In this document: positions 1 through 64,000 of the stretch, piece by piece | Numbering within the stretch: the first letter of the stretch is position 1 | How the letters are laid out: every line of letters begins with the position of its first letter | NCBI GenBank assembly: GCA_965112735.1 | Contig: OZ218952.1 | Coordinates: 1,488,001-1,552,000, forward strand | Source: Phaeosaccion multiseriatum | Taxonomy: Eukaryota > Protista > Ochrophyta, other classes | Reading direction: 5' to 3' | Length of the DNA: 64,000 bases | The notes under the pieces: model-generated | What the model saw: only the letters and a program-made list of their open reading frames with translations | What the model was told of the DNA's origin: nothing | The model's database searches: none | Made by a program: the position numbers and the translations under genes

Positions 1-12248
<12,248 letters not shown>

Positions 12249-12252
12249 CGGA

Positions 12253-12287
12253 TTGATAACTGTTTGATAACTGTTTGATAACTGTTT
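12253..12287. repeat. 11-bp tandem repeat (TTGATAACTGT) x3 immediately after the FAB1 stop
   Basis: Direct reading. Confidence 0.8.
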
Positions 12288-12522
12288 GTCCAGTGCTGTG
12301 CTAGGCTGCTCTGCTGCTCCTGACGTCAAGCAGGGGCCGCCCCTCACCCTCAGCTATTTCTCGTTGTCGGGAAGGAGAAGGCGAAGAACTGCGGAACGGC
12401 GTGGCAGATGTCTGCAGAGACCAACGGCTACTTGCGCTCTATCCAGTTTTAGTTCATTATTAGACCTTCCCTACGCTCGTAACCCGCAATCGACCACACC
12501 GTCAAAATGTCGATCCGCACTT

Positions 12523-13351
12523 CTATATGGTGTGGTCTGCGTCGGTGTGCCAATTGACAAATACGCCCTGTGACCCCACGGGAGAGAGGCTTGGCGGCTG
12601 CTCCTGCTGCTGCTCCTGCTCCTGCTGCTGCTGCTGCTGTTGTTGTTGTTGTTGTTGTTGTTGCTGTTGTATTACCAACTGCTGATGTAGCATCAACTGC
12701 TGACGCTCTCTCCTCCACCGTGGGCTATCGCTGCTACCGGCCCTTTCACGTCCTCGTCCTCCTCCCGTCCAAGCGGTGCAATGAGCAGCACCCGAGGAGG
12801 AGGAGGCGGAAGGCGAGGATGACCCGTCAGGCCGCGGCGACGATGATACCCACGGGATGGGGCGGCGCCGAGGCGTGGATGAGGAGGAGCCTGGGGCAGA
12901 GGGCGAGCAAGGCGAAGGATGGGGAGGGGGAGAGAAGCGCTGACACTGCTCCTTCCTTGCGAAGGGTGTGGAGGAGACGGATGCGGCCCCCTCAAAGTCA
13001 AAGCGCCTTCTCCTCGCCCCTGCACTGCGGCTGTCTCTGCCTCCTGTCTCCTCCTCCTTCTCCTCCTCCTCCTCCTCATCCTCCTCTCCTTCCCCGCATG
13101 GCGAGGGGGCGACTCTGGGACTGTTTTGCGCGCTGCTTCTTCCCACGACGAACGCCGCCGCCGCCGCCACCGCCGATCCCTTGCCCTTGCGCGGAGTGAG
13201 TCTGTCAACCAAGGTGCTCATGCCGTTCCCCAATGCCGCACCGAGGCTTTCGAGGCTGTCCGTCCTTCCCAATTGAAGCCCTCGCCCTGCCCCGCCTAAC
13301 CCCCCCATATCCGGACTCGGAGACCCCTCCCGTGTCCTCCCCCTCCTCCTC

Positions 13352-13385
<34 letters not shown>

Positions 13386-15993
13386 CAAACCCTGTATCAC
13401 CAACTGCAGATGCGGATGCTGATACCGCCTCCTCCTCCTCCTCCTCCTCCTCCCGCAGCCTCCTCTGCTGCGCCTCTGAGAGAGGCATGGGCATGACCTG
13501 CCCCATGGAGGGTTGGCGACGACGACGCAGCAGCGTACCACCACCTGCTGATGCCCCACTGCGGCTGTGCAGTATTCTGGAAGGGAGGGGAGTATGTATG
13601 GGTATGTTTGGGGTAGGGAGGGGGGTTGATAGGTGAGAATCGCAAACTGAAACTCATTGCTAACAATTGTCTTGCCTACTCAGTGAGAGCCACACATCGA
13701 TCAACACCCCACGTGACGTGAGCAGGCTCAGCCTGACGGTGACGCGGCTCGATTGAGGATACCCCCCCCCAGTCCTCCTCCCCCTCCTCCTCCCCCTCCT
13801 CCTCCCCCTCCTCCTCCCCCCCCCCTCCTCCTCCTCCTCCTCCTCCTCCTCCTCCTCCTCCTCTTCCCCCGCTCACCTTTTAAGATCTTCAGTTATGGCC
13901 ACGTTGTCCCCCATCTCCGCTCGTAAGGCGACCACTTGCCTCCTGAGCTGTCTCAGGTCTGCCTCTCTCCGCTCCAACTCTCTGTGGCACTTCCTCCCCT
14001 CCCTCCGTAGGGCCTCGTTCTCTCGAAGCAGCTCACCACCCTCTCGCCTGTGTCTCTCCTTCAAGAAGTCCGCCGCACTCAGCCGGTGCCTCTGGTGCCC
14101 TTCAACACTTCCGCTCCCCTCTCCCCCCTGTCCTCCTCCTCCTCCTCCTCCTCGTCCTCGTCCCCCTTCCCCTCCTCCATCTTCTCCTCCTCCATGGTGT
14201 CTATCTGTGGGTAGTTGTATTTGGGTAGGGCCGAGACCCCCAATGTGCTGCACATAGGCCTCGGCCTCCCCTGCCCTGGCCAGCAGCACCCTCCTGTCCT
14301 CTTCCAGCTCTGCGACCCGCTCCTCGAGGAAGCCCACTGCACCCACAAGCTCCTCCACCTCCTGCATCAAGGCGAAGGGAAGGGGGGCACTCAGTGAGTG
14401 CTTACAACAGTGCGCCATCCAGTGCCATCTATCTATCACTACAGGCACGGCTCTCGGCCTTTCGGCCATTCGAAAACCATGGCAATGGCAACGGACGCCG
14501 CCCCCCCCCCCCCCTCCTCCTCCTCCTCCTCCTCCGTTCACTCACTCACTCACCTCCCTCTCTGCCTCTCTCCGCTCCGCATCACCTTTTGCCTTTGCTT
14601 CCCAGTGACTCTGCTCCTTGGCGTAAATATCAACCATCTCCTCCAAGTCCTGTTGTTGAGGAGGAGGAGGAGGAGGAGGAGGAGGAGGGGGAGGGACAAG
14701 GGACGGAACGTGCTCCGGAGTGAATGTGGATGACACATTTTACATTATTATGACCTCTTTGCGGAGGAAGGCACTGGAAGGGCATTGGAACACGCTCCCC
14801 CTTCTCCTTCTCCCTCATCCTGACTGGCCGCTGCGTTGTCGGCATTGGCCCACCTTAGGTATGTACGTACGTGAATGTATGCCTTGAGGACGTGCAGCTG
14901 CGTGGTCTGGCTACCCTCAGAGCCACACTGAGAGGCCTTGAGGCGCTGCATGTCCCTGTCAGATGCCTCGAGTGCGTCCTGCCACATGGTAGGGAGAGAG
15001 AGTGAAAGAGGGACGGAAAGACAGAGAGAGAAAGTCAGACAGAGAGAGACAGACGGAGAGAGGGTCTAGTCCATATACCTGAAGCTGCGCGAGGTCGCCC
15101 TGCACCTCCATACGCTTCCTCTTCTCCCTCTGCAGTTCCCGCTCTACCTCTCGAGCAAATTCCACTGCACACCCACACGAACGGGGAGGGAGGGAGGGAG
15201 GCGACTGGGCAGGTCAAGCAAAGTTACACACACACATGGTCAAGGTCACACAGTCTCCTCGAGGTGGTATACGCTTCCGGCACTCTCCATACCCTAGCAC
15301 CCCCAGCTGATGTTGCACTTGCCCCTCGCTTCTCTTCCTCTCGGCTCTGTTGGTCCAAGACGCGCGATGTCCGCTTTTCGAACTCTCCGACCCTCTTCCC
15401 AATTCTCCTTTCCCACCCTCTCTCCCACTTCTCCTTCCCACGAACTCACCCAAGCGCTCCATCTCAGCCGCCGTATACATCTCCTCACTTTCCCGCTTCC
15501 TCATTCCTCGCTCGGTATTCTCTTCTGCCTCCTTATCGTGCCTTTCTCGCGCGTCACGCTGTGGCGGCTGTGGCTCTCGCTGGCGCAGATACCGTCGCGG
15601 ACGCTGCTGCTGCTGCTTCTCCTCGCCCCTCCCACCTTCTCCACTAGCCTGGTCCAAAAAGCCTACGAAGAGGTCTCTTCCGGGGGAAGACGCTGTAGAC
15701 TGAGGCGAACAAGACGACCTCCTCCCGGAGGAACGGAGGTCTCCACCCTTGCTACTTGCACGCCGCGTTCGGCCCTCTCTGGCATGGGATGCAGCCGGCT
15801 GCCGAACAGTGTCGTGCTTCGTGTCGTGCTTGCTACTGCTTCTCCTGCTGCTGTTGCTGCTGCTACTTCCCTTGGCCGGCTGGCTGCGTGATCCAAACGA
15901 AGACGCGGCGGGGAGATCCACAGTCAAGAGTGGCGGACTGGGACCTCTGTTGGCCCCAGCTGATCCTTGTCGCAACCCCATTGCGGTGGCCAT
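12523..15993 (-). CDS. Multi-exon coiled-coil protein of unknown function
   Basis: ATG at 15993. Successive GT-AG-bounded exons encode heptad-rich helices (VEFAREVERELQREKRKRMEVQGDLAQLQ; DALEASDRDMQRLK; DLEEMVDIYAKEQSHWE; EVEELVGAVGFLEERVAELEED; ELLRENEALRRE..LRQLRRQVVALRAE), followed by a low-complexity last exon. Confidence 0.65.
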
Positions 15994-16688
15994 CTTCTGG
16001 CCCTAACACCTCCGTCGTCACTTATTTCCCCCTCCTTTTAGAGAATCTCAACTGCCAGAAATAAACTGGCACTGAAACTGGTCCCCGGGGGTCAGAGGGC
16101 GCCCGCGATCTGATCTCGGATATACCAAACAACAGCACAGCGGAGAAGAGCAACAAAACAACTATCACATACTATTCCTTTGCGTGCAGGACGGTGGGAT
16201 AGTTGCGTGCGCTCCAAAGGGTATGTACACTGTGCTTTCCTGCGCGGTGAAGCTTTCGGTTTAAACGAGAAGAGCTGCCCACAGCACCGAAGGTTAGAGA
16301 GAGCGGGGGGGCAGAGACAGGAGGCAGCGGCAGTAGAGCAGCGGAAGTCGGTGCATAAATAAGAAGAGAGTCGTGCTTAGCGGTGGCCACTTTTGAACGG
16401 GCGCCAGCTCGGTTTTACTGTCTGGAACAGAGGTGGCCAGGCTCGCTTGAGGAGGCTTTCTTCTGACTTCCCGAGTTCGGCGCTCGTACAAGTAGTGGCG
16501 GGGGGCGAGATCCCCGCGGATTTGGGGCCAGTTCTGTACGACGCTACGGCACACCCAGCCGACCTTCTCGTGGCTGAGTGGCACACAGCGGCGGACCCCT
16601 GGAACCTGGAAGGAAGACCTTGGGACTTTCCCTGGCGGGAAAAGTGAAGTCGGAGCAGCCGCAGCAGCACAAGCCCAATCGCAGGATC

Positions 16689-17114
16689 ATGCACCAGCTT
16701 CAGACACAGCGTGCGTCAGTGGTGACCAAGCAGGAGCCACAGCAGGAGCACCAGCTCCAGCAGCAGCCGCAGACACCAACAGCAGCACCAGGCGGAAAGG
16801 GAGAGGGTGGGCACAGCAGACCGCAGAGGGAAAGGCGCAAGGCGGAGAGGGGGGTCGTCTCACTGGCCAGCTATATTTTCGAGCGAGCGCGTGACTCAAG
16901 GACTACTGAGGAAGAAGCGGCAAAAGCCCTTCCCAGTAGCTTCGTGCTCGTCAGGAAGAGTGCCAATGGTGGTAACACCCCTGCTGCTGTTGTTCAGCCG
17001 TCGCTAGCCGCTCATGTCCCGTCGCAAGGCGATGACATGGTAGGCGAAGTATCGGTAGCTCCGGCAGCGGCGAGAAAGAGGAAAGCAATCTCGAGGGAAG
17101 GGCAAGGCGGGGCG

Positions 17115-17157
<43 letters not shown>

Positions 17158-19745
17158 AGAAGCGGGTCCAGCAGCGCTCGGCACCGCACCGGACGGATCG
17201 TCGGTCCAACAGCAGTGGGAATGGCCCGAGGCAGGAGAATCCCACTCCCCACCTCGACGGTACGGCCCATGAACACCAAGTCGGATGCAGCTCCTGCCTG
17301 AGCCTGGGGTCACAGTTCTTCCTCAAGTACGAAAAGAACTCGCGGGGCCGCACCGTCGTGAAGGACCGCCTCAAGACTCATTTGCGCGAGTCTCATCCCG
17401 AGCTGCTCCGGGCAGCGCCCCTCCCCTCCACCTTTACGGACATGAAGGTGTGGTGGTACGAGAACATGGTGGAGCGCGCTGGCCGGGAGGGCTCGGCCCA
17501 GCAGTGGGAAGCGGCCATCCGCCAGGACTTCTTGCGCCCTTGGCCGGGTGAAGGACCACCCGAGCAGCAGCAGCAGCAGCAGCAGCGGCAGCAGCGGCAA
17601 CAGCATTCTCAAAAGCGCCAGAGGGTAGTTAGTGGTAGTAGTGGTGGCACCGCTATGGGTTACGACTATGGAGTGAGGGAGAGCCGGACTGCCTTCGGTA
17701 TTGAGGGTGTGCTCCGCGGCAAGACGGGGACGAAGAGGATGCGCGTACCACAGGCCGCGGCAGAAGCTTTAACCGCTCCACTTCCGGTTCCCTATCCTTC
17801 GGCGTTCTCTACCGGCAAGGGGCGTGCAGGAGGTTCGCAGTGCTCTGCCGGGCGGGGGGGCGCAGCGGGAATGGCACGACAGACATCACAGACTTGTTAT
17901 GACCAGACATGGGGGGGAGGCTATATCGATCATAACGGGCACAGTAGCAGCGGCGGTGGCGGTGGTGGAGGTGGTGGCGAGGTGGGGAGGAGATCGCAGC
18001 GAGCAAAGCGCATCAACACGGTGGTGGGAGGCTACGAGCGCTCGCTCGCGCGGTACACGCAGGAGAGGGCGCGCGATGCACGTACGTCTGAGGATGTGCT
18101 GAATGCGGCGGCGGCTGAGGCGGCAATGCGTGCGGCAAGAGCCAGTGGTGCCGGGGCTAGCAGCGCCAGTGTCAGTGCCAGTGCCACGTCCAGCGCCAGC
18201 AGGAAAGGTATGACTAATAGCGAATGGTGGGATCGGCAGGTGGCGGAGGAGATGAGGATGCTGGAGGAGCAAAAGGAGGAGCGCAGGAGGCAGCAGGAGC
18301 AGCAGCAGAAGCTTGCAGTAAAGCAGCAGGGCATGTCACGCCAGCAGCTGTATCAGGGGGAGCAGTGGGCGGAGGAGCTTTCGGACGACGAACAAATGAA
18401 CTACCCTCCACCGCGATTACCACAGCCGCCGCAGTTGCAACGTGCAGGGGTGGCTCGCGATGTGTACCAGCCGCCCTCCCCCGCCTCCTCCTTTGCCATC
18501 GGACAGCAGAGACAGCATCCGCTTACCTTGCCGGTACCGCCGGTGTACGAGTTTTGGCGTCAGCAGCAGCAGCAGCTGTCAATGTTGAGACTGAAGCAGC
18601 AACAGCAGCAGCAGCAGCAGCTTTACGAGCAGCAATGGGAGCGCCACTTTCGGTTAGTCGCAGCGGAGCAGCAGCAGCAGCAGTTGGTGATACAGCAGCC
18701 GCAACACCCACAGCACTTGGTCATCCCCCAGCAGGAGCAAAAATACGTGGCACCATCGCTCACAACTCCGGGGTTCTCAGAAGATTTGTCTTGCTCCGAA
18801 GATTTGTCAGCGTTCTCGCAAGACGAGGACGAGGACAGCGACGGCTCTCGAGGCAATAAGGACGGCGCAGGGGTCCGTAACCCCTCTCCGTCTGCTACGA
18901 GACCTGTCCCACCCCCACACAACGACATCGCGAGGATGGGCTCTGTCGTAGCAGCGGCAGCACCTGCAACGCTTGGACAACCTGGCTCTGGCGTAGGCAT
19001 TCAGTGTAGGCAGCTTGGCTTAGGAGGTGTTAGAAAGGCGCTCCAAACGGACCTCAGCCCCGCCGGACCCTCGCCCAAGCCCAAGCCCAAGCAAAAGCAA
19101 AAGCTGTCCTCAACAGGCCATAAGGGAACACCACTCTCCGCCGCCCGGAACCGCATGAACGAGCTCTGCAGCGGTGAGGGGTGCATTCAGTGGCCGGTGA
19201 GCTCGGGACGATGCAGTAAGCATGGTGGTGGGGGAGGGGAAGGAGATGTGGGAGGGGGAGGAGGAAGAAGAGCAGCAGGGGCAGCAGCAGCAGCAGCAGC
19301 AGCAGAAGGAGGGGGAGGAGAAGACGGGGGAGGAGGGAGCCCAGGCGAGAAGAAGAGGAAGAAGAGATGCTCCGTAGCGAACTGCGAGAGCGAGGCGAAG
19401 GTGCAGGGAGTGTGCGTGCGGCACGGAGCCGTCAAGAAGAGGTGCGGCATCAAGGGCTGCTCCAAGCAAATGATCAAGGGCGGGTTGTGTGTGGGCCACG
19501 GAGCGACGGAGGTGAAGCGATGTGTTATGCAGGGTTGCAACAAGTGGGCGATCACGAGTGGCTTGTGTGGGTCTTGCGGGAATGTGGCCATGCATTGCTC
19601 TGTGGACGGCTGCCGCAAGTCCGTCAAGGAGGGGGACTCTTGCGAAGAGCACAAGAACAGGCCTTCCTCCCCCTCGGCCTCCCACCCCTTCTCGTCTCTT
19701 GTGGCGGCTGCTACCATGCTGCAGCCCGCGTCGCCTGTGCTGTAA
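16689..19745 (+). CDS. Single-exon Q/G-rich protein with five C-terminal CX4CX9CX2[HC] repeats (WRKY19-like Cys/His zinc-finger repeats) and an N-terminal C2H2/BED-like finger; putative transcription regulator
   Basis: 1055-aa ORF, first ATG at 16689. Repeats: CSGEGC..GRCSKHG, CSVANC..GVCVRHG, CGIKGC..GLCVGHG, CVMQGC..GLCGSCG, CSVDGC..DSCEEH. NLS-like KKRKKR. CSSC-x27-HLRESH near 17286-17396. Confidence 0.8.
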
Positions 19746-20509
19746 AGGGGGATGATCATGAAGATGATGAAGATGGGGGTGTGAGGGTTGGGGAGTGGAT
19801 CGGGTCATCGGGTTGTCGGGTTGTCGGGTCGTCGGGCGGGCTGCGCGAGCTGTAGGTAGTAGACTGGAGACGACCGAGAGAGGTCATGGTGCGGTGTGTG
19901 ACACTCACAGATGGGGCAGGAGGGATGTATTTGAGGACGCAGGGGTGGTGGGGTGGGGTGGGTGCAGCTTTCAGCGCATAGCCTTGAAAATTCGGAGCCA
20001 GCAAGAGAAGCGGGGGGGGGCTGGTGGAGAATATAGAGGGGGACAGAGAATGAGAGATAGACTTTAGAAAGGGAATGCATTGTACTGTGGAGGGAACTCT
20101 GTAGAGGAAACTTCCGGTATTGTATAGGGTGGTGAGAGGGCGCTCGTTTGGATCGTCCGCGTCCCCTTGATCTACCTCACAGATCAAACAGTTTAATTCA
20201 GCTGGTTAAATCAACTAAATAATTTAATAATTGACTGAATAGCATGTGTCCTGCATCCTCGGTTCGCAGTTTGGTACGAAAAAAGGTTGAGGGGGGGGCG
20301 AGAAAGCAAAGCAAAAGGATCGCAAAAGAGGGGCAAATCAAACATCACAGATCGTTCGCGAAGCACCAACACTCCATCACCACCACCAATACCTCTCTCT
20401 GCGTCTCCAATACCTCTCTCTGCGTCGCACTCGTGTTGTTCGCATAAAGCAACCCAGTGTAGTGGGTGAGGAGTCTTAGCAGGCAGGAGAGAGAGCTCCT
20501 GGGGCAGAG

Positions 20510-22869
20510 ATGCCTCCGATCCGGCGGAAGCGGTCCTTAAAGGCGCTGCTCTGTGGACCCCTTACGGCTGCCATGCTGACCTCCTCCTCTTCAAGAACGG
20601 AGGCGTTTTCCATCCCCTCCCTGTCTTCCTCTTCTGTTTCTTCTTCGTCCTCCTCTTCCCCTTCCTCATCCTTCTCCTCCTCCTCCTCCTCTTCATCATT
20701 ACTGTCCTCACCAACCTTCAACCCTTTCTCCTACATGAGAACAAATTTGGCCTTCACCGCGCCCACCTGGCTTCCCCATCGAGCAACAGGAGCAGGAACA
20801 ACAGCAACAAATTGGAGCCACCGCAGACATGGTGCAGGCTTGGGCAGGCCGATGGCACCTCCTGGCGCAGGCGCTGCCAGAGGCGGGCCAAGAGGGGGAC
20901 GAGGAGGAGCAGGAAGAGGCAGCAAGCATAAGGGAAAGAAGGGGAAGAACAAATTTGGGGGTAACGCCGCGGGGAACGAGGCCAAGATAGGCAAGAAGGT
21001 CAAACGCACAATGATCGAAGAGGAGCCCGACGAGATTGAAAAATTCTGGAGTCAAAAGCAAAAAGTCAGCAGACTCAATTGGAAGAAAGGCCCCGGGGCA
21101 GCAGGAGCAACTGCAGGAGCCGCAGCGGGAGGGGGGGAGGCACTGCTCACCAGGCCCACGGAGGGAGAATTACTCCAATGCGAACACTTTGACGACTGCC
21201 CGGGCTGCACGATGGACAGAGACTTTGGCAAGGCCTCTATCGCTATGGATGCCTCGGCATTCTGCGAGTCCATGATGACCGAATGTGTCAAGTCACAGGG
21301 CGGGGTGCGCGCCATGGAAGACGCCATCGCGGAGGGCAAGTGTACGTTCCAAGTGCACGTGGGCAAGCACCACGAGTGGAGGACACAGGCCAAGCTCGCG
21401 GTGACGCCGCAGGGCCGCTGGTCAGGGGTGCAATTGGGCCTGTTTGGGGCGGGTTCGCATAAGGTGGTGCCCATTCCAAAGTGCAGGGTGCACCACCCGG
21501 CCATCAATCGGGCGGTGGTGGCTATTGAGAAGGCCTCCAAGAAGGTCAAGTGCCCGGCCTATGATGAGGAGACCATGACCGGCAATCTTCGCTACGTGCA
21601 GGCCGTCGTGGAGAGGAGGACGGGCAAGGTGAGAGAGGAGCACCATAACATTGGGGGAGGAGGGGGGGGGGGGAGACGGGGAGGGATTCACGGGGGGGCT
21701 CGCCTGCTCTCTCTCTGATCCATCATCTACCTGCCTACCTACCTGCCTACCTACCTGTCTACCCACCTACCTACCTGCCTACCTACCTGCCTACCTACCT
21801 GCCTACCTGCCTGCCTACCTGCCTACCTCTATCTACGGTCTGACGCACCCGCGCGCGTCTTGATTGAATGGAGTGATTCCGACTCAACCCCATACTTTCT
21901 CTCCTCCTCCTCTTCCTCCTCTTGTTCCTCCTCCTCCTCCTCCTCCTCCTCCTCCTCCTCCTCCTCCTCCTCCTCCTCATGTCTTTCTTTTCCCGACCCC
22001 ACCCCTGTGTCACTGTCGTCCCTTTTTATATATATATATACTTTACATGGGTTACCATCACAAATGCTCCGATTGAAAACAAACAGGTCCAATTGACCCT
22101 GGTGTGGAACGCTGAGAACTTCAGAGACGCCACCCCGTCTCTCCAACTGCTCACCAAAGAGCTCAAGAAGATTGAGCCCGACCTGTGGCACTCCATCTGG
22201 GCAAACTTCCGTCAAGGGCCGGGCAACACCATCTTCAGTCGTGGCCTGTACAGCTGGCATTGCTGTTCCGGACCGGAGTATGTCAAGGAAACGATTGGAC
22301 CACACGACCTCACTTTCTTCTTCTCCCCACAGCTCTTTAGACAGAGCAACTTGGATGAGTTTGAGAAGATTGTACAGCGAGTGGAGGACTGGACACCCAG
22401 GGGGGCCAAGGTGTGCGAGTTGTACTCCGGCGTTGGCATACTGGGACTCAACGCGGTGGTGGACAAGGCCGAGTGGGCGCGCTGCTCGGACGTCAATGAC
22501 GTCATCCCCAGGAGCTTCTCTCGCACCCAACGCCTCTTACCCCAGGCCAAGCAGCAACAAGTCTCATATGACTCCCTTACTGCCGAAGAATCTCTGGACG
22601 ATATGCTTGCCGAAGACGCGGATGTGCTAATTGTGGACCCGCCCAGGAAGGGCCTGGGGGAAGAGGTGCTGGAGACTTTGGTGAGCAGGGATAGAGACGG
22701 GCCCACGGGAAGCGTACGCCGCATCATTTATGTGAGCTGCGGTTTCGAGGCGTTCAAGCGCGATGCGGCCGCGTTGGTGGGGGCGGGGTGGCTGCTCAAG
22801 CACGCGGAGGGGTACATGCTCTTCCCTGGCTCCGATCACATTGAGACTCTGGCCATCTTTGATCGCTGA
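20510..22869 (+). CDS. TrmA/RlmD (RumA)-family RNA (uracil-5)-methyltransferase, probably plastid-targeted; 2 exons (20510-21628, 22087-22869)
   Basis: CEHFDDCPGC Fe-S motif, WRTQAKL, SAM motif ELYSGVG, VLIVDPPRKGL, IIYVSCG (catalytic Cys), LFPGSDHIETLAIF. N-terminal hydrophobic segment followed by TEA|FSIP and a Ser-rich transit-like region. Intron GT 21629 to AG 22086. Confidence 0.9.
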
Positions 22870-23223
22870 GTGGTTTATACATATAGTAGAACACTCTTCA
22901 AGCGGCCGGAGAAAACATACATCCAATATGTTTTACTCCTCTGCCCTCTGCGAGTGATGCCAGAGATACAAGAGCTCACCGGGTGTCATTCCCGCCACCC
23001 CTCCGCAACCTGTTCACACCTTCTCTTACTTTTACAAATACTAAATTTGACGTCTTATTTTTGCTTCATATTCTCACCACGACGCACACGCGCCCACACC
23101 TCACCACAATCTTCCCTTCCCTCTTGCGTCTCCCCTCCGCCTCGAACACTGCGTACGCTGACCCACCACCCCTTTACACACCGTAAAACGCCGCCCCCCC
23201 CCCCACCCCTCCCTAGCTCCTCT

Positions 23224-24692
23224 CTAGGCGCTGGCTGTGTTGGTGTTGCTGCTGCTGCCGCGGACGTTATTCTCGTCCCCCTCTTGGTCGGCGCTGCTTT
23301 TGCTGTGCTTGCTCCTCTTGCGTCCCTTGGGCCCTCCCCCATCGCTACTGTGTCTTGCCATAGTGGTCGACGACGACGAGGATGTGCTGCTGTCTCTGTT
23401 GGCAGTGCGCCCCACGCGAGAGATGCCTGGGCGGTGCATTGCAGAATGTAGCAGTTGGTGGTACAAGAGCAGAGCAGAGCAAAGGAGGTGAGAGGAGAGG
23501 AGAGGAGAGGAGAGATGAGGCAGGTGACAGCAGGTCAGGCAAGTCAGGTAGAAGGTAGTGCACAGTGCGCAGTGTAGACACACACACGACATGCACACAC
23601 ACACACACACACTCACACACCCACCCATCCGCTGCTTCATTGCCTTACCGTCAACGAACTTGGTGCGGAAGATAACGTTGGCGTTGTTGAACATTCCCTC
23701 CTTGAGGCTGACCACGATGAACTGCGAGTTGCTGAAGTGCGTCTTGAGCATGCGGCCGATGTTCTGTGTGTGAGACAAGTCCAAGGCAGCGTCCACCTGT
23801 TTGTTGTTGGGGGGAGGGGAAGGGGAGGGGGACGAGGGGGGGGGGGGGGGTAGATTGGGTTGAACGGGGAGTAGGTTTGGGGGGGCGATGAGGGAGAGAG
23901 GGATGCCCCGTGTGCTTTGACGTAAGCGAAGACTCTCCGGCCCCAGTCACAGTCTCTCCCTCTGACTCCTTGTCTCTCACAGTCTCCCCCCCCCCACCCT
24001 CTCTCACTAGTCACTATTTCTCTCTCTCCCCCTCCCTCCCTTTAACTAAGCAGCCTTCCCCAGCACCGTCCCTCACCTCATCACACACAAACACATACAC
24101 ACATTACGTAATTCTTAGGTTGATTCCTGTTAAGTCCATGCATTTCTCCCTCACCTCGTCCAGGATGTACATGGGGGCCGGCTTGAAGAGGAGCAGCGAG
24201 AGGATGAGAGACAGAGCCAAGAGAGACCTCTGCCCGCCAGACAGCTCCGTCAGGCTCTCCTTCCATACATTGCCAAAGGCCACCTGAGTGATTGATGGAT
24301 GGGTTGAAGCATTGATTGGGAGCCGAGCGAAATGGCAGTGGATGGCAATGGATGGGGTGCGCGGTGTGACCCGAGACTCGCGGTGAACAAACAATTCACC
24401 TAGTCTCGTAGCGCACACACACACACACCTCCTCCCCCTCCCCTCTCGTCCTCCTCCTCCTCCTCCTCCTCCTCCTCCTCCTCCTCCTCCTCCTCCCCCT
24501 CCTCCTCCTCACCTTGACCTCGAGCCCGTCGTGAACGGAGCACCCCTCTGGAGGCTCAAGCTTGGCCGTGGTGCCGGGGAGGAGAGTACCGAAGATGGAG
24601 CCGAAGTCCTTCGTCACCTTCAGCCAAGTCGACTGGAGGAGGGAGGGAGGGAGGGAGGGAGGGCAGAGAGGGAAGGGGTGGAGGGAAGAGAT

Positions 24693-24723
<31 letters not shown>

Positions 24724-27700
24724 TAAGAAAGAATGAAAGAAAGAAAGAAACGAACAAAGAAAGAGAGAGAGAAAGACGATGTACTGTACTATTCACTCAT
24801 TCCCCTCAGTGCCGACCTGCAAGGCGGCGTTCTTCTTGGTGGCGAGCTGCTCAATCACGGCTTCAATCTTGCCCTTGTCCTCCTCAATCACAAGGCGCTT
24901 GTGCCGCAGCTCCTTGCACTCCGACTCAGCCTTCTCGATCATACCCATCACCTACGGGAGGGAGGATGGCAGTGGATGGGTGGAGAGAGGATGGGAGTGG
25001 TAGGAAGGAGGGGGGGGACGAGGATGGCAGTGGATAGAAGCGGATGGTAGTGGATGGATGGATGGGTGGAGGGGGGAACGAGGGCAGTGGTTGAGTGCGA
25101 TCGATTGATACAAGTAAGAGAGTTGAGTGCGATTCAATAATGGAGTGCTCTCACCCTCACCCTCTCCCTCTCTCTCTGTCCCTCCTTCCGCACCTTCTTG
25201 TTAATCTTCTTGCTGATGCTCGCCTGCTCCCCGTGAATGGCCTTGAGCCTCGCCTGTGCGACCTTGGCGTCCCTGGCCTCGAAGTCGTAGTCCGTGCCCT
25301 CCTTGCCGAAGAAGCCCCTCTCCTGCTTGATCCAGGCGTGTTGCTTGAGCAAATGCGCCACGTACGTCTTTGCGGCCTTTCGCTCCTTGGAGTGGCGCTC
25401 CAGCTTGTGAGTCAGCTGCGGTGGCGGGGTGGGGTGGGGTGGGAGTAGGCAAGGGAAAAGGGTCAGATGGAGAGAGAGACACACACACACAGAGCGAGAG
25501 AGAGAGATGAGACAGCTATGAATAGTAGCTCAGTTTGGAGTTTTTAGGCCTTGTAGCACAAGCACATCTCTCTCTCTCTCTCTTGGCACTTGCCTTCTTG
25601 TGGCTGAGCTCTTCCTTCTCCTGCAGTTTGGTCTGCTCCTCCTTCTGCTTCCGGAGCTTCTTCGCCTCGCCATCACGCGCCGCCAGCTCCTGTGTGTGTG
25701 TCGTGTGTGTGCGTATGAATGGATGTGCGTTGTGTGTGTATTGTGTGTGGCGTGTTGAGTGTTGTGTATCCCAAATGTGTGGGAAGCAAAGCAAACAAAA
25801 CACACGCCAACAAGCACCCATACACGCACTCAGGTGCACTCAGGCGCACGCACACACGCCATCTTCCTTCCTGCCTGACCTTCTTGAGCTGGTCGACCCT
25901 CTCCTTGCACTCCATGTACTTGGCCTTGACCTCGCGCACGTCCTCTCCGAGCCGCTCCACCTCCAACACCGCTCCCTCCACCCCCTTGGTCGCCGCCTGC
26001 AGAGAGGAGGGGTAGAAGGGAGGGGGTGGGGGGTTGGGACGGCGGTGCGTGGGAGGGAGGTGAGCAGAAGATACGAGAAAGAAAGATGGTACACAGGCGA
26101 TACGCACAAGGGCATAGAAGGCAGCAGAGGAAGATGGCACCAGAAGGGAGGGGGGGGGGCAGGAAATCAGAAGGTGGACGAGAAGAGCCAGCACATCGTT
26201 TGTCGTTGGTGGGTGATGACAGGTGCGCGTACAGACAGACGTGTTGGTGGTACGCACCTCGAGCTGTTTGGCCATGCTCCCCTTGTCGCTCTGAAGCTGC
26301 TCCAGCTCCAGCTCGAGCACCTACGGAGATGAACCAAAGAGAGGTAAGTAGAGAGGTAGAGATGGATAGAAGAGAAGAGAGAGACAGACCGGAGAGGTCG
26401 ATAGACAAGTCAAATCACTAGCATAACAGCACAACATCACAAACGCCGGGCTGATGTATGTATAGACAACCAACATGCCATGTACCTGCAGCTTCTGGCG
26501 TTGCTTCTTCACACCCGCAGTGGCCTTGGCGACATCGCCCTTGGCCTCCTTGACGCTTGCCTGGGGTAGGGTGGGACGTGAGAAGGACAGGGAGTGACCA
26601 AGGGAGGAAGGAAGGAAGGACGGAAGGAACGAAGGATTATTGTTTCCTCCCCGAGCCCTCACGACACTACATTCTCCACTCTCCACTCCCCTCACCTCCA
26701 GGCGCTGAAGCATACTCTCTCTCTCCGAGCGGAAGGCGTCCTCCTCGGCCTTGAGCTTTGCGTGGCGGGCAGTCGCTGACTTCATCGTCTTTGCCGCCAC
26801 CTGCGGTGCGGTCGGAGGGAGGAAAGGAGGGAGGAGAGGGAGATGAGCGAGGGCGTGAGTGATTGAATGAGGGAGGGAGAGACGACGGGAGGCATGAACA
26901 GTAAAGCCGCAGTCTCAGGCCCAGTTAAACGTGACGAAAAGCGTGCCAGGAGAGGAGAGCACGCCGCTCTACGCATCTGTTTTCTGTATCTGGACCCTCC
27001 CCACTCACGCACTCACTCACTCCTTTTGAGACGAACGACGACAACGAACCCTCCTATCCTACATTACCTAACCTCCCCCCTGTTTGCCACCCCCACCACC
27101 GCCACCAAAAGCACACACACGCGCACACACACACACCTCCATTTCCTCTTGCTCCTTCTTGAGGGCCTCCGTAGTGTCCCTGAGCTTTGCCGCTTGCTGG
27201 CTGTGATCGCTCTCGGCCAGCCTTGTGGCGAGCATCTCAAGCTGAGCCGTCTTTAGCTCGAGCTCTCCGCTGAGCTTGTTCCACGTGTCAGCGTCTGCGG
27301 TCAGCGCCTTCAGCTCCTTGCTCACCACGGACAATCGCTCTTGCCTGTGATGGATGGCAACCATGGATTGCCATCGATTGCGGATTCGCACGGGAGAGAA
27401 GAGGGGAAGATAGAGGGCAAGGGGGTGCATGGGGTGGGGGGTATGCAAGGGGATCAATGGACCGGTGCCGACACAACGCGAACGAGTACCCACACACCCC
27501 TTATCCACTCTCTACCCCACCACCCACCCACCCACACACACCCACCCACTTACATGCTGCCAAGCTCTCTGTTGGCCTGCCCGAGCTGCTGCAGCTTGCC
27601 GAGCACAACCCCGATGCTGCCCTTGCTGCCGCCCGTAAGAGTACCCGAGGGCTCGTAGGTGGCTCCGTCCAGCGTTACGGTGCGGGCCTTAACGCCCTTG

Positions 27701-29047
27701 TCGTAGGTGATCTTGGAGGGGGGGTGAGGGAGGGAGGGAAGGAGGGAGAGTAAACGAGGTGCAACGGTTTCATTTGCCCTGCCCTGCCTTTCCTTTAGCC
27801 GTGGGTAAAGTTAGCAAGGCAAGAAAGGACCCTACCCCACCCCACCCCACACCACCCAACTCTACGCTACCCCACCCTACCTGCTTGGCTGTGTCCATAG
27901 AGTCGCATACGATGGTTGTGCCGAACACGTGCCCCATGGCTGCCCTCACGGACGGGTCAAAGCCCACGAGCTCCATGGCAAGCTGAGCAGTGCCGCCGCT
28001 GCGGTCCGCCAACGACTTCGCCCTGAGGGTGAGGTTGAGTGGGGTGGGGTGGTGTGGGTGGGGTGAGGGTGGGTGCGGGTACGCGCGTACGCACGTATGC
28101 ATGCACACACACGAAGAGCACGAAACAAGACAACCAACGCTAGCAACGCACCTATCCACTCGCTTCTGCTCCATGGTCGATCCGTTGATCCTGTTGAGAG
28201 GGATGATGGTCACTCTCCGCCTCAGCTTGCCCTTCTGCAGCAGGGTCTTGCCCGTCTTGTCGTCATCCACCACGACTTGGAAAAGCCTTCCCCCCGCTGT
28301 CACCTCCAGGGCGGTGGAATGAGCGGCGTCCTTCACCTCAAGGAGCTTAGCCACGAGGCCCCTCACCTTGCTGCGGTCGAAGCCTGCAGGGGCGGAGTAG
28401 TCGAAAGCCAGGCGACCCGCGAGCTGGGCATGCAGCCTTTTTTCGGGACAGAAGGAGGGAGGGATGGAGGGAGGGAGGGAGGGAGTGTGAGAGAGGGAGA
28501 GCGTGTGCCTGAGTGAGCGAGACGGAAACATGTCTCTTGTTGTATCCATCTACGTCCCTCCCCCGAGCCCTGAACCTCTCCCTGTCTGTCTGCGACGCAA
28601 TGAAGCGCCCCTTTCTCCCCCGTCCACTCCCTCCCTCTTCTCCCTCCCCCCCTTACCTCTCGACCAAATCCTCCCTCTCTGCGATGCTTGTCTGTAACGC
28701 CTCCCTCTCCTTGCCGAGCACCTCCACACGTTCTTCATCGTACTTCACAGCGCTCATACGCTTCGTCACCTCCTGCACCGTTGAGGCGGCCTGAGGAGCG
28801 TGGGAGAGAGAGGTGAGGAGGGAAGGGGAGAGGAGAGAGGGGTAAGGCGAATGGATTGAGGAGAGAGGAGGGGAAGAGAAGGGAAGTGCAAGCAAAGTAC
28901 AGCAAGACAGGGTTAAACAAAGCAAAGCAATGCAGAGTGGTTGCACAGTGGTGCCAGGGAGTCACGGGAAAGAAGCGAAAGGGGGACGCGACAGGACACC
29001 GCCGATAAGATGGGGTGGGAAGAGACGCGATGGGGTGGTGAAAAGCT

Positions 29048-29102
<55 letters not shown>

Positions 29103-29704
29103 TGGCGTGATCGGCCGTGAGCTTTCGGGCGTCCTTCTCTGCGGCGTTCATCTCCTTCTCCACCTGAGGCGCGCAGCGTACCCGTGCGGAGGGATCAGTA
29201 CACACACACGTCACAGGGAAAACAGTAGCGCAGTTGCTACGGCAAACATCCACGATTAAGTCCGATACGACCCATCGACTGCCCGACCAACCAACCAACC
29301 TACCAACCAACCGACCAACCAACCTACCAACCAACCAACACGTCCATCTCCCGCCCCTTTCCTTCCCTTCTTCCCTGACCTGCTTGGCGAGGCCCTTGAG
29401 ATGCGCGACCTTCATCTTGCCCTGCTTCACTCTCGAGTCCGCTGAAGAGGCCTCGGCCTGGGCCTTGTCCATCTGATCAGTCAAGGTCAGCGCCTCGTCC
29501 CCCCCCTCGCCTCCCGTGGACAGTCCGGCCATGGCGTTGGAGTACTCCGTAGACAGCGCCTGGTGCCGCGCCGTCTTGTCTGCCAGATCGGCCTGTGGAG
29601 GGTGGGGTGGGGAGAGGTCGATGGCAGTGGATGGTTGAGGGGCGCGGAGGACGAGGGCAAGATGAGGCCGTAGAGCCAGCATCAAGTGGTGAGAGCTCCA
29701 TGTT

Positions 29705-29749
<45 letters not shown>

Positions 29750-30011
29750 CTGTGTGTGTACGTGTGTACGTATGCATCGGCCTTGTGCAAGTACTGAGGC
29801 AGCAAGACTTTTCGTTCCCGCTTCCTTCCTGTTCCTTTTCACAGTCATGAGCCCTCCTTTGTCACACAGCTTCCGCGGTGATGCCTCTCCCTCCCGCTCA
29901 CTCTCTCGTCCTCTCTCGCCTCTCTCTCTCACCCCCTCACTGTCTCTCCCACTCTCTCTCTCACGCCCCCATCTCTCTTCCACTCTATCTGTCCGATCCT
30001 CTTTCAGTAAC

Positions 30012-30045
<34 letters not shown>

Positions 30046-30562
30046 CCTCTGTCTCTCTCCGGTCCTCTCTCGTCTCACCTCAGCCGGCCCCGCAGCCTCC
30101 TTGCACTTAGCAATCTGCTCCGCCTTATTCGCCATGCCCTGCTCCATGTCGGCCTCTCCCGTCTATACAGACAGACAGACAGGAGTGAGTGTGCAGTATG
30201 TTAGAGGATAGAATAGGAACAAGTTTGAGCACTCCGGCAGGGCCAGGGGACTGCAAACCACGTCCTTTGTCTTCTCTCTCTCTCTGTCGCCTGACTGCCT
30301 TGTTGGTTGTCTGTCTGAGCCATGTCTCCAGCTGTGAGCATCATCACCCACCTGCACATCGCGGAGCGCCTTCTCCTCCCCCTCCTGCAGCGCCTTTGCG
30401 TTCTGCCACTCGGTGTTGGCCTGCACGAGGGCTCGGCTGTATCTTGCCTCCTCCGACTGGGCCTGTTGGGGAGGGGAGAGAGAGGGAGAGGCGAGGGATG
30501 ATGGAGCAAAGAGCAAAGGCAGGGCATAGAGCATAGATCACAGGAGACGAAGACAGACAGGC

Positions 30563-30595
<33 letters not shown>

Positions 30596-31594
30596 GGCAG
30601 ACAGACAGGCAGACAGACAGACAGGCAGATACATGGGCAGGCCGGCAGACCGCGAGGGGGGGGCAGGAGAGGAGGGGTGAGATGGGTGACATACCTACCA
30701 ACTAACCGACTTACCACCCAAGCAGGGGAGGTTGAGAGAGTCAAGTAAACGGTACGATTGAGAGCTCCAAGCAGACAGGGTCACAAAGAGAGAGTTGGTT
30801 CGACACGGGACACCCACTTTGCTCTTGCTGCATCGCAACAACCAACGTACCGTCTTGAAGTCTCCGGCGATGTGTTTCTCCTTCTCCTCCGCAAGCTTGT
30901 CCATCTCCTTGTCTAGCGCCTTCACAGAGGCCTACGAGAGCAAGTGCAAGTGCAAGGGAAATGGGGGTGGTGCGCGTAGTGGTGGCACACGGAAGTCAGC
31001 TACGTAATGAGCGAGTGTTGCAGGAGAGAGAGACAGAGAGGGAGGGAGGGAGGGAGGGAGGGAGGGAGGGAACATAACACTGCAAGACTCTCTCCACCAC
31101 CGCCGCCACCTCCCCCTGCCTTTGGTGTCTTCCCACGCGAAGGTGGCACAGTCTCGAGTTCCCTCCTCTCCTCTGTTTACCTTACCTGTAGTGCCTTGAC
31201 GTTTTGCTCGAGCTCTTCCTTCTCCTTCGCTAGCGCAACCTGTGAAGAGAGGAAGAGAAAGTAAGCAAGCGCACAGCACAACGAATGCCCAAAATGTGTT
31301 TAGCGACGGAATACAAGCTGCCCCCCCAACCATCTGCCCTGCCCTCCCACTCGTCGGCGTGACAGCGCTCTCTGGACGGCCCAAAATGAATGCACTCACA
31401 CACAGACACAGACCCACACACTTACACACACACTTACCTCCTCCGCCTCTCCCTCGAGTGCGGTGGCCTCTGCCCTGAGGAAGTCGTATGCGGTGCAGAA
31501 GCGCTGTAGACGCTCCATCTCTGCGTTGTTCGCGGACCACTTGAGGTAGTGCGTCTTCTCCGCGCGGAGCTTCTCCAGGGTGGGCTCAATGTCA

Positions 31595-31641
<47 letters not shown>

Positions 31642-33238
31642 GTGTGTGTGTGTGTGTTGCGCGCCCGTGAGTTTTTGTGTGCGTCAGCGAGTGTTGTGAA
31701 AGAGCGAAAGAACGAGATCATGCGTAAAATGCCCCAACCAAAGAGAGAGAGAGGCAGAGGCAGAAAAGTCGTATCCTCGAGGGTTACTTGGACTGCTGTG
31801 GTGGTGCTGTGGTGTTGCTGGCGCGCTCTCTCGTTCCTCGAGCCCCCATCTCCGCCACGCACACGCCCTCTCGCACCCACCTTGAGAATGCTGTTGATCT
31901 CATCAACCTTGCTTTGCTTCTTGCTGATGGTCTTGAGGGCACTCTGCTTCTTGTTCTCGAACATACGCGTGCCGGCGGCCTCCTCGATCATGCCCAAGAT
32001 CTCTGCCGGTTTCATATTGAGCACCTGCTCTCCACCAGCAGCACCCAGCAGCAGAGGGTTCGCAGAGAGAGGGAGACACGCACACAGACAGACCGAGAGG
32101 AGAGGAGAGAAGAGTAGCAGCAGAGGGAGAGAGGGAAGAGTGGTGAGGAGCAGACGAAGAGACTTCCCCCCGAAGCCCATGGGCAAGAGAGAGAGAGAGA
32201 GAAGAAGGGTTCTACGGCCAAGCCAGATGAAATACGAAAGATGATCGGGATGATAGATAGAGGCCGCAGCCCTCCCTGTTGTTGAGCGCACCTTGGTGAT
32301 GCGGCCCTGCATGATGAGAAAGTGGGGGTTGTTGACGTTGAGCTGGACCGAGTGGAACAAATTCTGCACCTGCCCCGCCTGGGCCGTGTGGCCGTTGACG
32401 ATGTATCTGTAGGGGGGGGGGGGGGAGGAAGGGGTGCACGGATTTGGTTGGCCATCAGTCATCCGCCACAGACAAGCAGTCGGACTCAAAGTGCAGCAGC
32501 AGCAGCAGCAGCAACCAACAAGCAGCTTGGTCCTTGTCATGACTCACTTGTTCTTGCCGCCGATAACGACCTGCCTCGTGATGGTGATTTGGTCGTACTG
32601 CTCGTAGCCCACGGGGGAGCCCGCCTTGTCCTTATTGTTAAACACCAACGTGACTGAGGCTTTCGTCACCCCTGCCTGCCCCTGCTTGTACACCAGCTCC
32701 TGCAGGTTGCCCACGCGGACCTGAGGCGTGGGAGAGGGAGGGGAAGGCAGGCAGTTGGTTCGGGGAGGGCTGAGACATGTGGAAGGGGAGTGGGGCCGGA
32801 GTGGAGGAGAGAGAAGCCTTCGAGCCTGCCCATCGGAGTCGAATCCGTTGTCTCGGCCTCGCTTTTGTTGGGGACGGTTCCCATACGCATCTCCCTTTCA
32901 CCACCATCAAGGGGAATGAGACGTGTGGGAAGATCTTTAGCTCCACTGCCCAGGCGGGGGATCTGTGCTCATATTTCACCTCTAGCACAGTCTTGGGCTG
33001 CTGTTCCGGTCCTCCTCTCTCCAGGGCTAACCTCTCGCTGTCTCAATAAGACTATCCTTGCCCCCCGTACCTGAGTCAGATTGGTGATACCAAGCACGAA
33101 GCATATGCTGTCCAGTATGTTAGACTTGCCGCTTCCATTGAGTCCGGTGATGGCATTGAAATGCTTGTCGAAGCCCGACAGCACCGTCCTGGTTGCGTAG
33201 GACTTGAAGCCATCCACGATGACCTCCTCAATATACAT
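23224..33238 (-). CDS. SMC2: Structural maintenance of chromosomes protein 2 (condensin subunit), many introns
   Basis: [15 protein letters not shown], Walker [45 protein letters not shown], hinge ([27 protein letters not shown]), signature [15 protein letters not shown], Walker [38 protein letters not shown]. Confidence 0.97.
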
Positions 33239-33781
33239 GGTGCGACCTCCTGGCTCTCAGCCCCTTGTTTAATCCAATCCCTCCCTCCTCTTTCCTCTGC
33301 CGTGGCAGCGTGCTGCTCCCTCTGTCGGCCTCTGTCCTCCCTCCTCCTTTCCCCCTCAAACTGCCATGCCCTACTCCCCTCCCTTTGACTATCGGCCGCC
33401 CTTGCCGCACCAACAGCAGCAACACCCTTTCTAACGCCGTTCTGTGCCGCAATCCTCCCAGCAAACCCCTCCTTAGCGTTGCTATCTCTGGCTTACGCTC
33501 CAGCACACCAACGGCCCTTTTTTCTTTTTTTCAAGATTCAGCCTCTTCCTTAAAAGTCGAGGAGTCCCACTTTCCTTGACTTCATTCCTGCGAAAGTGGC
33601 GAATCGGCGGCAGCCCCTTCATCACAAAAATGATAGCAGGTTTGGGGAGCAGCCGAGTGAGAGAGAGACACACACAGAAACAAAGAGAAGAGAGGAGGGA
33701 GGGGGGAACGGGCAGGGAAGGATAGAGTCGAAGCTATAGAAGCAGCAGGCACTAAGTGTTTGTGTTGTGACGCAAGTGGAT
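33239..33781. promoter_or_regulatory. Putative bidirectional promoter between SMC2 and RAD16-like
   Basis: 543 bp between two divergent ATGs (33238 minus, 33782 plus); inferred from geometry only. Confidence 0.5.
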
Positions 33782-35870
33782 ATGGCGGGAAGCGGCGGCG
33801 GCTCGAGCAGCGCGCCAAACAAGAGTCCTATTGTAATCGACGATACAGAAGAAGTAGAGACTATTGATGTTGACGATGAAGAAGATGCAGAGAAGGCCCC
33901 TCCAAAGTATCGCTATGTTGTGGAACTTGCCAAGAGTAAGAGGGCAGAGTGTCCACGCTGCGAGGAGAAGGTGGATAAGAATGAGATCCGGATCGGGATG
34001 GTGACACAAGGATCCTGGGGGCCCTCCACCAAATGGTCGCACCTCAAGTGCACAATCTTTCAGGTCGCGTCGGCCGAGCAAGTGGAGGGCTACGACGAGC
34101 TCTCGGCGGAGCATCAGGCGCTGGTCACCAAGCGGATCAAGGAGAGCCAGGGACAGGTCGACCCGGACCTGCAGCCCATTGACCCCGACGACCTTGTGCG
34201 GACCCAATGGACGAAGAAGCAGGACGAGCCGGACCAGCTCACCGCGTCCCTGCTTCCTTTCCAGAAGGAAGGCCTGGCGTGGATGTGCCACCAAGAGAAG
34301 AGCGAGTACAGGGGGGGCATCATCGCTGATGAGATGGGCATGGGCAAGACCATTCAGACCATCGCGCTCATGCTGGCCAACAGGGCCAAACCCGCTGACA
34401 AGAGCGAGCGCAAGGCGTGGTCGGCGCTCGAGGAGAGTATGGAGCGCGAGCCGGATGCCTCTCGCAGGGGCAAGACACTTGTGGTGTGCCCTGTGATTGC
34501 GCTCCTGCAGTGGAAGGCGGAAATAGAGCGCTTCACGGAGGAGGGTGCACTGACGGTGGCCATCCACCATGGGAACAAGCGCTCTACGGACGAGGACGAT
34601 CTGCTGGACGCCGATGTGGTGCTCACCACGTACTCCATCATCGAGGCGGAGTTCCGCAAGATGACGGCCAACGAAAAGGTGGCCTGCCCCGACTGCAACA
34701 GGCGGCTGTACCCAGACAAGATGATCCAGCATCGAAAGTACTTCTGCGGGGAGAAGGCCATACGGACTGCCGCTCAGTCCAAGACGGAGCGCCGCCCCAA
34801 GAAGAGGGAGCGCAAGGGGGGGGACGCTGATGATGATGAGCAGACCAGCGGGAAAGGGAAAGGAGGTGGGGGTTCATCGTCTGGGTCAGGTCAGACGACC
34901 AAACTTCCTTCTTCCAGCAGGAAAGCAAAGGCAGGGTCTACCGCTGTCAAGGGTACGCACGCAGATGAGGATGACGACAAGGACGACGAGGACGACGAGG
35001 AGGAGCAGGAGGGCGGCGAAACGGGCACTACGACTGCGCTGCCCGGTAACAGTCGGGGAAAGAGGAAGGGCAAGGGCAAGGGGAAGGCGCCCAAGGCCGG
35101 GGAAGAGAAAAGTGGAGTCAAAATGACCTCCATCCCCGCTCGCAAGGGGGGGGGGGCGTGGGGGACAGGGGGGCAGTAGTGGGAGTGGTGGGGGTCGAGG
35201 CACAGGCACCACCACCATGTCTCCGCCAGCAAAGAGCAAAGCAGCAGCGAAGAAGAAGAAAGGCAAGGGCAAGCGGAAGCGTGCCGCGGAGGAGGAGGAG
35301 GAGGACTCGGACTCGGAGGGTCATGGGGACAGCAGCAGCGACATCAGCAGCGAGGATAGTGCCGACGACTTTGAAACCACTTCGTTTTCGCGCAAACGTG
35401 ACAAGGGCGGGCAGAAGAAGGACAACAAGAAGGTCAAGACGACGACACTGCCGAAGAAAGGGAAGGGGGGCGAGACCGACAAGGGCATGCAGAAAATGAA
35501 GAAGAGAAAGAGCGTGAAGCGCAAGCGAAAGGGGGGAGGGAGGGGGGGCAGCAGCGGCGGTGGCGGTGGGGGTTACGACAGCAACAGCGACAGTAGCTTC
35601 GAGGGGGGGGGGAGCGACGACAGCGATGAGGAAGAGGAGGAGCTGGACAGCGAAGAGGATGAGCTCACGGTCAAGCTGTACGCCACAATGCAGGCAGCGG
35701 GGCCCCCCAGCGTGCTTCACGGCGTGTCTTGGCACCGCATAGGTAAGTCCGCCGTAAGCGGGCCTTTTTCTCGTGGTTTTTTCCCATGTTGGGTCCACCC
35801 GCTTCCTTCTCGGCGGGAGTGGGCCGAGGGGAGGGAGGAAGAGCCCCCCAAGCGCTTGCACTTTCCCTTT

Positions 35871-35919
<49 letters not shown>

Positions 35920-38029
35920 AGTATTTGGACTCCTTTGGGAAGACTCTTGTTGACGCGTGTTGCTTCGCGCTTCCCATATCCTCTTTGTGTGTGTGTGTGT
36001 GTGTGTGCGCGCGCGCGACACTGGTCAGTGCTGGACGAGGCGCACTACATCAAGGAGAGGAGCACCAGCACGGCCAAGGCCACCTTCGCGCTGACCTCCC
36101 TATACAAGTGGTGCCTCACGGGGACACCGTTGCAGAACCGCGTGGGCGAGCTGTACAGCCTAGTGCGCTTCCTCCGAGTGGACCCTCATGCCTACTACAA
36201 TTGCCGCAAGAAGGGCTGTGACTGCAAGAGTCTCAACTACCGCTTCGGACTCGAGGGTCGCTCGTGCGAGCAGTGCGGGCATGGCAAGATGATGCATTCG
36301 TGCTACTTTAACAAGCACATTCTCAACCCCATTCAGAGGACCGGCCCCATCGGAGAGGGCAAGAAGGCCTTCTTACACCTCAAGCAGGAAGTACTCGATA
36401 AAGTGCTGCTCAGAAGAACCAAGGCTTCGAGGTGAGTGAGGCCAAGGGAAGAGGAGGAGGAGGAGGAGCAGGAGCAGGAGGAGGAGGAGGAGGAGGAGGA
36501 GGAGGAGAAGGAGGAGGAGGAGGAGGAGGAGGAGGAGGAGGAGGAGGAGGAGGAGGAGGAGGAACGGATAAACGGAACGGGGAGATTGTGAGGTCGAGAT
36601 GGTGGTGCAAGTACTCAGGTGGAGACAGATGGGATCGAGCCGGTGAGAAACAATAGCCTTTCGTGTGTCTTGCTTGCCTCTGTATTTTCATGCCATTCAT
36701 ATCCTCCAATTGCTTGGCTATACTTGAACGCTCCGACTTGACTGTACCACCGCAGGAGTGAGGATATTTGCTTGCCTCCGAGGGTGGTGAGGGTGAGGAG
36801 CTTCCGACTGGACCCCGTGGAGGAGGACCTCTACAAGGCGCTGTACACGCGTAGCAAGACGCAGTTCAATACCTACGTCGACCAGGGGGTCATCCTCAAT
36901 AACTACGGTGAGCGAGTAGGACGTACTTGACCATCACACCCATTGAGCTCCACGATCCTCCTCCTGCTGCTGCCCTGGCTGCTTGTGCTCTTGTTTATAG
37001 TCCTCACACTTCGATCTGTCCTCCGTCCTCTGCTCTCTACCTTCTGCCCTCTGCCGCCCTCTGCCACCCTCTTCCCACTGTCCCCTCTCCTCCGCCCTCT
37101 GCTCACTGCCCGCTACCCTCTCTATCCTGTCGTCTGTGGATCCTCCCGTCTTGCTTGAATGGTCCTCTCCAGCGCACATCTTCGCATGCCTCTCCAAGCT
37201 CCGCCAAGCAGTGGACCACCCCTACTTGGTGGTGCACAGCAGCAGCAGCAGCGAGGGGGGCGGGGAGGCCGCATCAGGGGGTGGCTACTCAGGAGGAGCC
37301 GCCGAGAAAGACGTAGACGGAGACGGAGCAGAACCCCGGGACTGCGCCGTTTGCGACTCACCTGCGGAGGACGTGTTGCGCGCCAGATGCGGGCACTTCT
37401 TCTGCCGCGGCTGCGTGGAGGAGCTGCTGGCAGGCATGGGAGACGCGGGTGCCTTGGAGTGCCCGGCCTGCTCGGAGCCCCTCACCGTGAACCTCAACGA
37501 GGCCCCTTCTGCTGCTGCCACTCTTGTATCACCAACTGGTGGTGGTGGGGCGCGGGTGCGGAACGAGGACGAGGTGGTCGTGCCGGGCCTGCCCGACGGG
37601 ATGAAGCTCACCAGCATCTCCAAGAACTCGGTCATCAGCAAGGTGGGTTGGTGGGTGGGTGGGTGGGTTGGTGGATAGGTGGGAGGGAGGAGGGAGGGAG
37701 GGTGGATGGGTGGTGGGGTGGGGCGTGGGGCGTGGGGGTATGGGAAATTGATATTTTGTTGTGGGCTTGTTTCGTTGTGTGTCTTAAGTGTAAGAGTAAG
37801 GTGTGGTAGACCCCCCCCCACCACCACCTCCCCTGGCCCCCTTCTCCTCCGGTCATGACGCGGTACGGGGTGGGTGACGAGCAGCAGAATGTACGGTGCA
37901 CCCTGGGGTTGGACTGTCGGTGGTACACCTCTTCCCTCGTTTGTCCTCCGAATAGAACCATAACAAGCTTGCTTCCAGACTAAACTAAAAACAAGTTTCC
38001 AATCTGTGGCGCATGCATGCCACACTCAC

Positions 38030-38110
<81 letters not shown>

Positions 38111-38881
38111 GATCTGCGCAGCTTCCAAACGAGCACAAAGATGGAGGCCCTCATGCAAGCACTGCACGACATGCAGCGAAAGGACCCGTCGGCCAAGGCC
38201 ATCGTCTTCTCCCAGTTCGTCAACATGCTGGACCTGCTCGAGTTCCGCATCAAGCAAGGGGGCATTCACTGCGTCAAGCTGAGCGGGGGCATGAGCATGG
38301 ACAAGCGCGATGTGGTGCTAAGGGCCTTCCGAGAGAAGCCGGAAGTCAAGGTACTGCTCATCAGCCTCAAGGCCGGAGGGGTGGCGCTGAATCTCACCGT
38401 GGCCAACTACATTTTCCTCATGGACCCATGGTAAGAAGGCTTGTTTGCCGATCCATGTTTATTAACACAGCAAATGCGACCGGGGTGCTTGCTTGGGGCC
38501 TTACCAGAGAAGGCCAGAGGAGTCTCACGGTGCCCCTCATGGGAGCCTCAAGTAGGCCGGGGGGGGAGTGGCGCTGAAACGTCTGACATCTCGAACCCAT
38601 GCGCGAACAAATTTAAACTCCCGCCCTCATACGGACCCACCCACCCACCCACCCACCCCAGGTGGAATGGCGCTGCCGAGATGCAGGCCATCGATCGCAC
38701 CCACCGCATGGGGCAGACCAAGCCCATCTTCGCCACGCGTTTCATCATCGAGGACACGATTGAGGAGCGCATTGTGCGGCTGCAGGAGAAGAAGCGCCTC
38801 GTGTTTGACGGGACGGTGGGCGGCTCAGCAGCGTCGCTCGCGCAACTGACGGTGGACGACCTTCGATTTCTCTTCCAGTGA
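33782..38881 (+). CDS. RAD16: RAD16-like SNF2 helicase/RING protein with N-terminal PARP-type zinc finger; apparent 1-nt frameshift in a G run at about 35146-35156
   Basis: zf-PARP ([16 protein letters not shown]...IRIG...KWSHLKC). Helicase motifs [49 protein letters not shown]. Rad16-type [88 protein letters not shown]. Confidence 0.92.
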
Positions 38882-38972
38882 GAAGAGGGAGGGTGTGCGA
38901 GAGAGGAAAGACAAATGGATTCTTATGTTCGTGTGTGCGGTACTGTTTGTTGTATTTACACATTATAAAAAC

Positions 38973-39028
38973 AAATCTCTAAACATATCCTGTCCCCGAC
39001 ATCAAATCTCTAAACATGTCCTGTCCCC
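38973..39028. repeat. About 31-bp period direct repeat (AAATCTCTAAACAT[A/G]TCCTGTCCCCG) between convergent 3' ends
   Basis: Two copies with one mismatch, read directly. Confidence 0.75.
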
Positions 39029-39075
39029 GCCACCCATCCATCGACAACATATAAACAAAAGACTGGAGGTCTAGC

Positions 39076-40239
39076 TCAGCGGGATTCAACCCTGGCCTTG
39101 ATTGGGTAGGTCATGGGGCCCGTGTTCTTGATGATGATGGTGCATCCGTAGCCAGGAGTCTCGAGCACTGCAGAAAAGGGGCGCATTGCTCCGTCATCAG
39201 TAGAGACCTCCGCTAGTTGTCGCAGACTGCCGGGGCCTTGCAGAACCTCGACAGTGGCCTGGATGGGCAGGCCCTCGGACCAAAGTGAGATTCGCACGTT
39301 GTTCACAGAGGCATGAACGGGAAAGTATTGCAGGGAGTCTCCTTGGATAGTGCGTCCATAACCTCCTACAGCACCGCCATAGGAACCGTGGAAACCAGAG
39401 CCGAAGCCGGAGCTATAGCCAGAGCCGTAGGAGCCGGAGCCGTAGGAGCCGGAGCCGTAGGAACCGGAGCCGTAGTGGTGGTGGTTACCGTGGAAGCCGG
39501 AAGAGTAAAAGCTGCCGCTGCCACTGCCTCGGCCACTACCACGCACACCGGCCGCCAATGGGAACTCCATAGGCCCACCGTTTCGAATCTCGACCACGCC
39601 TCCTCGACCCCCGGGTGTGTCAACAATGGAGCGGAAGGGGCGGGCAAGTCCGTCTTCGCTCCAGACCTTGATCCGCTGGGGCGCGTGGTTGGGACCTTCC
39701 CAGACCTGAAGATCAGCGGTCAGGGGTGTTCCGTTCGTCTCTAAAAGCACTTGCTGCTGCTCTTGGTTGTAATGTCTACCCCATGAGAGGCGAGAGCCTC
39801 CCTGCATTTCCTGGAGTCCGTCGCGGCGTCCTCCCCAGAAAGATTGCCGGCCGCCAGCATAGGAGTTGTGGCGGTACCCGCCCTCGCGATAGTTGTCGCG
39901 GCCTCCACCCCAGAAGGACTGTCCGCCGTGCTGCTGAAGGCCATAGCCGTTATTGTCCCGCCGGATGATGCTCCCCTGCGACCCGACGGTGTTGATGTTG
40001 CGGATGCGCTCGTTCGACCTTGGCTCGTAGTACTGTTGCTGGCCGTTGTAGTTGTAGCCACCAATAGGCGTGGCCTGTCGAACAACGCTGCTCACAGCGT
40101 TGTTGACATTGTGGTGCCGTCCTTGGTTCTGGTTACTCTGGTAACGATCTGTGAAGGTCGTAACCTGAGAAGGAGAAAAGGCGGTGGCCTGGTGCCACAC
40201 GCAGAAGGCCAGGACACTCGCGAGGTAGGTGTTCATCAT
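39076..40239 (-). CDS. Intronless PyShell (pyrenoid shell)-like protein: bipartite plastid presequence, G/Y/N/R-rich extension, two tandem homologous beta-rich domains
   Basis: Signal peptide then ATA|FSP (ASAFAP-like). Internal duplication: MQGGSRLSW..QVLLETNGTPLTADLQVWEGP..IKVWSEDGLARPFRSIVDTPGG..EIRNGGPMEFPLAAGV versus IQGDSLQYF..VRISLWSEGLPIQATVEVLQGP..EVSTDDGAMRPFSAVLETPGY..IIKNTGPMTYPIKARV. This matches my recollection of the diatom/haptophyte QGGSLRTW..GRPL..GP..RPF..ETP..N..EFP family that I associate with PyShell; not search-verified. Confidence 0.7.
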   Translation of the reverse strand: MMNTYLASVLAFCVWHQATAFSPSQVTTFTDRYQSNQNQGRHHNVNNAVSSVVRQATPIGGYNYNGQQQYYEPRSNERIRNINTVGSQGSIIRRDNNGYGLQQHGGQSFWGGGRDNYREGGYRHNSYAGGRQSFWGGRRDGLQEMQGGSRLSWGRHYNQEQQQVLLETNGTPLTADLQVWEGPNHAPQRIKVWSEDGLARPFRSIVDTPGGRGGVVEIRNGGPMEFPLAAGVRGSGRGSGSGSFYSSGFHGNHHHYGSGSYGSGSYGSGSYGSGYSSGFGSGFHGSYGGAVGGYGRTIQGDSLQYFPVHASVNNVRISLWSEGLPIQATVEVLQGPGSLRQLAEVSTDDGAMRPFSAVLETPGYGCTIIIKNTGPMTYPIKARVESR

Positions 40240-41281
40240 GGTGTGTTGCTGTGTGTCGAGTCGAAGTTGATTGTGATGGGGTTTCCCTTCTCCCCCGTCC
40301 CTTCTCTCGTTCTATCTTTGTAACGAAGAATAGAGCAGCACTCTTGGATAGAGGGTTGGTCAGACAAAAAAGGGCGGTATATATCTATTGCCCGTTCCCA
40401 GTTTCAGTAGCGGCCACGTCACAAAAACAGAAAGCAACCGAAACATTTACTGCTAGTAACCCGTTACTTACTGCAACTTCTCTTATAGCAGCCCCCCCCC
40501 CCCAGCGTTGAGACTGGACCTTTTTATTCGGTACGCCAACACGCGAACAGTCTTGGCGGGGCCGGCGGAGGGGCGACCCAAATGGAGTGACCTTATCGTA
40601 GTTCTGAGGAAAACCCTGATAGCAGCCAGCCAGCCAGCACCCGAATTGAAGGGCGGGTTTCCCTCTCTGCGAAGCCGGTGCTACTCTGAGTAGGGCAAAA
40701 GAGATCATCGAGAGGCACATGATGGTGGAGGAGGTGGACACCATCATGTGGGATCAGATCATGGCGAGCGCGAAAGCCCTGGCTTCTCTCCTGGCGCCGC
40801 TTTGAGCGAGTATGGGCGGAGACAGACAAGCGCTAGCGGCGGAAGCAAGAACCTCACAGGGCACACTCCAGCTGAAGTTTGGAACCAATGCCTGCCAGAA
40901 ACAGCATGCACCTCATCATACCACCACGCACACACAGCTTGCAGCACCTTGCTCCCTTCTGTACGGAGTTAGTTAGACAGGTGTTTAGCCTTTCGGTGCC
41001 CCCGCCCTTAGGTTGATTCGCGGACGCTCCAGAACACCCCACGTGTACTTGCAAGATGCGCTTCTAAGAAGTACGCGGTCTTGCCTCGTTCTCCTGCCTT
41101 GTCGTCATCGGAGCGTCGTGGTTGCCCCCCCCCCCACCGGCCGCTCCTTAAACCTTATCTTGCACATCACTTGTCTTGTCGGACGCCTTGGTGTATCCGG
41201 CTTGTCCCGAACCCCTCCCTTCAGCGAGGCTGCGAGGGCGGTAGCAGCAGCAGCAGCAGCCGCAGCAGAGAAATTACCGCT

Positions 41282-41510
41282 GCTGCCGACCCCTGACGTA
41301 CTACCTGGCTGCTACCGCTGGTGTCAGCCGGCCTTTGACCCCCTACCGGCCGACCCCCTGACGTGCTAGCTACCGAGCGATTCTCAATAGCATGCTACCG
41401 GGCCCTCCGCACCCGGTAGCACACTACTGGCGGCCGGCCGGTAGCAGGTAGCACGCCAGGTCACGCCAGCGGTAGCAGGTAGCAGCTAGCTTACGTCGGC
41501 GGTGGCAGCT
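41282..41510. mobile_element. Foldback/MITE-like element with nested imperfect inverted repeats
   Basis: TGCTACCGCTGG (41310-41321) pairs with CCAGCGGTAGCA (41466-41477). Outer GCTGCC..GACGTA pairs with TACGTC..GGCAGC. Central hairpin TGCTACCGGG-9nt-CCCGGTAGCA (41393-41421). Confidence 0.5.
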
Positions 41511-42336
41511 GATGGACTGGTTGGCCGGCCGGCCGGTCGAGCAGAGGCCTTGGCACGGGGAGAGGGGATGCCTGGGCTCGCCGAGGAGCCTTCCGAGCGG
41601 CAGAGGCAGGGCCAGCGAGACCCGCGGGGGAAGGGGGTAGTCTGGCTGCTAGGAACGGTGGGCCGGTGGGCTTGAGACTCCAGGCTAATAGCTAGGCCTT
41701 GTACGGAGACTAAGGCGACATGGAGAGAACTCTGTACGTCCTACTAGTCGGTGTGCCTCCCGCCGAGGGCATAGCCCGAGGGAGGCTTGTGTTACACTCC
41801 CTGGCTCTCCGGGGTGGTGTGGAGTGTCAAAGAGTGTTGTGTGCTAAGCATGTTGGAATCCGTCGCCCGTCGCCTCTTGGAAGTTTGAAACTACACCCTT
41901 CTAGTCGCAGGTGATGGATGGATTGGAAAGTATGGTGAAGGTTGATAGGCAACAACAAGAACATGATCTTCCCTCCGCTGGTGGTAGTCTGGAGTGTGTG
42001 TAGCAACACCCCATCATCAGCCAGGAGTATCATGCATTTTTTCCGACTTTTATTCCTTACGTACTGCTCAGTGTGAGGGGACTTGCTCCTTGGGGAGGGA
42101 GAAGAAGAGGAGAAAGACGAACACGAGGAGGACGAAGATACGTGGGCAAACACCATCACTCACTTCTCTTTTCGCCGAGCGATTCCCTTGCCGGATAAAA
42201 CAAACATTACGTAAGGGTTCTACAACCCAGGGGGGTTTTGTCTCGTTCACGCTGACGAGACCTTCAAGCTTAAGTCCAGTTTAAAGGCTTTAGGGGGACT
42301 CAGCCTACTACACCACCGACTGGACCACAGCCAACC

Positions 42337-43317
42337 ATGAAGGCCTTCCTCGGGAGTCTCCTGTCGCTCTGCGTGTGTCTGGGAGTGGTCACTGCATTGA
42401 ATGTCGGTCAGCAGACGACCTTTAGGCTTGACAATGGGTGGGGTGGATATGGCCCCCGTAATTCTGTCGACCAAGGCATCTACTACGGGAACGGGCTGAA
42501 TCGATACGGGGGGGGGGGCTATCGCAACAACTATGTGGACCGTTCCTACGGCTACGACCGCTACGACGATTTTCCTAACGACAGATGGGGTTACTACAAC
42601 AATGGGCGATACCAGCCCAGGAGAAGGGAAGACTTGCTCAGGAATGTCAACACTGTAGGCCAGGGCACCACAATCACGCTCGCCAACCCTGGATATGGGA
42701 GATCGGGGTACGGCGGCGGGTACCACAACAATTATGATCGGTACGACTCGAACAGGTGGAGGGAAGACAACAATCGGCTGGCGAGCTTCTGGTTGGCCAA
42801 TCCTGTGGACCGAATCAACCGCGGTGGCTACAACAATGGTTACTACAACAATGGCTACAACCAGCTGAACAGCGGCGGTTACAACCGCAATGTCAATACG
42901 ATTGGCAACCAGGGCAGCATTATTCGAAGTGGCTATGGCAACTATGGCAGCAATTACTATGGGCCCGGCTCAAACCAGTACTGGGGCTCCAACTCTTACG
43001 ACGGCGGGACCTTCCGCGGGGAGACGTACAACTTGTACCGCGGCGGGAACTACTATGGCAACGGCTGGGGAAATCAGTGGGGAGGGAACGGGTGGGGCAA
43101 CGGGTACGACTCGTACAACAATTACCGAGGCGGCAACTATTACGGCAACGGGTGGGGGAACGATTACAGGGGAGGGCCATACCGCAATGGCTACAACAGT
43201 GGGTACTACAACAATGGGTACAACAATGGGTACTACAACAATGGCTACAACAATGGCTACAACCGCGGGGGGTTCTGGGGACCAGACCGAGGTGGAAACG
43301 CGCATCTCCTCTACTGA
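42337..43317 (+). CDS. Intronless signal-peptide protein, almost entirely G/N/Y/R/W low-complexity (prion-like); candidate pyrenoid/condensate protein
   Basis: 326-aa ORF in a good ACCATG context. MKAFLGSLLSLCVCLGVVTA|LNVG signal. Repeats GYYNNGYN, YRGGNYYGNGWGN x2, RNVNT[VI]G.QG x2. No globular domain. Confidence 0.85.
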   Translation: MKAFLGSLLSLCVCLGVVTALNVGQQTTFRLDNGWGGYGPRNSVDQGIYYGNGLNRYGGGGYRNNYVDRSYGYDRYDDFPNDRWGYYNNGRYQPRRREDLLRNVNTVGQGTTITLANPGYGRSGYGGGYHNNYDRYDSNRWREDNNRLASFWLANPVDRINRGGYNNGYYNNGYNQLNSGGYNRNVNTIGNQGSIIRSGYGNYGSNYYGPGSNQYWGSNSYDGGTFRGETYNLYRGGNYYGNGWGNQWGGNGWGNGYDSYNNYRGGNYYGNGWGNDYRGGPYRNGYNSGYYNNGYNNGYYNNGYNNGYNRGGFWGPDRGGNAHLLY

Positions 43318-44882
43318 ACGGACCACCCCGGTCTTGTATATGGGCATAGGTGGGGAGTGGCGAGGGAGAGGGTTGGGAGAGGCTGGCGCGGATGGTAGCG
43401 AATAGTAAACACGGGACCATAGCGGGGGCGAAAAGTAATAATGGTCCCAAAGGGTGGGGGGATCTGGGCGGGTCGGGACGTAGAAGTAAGCTGTAGTTTT
43501 AAACATGTGAATAGACCTTACGATACGCGAGTACGTATCCCTTGTCCAGCGTTCGCTGCCTGCGCATTGAGCCTTCACTGACCCACAGTGTCCGCCCCCT
43601 TCTTGTCTAACGCCACCGTCGGCCTCCTTTGGCACTAACTCCCCCGTCGCTGCTGCTCTTGCGCCCCCTCTTCTTCGTCTCCACTTTCCTCTCCACACAC
43701 ACCCGTTGCACTCATCCCTTCCCTCATATCCCGACCTCCGTCTCGTGCATCTCGGCCATCGCCATCGTCATTGCCGCCGCATACCCACCACAACATTGCC
43801 ACACCCTTCGCTGCCGTGGTGCCGCTGCTAACCTGTGCCTGTGCGTTGCATAGTGCCCTGAGGCTTGCCCCCCACCGCTCTTGCTGGGTTGGGGACGTCT
43901 CCGCTCATCCCTCCCTCCACTCCTCTTCCTTTGTGTTCGACCCTTGCCTGCTGCGGCTCCTGCTGCGGCTCCTGCTCCTGCTCCTGCTCCTGCTGCTGTC
44001 TCCAGTCAACGTACGGCTCTTCCTGACCCCCTAGCCGCAGCAACAGCAGCCGTAGCAGCAGGACCAAAGGTCTCCCTCTCCCTCCGCCTTCCTCTCCTCC
44101 ACCTTCCCGTCCCTTGCAGCGGCTCCGACTTCGCCGCTCCCTCCCACTTTGATTGGCTGCTGTGACCGCTGCTCCGACTGCGACTTATGCTGTTCCTGTT
44201 CGGCGTTCTTGCCCGGCTGGTTGCTGGTGAGGAGGGCCTTTCCTCTTCCTGATCCTGCCGCTTCGCTCCTTCGCTCTCTAGCAGCAGCAGCAGTAGTAAC
44301 AACTCTCTTCTTTCCTTGCTCCGAATTGTCCTTGCCCTGCTTCGACTCCTGCTGTTCCTGCTCGACGATCTTGCTGCCCGCCACCCTCAGATCCCCCTTC
44401 TTGCCGTCCTCTTTCTTTCCCCTGGCTCTACTCAGGCCCCCATCCTTTCTCCCACCCTGATGCCCGCTGCTGCCGCTGGCCCCGCCACCAGAAATTGAGA
44501 GCGGGTGCCCTCCCGCTCCCTCTCTTTTCTCTCTCTCTCTCCCTCCCTCTCTCTCTCTCTCCTCTCTCTCTTCCTTCCAGCTGTGCATACTGGTGCGCCT
44601 CTTGCACCGGCGATTGCCGCATGTCTATCCTTCCCCTATAGCTTATCCTCTTTACCCTCGCTGTCATTGTCACCATCTTCAGGAGGGGGGAAACAGGGGG
44701 GGGTAGGACAGGTGGACCACGCACGCCGCTGAGTTGCAGAGGAGCCGCGCTGCTTTTGTCTTGCCGGGCTCGCCGCCCATAGGCCCCCCTCCTCGTGAGT
44801 ACTGCAACGGCGGCGGTCACTGACTTGCCCGCCCGCCTTATGACTGCGGGGCGAGCTTCACTTCACTTGACATGACTTGACT

Positions 44883-45740
44883 TCACGTCTTCTGGCTGCT
44901 GTTCATGATGGGCCGCGGTCTGTTCTTGAAGTGCATCTTGCTCTCGACACGCCCCACTATGGAGTACGAAGTGGTCGCTGGAGAGGAGAGCGGGGCTGTT
45001 AGGGGAAAGAGGACAGTAGAGGCCAATCAAGGGAGGCGACGATCGAGTACGCTGCATTGTAGTGAAGCAGAGCACTTGCCTTGTGTAGCGCCTTCATCCT
45101 TCTTGCCCTCCTCCCCACGGGATGGGGTGCTGTCTTGCGGGGAAGGTTCGTGGCGAATGCGCTTAAAGACGAGCATGGGCTTGGGCAAACTAGTCACCTA
45201 GTCATGGGGTAGATTCAGGTAGATTCAGCCAATGTCGAAGGTCAAGTAGTACAATAAGGGAGGAGAGGAGAGGATTGACGAAGGTGGTACAAGAGAACGC
45301 GTTCGATTCATTCAGTTGTTTCCGCTGCGTTCTCTCGTACCTTTCCCTCCATTTTGTTGTTGTTTATGATAAGCGTGGGATTGCCCTGTGTGGCGGGAGA
45401 GGAGAGAGGCAGCACGGTGAGTGGGATGGGGTAGCAGCATTTATATTTCCTCAAATTTGTCCTTTCCCCCACTCACGTTGGCCGCCTTCGACAGGTGCCC
45501 CAGCAGCTGCCCACTCAGCGGGGCTGCGCACTTGATCTCCCCCTGCAGCTCCACCATGGACCATTCCGGTATGACCTTGGCTCCTTCCCTCGTCCTCTTG
45601 CTTCCCTTACTGTGGCCTCGGTCCTCACCACCCTGCTCGTGCTCCTCCTGCTGCTGCTGCTGGTCCTCTGCACCTCCTTTCTCGTCCTCCTCCTCCTCCG
45701 TTGCCTCAAGCGTCACAGGAATGCTCTTGACACAGCTCAT
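44883..45740 (-). CDS. CTF8: Chromosome transmission fidelity protein 8 (Ctf18-RFC subunit); exons 45740-45477, 45385-45341, 45197-45080, 44977-44883
   Basis: Manual splicing gives EWSMVELQGEI..LSGQLLGHL / GNPTLIINNNKMEGK / VTSLPKPMLVF / YSIVGRVESKMHFKNRPRPI, the characteristic Ctf8 blocks. Phases are consistent if intron 3 is GC-AG. Confidence 0.88.
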
Positions 45741-46042
45741 GCTGCTCGTGATGTTCTACTCTGGCTGCTGCTTTCCTTACACGTAAATTCCTCCCTTCCC
45801 CAAAAGTAAAGGGGATATTTTTTTATTTTTTTTTTTGGGGGTTTGGTGTGTGCTGCAGTAAAAAAACCTGCCTGTGTGGTGTGCCCCATCACCCCCGCAA
45901 CATGAGGTAGGCGGTGGGCAGCAGGACAATCGTACGATACTGTGCGTGAGACTTGAAAAAAAACCCTTTTACCCTCTCGATCATTTTTCTTTCTCTCTCT
46001 TCCCTGCGAGGGGAACACTGGCCGAGTGAGGAGCTACTAATT

Positions 46043-47361
46043 ATGGCGGAGGCGGCTTTAGACATTGAGGTAAGATCTCTTCTGTGGGGAGTCCCGGCCC
46101 TTCGCCTTGAGGCCCAGCCTATTTTCTCGTATATGTATGCATGTTCCTCCCCTTTGTATCCATTGGTCCTGGCGCCCTACCCTTGGGTCAAGGCGAAAGC
46201 TCACGGCCTCCCGGGCCTCCCTCCTTGCCCTGGTCTGCACAGGGGGTGCGACTTGGTGAGGCCATAGTGATGGGGGCGGCTGCAGCAGAGGTCAAGGCGA
46301 TGGTGGCGAAGCTCGTCTCCAAGACGGGCAAAGCACGCCTGGACAAACCGATAGATACGTTCGGATGTACCGCGATGACCATGGCGGCGGAGATTGGTCG
46401 AGCAGACTGTATGGATATCCTCGTCTCAGCTGGAGCGAGTGTGGATCAGGCGGATGGTGTTGGACTCACTCCGCTCTTTATCGCATCTCGGGCCGGATTT
46501 CTCTCAGTTGTGGAGGCGCTTCTTTCGGCCAGCGCCAGTGTGCATTCGTTATCTCAGAGGACCACTCCGCTCTACATAGCTTCTGCACGAGGGCATGCTG
46601 CAGTGGTGGGGGCACTTCTTTCGGCCAAGGCGAATGTGAACTTGATGGACGAGGTGGATCGATGCACTCCGCTTTGTATCGCGTCTCAGGCGGGTCACGT
46701 GTTAGTGGTGCATCGCCTCATCTCAGCAGGCGCACTCCTCGATGGAGGCGACAGTTCCGGAGGCACTCCGCTGTACTCCGCTGTGAATAATGGGCAGGCA
46801 GCGGTAGTGGACAAGCTTCTGTCGGCTGGTGCCGGAGTGGACGCGATGAATTGCGAGGGTTGGACTCCTCTCGTACTCGCCTCTATGACAGGCCACGATG
46901 AAATAGTGGAGCGGCTTCTCCGTGCTGGTGCGAAGGTGGATTATGGGGGGGCCCGCTTTGGCTTCACCCCTCTTCACTTTGCTGCTCGCTATGGGCACGG
47001 GGCAGTGGTGGCCCGTCTTCTCGATGCAGGGTGTCCATGTGATGTGTTGGCCACGTGTGGCTCTCCCCCATTACTCGCTGCCGCCGTCGCTGACCAACAT
47101 GGGACGGTTCAGCAGCTCCTCTCCGCCGGAGCCTCGGTGGACATTGCCCTGGCCTGTGTGCAGCAGAATGATGAGTACCCTGAGGCCGAAGGTACGAAGC
47201 AGAGCCTCCTCGCCGCAGCAAGGGAGCACTTCGCATCGCAGACTGCCCTGGACCTGATGCGCGCAACCGACCCCACCTTTGGCAAGGAGAGGGGCGTACC
47301 GCCGCAGGAGAGGGACGTTCACTCTGAGACCATGCTCGAGGTGGCTTTGGAAATGGCCTAA
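46043..47361 (+). CDS. Ankyrin-repeat protein; short exon 1 (46043-46069) + exon 2 (46243-47361)
   Basis: About 8 repeats of G.TPL..A...G...VV..LL.AGA.VD. GTAAG donor at 46070 and CAG acceptor at 46242, in frame. Confidence 0.9.
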
Positions 47362-47473
47362 ACCACCGCTCATCATGGTTTTCGGCTTTCCTTAGCAAGG
47401 GGTGTGGTGCCATCTTTTTAGAGAGGGGTTGGGCTTGAGAGAGTGGAAGAGTTAAATAAAAGGTGTGTTTTGT

Positions 47474-48381
47474 TCATCTGCCCTTCCGCCCGCTGCGTCC
47501 TTGCGACTTGCGTCTGCCGCCCCCTCCCCCTCCCCCCTGCTGCTCCCCCTGCTCGTGGTCCGCCCCCCCCTCGCCCCCCCCCGCGGTGCTGACCACCACC
47601 TTGCCCCCCAGCAGCTCATGCTTGTGTGGGTCGGCGTCTACTTCGTGCTGAGTGCGAAGGTAGAAGGTCAGGTCTTGCACCTGTGTGTTCGTTTGTCGGG
47701 TATGCATCATCCCACATGTAGGACGGGCAGCAGCAGCAGCAGTAGTGGAAGTATATCAGTAAGAGAAAGGAAAAGCAAGAAGGGAGGGGGCCTGAGGTGG
47801 ACAGAGCGCGCACGCCTGTATGTGTGTGTATGTATGTGTGTATGTTGTATGTGTATGTGTGTGTGTGCATTGTCCCTCCCTGCCCGTCCACTGCCATTGC
47901 CGTCCCGCCTCTATTTGAACTCCCTCTTCCTCCCTCCCTCTCTGTGGATCGTCTGTCCCTCTCTGTCTCTCTCCCTCCATCTCTCTCTACCTTCGCCTCT
48001 CGCCCTCTCTCTCTCTTCCTCTCCTCTCTGTCTCCCTCTCTTTCTCCTTCTCCCCCCCGCCCCGCCGCACGCCATACCTGCTGCTCAAGCTCTGCTATTT
48101 GCTTCTCGCACGCCTCCTTGACTCTGCTCGTGCCCGCTCGAACCCTCTTGACATGCTCCTGGCGAGAGTGCTGATCCTCTGCAGGAGTTGGTGATACAGC
48201 AGCAGTAGCAGTAGCAGTAGCAGACAAAAAATGTTGGAACGGCAGCCAAGACCCGGGGAGGAATACAAACAACGCCAATACAGACAGAACGGAATAGACA
48301 CACACATACTCAGACACAACACACCACACACACAAACAAACCACACACACACACACCACACACACACACAAACCACACACA

Positions 48382-48425
<44 letters not shown>

Positions 48426-51400
48426 GGAGAGAGATCCTTCCAGCAACACTTACTTATAAGCGAGCGGTTCTTGGCCTTGAGGTCCCGCACTGACTTCTCA
48501 GCCACTCGAAGCTGATCAAGCTGCTGCCTGTAGCTCGCCTGCAGCCCCACCACGGCCCCCCTCAAGTTGTCCGACTCCGCCGCCTCGGCCTCGCTGAGGC
48601 GTTGTTCGCTGTTGGCAGCGGCCACTTCTGCGGCTTCGGCTTTGAGTTTGGCGATGATGGCGTCAAAGTAGCGTCTTTGCTCCTGGAGCAGGAGGGAGGG
48701 AGGGGGAGAAGAGGGGAAGAGAGGGGGAGAGGAGGAGGACAAGAGGAGAGCTTAGAAGAGGAGAAGAGGTGAAGAGGGGAGGGGAGGAGGAGAAGAAGAG
48801 CGAATAGAAGAGGAGAAGGGGCGGAGAGGAGAAGACTGTAAACAAGAACAAGTGAGAAGTTTGTGCTTGCCTGCTTTGCTTGTTCTACTTGCCTTGCCTT
48901 GCCTTGCCTTGCCTTCCTATTCTTTCTCCTCCTCTCCCTTCCCTCCCTCTCTTCATCACTGACCTCGAGCTGAGACGCCAGTAGAGCGTCGAACTCTCTG
49001 GCTACACTGGCGACCTTGGTTGCTTCCACCACGTCGTCCTCCGAGTAGTAGCTCTTGCCCCCCCGTCCTCCTCCTCCTCCTCCACCACCTCCTTCACCGG
49101 CGCCCCCGCCGCCCCTCGGCTCTCCCAGCATGCCCCCCCCCCCCCCTCTAACGATCCCGCCTCTGCCTGCACTCGCCCCCTGACCTCCTCCTCCTCCTCC
49201 TCCTCCTCCTTCCCATCCTTCAGCAGCAGCTGCAGCAGCAGCGACGGCGATAGAGTCGTGACCTTCCGTCACGGCAAGGCTCCGGAAGCGTGACGAGAGG
49301 CCTAGATCTGGTTCTCTGGTCTGTCGACTGCGCAGAGAAGAAGAAGAAGAAGAAAAAGAAGAAGGAGAAAAGGATGAAGAGGAAGACATGCCGCCCCAAC
49401 CTCCACCTCCACCTCCGCCCCGTCCATCCCCGCCCCCTCTTCCCCCCTCCAACGGGTAGTGGTACTGCGGGTACTGCTCCTCCAAAGGCAGGTGCACGTG
49501 TCGGTCCCCCTGGGGGGGGAGTGGTTACAAATGTCGGAAGAGGGCAACAACAGGGGGCGAGGGAGAGAATATCGCACCACAGAGTCGAAACGATGGGGGA
49601 AGGGTGGCGTAAGGTACACTTACTACAGCCGACCCTTCGCCCTCCCCCCCGCCGCCGCTTGAAGGTGGGGTGGGAAGTATCTCGAGCAAGAGAAAAGTAG
49701 CCCCCCGCAAGTTTCCTTCCTCCATGCATGTACGTCGGGCGCCGTGCATGTCCGCACACATCGCCCTCCCCCCCCTCAATAGTGAAGAGTTACACAACCC
49801 TCCCCACTTAACAAAGAATTCCACCTCCTTCCTTCCTCCCTCACACCAAAATACCCAATACCTGGTACCCAATACCCAACACCCGATACCCAATACCCGA
49901 TACCCAACCCTTCCTACCCCAAGTGTACCTGATAGTCCCACACCCTTCCCGTGCTGATCTCCAGGGAGAAGGAGTGGTGCGTGTGTGCGGCGTGTGCCTT
50001 GGCGTGCTCCCTCGTGTACCGACCGCAGCCCACGTGCCCACACACGAGGCAAATCCAAAGATTGTGGGCGATGCCGCACGATGCGCAGCTAATGACGAGC
50101 CTACTGCTTGTGCTACTACTGCTGCTGCTACTACTACTGCTGGCACTGGGGGCGGGTCTAGGAGAGCGCCGTGAGGGGAGGCCCGCTGCATCACCAACTG
50201 TTGTTGCTGCTGCTGCTGCTACTGCTGTTGTCGTTGATACCGTTGATGCTGCTGCTCCCGGGGTGGGAGAGGGAGATGCGGAAGGGGAGGGCGAGAGGCC
50301 GGAAGAGCCGCCGAAGGAGAATGCCAGCGTACGGCAAGTCTTGCAAGAAGGCCAGTGGTAGGGTCTCAAGTCTCCTCCTTGCGCCGCCCTACCCTGCCCC
50401 TTCCCAGCTCTTGGCAACGGGATGGCGCAGATGACGGGATCCAATCGGTCTAGGCAAGTGGGGCAGGCAGGCAGCTGCACTCTCGTCGGAATGGCTTCCT
50501 TCTCCTCCTCCTTCCCCTCCTTGTCCTCCTCCTCAGTAGCAGTACCAGCGTCGTACCCCTCCTTCACGATCTACTTTGGCGGTTCCCGACCGCATACGCA
50601 TACACACCCGCAGAGAGAGGGAGGGGTTTGTGTAAGCAGGAAGCGAATAGGGAGACCCAAAAAAGAGGAGACAGAGGGGCTCCAAGTCATCGTACCGCAC
50701 CATGACACACGCACGCACGCACGCACGCACACAATCACACACTCACTTGGAGTTCGGACAGGAAGAGCAGCCGAGGCAGCACCGGGGCTCCTTCCGCGTC
50801 AGGCACATGCACATTGCTGTAACGGTCCACAAAAGTCGCTGCCGCTGCCTGATGAGTGAGAGAGGGTGTGTGAGAGAGAGAGGAGAGAGAGAAGGGGGGA
50901 GGCAGGGAGGGAGGGGAAAGAGGGAGAGGGAGAGAGAGAGGGAGAGGGAGGGAAGAGAGAGCCGTAAGACAAATAAAGTCGCGCGTACATGTCTTGGAGA
51001 TGGACGTACACACTTTTGCTCTTCCAATCCGTCTCTCTCTCTGTCTCTCTCTCTCTCTCAGAAAACGACTGACTGGATGATACCTCTGTGTGAAAGTGTA
51101 GTACCACTGTGTACTGATCTGGCCACGACGGATGGATGATTCTCCTCGCCAGCTCCAAGCCTTCTCCGCCCACCCAAATGCTGCTGCTTGTACTACTACT
51201 GCTCCTCCTCTTGAAGCTGGTGAAGCTGCTTTCTCCACCACCGACGCTAGCATCCTCGTTGACGCCGCTTGTTTCCTCCTTCTCCTCCTCCTCCTCCTCC
51301 TCCTCCTCCTCCTCCTCCTCCTCCTCCTCCTCCTCCTCCACCTTCTCCTCCTCCTCCTTCTCCTCCTCCTGCTGCTGCTGTGCAGCCTTCCTCCTCAAAT

Positions 51401-52098
51401 AGCCCCCCCAAAAGTGGCAAGAAGCGGGCAGGGCGAGGACGCAGAGCATCCTTTTATTGGCCCCTTGTAAGGGCCTTTTCCTCCCCGGACATCTTTGAGC
51501 ACGCCCCCCAGCTCTTGTGGCTGTAGCATCCCCCCTACTGCTGATGTTACTGCCATCGACTGGAGGAGGGGGGGGAGGAGGAGGAGCAGAGTGGGCGGTC
51601 TGTATCGTTTCCTCAACATCCGTCTCCGCGTCTTGTTTCCACAGCTCGATGCCACCAAAATGTGTCACTGGGGGCAGGGTTGGGCAGCCGCCATCGCCAT
51701 CGTCTCCGCTGCTCTTATACGCCTCCGCCGTAGACGAAGAAAGGAGTGGAGCAGCACCAGCAGAGGCACCAGTAGCAGCAGCAGCAGCAGCAACAGGAGG
51801 AGGAGGAAGAGCCTCCGCCTGCCACCCTGGCCCTCCGAGGGATAGGAGAGATTCTCCTGTAGGGGACAGAACACAGGCGCCAAAGGCACGAGAGGGAGGA
51901 TCAGGCCATTGGTAGTGTCGTGCGAGAAAAAATGGTGCTCTCCGGTACTACCCCTCGGACACTCTACTCTCCAAACATCAGAGGGCTCGATAAAAGAGGC
52001 GGCAGGACGGGGTCTGCACAAGGATACACACGTCCATTTCTAATCATTTCGCTGCACGTACGTGTGCAACCCCTCTCCTTCACCCTCAGTTTGAGCAT
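47474..52098 (-). CDS. BRAP2: BRCA1-associated protein BRAP2/IMP/ETP1 homolog (BRAP2 domain, degenerate RING, UBP-type zinc finger, coiled coil)
   Basis: MLCVLALP..QYTVVLHF..A..F...Y; LPACPTCLDRLD..SCKTCR; CASC...NLWICLVCGHVGCGRY.REHAKAH...T.HSFSLE..TGRVWDYQGD.HVH; EFDALLASQLEEQRRYF; IAELEQQVQDLTFYL. The start exon (MLKLRVK, ATG 52098) is tentative. Confidence 0.9.
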
Positions 52099-52256
52099 GC
52101 TGCTGCTTCTAATATATACGCTTGTCCTGTGCGCTGTTGTTTGTGGCGATAGGATGCGTTGAGATGAGGTTCCATCTGGTGCCATCTGCGCCCCTCGAGA
52201 CAGTTTCAGTTTTCAACGATCTTTCACCGAGAAGCTTGCCATAATACATTATAGTT

Positions 52257-55200
52257 ATGGCTCCGAGGTCCGCCAAAGCGGCGGCTTGTCGCTTTACGGC
52301 AGCGCAGGAGGCCATAATTCACCAAAAAGAGATGGCCAGGAAGAGAGCTCTCTACAAGGAGCCCATCGACTGGAATGTCACTGACTTTATGGGACACGTG
52401 AGTACGCGCACTGTACTTAAGGGGGGGCTGTTTTGCAGAGGCACACAAGCGTCGTCTCTTCCCCTCTGACTTTATCCCTCTCCCTCCCCACAACAGTATC
52501 ACCTGTCCCAAATGGGGAAGGGTCTGGAGAATGTGGTGCCCGGCACGGCGGTGCAGCTGGACCATGAGAGGCGGGATTTCGTCAAGGGCCGCTCAGAGTG
52601 GTGGCAGGAACAGGTGGACGACATTCAGGTGGAGCACAAGAAGAAAGCCAAGCTCCGGGTCAGGCAGGAAGTCGTCAAGGACAGGGTCATGGTGAGTGCA
52701 GTCCCTGTCATCAACCTCCTCAAAGTCATCCAAGTGTGTATTCATTGACACAATCCATCGTGAATATGTTTATCCGCTGTGATGTGCCCTCCCCGCCCCA
52801 TGCACAGATCCGCGGGCACGTGGGTATCAAGATGGACAAAGTGCAGAGCTTCTACGACAGCTTCCAGAAGAACGTGCGCCTCAATAGGAGGAGGCAGCAG
52901 GCGCCCACTAAGGCCTACCTTGAACTCATGAAGATGGTAGGGTGTCGGGCCAGGGTAGGGCAGGGTGAAAGGACAGAAAAGGGGGCGGAAGAAGTGCCCC
53001 CTAGTACATCTATCTCCATCTGTCGATCTGGGGGTGGGCGGGAGAAGAGAAGAGGGGACGAAGGGAAGAGGGGGACAGACCAGAGGCTGGCCTTCTCCCT
53101 TCCTTGCCCTGACTAACACCTGAGACCTGTGGTGCTTGCTGAACTGAACTGACCGTTTCGTAATAGTGCCGTGGGCAAGCAAGATAGGCGAGGCAGGGAC
53201 ACCGTATCGTCTCTTGACTTCAGCGGTCCATAGCTAACACTCCCTCTTCTCCCTCCTCTCGCCGCACACCTTTTCCTGACTCCGATTCAATCATCAGATT
53301 GAGGCTGGAGATTTGTATAATGTCAAGAGAATGCTACGACGGCCTCCCGGTAAAGGCGGGGAAGGGCAAGGGGAAGGGCAAGGGGAAGGGCAAGGGGAAA
53401 CGGGGAGCTCCTCCTCCTCCGCCTTCCGATGCCTCGACACACCCGACCCTTCCCACGGCTACACCCCTCTGCACAAGTGAGCGATGTTCATTTGATGTGT
53501 CACAGATAGGCAGTGGGGCTGGGGGCGAAGCGAAGCAACAAGGCAGAAGAGGGAAAGGTATGGCTCGAGGAGAGCCTTCATCAGTCAGTCAGTCAGTCAG
53601 TCAGTGAGCCCCTTGCTCACGCAACTGTGGCCAGTGGCCAATGTGACCCCCCCCCTTTCTGACCTGATCTCGTTAATCCCTTTCCCTTTCTCGCCTTTCT
53701 CTCTCTCTCCCTCTCACCCCCCACACCCCACCTCCCCCATGCTCCCTCCCTCTCTCTTGTCTCGTCTTTCGTGTTTCTCTCTCGCACCAACGAAACCAAC
53801 GAAACCACCACCAACCAACCAACCAACCAACCAACAAACCAACCCAACCCAACCAAAGAGCGATCATGCTGGGCCATGTGGACATCGTCTCCGTCCTGCT
53901 GCAGGCCGGCGCGCACACCAACCTGAGTGATAACATGGGCAGCACGCCCCTCCACTGCTGCTGGAGGTTCTGGACAGGAGATCCCAAGAAGCTGCTACTC
54001 TGGACCAAGCATCCGTTCCACATGAGGACCAAAGCTCAGTATCAAGCCCTCGACCGCATGAAGGAGGAGGTGCGTATTTGCGTGCGTGTGTTTTGATACG
54101 TCTCTGTGAGTTACTGATGCACCAACGCCAACAACACAACGAAACAGGCGGGCCGCACTGCTCAGCTCTGCCACATGCTGCTCCGGCAAGGCGCGGACGT
54201 GGACGCAAAGCGCGACAACGGCGCCACTGCCCTACACGAAGTAGCGCAGAAGGGCACTATGAAGGTATGTCTCACAGGTCGAGGGCATGGGGCAGCAGTT
54301 GGTGATACGGTGGGGTGTGTGTGTGGGGGGGTGGTTTGTGGCGCCAGAGGGCTGCTACCACACTCTGCCGGTCACCCCATCACCTGTTGTGTGCAACTCT
54401 CGCACACAGTGCCTCACCTCCTCCCGGCCCGCCCTGCCCGTTTTCTGTGAACCCCCCCCTTCTCATCTGCCCGAATGCCTCCAACTCCACGCCAGGCCCT
54501 CATGACGCTTCTCCTCTGCAAAGCGGATCACACCATTAGGTGCGCTCCCTCTTCCCCTCCTTCCCCTCCTTCCCCTCGTTCCCCTCCTTCCCTTCTTCCT
54601 CCTCCTCACTCTCTCCCCAATCGAGCGTCACGCTTTGCTTTAGGCACTTGGCTCGTCGCCCTTGTCCCCCCCCCTGCCCCTTAATCTTTGTGGAGGCTCT
54701 TGGCTTGTCCCCCTTGTCCCCCCTTGCCGTTTCCCACCAGCCTTCGTTCCGTCCTTCCTTCCGTAGCAGTTGCTGTTTGGTAGACTTTGCCCAACACCAA
54801 CCAAGATATCGATACCCAATGCTTCTATTCGTAACTCACTCCTTCCTTCCTTCCTTCCTTCCTTCCTTCCTTCCTTCCTTCCTTCCTTCCTTCCTTCCTT
54901 CCTTCCTTCCTTCCTTCCTTCCTTCCTTCCTCCCTTCCTGTCCACCGTATTCAAACGGAACAAACACAACAACAGAGACCACCGCGGCTTGTCCCCTACC
55001 GACGTGGCCCGCCGAGCAGGACAGACAGATATTGCCGCTGTGCTGGGCGTGTGGACCAAGGTGGGAGGAGGGGAGCACACATAGACAGAGAGGGAGGGAG
55101 GAGAGGAGAGAAGAGAAGAGAAGAGAGAGAGCCAGACCACATGAACAACATCGTACCGTTTACGCCCCCAGCCCTCACTCCTCACCCAAACTCTCACCCC

Positions 55201-57330
55201 TCGCCCTACTCTACAAGTCACCCTACCATACCCTCTCGCCCTCACCCCCTAACATGCTAAACAAACCCTATCACACCCTCACCCTTAACCTCACCCCGGA
55301 CCCGTGCAGGTGCGAGAGCGCTACTACGACAGTGAATTCCTGGGCGAGTGGATGCAGTGGTGCCTCGACCCTGACGCCACCTTCCCGGGCACCACTCACG
55401 CCTCGGAGGTCATCTCGCAGCTGCTCACAGAGGCCTTGGAGGTAGGGAAAGCAGCGAGCGTCAGGTGTTGCTCTTCGGGCTTGCCATGTGGGGATGGTAG
55501 CGGATGGTGGTGGACAGTGTGTGGGAAGCTCACACCACTCTGTTCTCTCTCTCGGTCTCTCTCACCCACTCCCTCTCTTGTCTCTCTCTGTCTCTCTCTC
55601 TCTCTCTCCCTCTCTCTCCTCCCCTCTCCTCCCCTCCCATCCCCTCCTTTGTAGGATCAAGCCGACGTTCGAGCCCGAGGAGGGTTTCTGGTGCTGGACG
55701 AGACCATCACGGGACCTCTCCCTCTGTCATACACGGACCGCAAGCAGCACCAAGGCCTCCACATGACCGCCTCGAAGGCAGGGGAGGAACTGCACAAGGA
55801 GGGAACGTTGTCGACCGGGGGCGATGGGAGTACTACTACTGCTACTGGTACTCGTGCTAGTGCTAGTGCTACCATCGCTACTGTTGACACTGGTGCTGAT
55901 CCGGCTGCTGCTGCTGCTCCTGCTACTGCCACTGCTACTGCTACTGCTACCACTCCTTGTTTTGAGAGTAACAACGCTTGTGATGGGCGTGGTGGTCAGA
56001 GTTGCTCGGTCCCTTCTCCTCGACACGGGGAGGGGGGAGAAAGAGAAGGAGGAGGAGGAGGAGGAGGAGGAGGAGGAGGAGATGGTGGTGCCATGCATGG
56101 CTGTGAAGAAGGAGTAGGAGAAGAAGATGAAGTAGACGACGGTGGTGCGCACTCGCACTCTCCGTCCCTCTTCCACAGTACAGATGTGCGTCCCAACACC
56201 CGGAGCCGCATCGGTCAGCCCCTTGGAGAGTTTTTGGAGCAGGGCAAGCGGGAGGCAAGGCTCAAGATCAATCCTGACACCGCCAAGCGCCTGACAGTCA
56301 TCGCCGCCGTCATGCAGAAGCAGAGTGAGGACGTAAAGAGCAGGGCACCGCGTCACGAGCGGAAGGGCTTATGTCTGGACGTCTTCTCTCGCCCGGTGAC
56401 GAGCAGCACACACCGCAGGTGGGTGGGTGGGTGGGTGGGTGGGTGGGTTCGTGGGTGGGGTGGTTGATTGGTTGGCTGGTTGGTTAGTTGGTTGGTCGGT
56501 CGGTCGGTCGGTCGATCTCGTCCTTCTTGCTCGCTTGCGTGCTGCGTCTTCACTCAGCTGCCGCTACTGTAACTCCTCGCCCAGTTGCCGCTGCTGCTAC
56601 TCCTCAATTCTTCACCTCCTTATCTCCTCACCCCCCCCCCTGTCCCTCCTCCTCCTCCTCCTCCTCCTCCTCCTCCTCCTCCTCCTCCCCGCCCCTCACA
56701 CACACTTACACCATCACCAGACATGCGGCGGCCGTGATGCTCGCCTCCGACGGTCTACACGAGGGCCAAGTGAGGCCCGCCACAGTCAGTTCCCTCCTCA
56801 CCTCCCGCCCCACAGGCGGTTCTACGGCAGAAGTGAACGCACACTACCACTACGGCACCCGCTTGCTCGTACCCAAGGTCATGCAGCGTCTCCACGAGCG
56901 TCAAAGACTCAAACCCAGCTCCACCATCAACGTGCCTACAGACGGACGCAGCTCGTTGGAGCTAGCGATGGCAGCAGGGGGAGGCGGAGGCGGAGGCAGA
57001 CACGTGGCGGGCGCTGCGGTGTACTTGAACGAGAACCGTGTGGCATTCAATGACCCGGCCTTGCTCCCGAGTGCGGTGGTGAGAGAGCAGGACCGTCTGC
57101 CGGGTAACCTTCACGCCTCGCACTGTCGCATGGTAGAGCGACAGAGGAGCAAGCGGCCCTTTAGCAAGTTGCAGGACGCGAGGAGAGTGGATAAGAGGCA
57201 GCATGACGATGTGTACGTGGGGACGTTGCCGGACTGGGGGGGCACTTTCGATGACCGGCTGGTGCACACGTGCTCGCAGCCGCTACTAAGCCTCAAGGTG
57301 GGGGAAGGGTTTACTGGCGGGGTGTTGTAG
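52257..57330 (+). CDS. Multi-exon ankyrin-repeat protein of unknown function
   Basis: Spliced ankyrin units GYTPLHK/AIMLGHVDIVSVLLQAGAHTNLSDNMGSTPLH, LLRQGADVDAKRDNGATALHEVAQKG, DHRGLSPTDVARRAGQTDIAAVL. GT-AG exon chain ending ...GEGFTGGVL* at 57330. Confidence 0.75.
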
Positions 57331-57414
57331 AGTAGGACGGAAGGAGAGAGGGGAACGAAGAGTAGTAGTAGAGGAGGCGACACTCTGAAGCAAGCTTCCA
57401 CTAGCTACTACCCC

Positions 57415-57703
57415 TTCGGCCCTGGAAGAGGTTATCAGATTACTGATTACGGCCGGCGCAGCCGGCCTGATTACTGATTACTGCCGGCGCCAGCCGGCCT
57501 GATTACTGATTATGGCGCCAGCCGGGCCTGATTACTGATTATGGCCGGCGCCAGCCGGGTCTGATTACTGATTATGACCGGCGCCAGCCGGCCTGATTAC
57601 TGATTATGACGGGCGCTAGCCGGCCTGATTACTGATTATTGGCGCCAGCCGGCCTGATTACTGATTATGACCGGCGCACACTGTAACCTCTTCCAGGGCC
57701 GAA
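57415..57703. mobile_element. 289-bp MITE-like element: perfect 20-bp TIRs enclosing an 8-unit ~30-bp tandem array
   Basis: TTCGGCCCTGGAAGAGGTTA (57415-57434) and its exact reverse complement (57684-57703). CCCC on both outer sides. Internal units GATTACTGATTA-x-GGCGCCAGCCGGCCT. Confidence 0.85.
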
Positions 57704-58108
57704 CCCCTGGCTGGTGCCGGTGTGCTGCAAGTGCCACGGTACTACCAACCGTGCTGCCTCACAAGGTGCACGAGTGAAAGTGCTGCCATTGCTTGATGTT
57801 GCAAGAAGAGACAGAGAGACAGAGAGAGAAGGAGGGCGGGAGTTGACCTCCTTTAGCAGTCTGGCTGCCGTAAACCGTATCTTTCTCTCTCTTTCGCAGC
57901 CATACGCTCCTTCTTTGTGCTTGACCGATCTTCACTGCAAAAGTGTGCGACTAGCTAGAGAGAGCCGAAGGCCCTCGGTCTATGTATGTGGGCTATTTAT
58001 GCGGGCCGGCGCTAGATCATCGCCCATTCTCGGTAGCATGATGCTAGTATCGGCCGTCGGCCGCCGGCCGATAGTAATTATAACAAAAAAATAATAATAA
58101 TGAAGCAC

Positions 58109-58217
58109 GCCGGCTGGCGCCGACGATAGCAGATAGCACGTCGGCTGGCGCCGGCGATAGCAGATAGCATGCTATCGGACTCCGGCTGGCGCCGGCGATA
58201 GCAGACAGCAGACAGCG
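58109..58217. repeat. Three-unit tandem repeat CGGCTGGCGCCG[A/G]CGATAGCAGA[T/C]AGC
   Basis: Direct reading; the core is the reverse complement of the core in the 57.4-57.7 kb array. Confidence 0.75.
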
Positions 58218-58530
58218 GATGAGGAAGAAGAAAGGAAAAGAAAAAAAACGTAACCCAGGGGGGTCACGGCGAGAGGTGCAACTCCCAAGTCAAGAAAAAA
58301 ATGACCCGACCCACCACAAACCACTGCGGCATGCGCTGATTTTTCCCTCCCTTTCACCTAGTGCCACTCCATCCTCCCCCACAGAAAGAGTAGCTTTAGG
58401 CGTCTGTCTGTCCCTATCCAAAGCAGGGTCGGCTGCGCGGGAGCTCGGGAGGTTAGAATAATACCTCTTCGGTATTGAGCTTGAAGAGACGAAGAGGTCT
58501 GAAAAGAAAGGAGAGGGATAGATCGTAGTG

Positions 58531-60279
58531 ATGGCACACTTCAGACGCTGTACGTCCAGCAGCGGGCCGGCGCGAGGCCTTTCTTCGTGTGTGAAGCCGT
58601 GGCTCCTGGCTGCTCTCTGTGTGGTGGGCTCATCATCGGCTTCGGCAGGTTTCGGCCAGGCGGAATTCTTGGGAAACAAGGCTTCAGTGGATGGGGCACG
58701 TCCAGCAGCATCATCTGGTGGGGGAGTGGATGCGTCGAGCGCTAAGCATCATCACTTTGCCTTGGAAGGGGCCTACGCTGCTGTCTCAGCCCCAGCAGGG
58801 GGTTCTGCGACTCACTCCTTCGTCTCGCAACAACGGCTCCTCGGGCCTTTTGGTGATAGGAACCAAAGGACGTTGCAGGAGGAGGAGGAGGACCATGACT
58901 CACACGACGAGGGGGAGGAGCACGATTCGCACGAGGACGAGGACCACGAGGACGAGGAGCACGACTCCGACGAGTTCACCAGCCACGATCACGATATGGA
59001 CGGCTACAACGACCACACGCAGGACGGGGGCGATGAGCACGACTCCGATGAATTCACCAGCCACGATCACGATATGGACGGCTACAACGACCACACGCAG
59101 GATGGGGGCGATGAGCACACAGACCACGACTCCCACGACCACGACTCCCACGACCATGACGAAGAGCACGACAGCCACGACGACGTTGCCAGTGGAGGGG
59201 TGGAGGGAGAGGCGGACAGCCACGACAGCCACGAGGGACACGACCACGGAGACGAGGAGGAGCTTGCGTTGGGAGGAGTAGGAGATGTCTCTGTGGACCG
59301 GAACAAGCCCTGGGGCCGGGCCATCGGAGCCGCCCTCTTGGTCAACCTTGCCACTCTCGTTGGTGTCATCTTCCTGGGACCGGGCAGCAAGCTCCTCGGC
59401 ATGCGAGGAAACAGCTTGAGTGACCGCTGCCATGCGATCCTGTACTCCTTCGCCGCTGGCGCTCTCCTCGCAGCGGCATTCTTTCTGCTGCTTTTGGAGT
59501 CCTCTCACCTGATTCAGGGTTCCTTCAGCGACGAGAACGATGTTTCCTGGAGGTGGGGCACGAGTGTGCTGGCGGGGTACATGGTGTCCTTTGTTGGCGA
59601 CCTGGTCACCTCTGCTTTCCACAAGTACACCAGTCGTGGGAGTACGGAGACAGCCGCGGGGGCCATGTCAGCCTCTAACGAGACCACCACTATCGCTGAA
59701 GAGGAGGCAGGACAGCCGAGGGTGGTGTCTTCCACTCCGCAGCAGGGCCTCGAGAAGCCGGGGCTGCAGCAAGACATACAGACCATGATGCGGGTTCGAT
59801 TCGGTGTGCTGGTCGGAGACTTCTTGCACAACTTCGTCGACGGTGTCTTTATCGGGGCTGGCTTCATGCTCTGCGGTGAGGCCAAGGGCTGGGCCATCGC
59901 CGCCGGGACCATTTACCACGAGCTCGCGCAGGAGTTTGCCGACTTCTTCACCCTCACCGGCATTGGAGGTATGAAGCCTTTCTCCGCGCTGGCCTTGAAC
60001 TTCGTGTCCGGACTCTCCGTCGTGGCTGGCGTGATTGTGGTGCTCGCCTCGGATGTGTCCGACGTCACGCTCGGGGTGCTGCTGGCGTTCGGCGCAGGCG
60101 TGTACATTCACGTGGCCGCCTCCGAGAGTCTGCCCAAGGTGTATGCAAGCGTAAATACCATCCAGGACCGATTGTGCGCCCTTGTTGCCTTCATGGTTGG
60201 TGCCACAACCATCGGGCTCGTGCTGCTGGACCACGGCCACTGCACGGCCGGGGGGGCGCACGCCGGACACAACCACTGA
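58531..60279 (+). CDS. Intronless ZIP (SLC39, LIV-1-like) zinc/metal transporter with His/Asp/Glu-rich N-terminal ectodomain
   Basis: Signal-like WLLAALCVVGSSSASAG; TM motifs SFAAGALLAAAFFLLLLES, GDFLHNFVDGVFIG, YHELAQEFADF, LAFGAGVYIHVAASESLP; His-rich C-terminal tail HGHC..HAGHNH. Confidence 0.93.
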   Translation: MAHFRRCTSSSGPARGLSSCVKPWLLAALCVVGSSSASAGFGQAEFLGNKASVDGARPAASSGGGVDASSAKHHHFALEGAYAAVSAPAGGSATHSFVSQQRLLGPFGDRNQRTLQEEEEDHDSHDEGEEHDSHEDEDHEDEEHDSDEFTSHDHDMDGYNDHTQDGGDEHDSDEFTSHDHDMDGYNDHTQDGGDEHTDHDSHDHDSHDHDEEHDSHDDVASGGVEGEADSHDSHEGHDHGDEEELALGGVGDVSVDRNKPWGRAIGAALLVNLATLVGVIFLGPGSKLLGMRGNSLSDRCHAILYSFAAGALLAAAFFLLLLESSHLIQGSFSDENDVSWRWGTSVLAGYMVSFVGDLVTSAFHKYTSRGSTETAAGAMSASNETTTIAEEEAGQPRVVSSTPQQGLEKPGLQQDIQTMMRVRFGVLVGDFLHNFVDGVFIGAGFMLCGEAKGWAIAAGTIYHELAQEFADFFTLTGIGGMKPFSALALNFVSGLSVVAGVIVVLASDVSDVTLGVLLAFGAGVYIHVAASESLPKVYASVNTIQDRLCALVAFMVGATTIGLVLLDHGHCTAGGAHAGHNH

Positions 60280-60565
60280 GAGGAGCTTTGAGCTTTGCCT
60301 TTAGAGCTTTGCTTTGGGCATGTTGACATGCTCGTTGTTTTACGCTCTTCGTTGGGGGGGTGCCCTTCTGTACTTTATGGACGGGGGGGGGGGTGAATGG
60401 AGTACATTGGGGTAAGACCACACAAGGCGACAGTGCAAGGACAGCAGAGATCGTGGCAAGGGGGGGGTGTATGCGGGTGGGGTAGGGGGGGGAGAGTCAG
60501 GCCCCGATGAGCAAGCTGGCTGGATACAATAGAAGGATAGTGGAAAGGAAGATCGTCACTATTTG

Positions 60566-60999
60566 TAAGGGTCATGTAGTATACTTATTAACCCCATTAA
60601 TGGGTTTTTATATCGTCGGGACACTGTTCTCGCGCATTTGACGTGATGGCACGTGGGAGGTAGATCAGAGTCTCCTCTATCTCTGACTATCAGTCTCTTC
60701 TGTCTCTGACTGTCAATGGGAGGTACATCAGAGTCTCCTCTATCTCTGACTGTCAAATGTAGATATATCAGATTGGTAACGCTACTTCCGTAGCGTATGA
60801 TACGCGGTGTCGGAAATCTGCTAAAACCCCATTTTTGGTCGCCTCGTTTCTGCCGCCACAGCGGCAGCCAAGGCCGAGGCTTACAGTGAGAGATAGAGGA
60901 GTCCTAGCTCGAAGAGGAAGGGGAAACAACGTTGAGGAAACTCAAACCCCCATTAACGGGGTTTTAGATGGGGGTTTTACAATTCATGATGACTCTGTA
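60566..60999. mobile_element. Degenerate non-autonomous TIR element (~430 bp)
   Basis: Imperfect terminal inverted match (GTCAT..AACCCCATTAATGGG left versus CCCATTAACGGGGTT..ATGACTCTG-TA right). Inner inverted pair CTCCTCTATCTCTGACTGT / ACAGTGAGAGATAGAGGAG. 25-bp direct repeat at 60664 and 60727. Confidence 0.55.
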
Positions 61000-61217
61000 A
61001 ACACTCGATTTGCGTAAGCATCGCCCAAATCGCCCCCAATTTTTTAGACACTTGTAGCAAAATGACGCTGGGAGAAGGAGAAGCGCTATAGCTCTTCGTG
61101 TAGCTCTTTGAGATGCCTATCGATCAATAGTCTTTCGGCTTTCATCGCTTTTTCCCTTCCCTACTTGTCAGTATATAAAACGGGCGATTTGGGCGATTCT
61201 TACGCAAATCGAGAGTT
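61000..61217. mobile_element. 218-bp MITE with 36-bp TIRs
   Basis: AACACTCGATTTGCGTAAGCATCGCCCAAATCGCCC (61000-61035) versus the reverse complement of 61182-61217, 2 mismatches. Confidence 0.85.
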
Positions 61218-62301
61218 GAAAACATTGGACGAACATCAGATCTTCCACTGATCGCCACTCCTCTACCCCTTAGTCGGTTGCACACTCGCTACCTCGTTGC
61301 CCTCAGCGCCTCTGCTCGCATGGAAGGCATGAACCAACAACGCTCTTCGATCCCTTCCTGCCCTCTCCCTCCCCTTCGACTCCACGGTACACAAGAATGC
61401 GCTACCAACGTATAGTTCCAGCAGCCGTATGGAGGGATTCCTCGCCTTGACGGGCGTGGGGTCGTCGTTTCAAGTCGGCTGAGGGCGCCCCTATGGTGCC
61501 ATCTGCTGCTCCCTTAAGGATATCAACAGCCCGGGGGATTCCTCTCTGAACACTGAAGGGCCTGGCCCGAGATATCAGCGCCTGCAGGGCCTGGCCCGCC
61601 TTCCACACGCATGCACGCTCGCAGCGCCTTCCGTCCGCGCCTTTTTCTCGCTCTCGCCGCCACCATTATCTCCTCTAGCACCACCCACTCGCCCTTCTGC
61701 ATCTCGTCCTCATCATCACCCCCTGCTCCTTCTGAGCGATAGAGATGGTAGGCAGACACAAATCTTCGGATCGTGTTCTCCACGCGGGCGCCCTTTCTCC
61801 TTTTGCGCACAGCGTGGTAGGGCGGCAGCAATACTCTACTCCGACCCACAGCCGCAACCATACCCTTCGAAAGCTCCGTGTCCCGACGGCCCCAGCAGGC
61901 TGTGGCAGTATCAGGAACAGGCCATGGGGCAACTGGATTCCGTTTCCCGCATGGAGCCTCAGCCCTGCAAGCAAACCCGCCCCATTGTACTCTTCCGTTG
62001 CGTCCTTCCCTTCCTCTTGTCTATCATTTCCCGCAATTGAAGGGTGACGTTTCGCCCTCTTTCTTCCTCTCCTACTCACGTCGGTGGCAGCTCCTTGCGT
62101 GGGCACAGGCATATACTGCAAAGTCTCCTCTTTCTGCTCCGCTCGCTCCCTTTTCACTCGTGCATGCCTCTTGCACATCCCACCACATGCACCCTAGGCC
62201 TGTTTCCACCACCCCTCCTCACCATAATCCACCATCCATCCACCTCCAGTCCTTGACCACTCTCCGATGCCTTCCACCACACACACATTTCCCCAATTAG
62301 C

Positions 62302-62485
62302 ACTCACCTCAAGCGCCCGACTACCGAGCCCATAAGCTCTAAGATACATCTCACACGCTCAACAGAGCACCTCTTGCCCACCGGTCCGTGGAGAGCTTCT
62401 CGCGCTCCGACTCACCTCAAGCGCCCGAATACCGAGCCCTAGGCTCTAATATACATCTCGCACTCCTCAACAGACCATCTCTTGA
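62302..62485. repeat. ~75-bp degenerate direct repeat with 108-bp period
   Basis: ACTCACCTCAAGCGCCCGA.TACCGAGCCC...CTCTAA.ATACATCTC.CAC..CTCAACAGA..CTCTTG at 62302 and 62410. Confidence 0.8.
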
Positions 62486-63003
62486 CCACTATCACTGCTC
62501 CGTGGCCAAGGCAAAGTCCTCCCTGCCTCGAGTTGTCCCCAGCGTCCTTGAACTGCCTTTGAGAGTAAAAAATGCACCTGGCGAAGTTGACATCAGGATC
62601 TCCGTGGCCCCTCCCTTCCTTTCTCTTGGGGATCCCGGCTGAGAGATAGGGTCTTTGAAGAGGTCGAGGGAGGGGGGAAGGTTTGGTAAGGCCGGCCCGG
62701 CGCCGCGGGCCGGTGCCGCCCGCCAAAGCGCCAAAGTCGCCTCACAGATGGCTCGGATTTGAATAATGGCCGTTTGGTTGCGCAGCCCAGCCCGTCATTG
62801 CTACTGCTACTGCTGCTGCTACTGCTGCTGCTGCAGCAGCTTGTGCGCTCCCTCAAAGCTCAGCTGATCCATCTGCTCGAAGGCCTCCACAACGGTCCAC
62901 TTTCATCGCCATCAGCGAAGAGCAGCGGCCGCAGCACAACACCCTGTCGTGCAGGGCGGTGTGAATTTGTATTGCCTTCTGTGCAAGAGAGGGGGAAGGA
63001 ACC

Positions 63004-64000
63004 ATGCCGTACACAAAGACTGGCCTAAAGGTGCGAGAACGCGAAGGGGGTGTTTGGGAGAGCCCTGCTGCCCAGGACATGCTACGGAGTAGGAGAAGGA
63101 GCAAGAGCGTACCAAGGAGGAGACCATTGGCTACTCTGCATATGCAAGGGTCTCCACAGCGGTTGAGGTCTGCGAGTCAACACCCTCGAGGAGGAGCCGC
63201 AGCTGCTAGAAGGAGGGGATCAGTTGGGCCATACGCCGCAATGGCCTACGAACTTGAGGATGAAGAGAACGATGCTACGAACAACAGTGGTGCGTACAAC
63301 AGGGCGAGGGGCGGAGCCGCAGCAGGGAGAAGGAAGCCTGAGTGGAATCGTTGGCAGCACGACGCATCGGAGTATCGCCTGACGAGGGAGGAGGAGCTAC
63401 AGAAGAGGAGCTCTCTCATTAGCAAACACAACATCCTGTTCTTCAAGCCGCAGGATCCACACGCGACGGTCTCTCGCAAGCGTCGAGGTAGCAAGCGCAA
63501 GGGGAGCAAGAGAGCGGCACTGGAAGAGGCGACGGGTAGGGGTAGTAGTGCCTATGCTGGTGGGGTAGGAGGAGGAGGACCCAACAAGGAAAATTGTGAC
63601 CCTGCCAACAAGGAGAATTTTGATCCTGCTGCTGCCTTTGGGCCCCCGTGTGCCGCTGGAAGGAGGGGGGCAAAGGTGCAGCACAGAGCCGGCCGAGGAA
63701 GCGAGGAGAGGCATGTCCTTGCACCCTTGATGCTTTCCCGGGTTGCCTCTCGGAAGGCAGCGAGCGCTGCTACAGAAGCGGCGGGAAGGGGAGGAGGAGG
63801 AGGAGGAGGAGGAGGAGGAGGAGGAGGAGGGGGAGGAGAAGACGGCAAGAACGTGAGCCAATCTATCCTTGTCCCGATCGCCATCTCGGGAGAGGATGTG
63901 GCCCGTTCTGCTACTGCTGCTACTGCTGCTCCTACTGCCCCAATGGTGGACGGCAAGGGGCCAGCCCTCGTAAACATTGTCAACATCGAGGACGAAATTG
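63004..64000 (+). CDS. SPICE1-like (spindle/centriole-associated) protein, 3'-truncated; not in the ORF track because it runs off the window
   Basis: Open frame from ACCATG (63004) to the window end. KPEWNRWQHDASEYRLTREEELQKRSSLISKHN resembles the SPICE1 N-terminal W..D...[HY]R.T.E.L......SKN block (from memory). Two KEN boxes. Confidence 0.6.
   Translation, partial: MPYTKTGLKVREREGGVWESPAAQDMLRSRRRSKSVPRRRPLATLHMQGSPQRLRSASQHPRGGAAAARRRGSVGPYAAMAYELEDEENDATNNSGAYNRARGGAAAGRRKPEWNRWQHDASEYRLTREEELQKRSSLISKHNILFFKPQDPHATVSRKRRGSKRKGSKRAALEEATGRGSSAYAGGVGGGGPNKENCDPANKENFDPAAAFGPPCAAGRRGAKVQHRAGRGSEERHVLAPLMLSRVASRKAASAATEAAGRGGGGGGGGGGGGGGGGEDGKNVSQSILVPIAISGEDVARSATAATAAPTAPMVDGKGPALVNIVNIEDEI

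Follow-up and report, generated by a model that had tools for sequence, protein, structure and literature searches.

Two divergent genes raise the question of whether a pyrenoid shell protein and its disordered neighbor carry a common peptide that might attach the shell to what it encloses. Both lie within the 64-kb window, the whole stretch of DNA analyzed here. A previous reading of the letters alone (the sequence-only reading) had placed two open reading frames (ORFs) head-to-head about 2.1 kb apart, and this arrangement was confirmed, with the start codons 2097 bp apart:

39076-40239, minus strand: gene A, a PyShell family protein of 387 aa, single uninterrupted ORF (Pfam, phmmer, Foldseek)
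40240-42336, no strand: divergent spacer of 2097 bp, presumed shared promoter region (ORF map)
42337-43317, plus strand: gene B, an orphan disordered protein of 326 aa, uninterrupted ORF (AF2, composition, codon usage)

No convincing ORF was found in the spacer at 40240-42336, nor are TGACGT/C elements enriched there, and the co-regulation proposed by the sequence-only reading gains no support from them. The spacer also contains an inverted repeat at 41309-41478.

Gene A is almost certainly a PyShell, as predicted from its sequence and its modeled fold. It matched PF25192, the DiatomPyrShell family, with an E value of 5.6e-57 and a score of 193 bits, where the cut-off is 27. A phmmer search against PDB 8wqp_A, the diatom PyShell TpPyShell1, aligned two stretches at an E value of 3.2e-40, and Foldseek placed the AF2 model of gene A on the same structure with an E value of 5e-23, a TM score of 0.78, and an rmsd of 3.1. 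On this HMM and structural evidence, the region 39076-40239, previously labeled PyShell-like, is better described as a bona fide PyShell. The Pfam match covers profile positions 7 to 208 of 209, i.e., end to end; this unbroken domain and the completeness of both ORFs fit the earlier description of the genes as intronless, which is a prediction from DNA alone. Diatom PyShell, or Shell, proteins were reportedly described by Shimakawa et al. and by Nam et al. in 2024. The parts of gene A are as follows:

40180-40239, minus strand: signal peptide, residues 1-20, with an ATA/FSP cleavage-type site (HQATA/FSP, by eye)
39814-40179, minus strand: disordered N-terminal extension, residues 21-142, pI 10.3, no lysine (pLDDT ~40, composition)
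39829-39921, minus strand: two QSFWGG stickers, residues 107-112 and 132-137 (composition scan)
39541-39813, minus strand: PyShell half-domain CR1, residues 143-233 (half-domain HMM, 110.8 bits; pLDDT >90)
39358-39540, minus strand: disordered CR1-CR2 loop of 61 aa, rich in G, S, Y, and H (pLDDT ~40)
39085-39357, minus strand: PyShell half-domain CR2, residues 295-385 (half-domain HMM, 113.4 bits; pLDDT >90; family comparison)

Like diatom PyShell, gene A combines CR1 and CR2 in a two-sheet fold with a disordered N-terminus and what is predicted to be a bipartite plastid-type presequence. ASAFAP-type bipartite presequences are typical of ochrophytes, and the cleavage-type site of gene A fits this pattern; by eye, it is followed by an S/T-rich, basic stretch, and no long hydrophobic segment other than the N-terminal one, and no transmembrane helix, was found. 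Unlike diatom PyShell, gene A belongs to a non-diatom ochrophyte, with Phaeothamnion and Ectocarpus as the closest named relatives, and the N-terminal tail of gene A bears a private conserved peptide that recurs in the neighboring gene. Identity to library members is at most 41%, and the N-terminal extension is covered by no homologue. Where TpPyShell1 has a short helix between CR1 and CR2, gene A has its G/S/Y-rich loop, the longest CR1-CR2 linker among 25 family members (13 to 50 aa elsewhere). A 15-nt tandem repeat lies inside this loop at 39417-39475. A C-terminal tail that docks on the neighboring monomer is seen in TpPyShell1 but is not universal in the PyShell family.

Gene B had been described as a prion-like partner and is a sticker-rich orphan predicted to be disordered. 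Its composition is 22% G, 19% N, and 16% Y (57% together), with 9% R and 3% W; there are 48 Tyr, 28 Arg, 10 Trp, and no Lys, and the pI is 9.3. In the AF2 model (mean pLDDT, 36), residues 4-19 are helical and no secondary structure appears beyond the signal peptide. That hydrophobic, signal-peptide-like segment ends, by eye, in GVVTA/LNV; signal-peptide-like segments with F (gene A) or L (gene B) at +1 agree with the earlier reading. Searches of Pfam, the PDB, and libraries of 5.8 billion and 1.84 billion proteins returned neither a homologue nor a match to known linkers. The [SG]FW motifs noted before (QSFWGG twice in A; ASFWLA and GGFWGP in B) were recovered, alongside NQYWGS in B. Past its N-terminus, gene B is made up of two copies of a conserved unit, with cores 82 residues apart, and a repetitive C-terminal region in which the copies of YRGGNYYGNGWGN are spaced by ~30 residues:

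42574-42816, plus strand: unit 1, residues 80-160, with core RNVNTVGQGTTIT at 42640-42678 and ASFW
42829-43026, plus strand: unit 2, residues 165-230, with core RNVNTIGNQGSIIR at 42886-42927 and QYWG
43027-43314, plus strand: C-terminal Y/G/N/W repeats, with two copies of YRGGNYYGNGWGN, a GYNN/GYYNN run, and GGFWGP

The claim that the two genes have a private motif in common was upheld by coordinates, shuffles, and its absence elsewhere. The 14-aa core, with the consensus RN[IV]NT[IV]G.QG[ST][IT]I in all three copies, has one copy in the PyShell tail and two in disordered gene B. The positions given for it earlier were exact (39964-40002, minus strand, in A; starts at 42640, where RNVNTVGQGTTI of copy 1 begins, and at 42886, both plus strand, in B); the copy in gene A is

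39961-40002, minus strand: motif core RNINTVGSQGSIIR, residues 80-93, of which RNINTVGSQGSII occupies 39964-40002

A degenerate DNA pattern for RN[IV]NT[IV]G matched only these 3 sites in the window (0 expected from 100 shuffles), and no further copy of the motif was found in any of the six frames of the 64 kb. A BLASTp comparison of A with B returned 16/34 identities spanning the motif (E value, 8e-5). The local alignment score between the disordered N-terminus of A and gene B was 132, compared to 66 +/- 10 (maximum, 105) for composition-preserving shuffles, none of 2000 of which reached 132. The core was found in none of the 24 PyShell homologues, nor in any public protein or in the JGI metagenomes.

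We then considered why the two genes have this sequence in common. Their N-termini are collinear (signal peptide, Q.TTF, a ~65-aa unit, and SFW) at 33% identity, and the three ~65-aa units, one in A and two in B, align at 39 to 43% identity. The similarity extends to DNA, where the signal-peptide codons form an inverted repeat with arms of 41 nt that are 80% complementary and in register with both start codons:

39865-40062, minus strand: ~65-aa shared unit of gene A, residues 60-125 (43% and 39% identity to the two B units)
40196-40236, minus strand: inverted repeat arm 1, the signal-peptide codons of gene A from its second ATG
42337-42377, plus strand: inverted repeat arm 2, the signal-peptide codons of gene B

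This in-register inverted repeat marks the pair as the product of a partial duplication, in inverted orientation, of a 5' module, and the A and B modules are very probably paralogous on sequence grounds. After duplication of the signal peptide and N-terminal tail, gene B grew into a basic, lysine-free, Tyr/Arg/Trp-rich protein that ended with two copies of the unit. The motif is then common to A and B because of common descent; sharing alone proves nothing, and only selective retention of the core argues for function. Between A and copy 1 of B, dN is 0.22 in the core versus about 0.9 to 1.0 in the flanks, with dS saturated, and between the cores of A and copy 2, 11 of 14 codons differ (8 synonymously and 3 nonsynonymously). 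Since the core was kept while the flanks drifted and synonymous sites became saturated, it looks like a selected linear motif, and these substitution patterns make purifying selection on it quite probable.

Comparison with the rest of the family suggests that such sequences matter to PyShell proteins more widely. G/Y/N-rich tails of at least 40 aa are present in 10 of 24 homologues. The sister clade of gene A on the domain tree (6 proteins; UFboot, 89; SH-aLRT, 83) carries B-like G/Y/N tails fused C-terminally to the PyShell domain in all 6 members, whereas gene A has no tail and gene B adjoins it. These fusions support a functional link between A and B. Other PyShell clades keep conserved peptides of their own in the disordered N-terminus, which suggests that tails of this kind are functional in general.

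A disordered repeat protein that has a short peptide in common with a boundary or structural protein of the pyrenoid recalls Chlamydomonas, in which EPYC1, SAGA1/2, and RBMP1/2 reportedly have a Rubisco-binding motif in common (Meyer et al., 2020). The two systems differ in lineage and in Rubisco form; the Chlamydomonas motif is helical and Trp/Arg-based, while the A/B peptide is different and probably extended, its binding is putative, and its known carriers are two proteins, A and B, within the window and the libraries searched. Homology between the Rubisco linkers of different lineages is not to be expected, and known linkers carry 5 to 6 copies of the interaction element; the low valency of gene B, with two copies, counts against a linker role. 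In PYCO1 of Phaeodactylum, KWSP (Trp) stickers bind Rubisco, GTGYNP (Tyr) motifs self-condense, and the small-subunit-binding KWSP is found in no other Phaeodactylum protein save a short PYCO1 isoform (PMC10288592). Gene B resembles PYCO1 in being basic, prion-like, and disordered, with short Trp/Tyr motifs in G/N/Y-rich sequence (PMC10288592), but it has no sequence homology to PYCO1, none of its 10 Trp lies in a KWSP context, it has two conserved units versus six stickers, and its motif, unlike KWSP, is common with a shell protein. Criteria for the linker class (EPYC1/PYCO1/CsLinker) were taken from FLIPPer, with an element spacing of 20 to 120 residues (PMC11570498). Gene B would fill the same niche, that of an adaptor (a non-shell protein or a minor shell paralogue) between shell and Rubisco matrix, as DPC3 or Shell4 of Thalassiosira pseudonana, both of them proposed to take part in shell-matrix contact (10.1101/2023.10.26.564148). 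By description DPC3 and gene B are set apart, since DPC3 is described as folded and was structurally compared with Shell proteins (10.1101/2023.10.26.564148), whereas gene B is low complexity.

We propose that both proteins would enter the plastid and that, at the pyrenoid boundary, the core would be the short peptide by which they dock on a single shared partner. The flexible N-terminal tail of A would display the peptide on the shell lattice as a dense array, and soluble B, with two peptide copies and many aromatic and arginine stickers, would bridge the partner and, through weak Tyr-Arg/Trp contacts, form a condensate that glues the shell to whatever is beneath it. By analogy with the Chlamydomonas motif, Rubisco, i.e., the matrix, would be the likeliest partner, followed by docking on the shell lattice itself or peptide-to-peptide pairing; even so, that the core binds Rubisco is doubtful.

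Alternatively, although this seems somewhat unlikely, gene B could be a by-product of the local duplication that works elsewhere, as a secreted, cell-surface, or periplastidial Gly/Tyr-rich structural protein, with a peptide whose role is unrelated to the pyrenoid (in A, for example, a processing or sorting signal). Stromal import of gene B is not assured, given that L takes the place of F at +1 and that two Asp closely follow the signal peptide. However, diatom plastid import reportedly accepts L, among other residues, at +1 (Gruber et al., 2007; ASAFind), and B and a plastid shell protein have homologous presequences, including Q.TTF past the cleavage site; plastid import of B is predicted from these two features. 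In language-model features, B most resembles arthropod cuticle or GYR-type secreted proteins, at a score of 0.80, below the 0.9 that the tool treats as meaningful, and no A/B-type pairing was seen at four other PyShell loci; yet many species have PyShell domains with G/Y/N-rich regions fused to them, and the second motif copy, at residue 184, lies far past any targeting peptide.

It is also conceivable, if quite unlikely, that the peptide serves in shell assembly and does not bind Rubisco, docking on the PyShell lattice or self-pairing as a beta-hairpin-like zipper, in which case gene B would act as a bivalent staple of the shell or as its coat. The peptide would then stand in for the lattice-stabilizing C-terminal tail that A lacks: gene A ends 2 residues past CR2, most homologues have C-terminal tails of 18 to 135 aa, and the tail of TpPyShell1 touches a pocket of the neighboring monomer (10.1101/2023.10.25.564039). 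Four of the 24 homologues (P0004, P0012, P0016, and P0024) are nonetheless tail-less after CR2, and none of the 24 has the motif. Hydrophobic and polar residues alternate in the core on either side of a G.QG turn, hairpin-like by eye, but AF2 left the peptide undocked on the PyShell domain in cis (pLDDT ~40); this counts for little, since the alignment has no depth in that part. Similarly, the best half-domain HMM match in gene B falls on the motif but is nonsignificant, at -2.8 bits, and hhalign of the unit against the half-domain profile gave a probability of 0.1%.

That gene B is nonfunctional, either a duplicate in decay or an ORF that arose by chance in repetitive DNA with few stops, is very improbable: its DNA contains overlapping ORFs of 171 to 242 aa in other frames and on the opposite strand, and no library searched contains a homologue, but its signal peptide is intact, none of the other five frames scores as well in codon usage, its GC3 is 0.73 versus 0.47 at other codon positions, its synonymous codon preferences agree with those of other genes in the window, and the core amino acids are kept across saturated synonymous sites, for which B must be translated in the annotated frame.

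The best explanation as a whole, a duplicated pair with a selected core that acts as a boundary docking peptide tying the shell to its contents, is one we hold tentatively, at rather less than an even chance, and a role for gene B in or on the pyrenoid falls only a little short of even. In its most specific form, the core on the PyShell tail and in gene B would bind form ID Rubisco or a matrix scaffold and stitch the shell to the matrix through the very sticker with which B cross-links it, the first pyrenoid "address and glue" peptide of a red-plastid alga to be common to the protein shell and a soluble disordered scaffold; this is rather unlikely. As an evolutionarily protected peptide on a duplicated pair, the core is nevertheless a good candidate lead to how the shell is attached to its contents. 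If the "address and glue" reading holds true, the G/Y/N-rich tails on many other PyShell proteins would represent a fused version of the same A/B design.

Gene A is a bona fide member of the PyShell family, which was first described in 2024. PyShell proteins are known from diatoms, haptophytes, pelagophytes, and some other red-plastid algae (10.1101/2023.10.25.564039; 10.1101/2023.10.26.564148; PMC13655443). The sequence-only reading had called A divergent and PyShell-like and had proposed profile and structure comparisons with PyShell, and both confirm its identity. The Pfam profile DiatomPyrShell (PF25192) matches residues 143 to 385 with near-full profile coverage (E = 5.6e-57; 193 bits, the cut-off being 27), and phmmer aligns A with 8wqp, the structure of T. 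pseudonana PyShell1, at E = 3.2e-40, as two segments, which correspond to the pair of conserved regions, CR1 and CR2. An AF2 model built with 24 homologues in the alignment has pLDDT above 90 in both half-domains, and its top PDB match is 8wqp_A (E = 5e-23; TM 0.78; rmsd 3.1). The qualifier "-like" thus understates what is a true family member. Identity to the closest library protein is no higher than 41%. A has a disordered, basic N-terminal extension of 120 residues (pI 10.3, zero lysine) and, between CR1 and CR2, a G/S/Y/H loop of 61 residues, the longest such loop in a comparison of 25 proteins; a C-terminal tail is absent. On its own, gene A is a new PyShell family member, and six-frame searches found no second PyShell gene in the window.

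Features of the locus and its surroundings (window coordinates)
33767-38881, plus strand: multi-exon RAD16/RAD5-like gene with zf-PARP, SNF2, RING, and helicase C-terminus domains
38972-39032: tandem duplication of 30 nt, 93% identical, in the 3' flank of gene A
39076-40239, minus strand: gene A, complete ORF of 387 aa
40196-40236 (A) and 42337-42377 (B): arms of the inverted repeat in the signal-peptide codons
41309-41478: inverted repeat in mid-spacer, 57 nt, 74%, rich in GGTAGC/GCTACC words
42337-43317, plus strand: gene B, complete ORF of 326 aa
46141-47361, plus strand: ankyrin-repeat gene downstream of B
58528-60279, plus strand: ORF with a ZIP zinc-transporter domain (Pfam E = 3.7e-25)

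The DNA is eukaryotic, with a window G+C content of about 58%. Genes A and B lie head-to-head with 2097 bp between their start codons, and the sequence-only description of a head-to-head pair about 2.1 kb apart was accurate. The RAD16/RAD5-like gene is convergent with A and ends about 195 bp from its stop codon; a (CA)n microsatellite (about 38020-38100) is probably intronic in this gene. The top named matches of its SNF2 exon are from Phaeothamnion confervicola (62%) and Ectocarpus (58%), which places the genome among ochrophytes close to the brown-algal (PX) group rather than among diatoms. The PyShell homologue P0016, on an unrelated contig, likewise has an ankyrin-repeat gene immediately downstream (L002, 10904-11299), which is probably a coincidence.

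Residues 1 to 145 of A and 1 to 168 of B form a collinear alignment at 33% identity, in which both proteins have, in the same order, a signal peptide, Q[VQ]TTF just past the cleavage site, Y.PR...RN[IV]NT[IV]G.QG, and SFW. The signal-peptide coding regions of the two genes form, over their first 41 nt, an in-register inverted repeat with 80% complementarity. The collinear N-termini and this repeat together indicate that the pair was born when the 5' module of one gene was duplicated in inverted orientation. B contains a second copy of a unit of about 65 aa that occurs once in A, and the three units are pairwise 39 to 43% identical. In the signal-peptide codons dS between A and B is 0.33, far below the rest of the common module, where it is saturated; gene conversion or codon bias/constraint could explain this low value.

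Within the unit lies a 14-residue core, RN[IV]NT[IV]G.QG[ST][IT]I, and every position that the sequence-only reading had assigned to the common peptide in A and B is exact. A degenerate DNA pattern for RN[IV]NT[IV]G has three matches in the 64-kb window, all at the core sites of A and B, and none in 100 shuffles; six-frame searches of the window found no further copy of the motif. Furthermore, the disordered region of A aligns with B at a score of 132, compared with 66 ± 10 for composition-preserving shuffles, of which 0/2000 reached 132. Common descent explains the presence of the peptide in both genes. The claim of privacy held in the databases searched: neither a regular expression nor an HMM of the unit found the motif in the 24 PyShell homologues of A, and two degenerate-DNA scans of JGI metagenomes returned 0 matches. 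The argument for function is instead that the core has been kept as an island within otherwise freely drifting sequence. Between A and the second copy in B, 11 of 14 core codons differ, eight changes being synonymous and three not, and between A and the first copy dN (Nei-Gojobori) is 0.22 in the core as against 0.9 to 1.0 in the disordered flanks, with dS saturated or undefined. This pattern of substitution argues that the core peptide is under selection.

As to what the peptide does, a mimic or relic of the PyShell half-domain hairpin was considered and rejected: the best match of the half-domain HMM in B falls exactly on the motif, at just -2.8 bits, and when the unit profile was compared with 50 half-domains by hhalign, the probability was 0.1%. 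In the AF2 model of A the peptide is undocked in cis, which is uninformative given that residues 1 to 137 have pLDDT of about 40 and the alignment has no depth there. We consider Rubisco an unlikely, though not negligible, candidate for the partner of the motif.

Gene B is likely a real gene, since its frame has the top codon-usage score of the six, its GC3 of 0.73 exceeds the 0.47 of the remaining codon positions, and its synonymous codon preferences agree with those of confident genes in the window. Its product would be a plastid-imported protein, as suggested by L at +1 and a presequence homologous to that of A. The mature part is rich in G (22%), N (19%), Y (16%), and R (9%), with 10 Trp, no Lys, and a pI of 9.3, and AF2 models a signal-peptide helix only (mean pLDDT 36). 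B had no match in Pfam or PDB and no homologue among 6361 word-sharing candidates from a word-indexed search of 5.8 billion proteins, a collection from which A and B themselves are both absent. An exhaustive HMMER profile search of 1.84 billion representatives for relatives of B or the unit returned three matches, all unrelated tandem-repeat proteins, which we dismissed because such proteins sum their score from many weak stretches. Look-alikes of B in the ESM Atlas (arthropod cuticle and GYR proteins, score 0.80) reflect composition only.

We asked how B might be linked to the shell. G/Y/N-rich disordered regions of 45 to 77 aa (defined by G+Y+N of at least 45% over at least 40 aa) occur in 10 of the 24 nearest PyShell homologues, as follows.

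G/Y/N-rich regions in PyShell homologues
C-terminal tails (9): P0006, P0007, P0014, P0017-P0020, P0022, P0023
Inter-domain loop (1): P0024

Several of the nine tails finish in ...GGYQYN. G/Y/N-rich disorder is thus recurrently associated with PyShell domains. In a tree of the domains only, A is sister to a clade of six proteins (P0014, P0018-P0020, P0022, and P0023; UFboot 89, SH-aLRT 83), all six of which have a G/Y/N-rich tail fused after CR2, whereas A is tail-less and adjoins B, a free protein of tail-like composition (57% G+Y+N). We give moderate weight to a link of the form "fused elsewhere, separate here," since it rests on likeness of composition and not on true homology. The sister clade also conserves peptides of its own in the disordered N-terminus, e.g., S[VP]WGP.SEQ and DASFGDNAA, which suggests that functional short motifs, specific to each clade, are a general feature of PyShell tails. 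Neither the G/Y/N prion-like tails nor the conserved N-terminal peptides are discussed in the PyShell literature examined. Repeats with a sticker-like look were seen in the C-termini of P0005 (PPRYGEN[YF]GGRYLPP, twice) and P0007 (NSMERYG, twice).

The spacer between A and B was searched for TGACGT/C, the CO2-responsive elements of Phaeodactylum promoters (PMC11142338), and these were not enriched (3 versus 1.57 expected, P = 0.21); TGACGT alone is mildly high (3 versus 0.69 expected from the window average), which we do not count as evidence. A duplicated 17-mer, CCCCTGACGT.CTA.CT, at 41290 and 41355 stands beside the mid-spacer inverted repeat, and the two could represent a small mobile or regulatory element. 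A tblastn match of CR1 to 41561-41686 (36% over 42 aa, E = 0.068) was taken as chance, since it is an Ala/Arg/Gly-rich translation of GC-rich DNA and is not collinear with B.

Among known systems, PYCO1, the Rubisco linker of Phaeodactylum, is a repeat protein of prion-like character; its Trp (KWSP) and Tyr (GTGYNP) motifs mediate Rubisco binding and self-condensation, and the KWSP sticker is reported to be absent from other Phaeodactylum proteins except a short PYCO1 isoform (PMC10288592). A homologue or functional analogue of PYCO1 was not identified in T. pseudonana, where contact between shell and matrix is thought to be indirect and Shell4 and DPC3 are implicated (10.1101/2023.10.26.564148). 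In Chlamydomonas, a single Rubisco-binding motif is common to linker and boundary proteins (cited in 10.1101/2023.10.26.564148). The literature found contains no description of a selected peptide that a PyShell tail has in common with a disordered partner.

What the sequence-only reading observed is confirmed, and its interpretation is partly supported. Four results stand firm: a genuine PyShell gene, an orphan partner born by duplication, a private peptide under selection, and the recurrent occurrence of G/Y/N-rich disorder with PyShell domains. The pairing was not found at four other PyShell loci (L001-L004), where no ORF within up to 10 kb on each side, contig permitting, shares sequence with the disordered tails of the respective PyShell; applied to the window, this test does recover B. 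A shell-plus-linker module joined by a Rubisco- or shell-binding motif is a reasonable hypothesis; that A and B form a pyrenoid pair with a common partner we rate at somewhat less than an even chance, and it should not be taken for granted that B is the matrix linker.

The locus touches on how PyShell is attached to the Rubisco matrix and on how Rubisco is condensed in most red-plastid algae, and it offers a concrete, testable handle: a selected 14-residue peptide carried both by the flexible tail of a shell protein and by an adjacent orphan disordered protein. If the peptide binds neither Rubisco nor the shell, the locus would represent an ordinary new PyShell family member and a lineage-specific duplicate. 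If it binds either, pyrenoid engineering would gain a small tag with which to tether shell to matrix.

Follow-up and report, generated by a model that had tools for sequence, protein, structure and literature searches.

A disordered, aromatic-rich orphan protein encoded head to head with a PyShell gene as a candidate pyrenoid scaffold in Phaeosaccion multiseriatum

A large share of the carbon fixed in the ocean is fixed by red-plastid algae with PyShell proteins. To our knowledge, how Rubisco is condensed and how matrix and shell are tied together in such algae has been worked out for PYCO1 of one pennate diatom only. PYCO1, the Rubisco linker of Phaeodactylum tricornutum, has a pI of 10, repeats of ~80 residues and a prion-like domain (PMC10288592), and it is absent from many PyShell-bearing algae, including centric diatoms and algae beyond them (10.1101/2023.10.26.564148). 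The window analysed here, a 64,000-nucleotide stretch of the Phaeosaccion multiseriatum genome, contains a gene (the target) whose product had been described, from the sequence alone, as an orphan with Tyr, Trp and Arg set in Gly/Asn spacers and as a possible Rubisco condensate linker in the plastid matrix. The locus raises the question of whether this protein belongs to the pyrenoid and, if so, in what role. The features on which our answer rests are listed in Table 1.

Table 1. Features of the target locus (positions in the window) and of two PyShell loci of other algae (positions within each locus)
Feature	Position	Strand	Residues	Description and basis
PyShell-C3 gene	39076..40239	-	387 aa	divergent neighbour; PF25192; signal peptide ending ATA, followed by F
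PyShell-C3 loop	39355..39531	-	237-295	G/S/Y-rich and disordered, between the conserved halves; AlphaFold2, sequence
PyShell-C3 N-terminal arm	39814-40179	-	21-142	disordered, ~120 residues; AlphaFold2
PyShell-C3 motif copy	39961..40002	-	80-93	RNINTVGSQGSIIR; inside the disordered arm; sole copy outside the target
Spacer	40240..42336	.		2,097 bp between the divergent start codons; from ORF ends
Target gene	42337..43317	+	326 aa + stop	single-exon ORF with ATG start; G/N/Y/R/W-rich orphan
Target signal peptide	42337..42396	+	1-20	MKAFLGSLLSLCVCLGVVTA; read from sequence; AlphaFold2 helix 4-19
Target motif copy 1	42397..42429	+	21-31	LNVGQQTTFRL, degenerate; alignment
Target motif copy 2	42640..42681	+	102-115	RNVNTVGQGTTITL; aromatic-free aliphatic segment; sequence, alignment
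Target GYYNNGYN, third copy	42838-42861	+	168-175	sequence
Target motif copy 3	42886..42927	+	184-197	RNVNTIGNQGSIIR; 11/14 residues identical to the PyShell-C3 copy
Target duplication	43036..43161	+	234-246 and 263-275	YRGGNYYGNGWGN twice, with a W/G/N-rich stretch between; sequence
Target GYYNNGYN runs	43201..43251	+	289-305	near the C-terminus; sequence
L013 G/Y-rich gene	10766-11407	-		1.5 kb downstream of PyShell, convergent; AT-rich, diatom-like
L058 G/Y-rich ORF	10933-11571	+		206 bp past the PyShell stop; 65% GC locus

The target gene and its product

The reading frame and its composition, as originally described, proved real. The gene is one intact frame of 326 codons, and its sequence is without differences in the four public runs that cover the locus (DNA only, from one sample), whose depth is uniform over the genes and the spacer. 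Its GC content by codon position (GC1/GC2/GC3 = 0.47/0.46/0.73) is resembled by that of the neighbouring PyShell-C3 gene (0.60/0.51/0.68), and the overlapping alternative frames created by the repeats have no third-position GC peak. The two copies of YRGGNYYGNGWGN differ at seven nucleotides, all of them synonymous (P 5e-6 under random substitution). Judged from these codon patterns, the target is a real coding sequence translated in this frame, and the divergence of its repeats, which is old and yet peptide-preserving, points to long-term translation and selection.

The product consists of a 20-residue signal peptide and a mature, disordered chain of 306 residues with a calculated pI of 9.3 and a mass of 34.8 kDa. 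Gly (21.5%), Asn (17.5%) and Tyr (14.7%) together make up 54% of the composition, with Arg at 8.6% and Trp at 3.1%; Lys, Cys and Met are absent from the mature chain. The lack of a globular domain was borne out, as the protein matched no Pfam family at E up to 10 and no NCBIfam family, and AlphaFold2, run without an alignment, gave pLDDT < 50 and no secondary structure over residues 28-326. The sole predicted helix covers residues 4-19 of the signal peptide.

With its polar, G/N/Q/S/Y-rich composition, aromatic stickers and Arg in preference to Lys, the target qualifies as a prion-like, FUS-like sequence. An abundance of Tyr, Trp and Arg set in Gly/Asn spacers, with Arg favoured over Lys, is a known grammar of condensate-forming prion-like domains. 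The composition of the target follows the Tyr/Arg sticker grammar seen in condensate formers of the FUS and PYCO1 types, and the protein would therefore be expected to condense; its mature chain, in which Gly/Asn spacers separate 64 aromatic residues and 28 Arg, with 0 Lys, should self-associate or co-condense. FUS prion-like domains and mussel foot proteins share with it the Tyr/Arg stickers, the Gly-rich spacers, the use of Arg over Lys and cationic aromatic condensing, whereas the target has no RNA-binding or adhesive context, would act in another compartment and is Asn-rich instead of Ser/Gln-rich. PYCO1 has itself been likened to mussel proteins (PMC10288592).

The internal duplications that had been noted are present: YRGGNYYGNGWGN occurs twice, and GYYNNGYN occurs three times, starting at residues 168, 289 and 298. 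The even spacing ascribed to the aromatic residues holds for part of the chain. Across the whole mature sequence, the aromatic residues are not distributed more evenly than in shuffled sequences (z 0.2), the regular pattern being broken by three segments that have none; once these segments are taken out, the evenness exceeds that of 98.4% of shuffles.

The description of the protein as an orphan also stood in the family searches given above and in the further database searches. A word-seeded search of 5.8 billion protein clusters gave no match at E <= 0.001, an exhaustive phmmer search of 1.84 billion representative proteins gave no match, and a search of PDB chains gave no significant one. 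An ESM Atlas feature search returned just arthropod low-complexity proteins, at chance-level scores. When the 67-Mb genome was searched in six frames, the target matched itself alone, and no paralogue was found in this way. This orphan status is partly explained by the host, an ochrophyte without close sequenced relatives in the databases searched. A collection of 15 billion proteins contained none of four sequences looked up in it (the target, two PyShell paralogues and rbcL), and the best named matches of rbcL, from Vaucheria, Chrysoparadoxa, brown algae and raphidophytes, are 89-91% identical.

The neighbouring shell protein and the shared motif

The divergent neighbour, PyShell-C3, matches Pfam PF25192 (diatom pyrenoid shell protein, DiatomPyrShell) at E 5.6e-57 and, by this match, is a genuine member of the PyShell family. 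Three PyShell genes are present in the genome, and the two besides PyShell-C3 are without G/N/Y-rich regions. AlphaFold2 folded the two beta-sheet halves of PyShell-C3 confidently (pLDDT ~90) and left its N-terminal arm and the 55-residue loop between the halves disordered. In TpPyShell1, the N-terminal 68 residues are unresolved (10.1101/2023.10.25.564039). The target lacks the two conserved beta-sheet regions that match PF25192, with 0 Pfam families overall, and is not a PyShell protein. The spacer between the two start codons, which carries a dispersed repeat at about 41384-41557, is a possible shared promoter region.

The similarity between the two proteins lies in the arm. BLASTP with compositional adjustment aligned 90 residues of the target and the PyShell-C3 arm at E 8e-6, and local alignment scores stood above those of composition-matched shuffles with z values of 6.6 and 4.9. 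At the core of the similarity, RNINTVGSQGSIIR of the arm is paired with RNVNTIGNQGSIIR and RNVNTVGQGTTITL of the target, and the common motif reads RN[VI]NT[VI]GxQG[ST]II. A DNA pattern for N[VI]NT[VI]G-x(0,1)-QG, searched on both strands of the 67-Mb genome, gave three matches, all of them in these two genes, and its reversed control gave 0. The motif copies of the target start at residues 21, 102 and 184, at spacings of 81 and 82 residues, and form the chain's aliphatic islands, which lack aromatic residues. Copy 3 and the PyShell-C3 copy differ at 14 of 42 nucleotides and at 3 of 14 residues (P ~2e-5). On this codon-level comparison, the motif is under purifying selection in both genes.

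Copy 1, LNVGQQTTFRL, had been taken for a short transit peptide. This was a misreading, since it is a degenerate motif copy behind a classical 20-residue signal peptide. The signal peptides of the target and of PyShell-C3 have 20 residues each and end in TA, and QxTTF follows at an equal offset; where the target has copy 1, PyShell-C3 has FSPSQVTTFTD. Because of the homology, the three motif copies and the common presequence layout, the target looks like a domain-less, expanded and free-standing version of the PyShell-C3 arm. The head-to-head layout is what would be expected if the 5' end of a gene had been duplicated in inverted orientation, and the pair may have originated in this way.

AlphaFold2 models contain no structure at the motif in either protein, and a complex prediction for PyShell-C3 residues 60-387 with target residues 172-212 scored 0.00, which gives no answer either way. 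Descent of the motif from the PyShell hairpin ETPGYGxTIxIxN was considered and rejected, as hhalign against the PyShell alignment returned a probability of 2%, which is not significant.

G/Y-rich sequence appears to be a recurrent PyShell appendage, because many homologues from other algae carry it. In an alignment of PyShell homologues (n=24), many have G/Y/N/W-rich tails or arms, examples being Seminavis robusta P0017, Cylindrotheca P0012, P0006, P0014 and P0018-P0023. Tails such as that of Seminavis robusta P0017 resemble the target in being G/Y/N/W-rich, and the target is homologous to the arm of PyShell-C3; it differs from the tails in being free-standing, in having no PF25192 domain and in being much longer than any of them.

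Presequence and predicted destination

By inspection, and in agreement with the AlphaFold2 helix, the target begins with a signal peptide that has a basic n-region (MK), a hydrophobic core of 16 residues, V at -3 and A at -1. The signal peptide would lead the chain into the ER, and cleavage after VTA would expose Leu 21 at +1, allowing onward import into the complex red-type plastid, in the manner of a bipartite, ASAFAP-type presequence. For a high-confidence plastid call, ASAFind needs one of F, W, Y and L at +1; it is chiefly this position that separates periplastidic from plastid proteins, and the first 15 transit-peptide residues of plastid presequences are almost free of acidic residues (PMC12136025). 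Leu lies within the F/W/Y/L class and therefore permits plastid import without proving it, and it is the weakest of the four accepted residues. PyShell-C3 has the classical presequence for complex red plastids, with ATA followed by Phe. The other plastid presequences read in this genome have Phe at +1 in 5 of 5 cases; in the LHC genes, introns interrupt most N-termini, and both of the two usable presequences, which are among these five, have Phe at +1.

The target has an acidic residue at +12 (Asp), and PyShell-C3 likewise has Asp, at +11. Among the 57 Asn residues of the target, N-x-S/T sequons number 0 against 4.1 expected (P 0.008), as would be expected of a chain that has to pass through the ER lumen unglycosylated. 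We consider plastid import the likelier fate of the target, mainly because its whole N-terminus is paralogous to that of the shell protein.

Readings of the locus and parallels at other PyShell loci

Because it stands head to head with a PyShell gene and has in common with it a peptide that the rest of the genome lacks, the target is best read as a new pyrenoid scaffold. Specifically, it would be a pyrenoid-associated, disordered and prion-like protein without a domain, paralogous to the N-terminal arm of adjacent, divergent PyShell-C3, a reading to which we assign a probability of about 0.4. The three aliphatic motifs, 81-82 residues apart, would then act as specific stickers, binding a partner in common with the PyShell-C3 arm; candidates for this partner are the canonical shell lattice, Rubisco and the motifs themselves. 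The target may coat PyShell-C3, which itself has G/Y-rich disordered decorations, or glue it to the matrix or to neighbouring material. Leu at +1, Asp at +12, the absence of predicted structure at the motif, an adjacency P of ~0.06 (see below), the lack of homology to the G/Y-rich neighbours of PyShell genes in other algae and the lack of outside relatives all speak against a scaffold. The original prediction of a pyrenoid or plastid scaffold gains independent support through the PF25192 neighbour, the homologous arm and the genome-unique motif, and this evidence points more directly to the shell paralogue than to Rubisco. The locus offers a concrete candidate, a small, single-exon gene with a 14-residue motif in common with a shell subunit.

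The target could instead be a secreted wall, cyst, scale or adhesive protein with oxidatively cross-linked Tyr, its similarity to the PyShell arm being a relic of local duplication, but we hold this to be unlikely. A classical signal peptide, Leu in place of Phe at +1 and an acidic residue at +12 would all suit secretion, and G/Y-rich secreted structural proteins are common in eukaryotes. However, the protein with the homologous N-terminus has a canonical plastid presequence, purifying selection has kept the motif in both genes, N-glycosylation sequons are avoided, the chain has no Cys and no Lys, and G/Y tails recur as an appendage of PyShell; the extracellular alternative is weakened. Retention in the ER, the periplastidic compartment or the endomembrane system, with a non-pyrenoid function and with import made poor by Leu at +1, is very unlikely. 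Phe at +1 in every other plastid presequence read here, at the position where periplastidic proteins mainly differ from plastid ones, would favour it, but Leu is among the four residues that ASAFind accepts (PMC12136025), and the homology to the PyShell arm and the common motif argue for co-location. Most improbable of all is a young, lineage-specific duplicate, barely or not expressed and functionless, that arose by inverted duplication of the PyShell-C3 5' end and repeat expansion. Its failure to match anything in every search and the head-to-head arrangement would fit such an origin, but synonymous sites are heavily diverged while the peptides are kept, which indicates long-term translation and selection, and the 326-codon frame is intact with a gene-like GC3.

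A role as a Rubisco matrix linker, with the motifs or the W/R repeats binding form ID Rubisco and cross-linking holoenzymes and with the copy in the PyShell-C3 arm anchoring the shell to the matrix, is an attractive hypothesis that we hold to be rather unlikely. Several features would suit it. The genome encodes form ID Rubisco alongside its three PyShell genes, and the target is basic (pI 9.3). It also fits the FLIPPer-type criteria of disorder and of a spacing of 20-120 residues between repeated elements (10.1101/2024.04.09.588658): it is largely disordered, its repeats are 81 and 82 residues apart, and the three aliphatic motif copies would be its "repeating structured elements", AlphaFold2 (without an alignment) giving no structure there. 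That one motif should occur both in a disordered, multivalent protein and in a structural protein of the pyrenoid follows the logic of Chlamydomonas (10.1101/2023.10.26.564148), and in both Chlamydomonas and Ulva one motif is common to linker and structural pyrenoid proteins (PMC13655443; 10.64898/2026.07.16.738900). PYCO1 has an equal repeat length and W/Y stickers, with the Trp sticker KWSPR and the Tyr sticker GTGYNP serving Rubisco binding and self-association (PMC10288592). Like the target with its putative plastid presequence, PYCO1 combines a bipartite presequence and a red-type plastid with a disordered, basic, prion-like chain, a ~80-residue period and Tyr/Trp stickers. Yet the target has no sequence similarity to PYCO1 and neither KWSPR/Q nor GTGYNP, and does not belong to its family; it is without Lys, and its repeated element is aliphatic and beta-type-looking, not W-centred, and present in three copies only, one of them degenerate. 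The green-lineage Rubisco linkers EPYC1, CsLinker and SUPA1 are likewise disordered and multivalent, with repeated stickers 20-120 residues apart, but they have short-helix stickers, spacers that are not aromatic-rich, another targeting system and Rubisco form, and no homology to the target. All of the evidence ties the target to the shell paralogue rather than to Rubisco.

We scanned 85 PyShell loci (84 foreign loci and this window) for separate G/aromatic-rich ORFs; 24 had at least 2.5 kb of flank. A separate G/Y-rich gene with a signal peptide lay at most 1.6 kb from PyShell at 2 of the 24 informative foreign loci (L013 and L058). Strong G/Y-rich ORFs were absent from 164 kb of flanking DNA at distances above 4 kb and from 118 kb of other DNA of this genome. 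Because the background is so small (about 340 kb, with 0 strong matches), the enrichment for adjacency reaches just P ~0.06. In a genome-wide search with a degenerate GY-GY-GYG DNA pattern, matches to a 7-bp satellite dominated the output.

Across algae, the association of PyShell genes with G/Y-rich neighbours is suggestive. As a speculative and rather doubtful generalisation, pyrenoids of PyShell algae without PYCO1 may contain free-standing, lineage-specific scaffolds that are G/Y-rich and prion-like, have their genes beside those of specialised PyShell paralogues and dock via a private shell-arm peptide, the target being the clearest case, either as shell-matrix glue or as the missing Rubisco linker. 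Under that generalisation, an ochrophyte, a diatom-like organism and a GC-rich alga may each have acquired the pairing on their own; if general, the pairing would serve as a genomic rule by which such scaffolds could be located in the absence of sequence homology, and it would add parts for building pyrenoids in crops.

Like the target, the L013 and L058 genes encode a signal peptide and a G/Y/R-rich low-complexity chain (190-210 residues) beside a PyShell gene, but their repeats and orientations are different, and one is rich in Met instead of Asn. Homology among the target, L013 and L058 proteins was not detected; that of the target to the L013 protein was rejected at a BLASTP E of 0.08, the resemblance being compositional. 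The L013 protein starts with MKLFAVVALVLTVVCSLVSTVSA, followed by Tyr at +1 and then by 190 G/Y/N/R/W-rich residues in which RRLGW[DN]R occurs twice. The N-arm of the L013 PyShell contains LGWAR, so that LGWxR is common to it and its neighbour; a shared-word test does not discriminate between such low-complexity sequences. The L058 protein combines a hydrophobic N-terminus with a G/Y/M/R repeat, and its ORF has a GC3 of 0.85, like the adjoining PyShell gene and unlike the overlapping frames.

PyShell paralogues and their range

The genome of this ochrophyte carries three PyShell paralogues, and the nearest sequences to its rbcL are xanthophyte, brown-algal and raphidophyte. Published reports place the PyShell family in diatoms, haptophytes, pelagophytes, dictyochophytes and some alveolates, a range that the three paralogues may widen. 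Many diatom PyShell homologues were seen to bear G/Y/N/W-rich low-complexity tails at the N- or C-terminus in our alignment of homologues from other algae (A2). Such tails occur in P0006, P0012, P0014 and P0017-P0023, and no discussion of them was found in the PyShell papers searched.

Genes adjoining PyShell loci

The organism of locus L013 is a second one with a separate G/Y/N/R/W-rich gene adjoining a PyShell gene. The encoded protein has Tyr at the +1 position behind its signal peptide and contains repeats of RRLGW[DN]R, echoed by LGWAR in the N-arm of the neighbouring P0007. A repeat ORF with units of GGMGGYGGMGRYGG and similar was observed in a GC-rich alga (L058), and its reading frame is supported by a GC3 of 0.85. 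Two further loci, L082 and L085, hold PyShell copies near-identical to that of L058, without the repeat ORF.

In the window, a short dispersed repeat (41384-41557) lies in the spacer separating the orphan G/N/Y/R/W-rich ORF from its neighbour PyShell-C3. In each of the four DNA runs, contig depth at this repeat reached 3-5 times the flanking level, and the assemblies break there. Ankyrin genes near the PyShell loci of the window and L015 may be a coincidence.

Gene structure, repeats and the plastid rbcL-rbcS region

The orphan ORF and all three PyShell genes of P. multiseriatum are single-exon. Introns are nevertheless present in this genome, since another gene in the window reads as multi-exon. 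Judged from translations, it looks like a DNA-repair helicase gene, with a zinc-finger-like N-terminal part and SNF2-type motifs interrupted by CT- and GT-rich introns.

A 7-bp satellite (GGGTATG/GGGTATA) forms arrays dispersed over all large contigs. In the LHC array on contig C9, the genes are arranged as a pair of inverted blocks, one with six copies and the other with five, separated by about 4.5 kb.

Normally, rbcL and rbcS are adjacent in red-type plastids. In the plastid genome here, a Lys/Glu-rich ORF of no obvious identity splits the two, and the same order is found on contig C21 as on C18.

Coordinates of features in the window, elsewhere in the P. multiseriatum genome (C, contigs) and at fetched loci (L)
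Feature	Location	Strand	Remark
PyShell paralogue	C1:5374950-5375600 (L005)	+	PF25192
PyShell-C3	window 39076-40239	-	PF25192
PyShell paralogue	C8:573088-573738 (L007)	-	PF25192
PyShell homologue P0007	L013:8001-9284	+	
G/Y/N/R/W-rich gene, free-standing	L013:10766-11407	-	beside P0007
PyShell gene	L058:9887-10726	+	GC-rich alga
G/Y/M/R-repeat ORF	L058:10933-11571	+	immediately downstream of PyShell gene
Ankyrin-repeat gene	window 46141-47361	+	2.8 kb downstream of orphan ORF
Ankyrin gene	L015:10904-11299	+	immediately downstream of PyShell gene, unrelated contig
Putative DNA-repair helicase gene, apparently multi-exon	window 33767-36435	+	from translations only
rbcL	L008:1432-2892	-	plastid contig C18
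266-residue Lys/Glu-rich ORF	L008:453-1253	-	C18, between rbcL and rbcS
rbcS	C18:86571-86867	-	plastid genome
7-bp satellite arrays, examples	C5:4346371-4346483; C3:2068764-2069076; C2:3389690-3389830		
LHC genes, near-identical, large tandem arrays	C9:474910-521083; C15:1683723-1700707		PF00504
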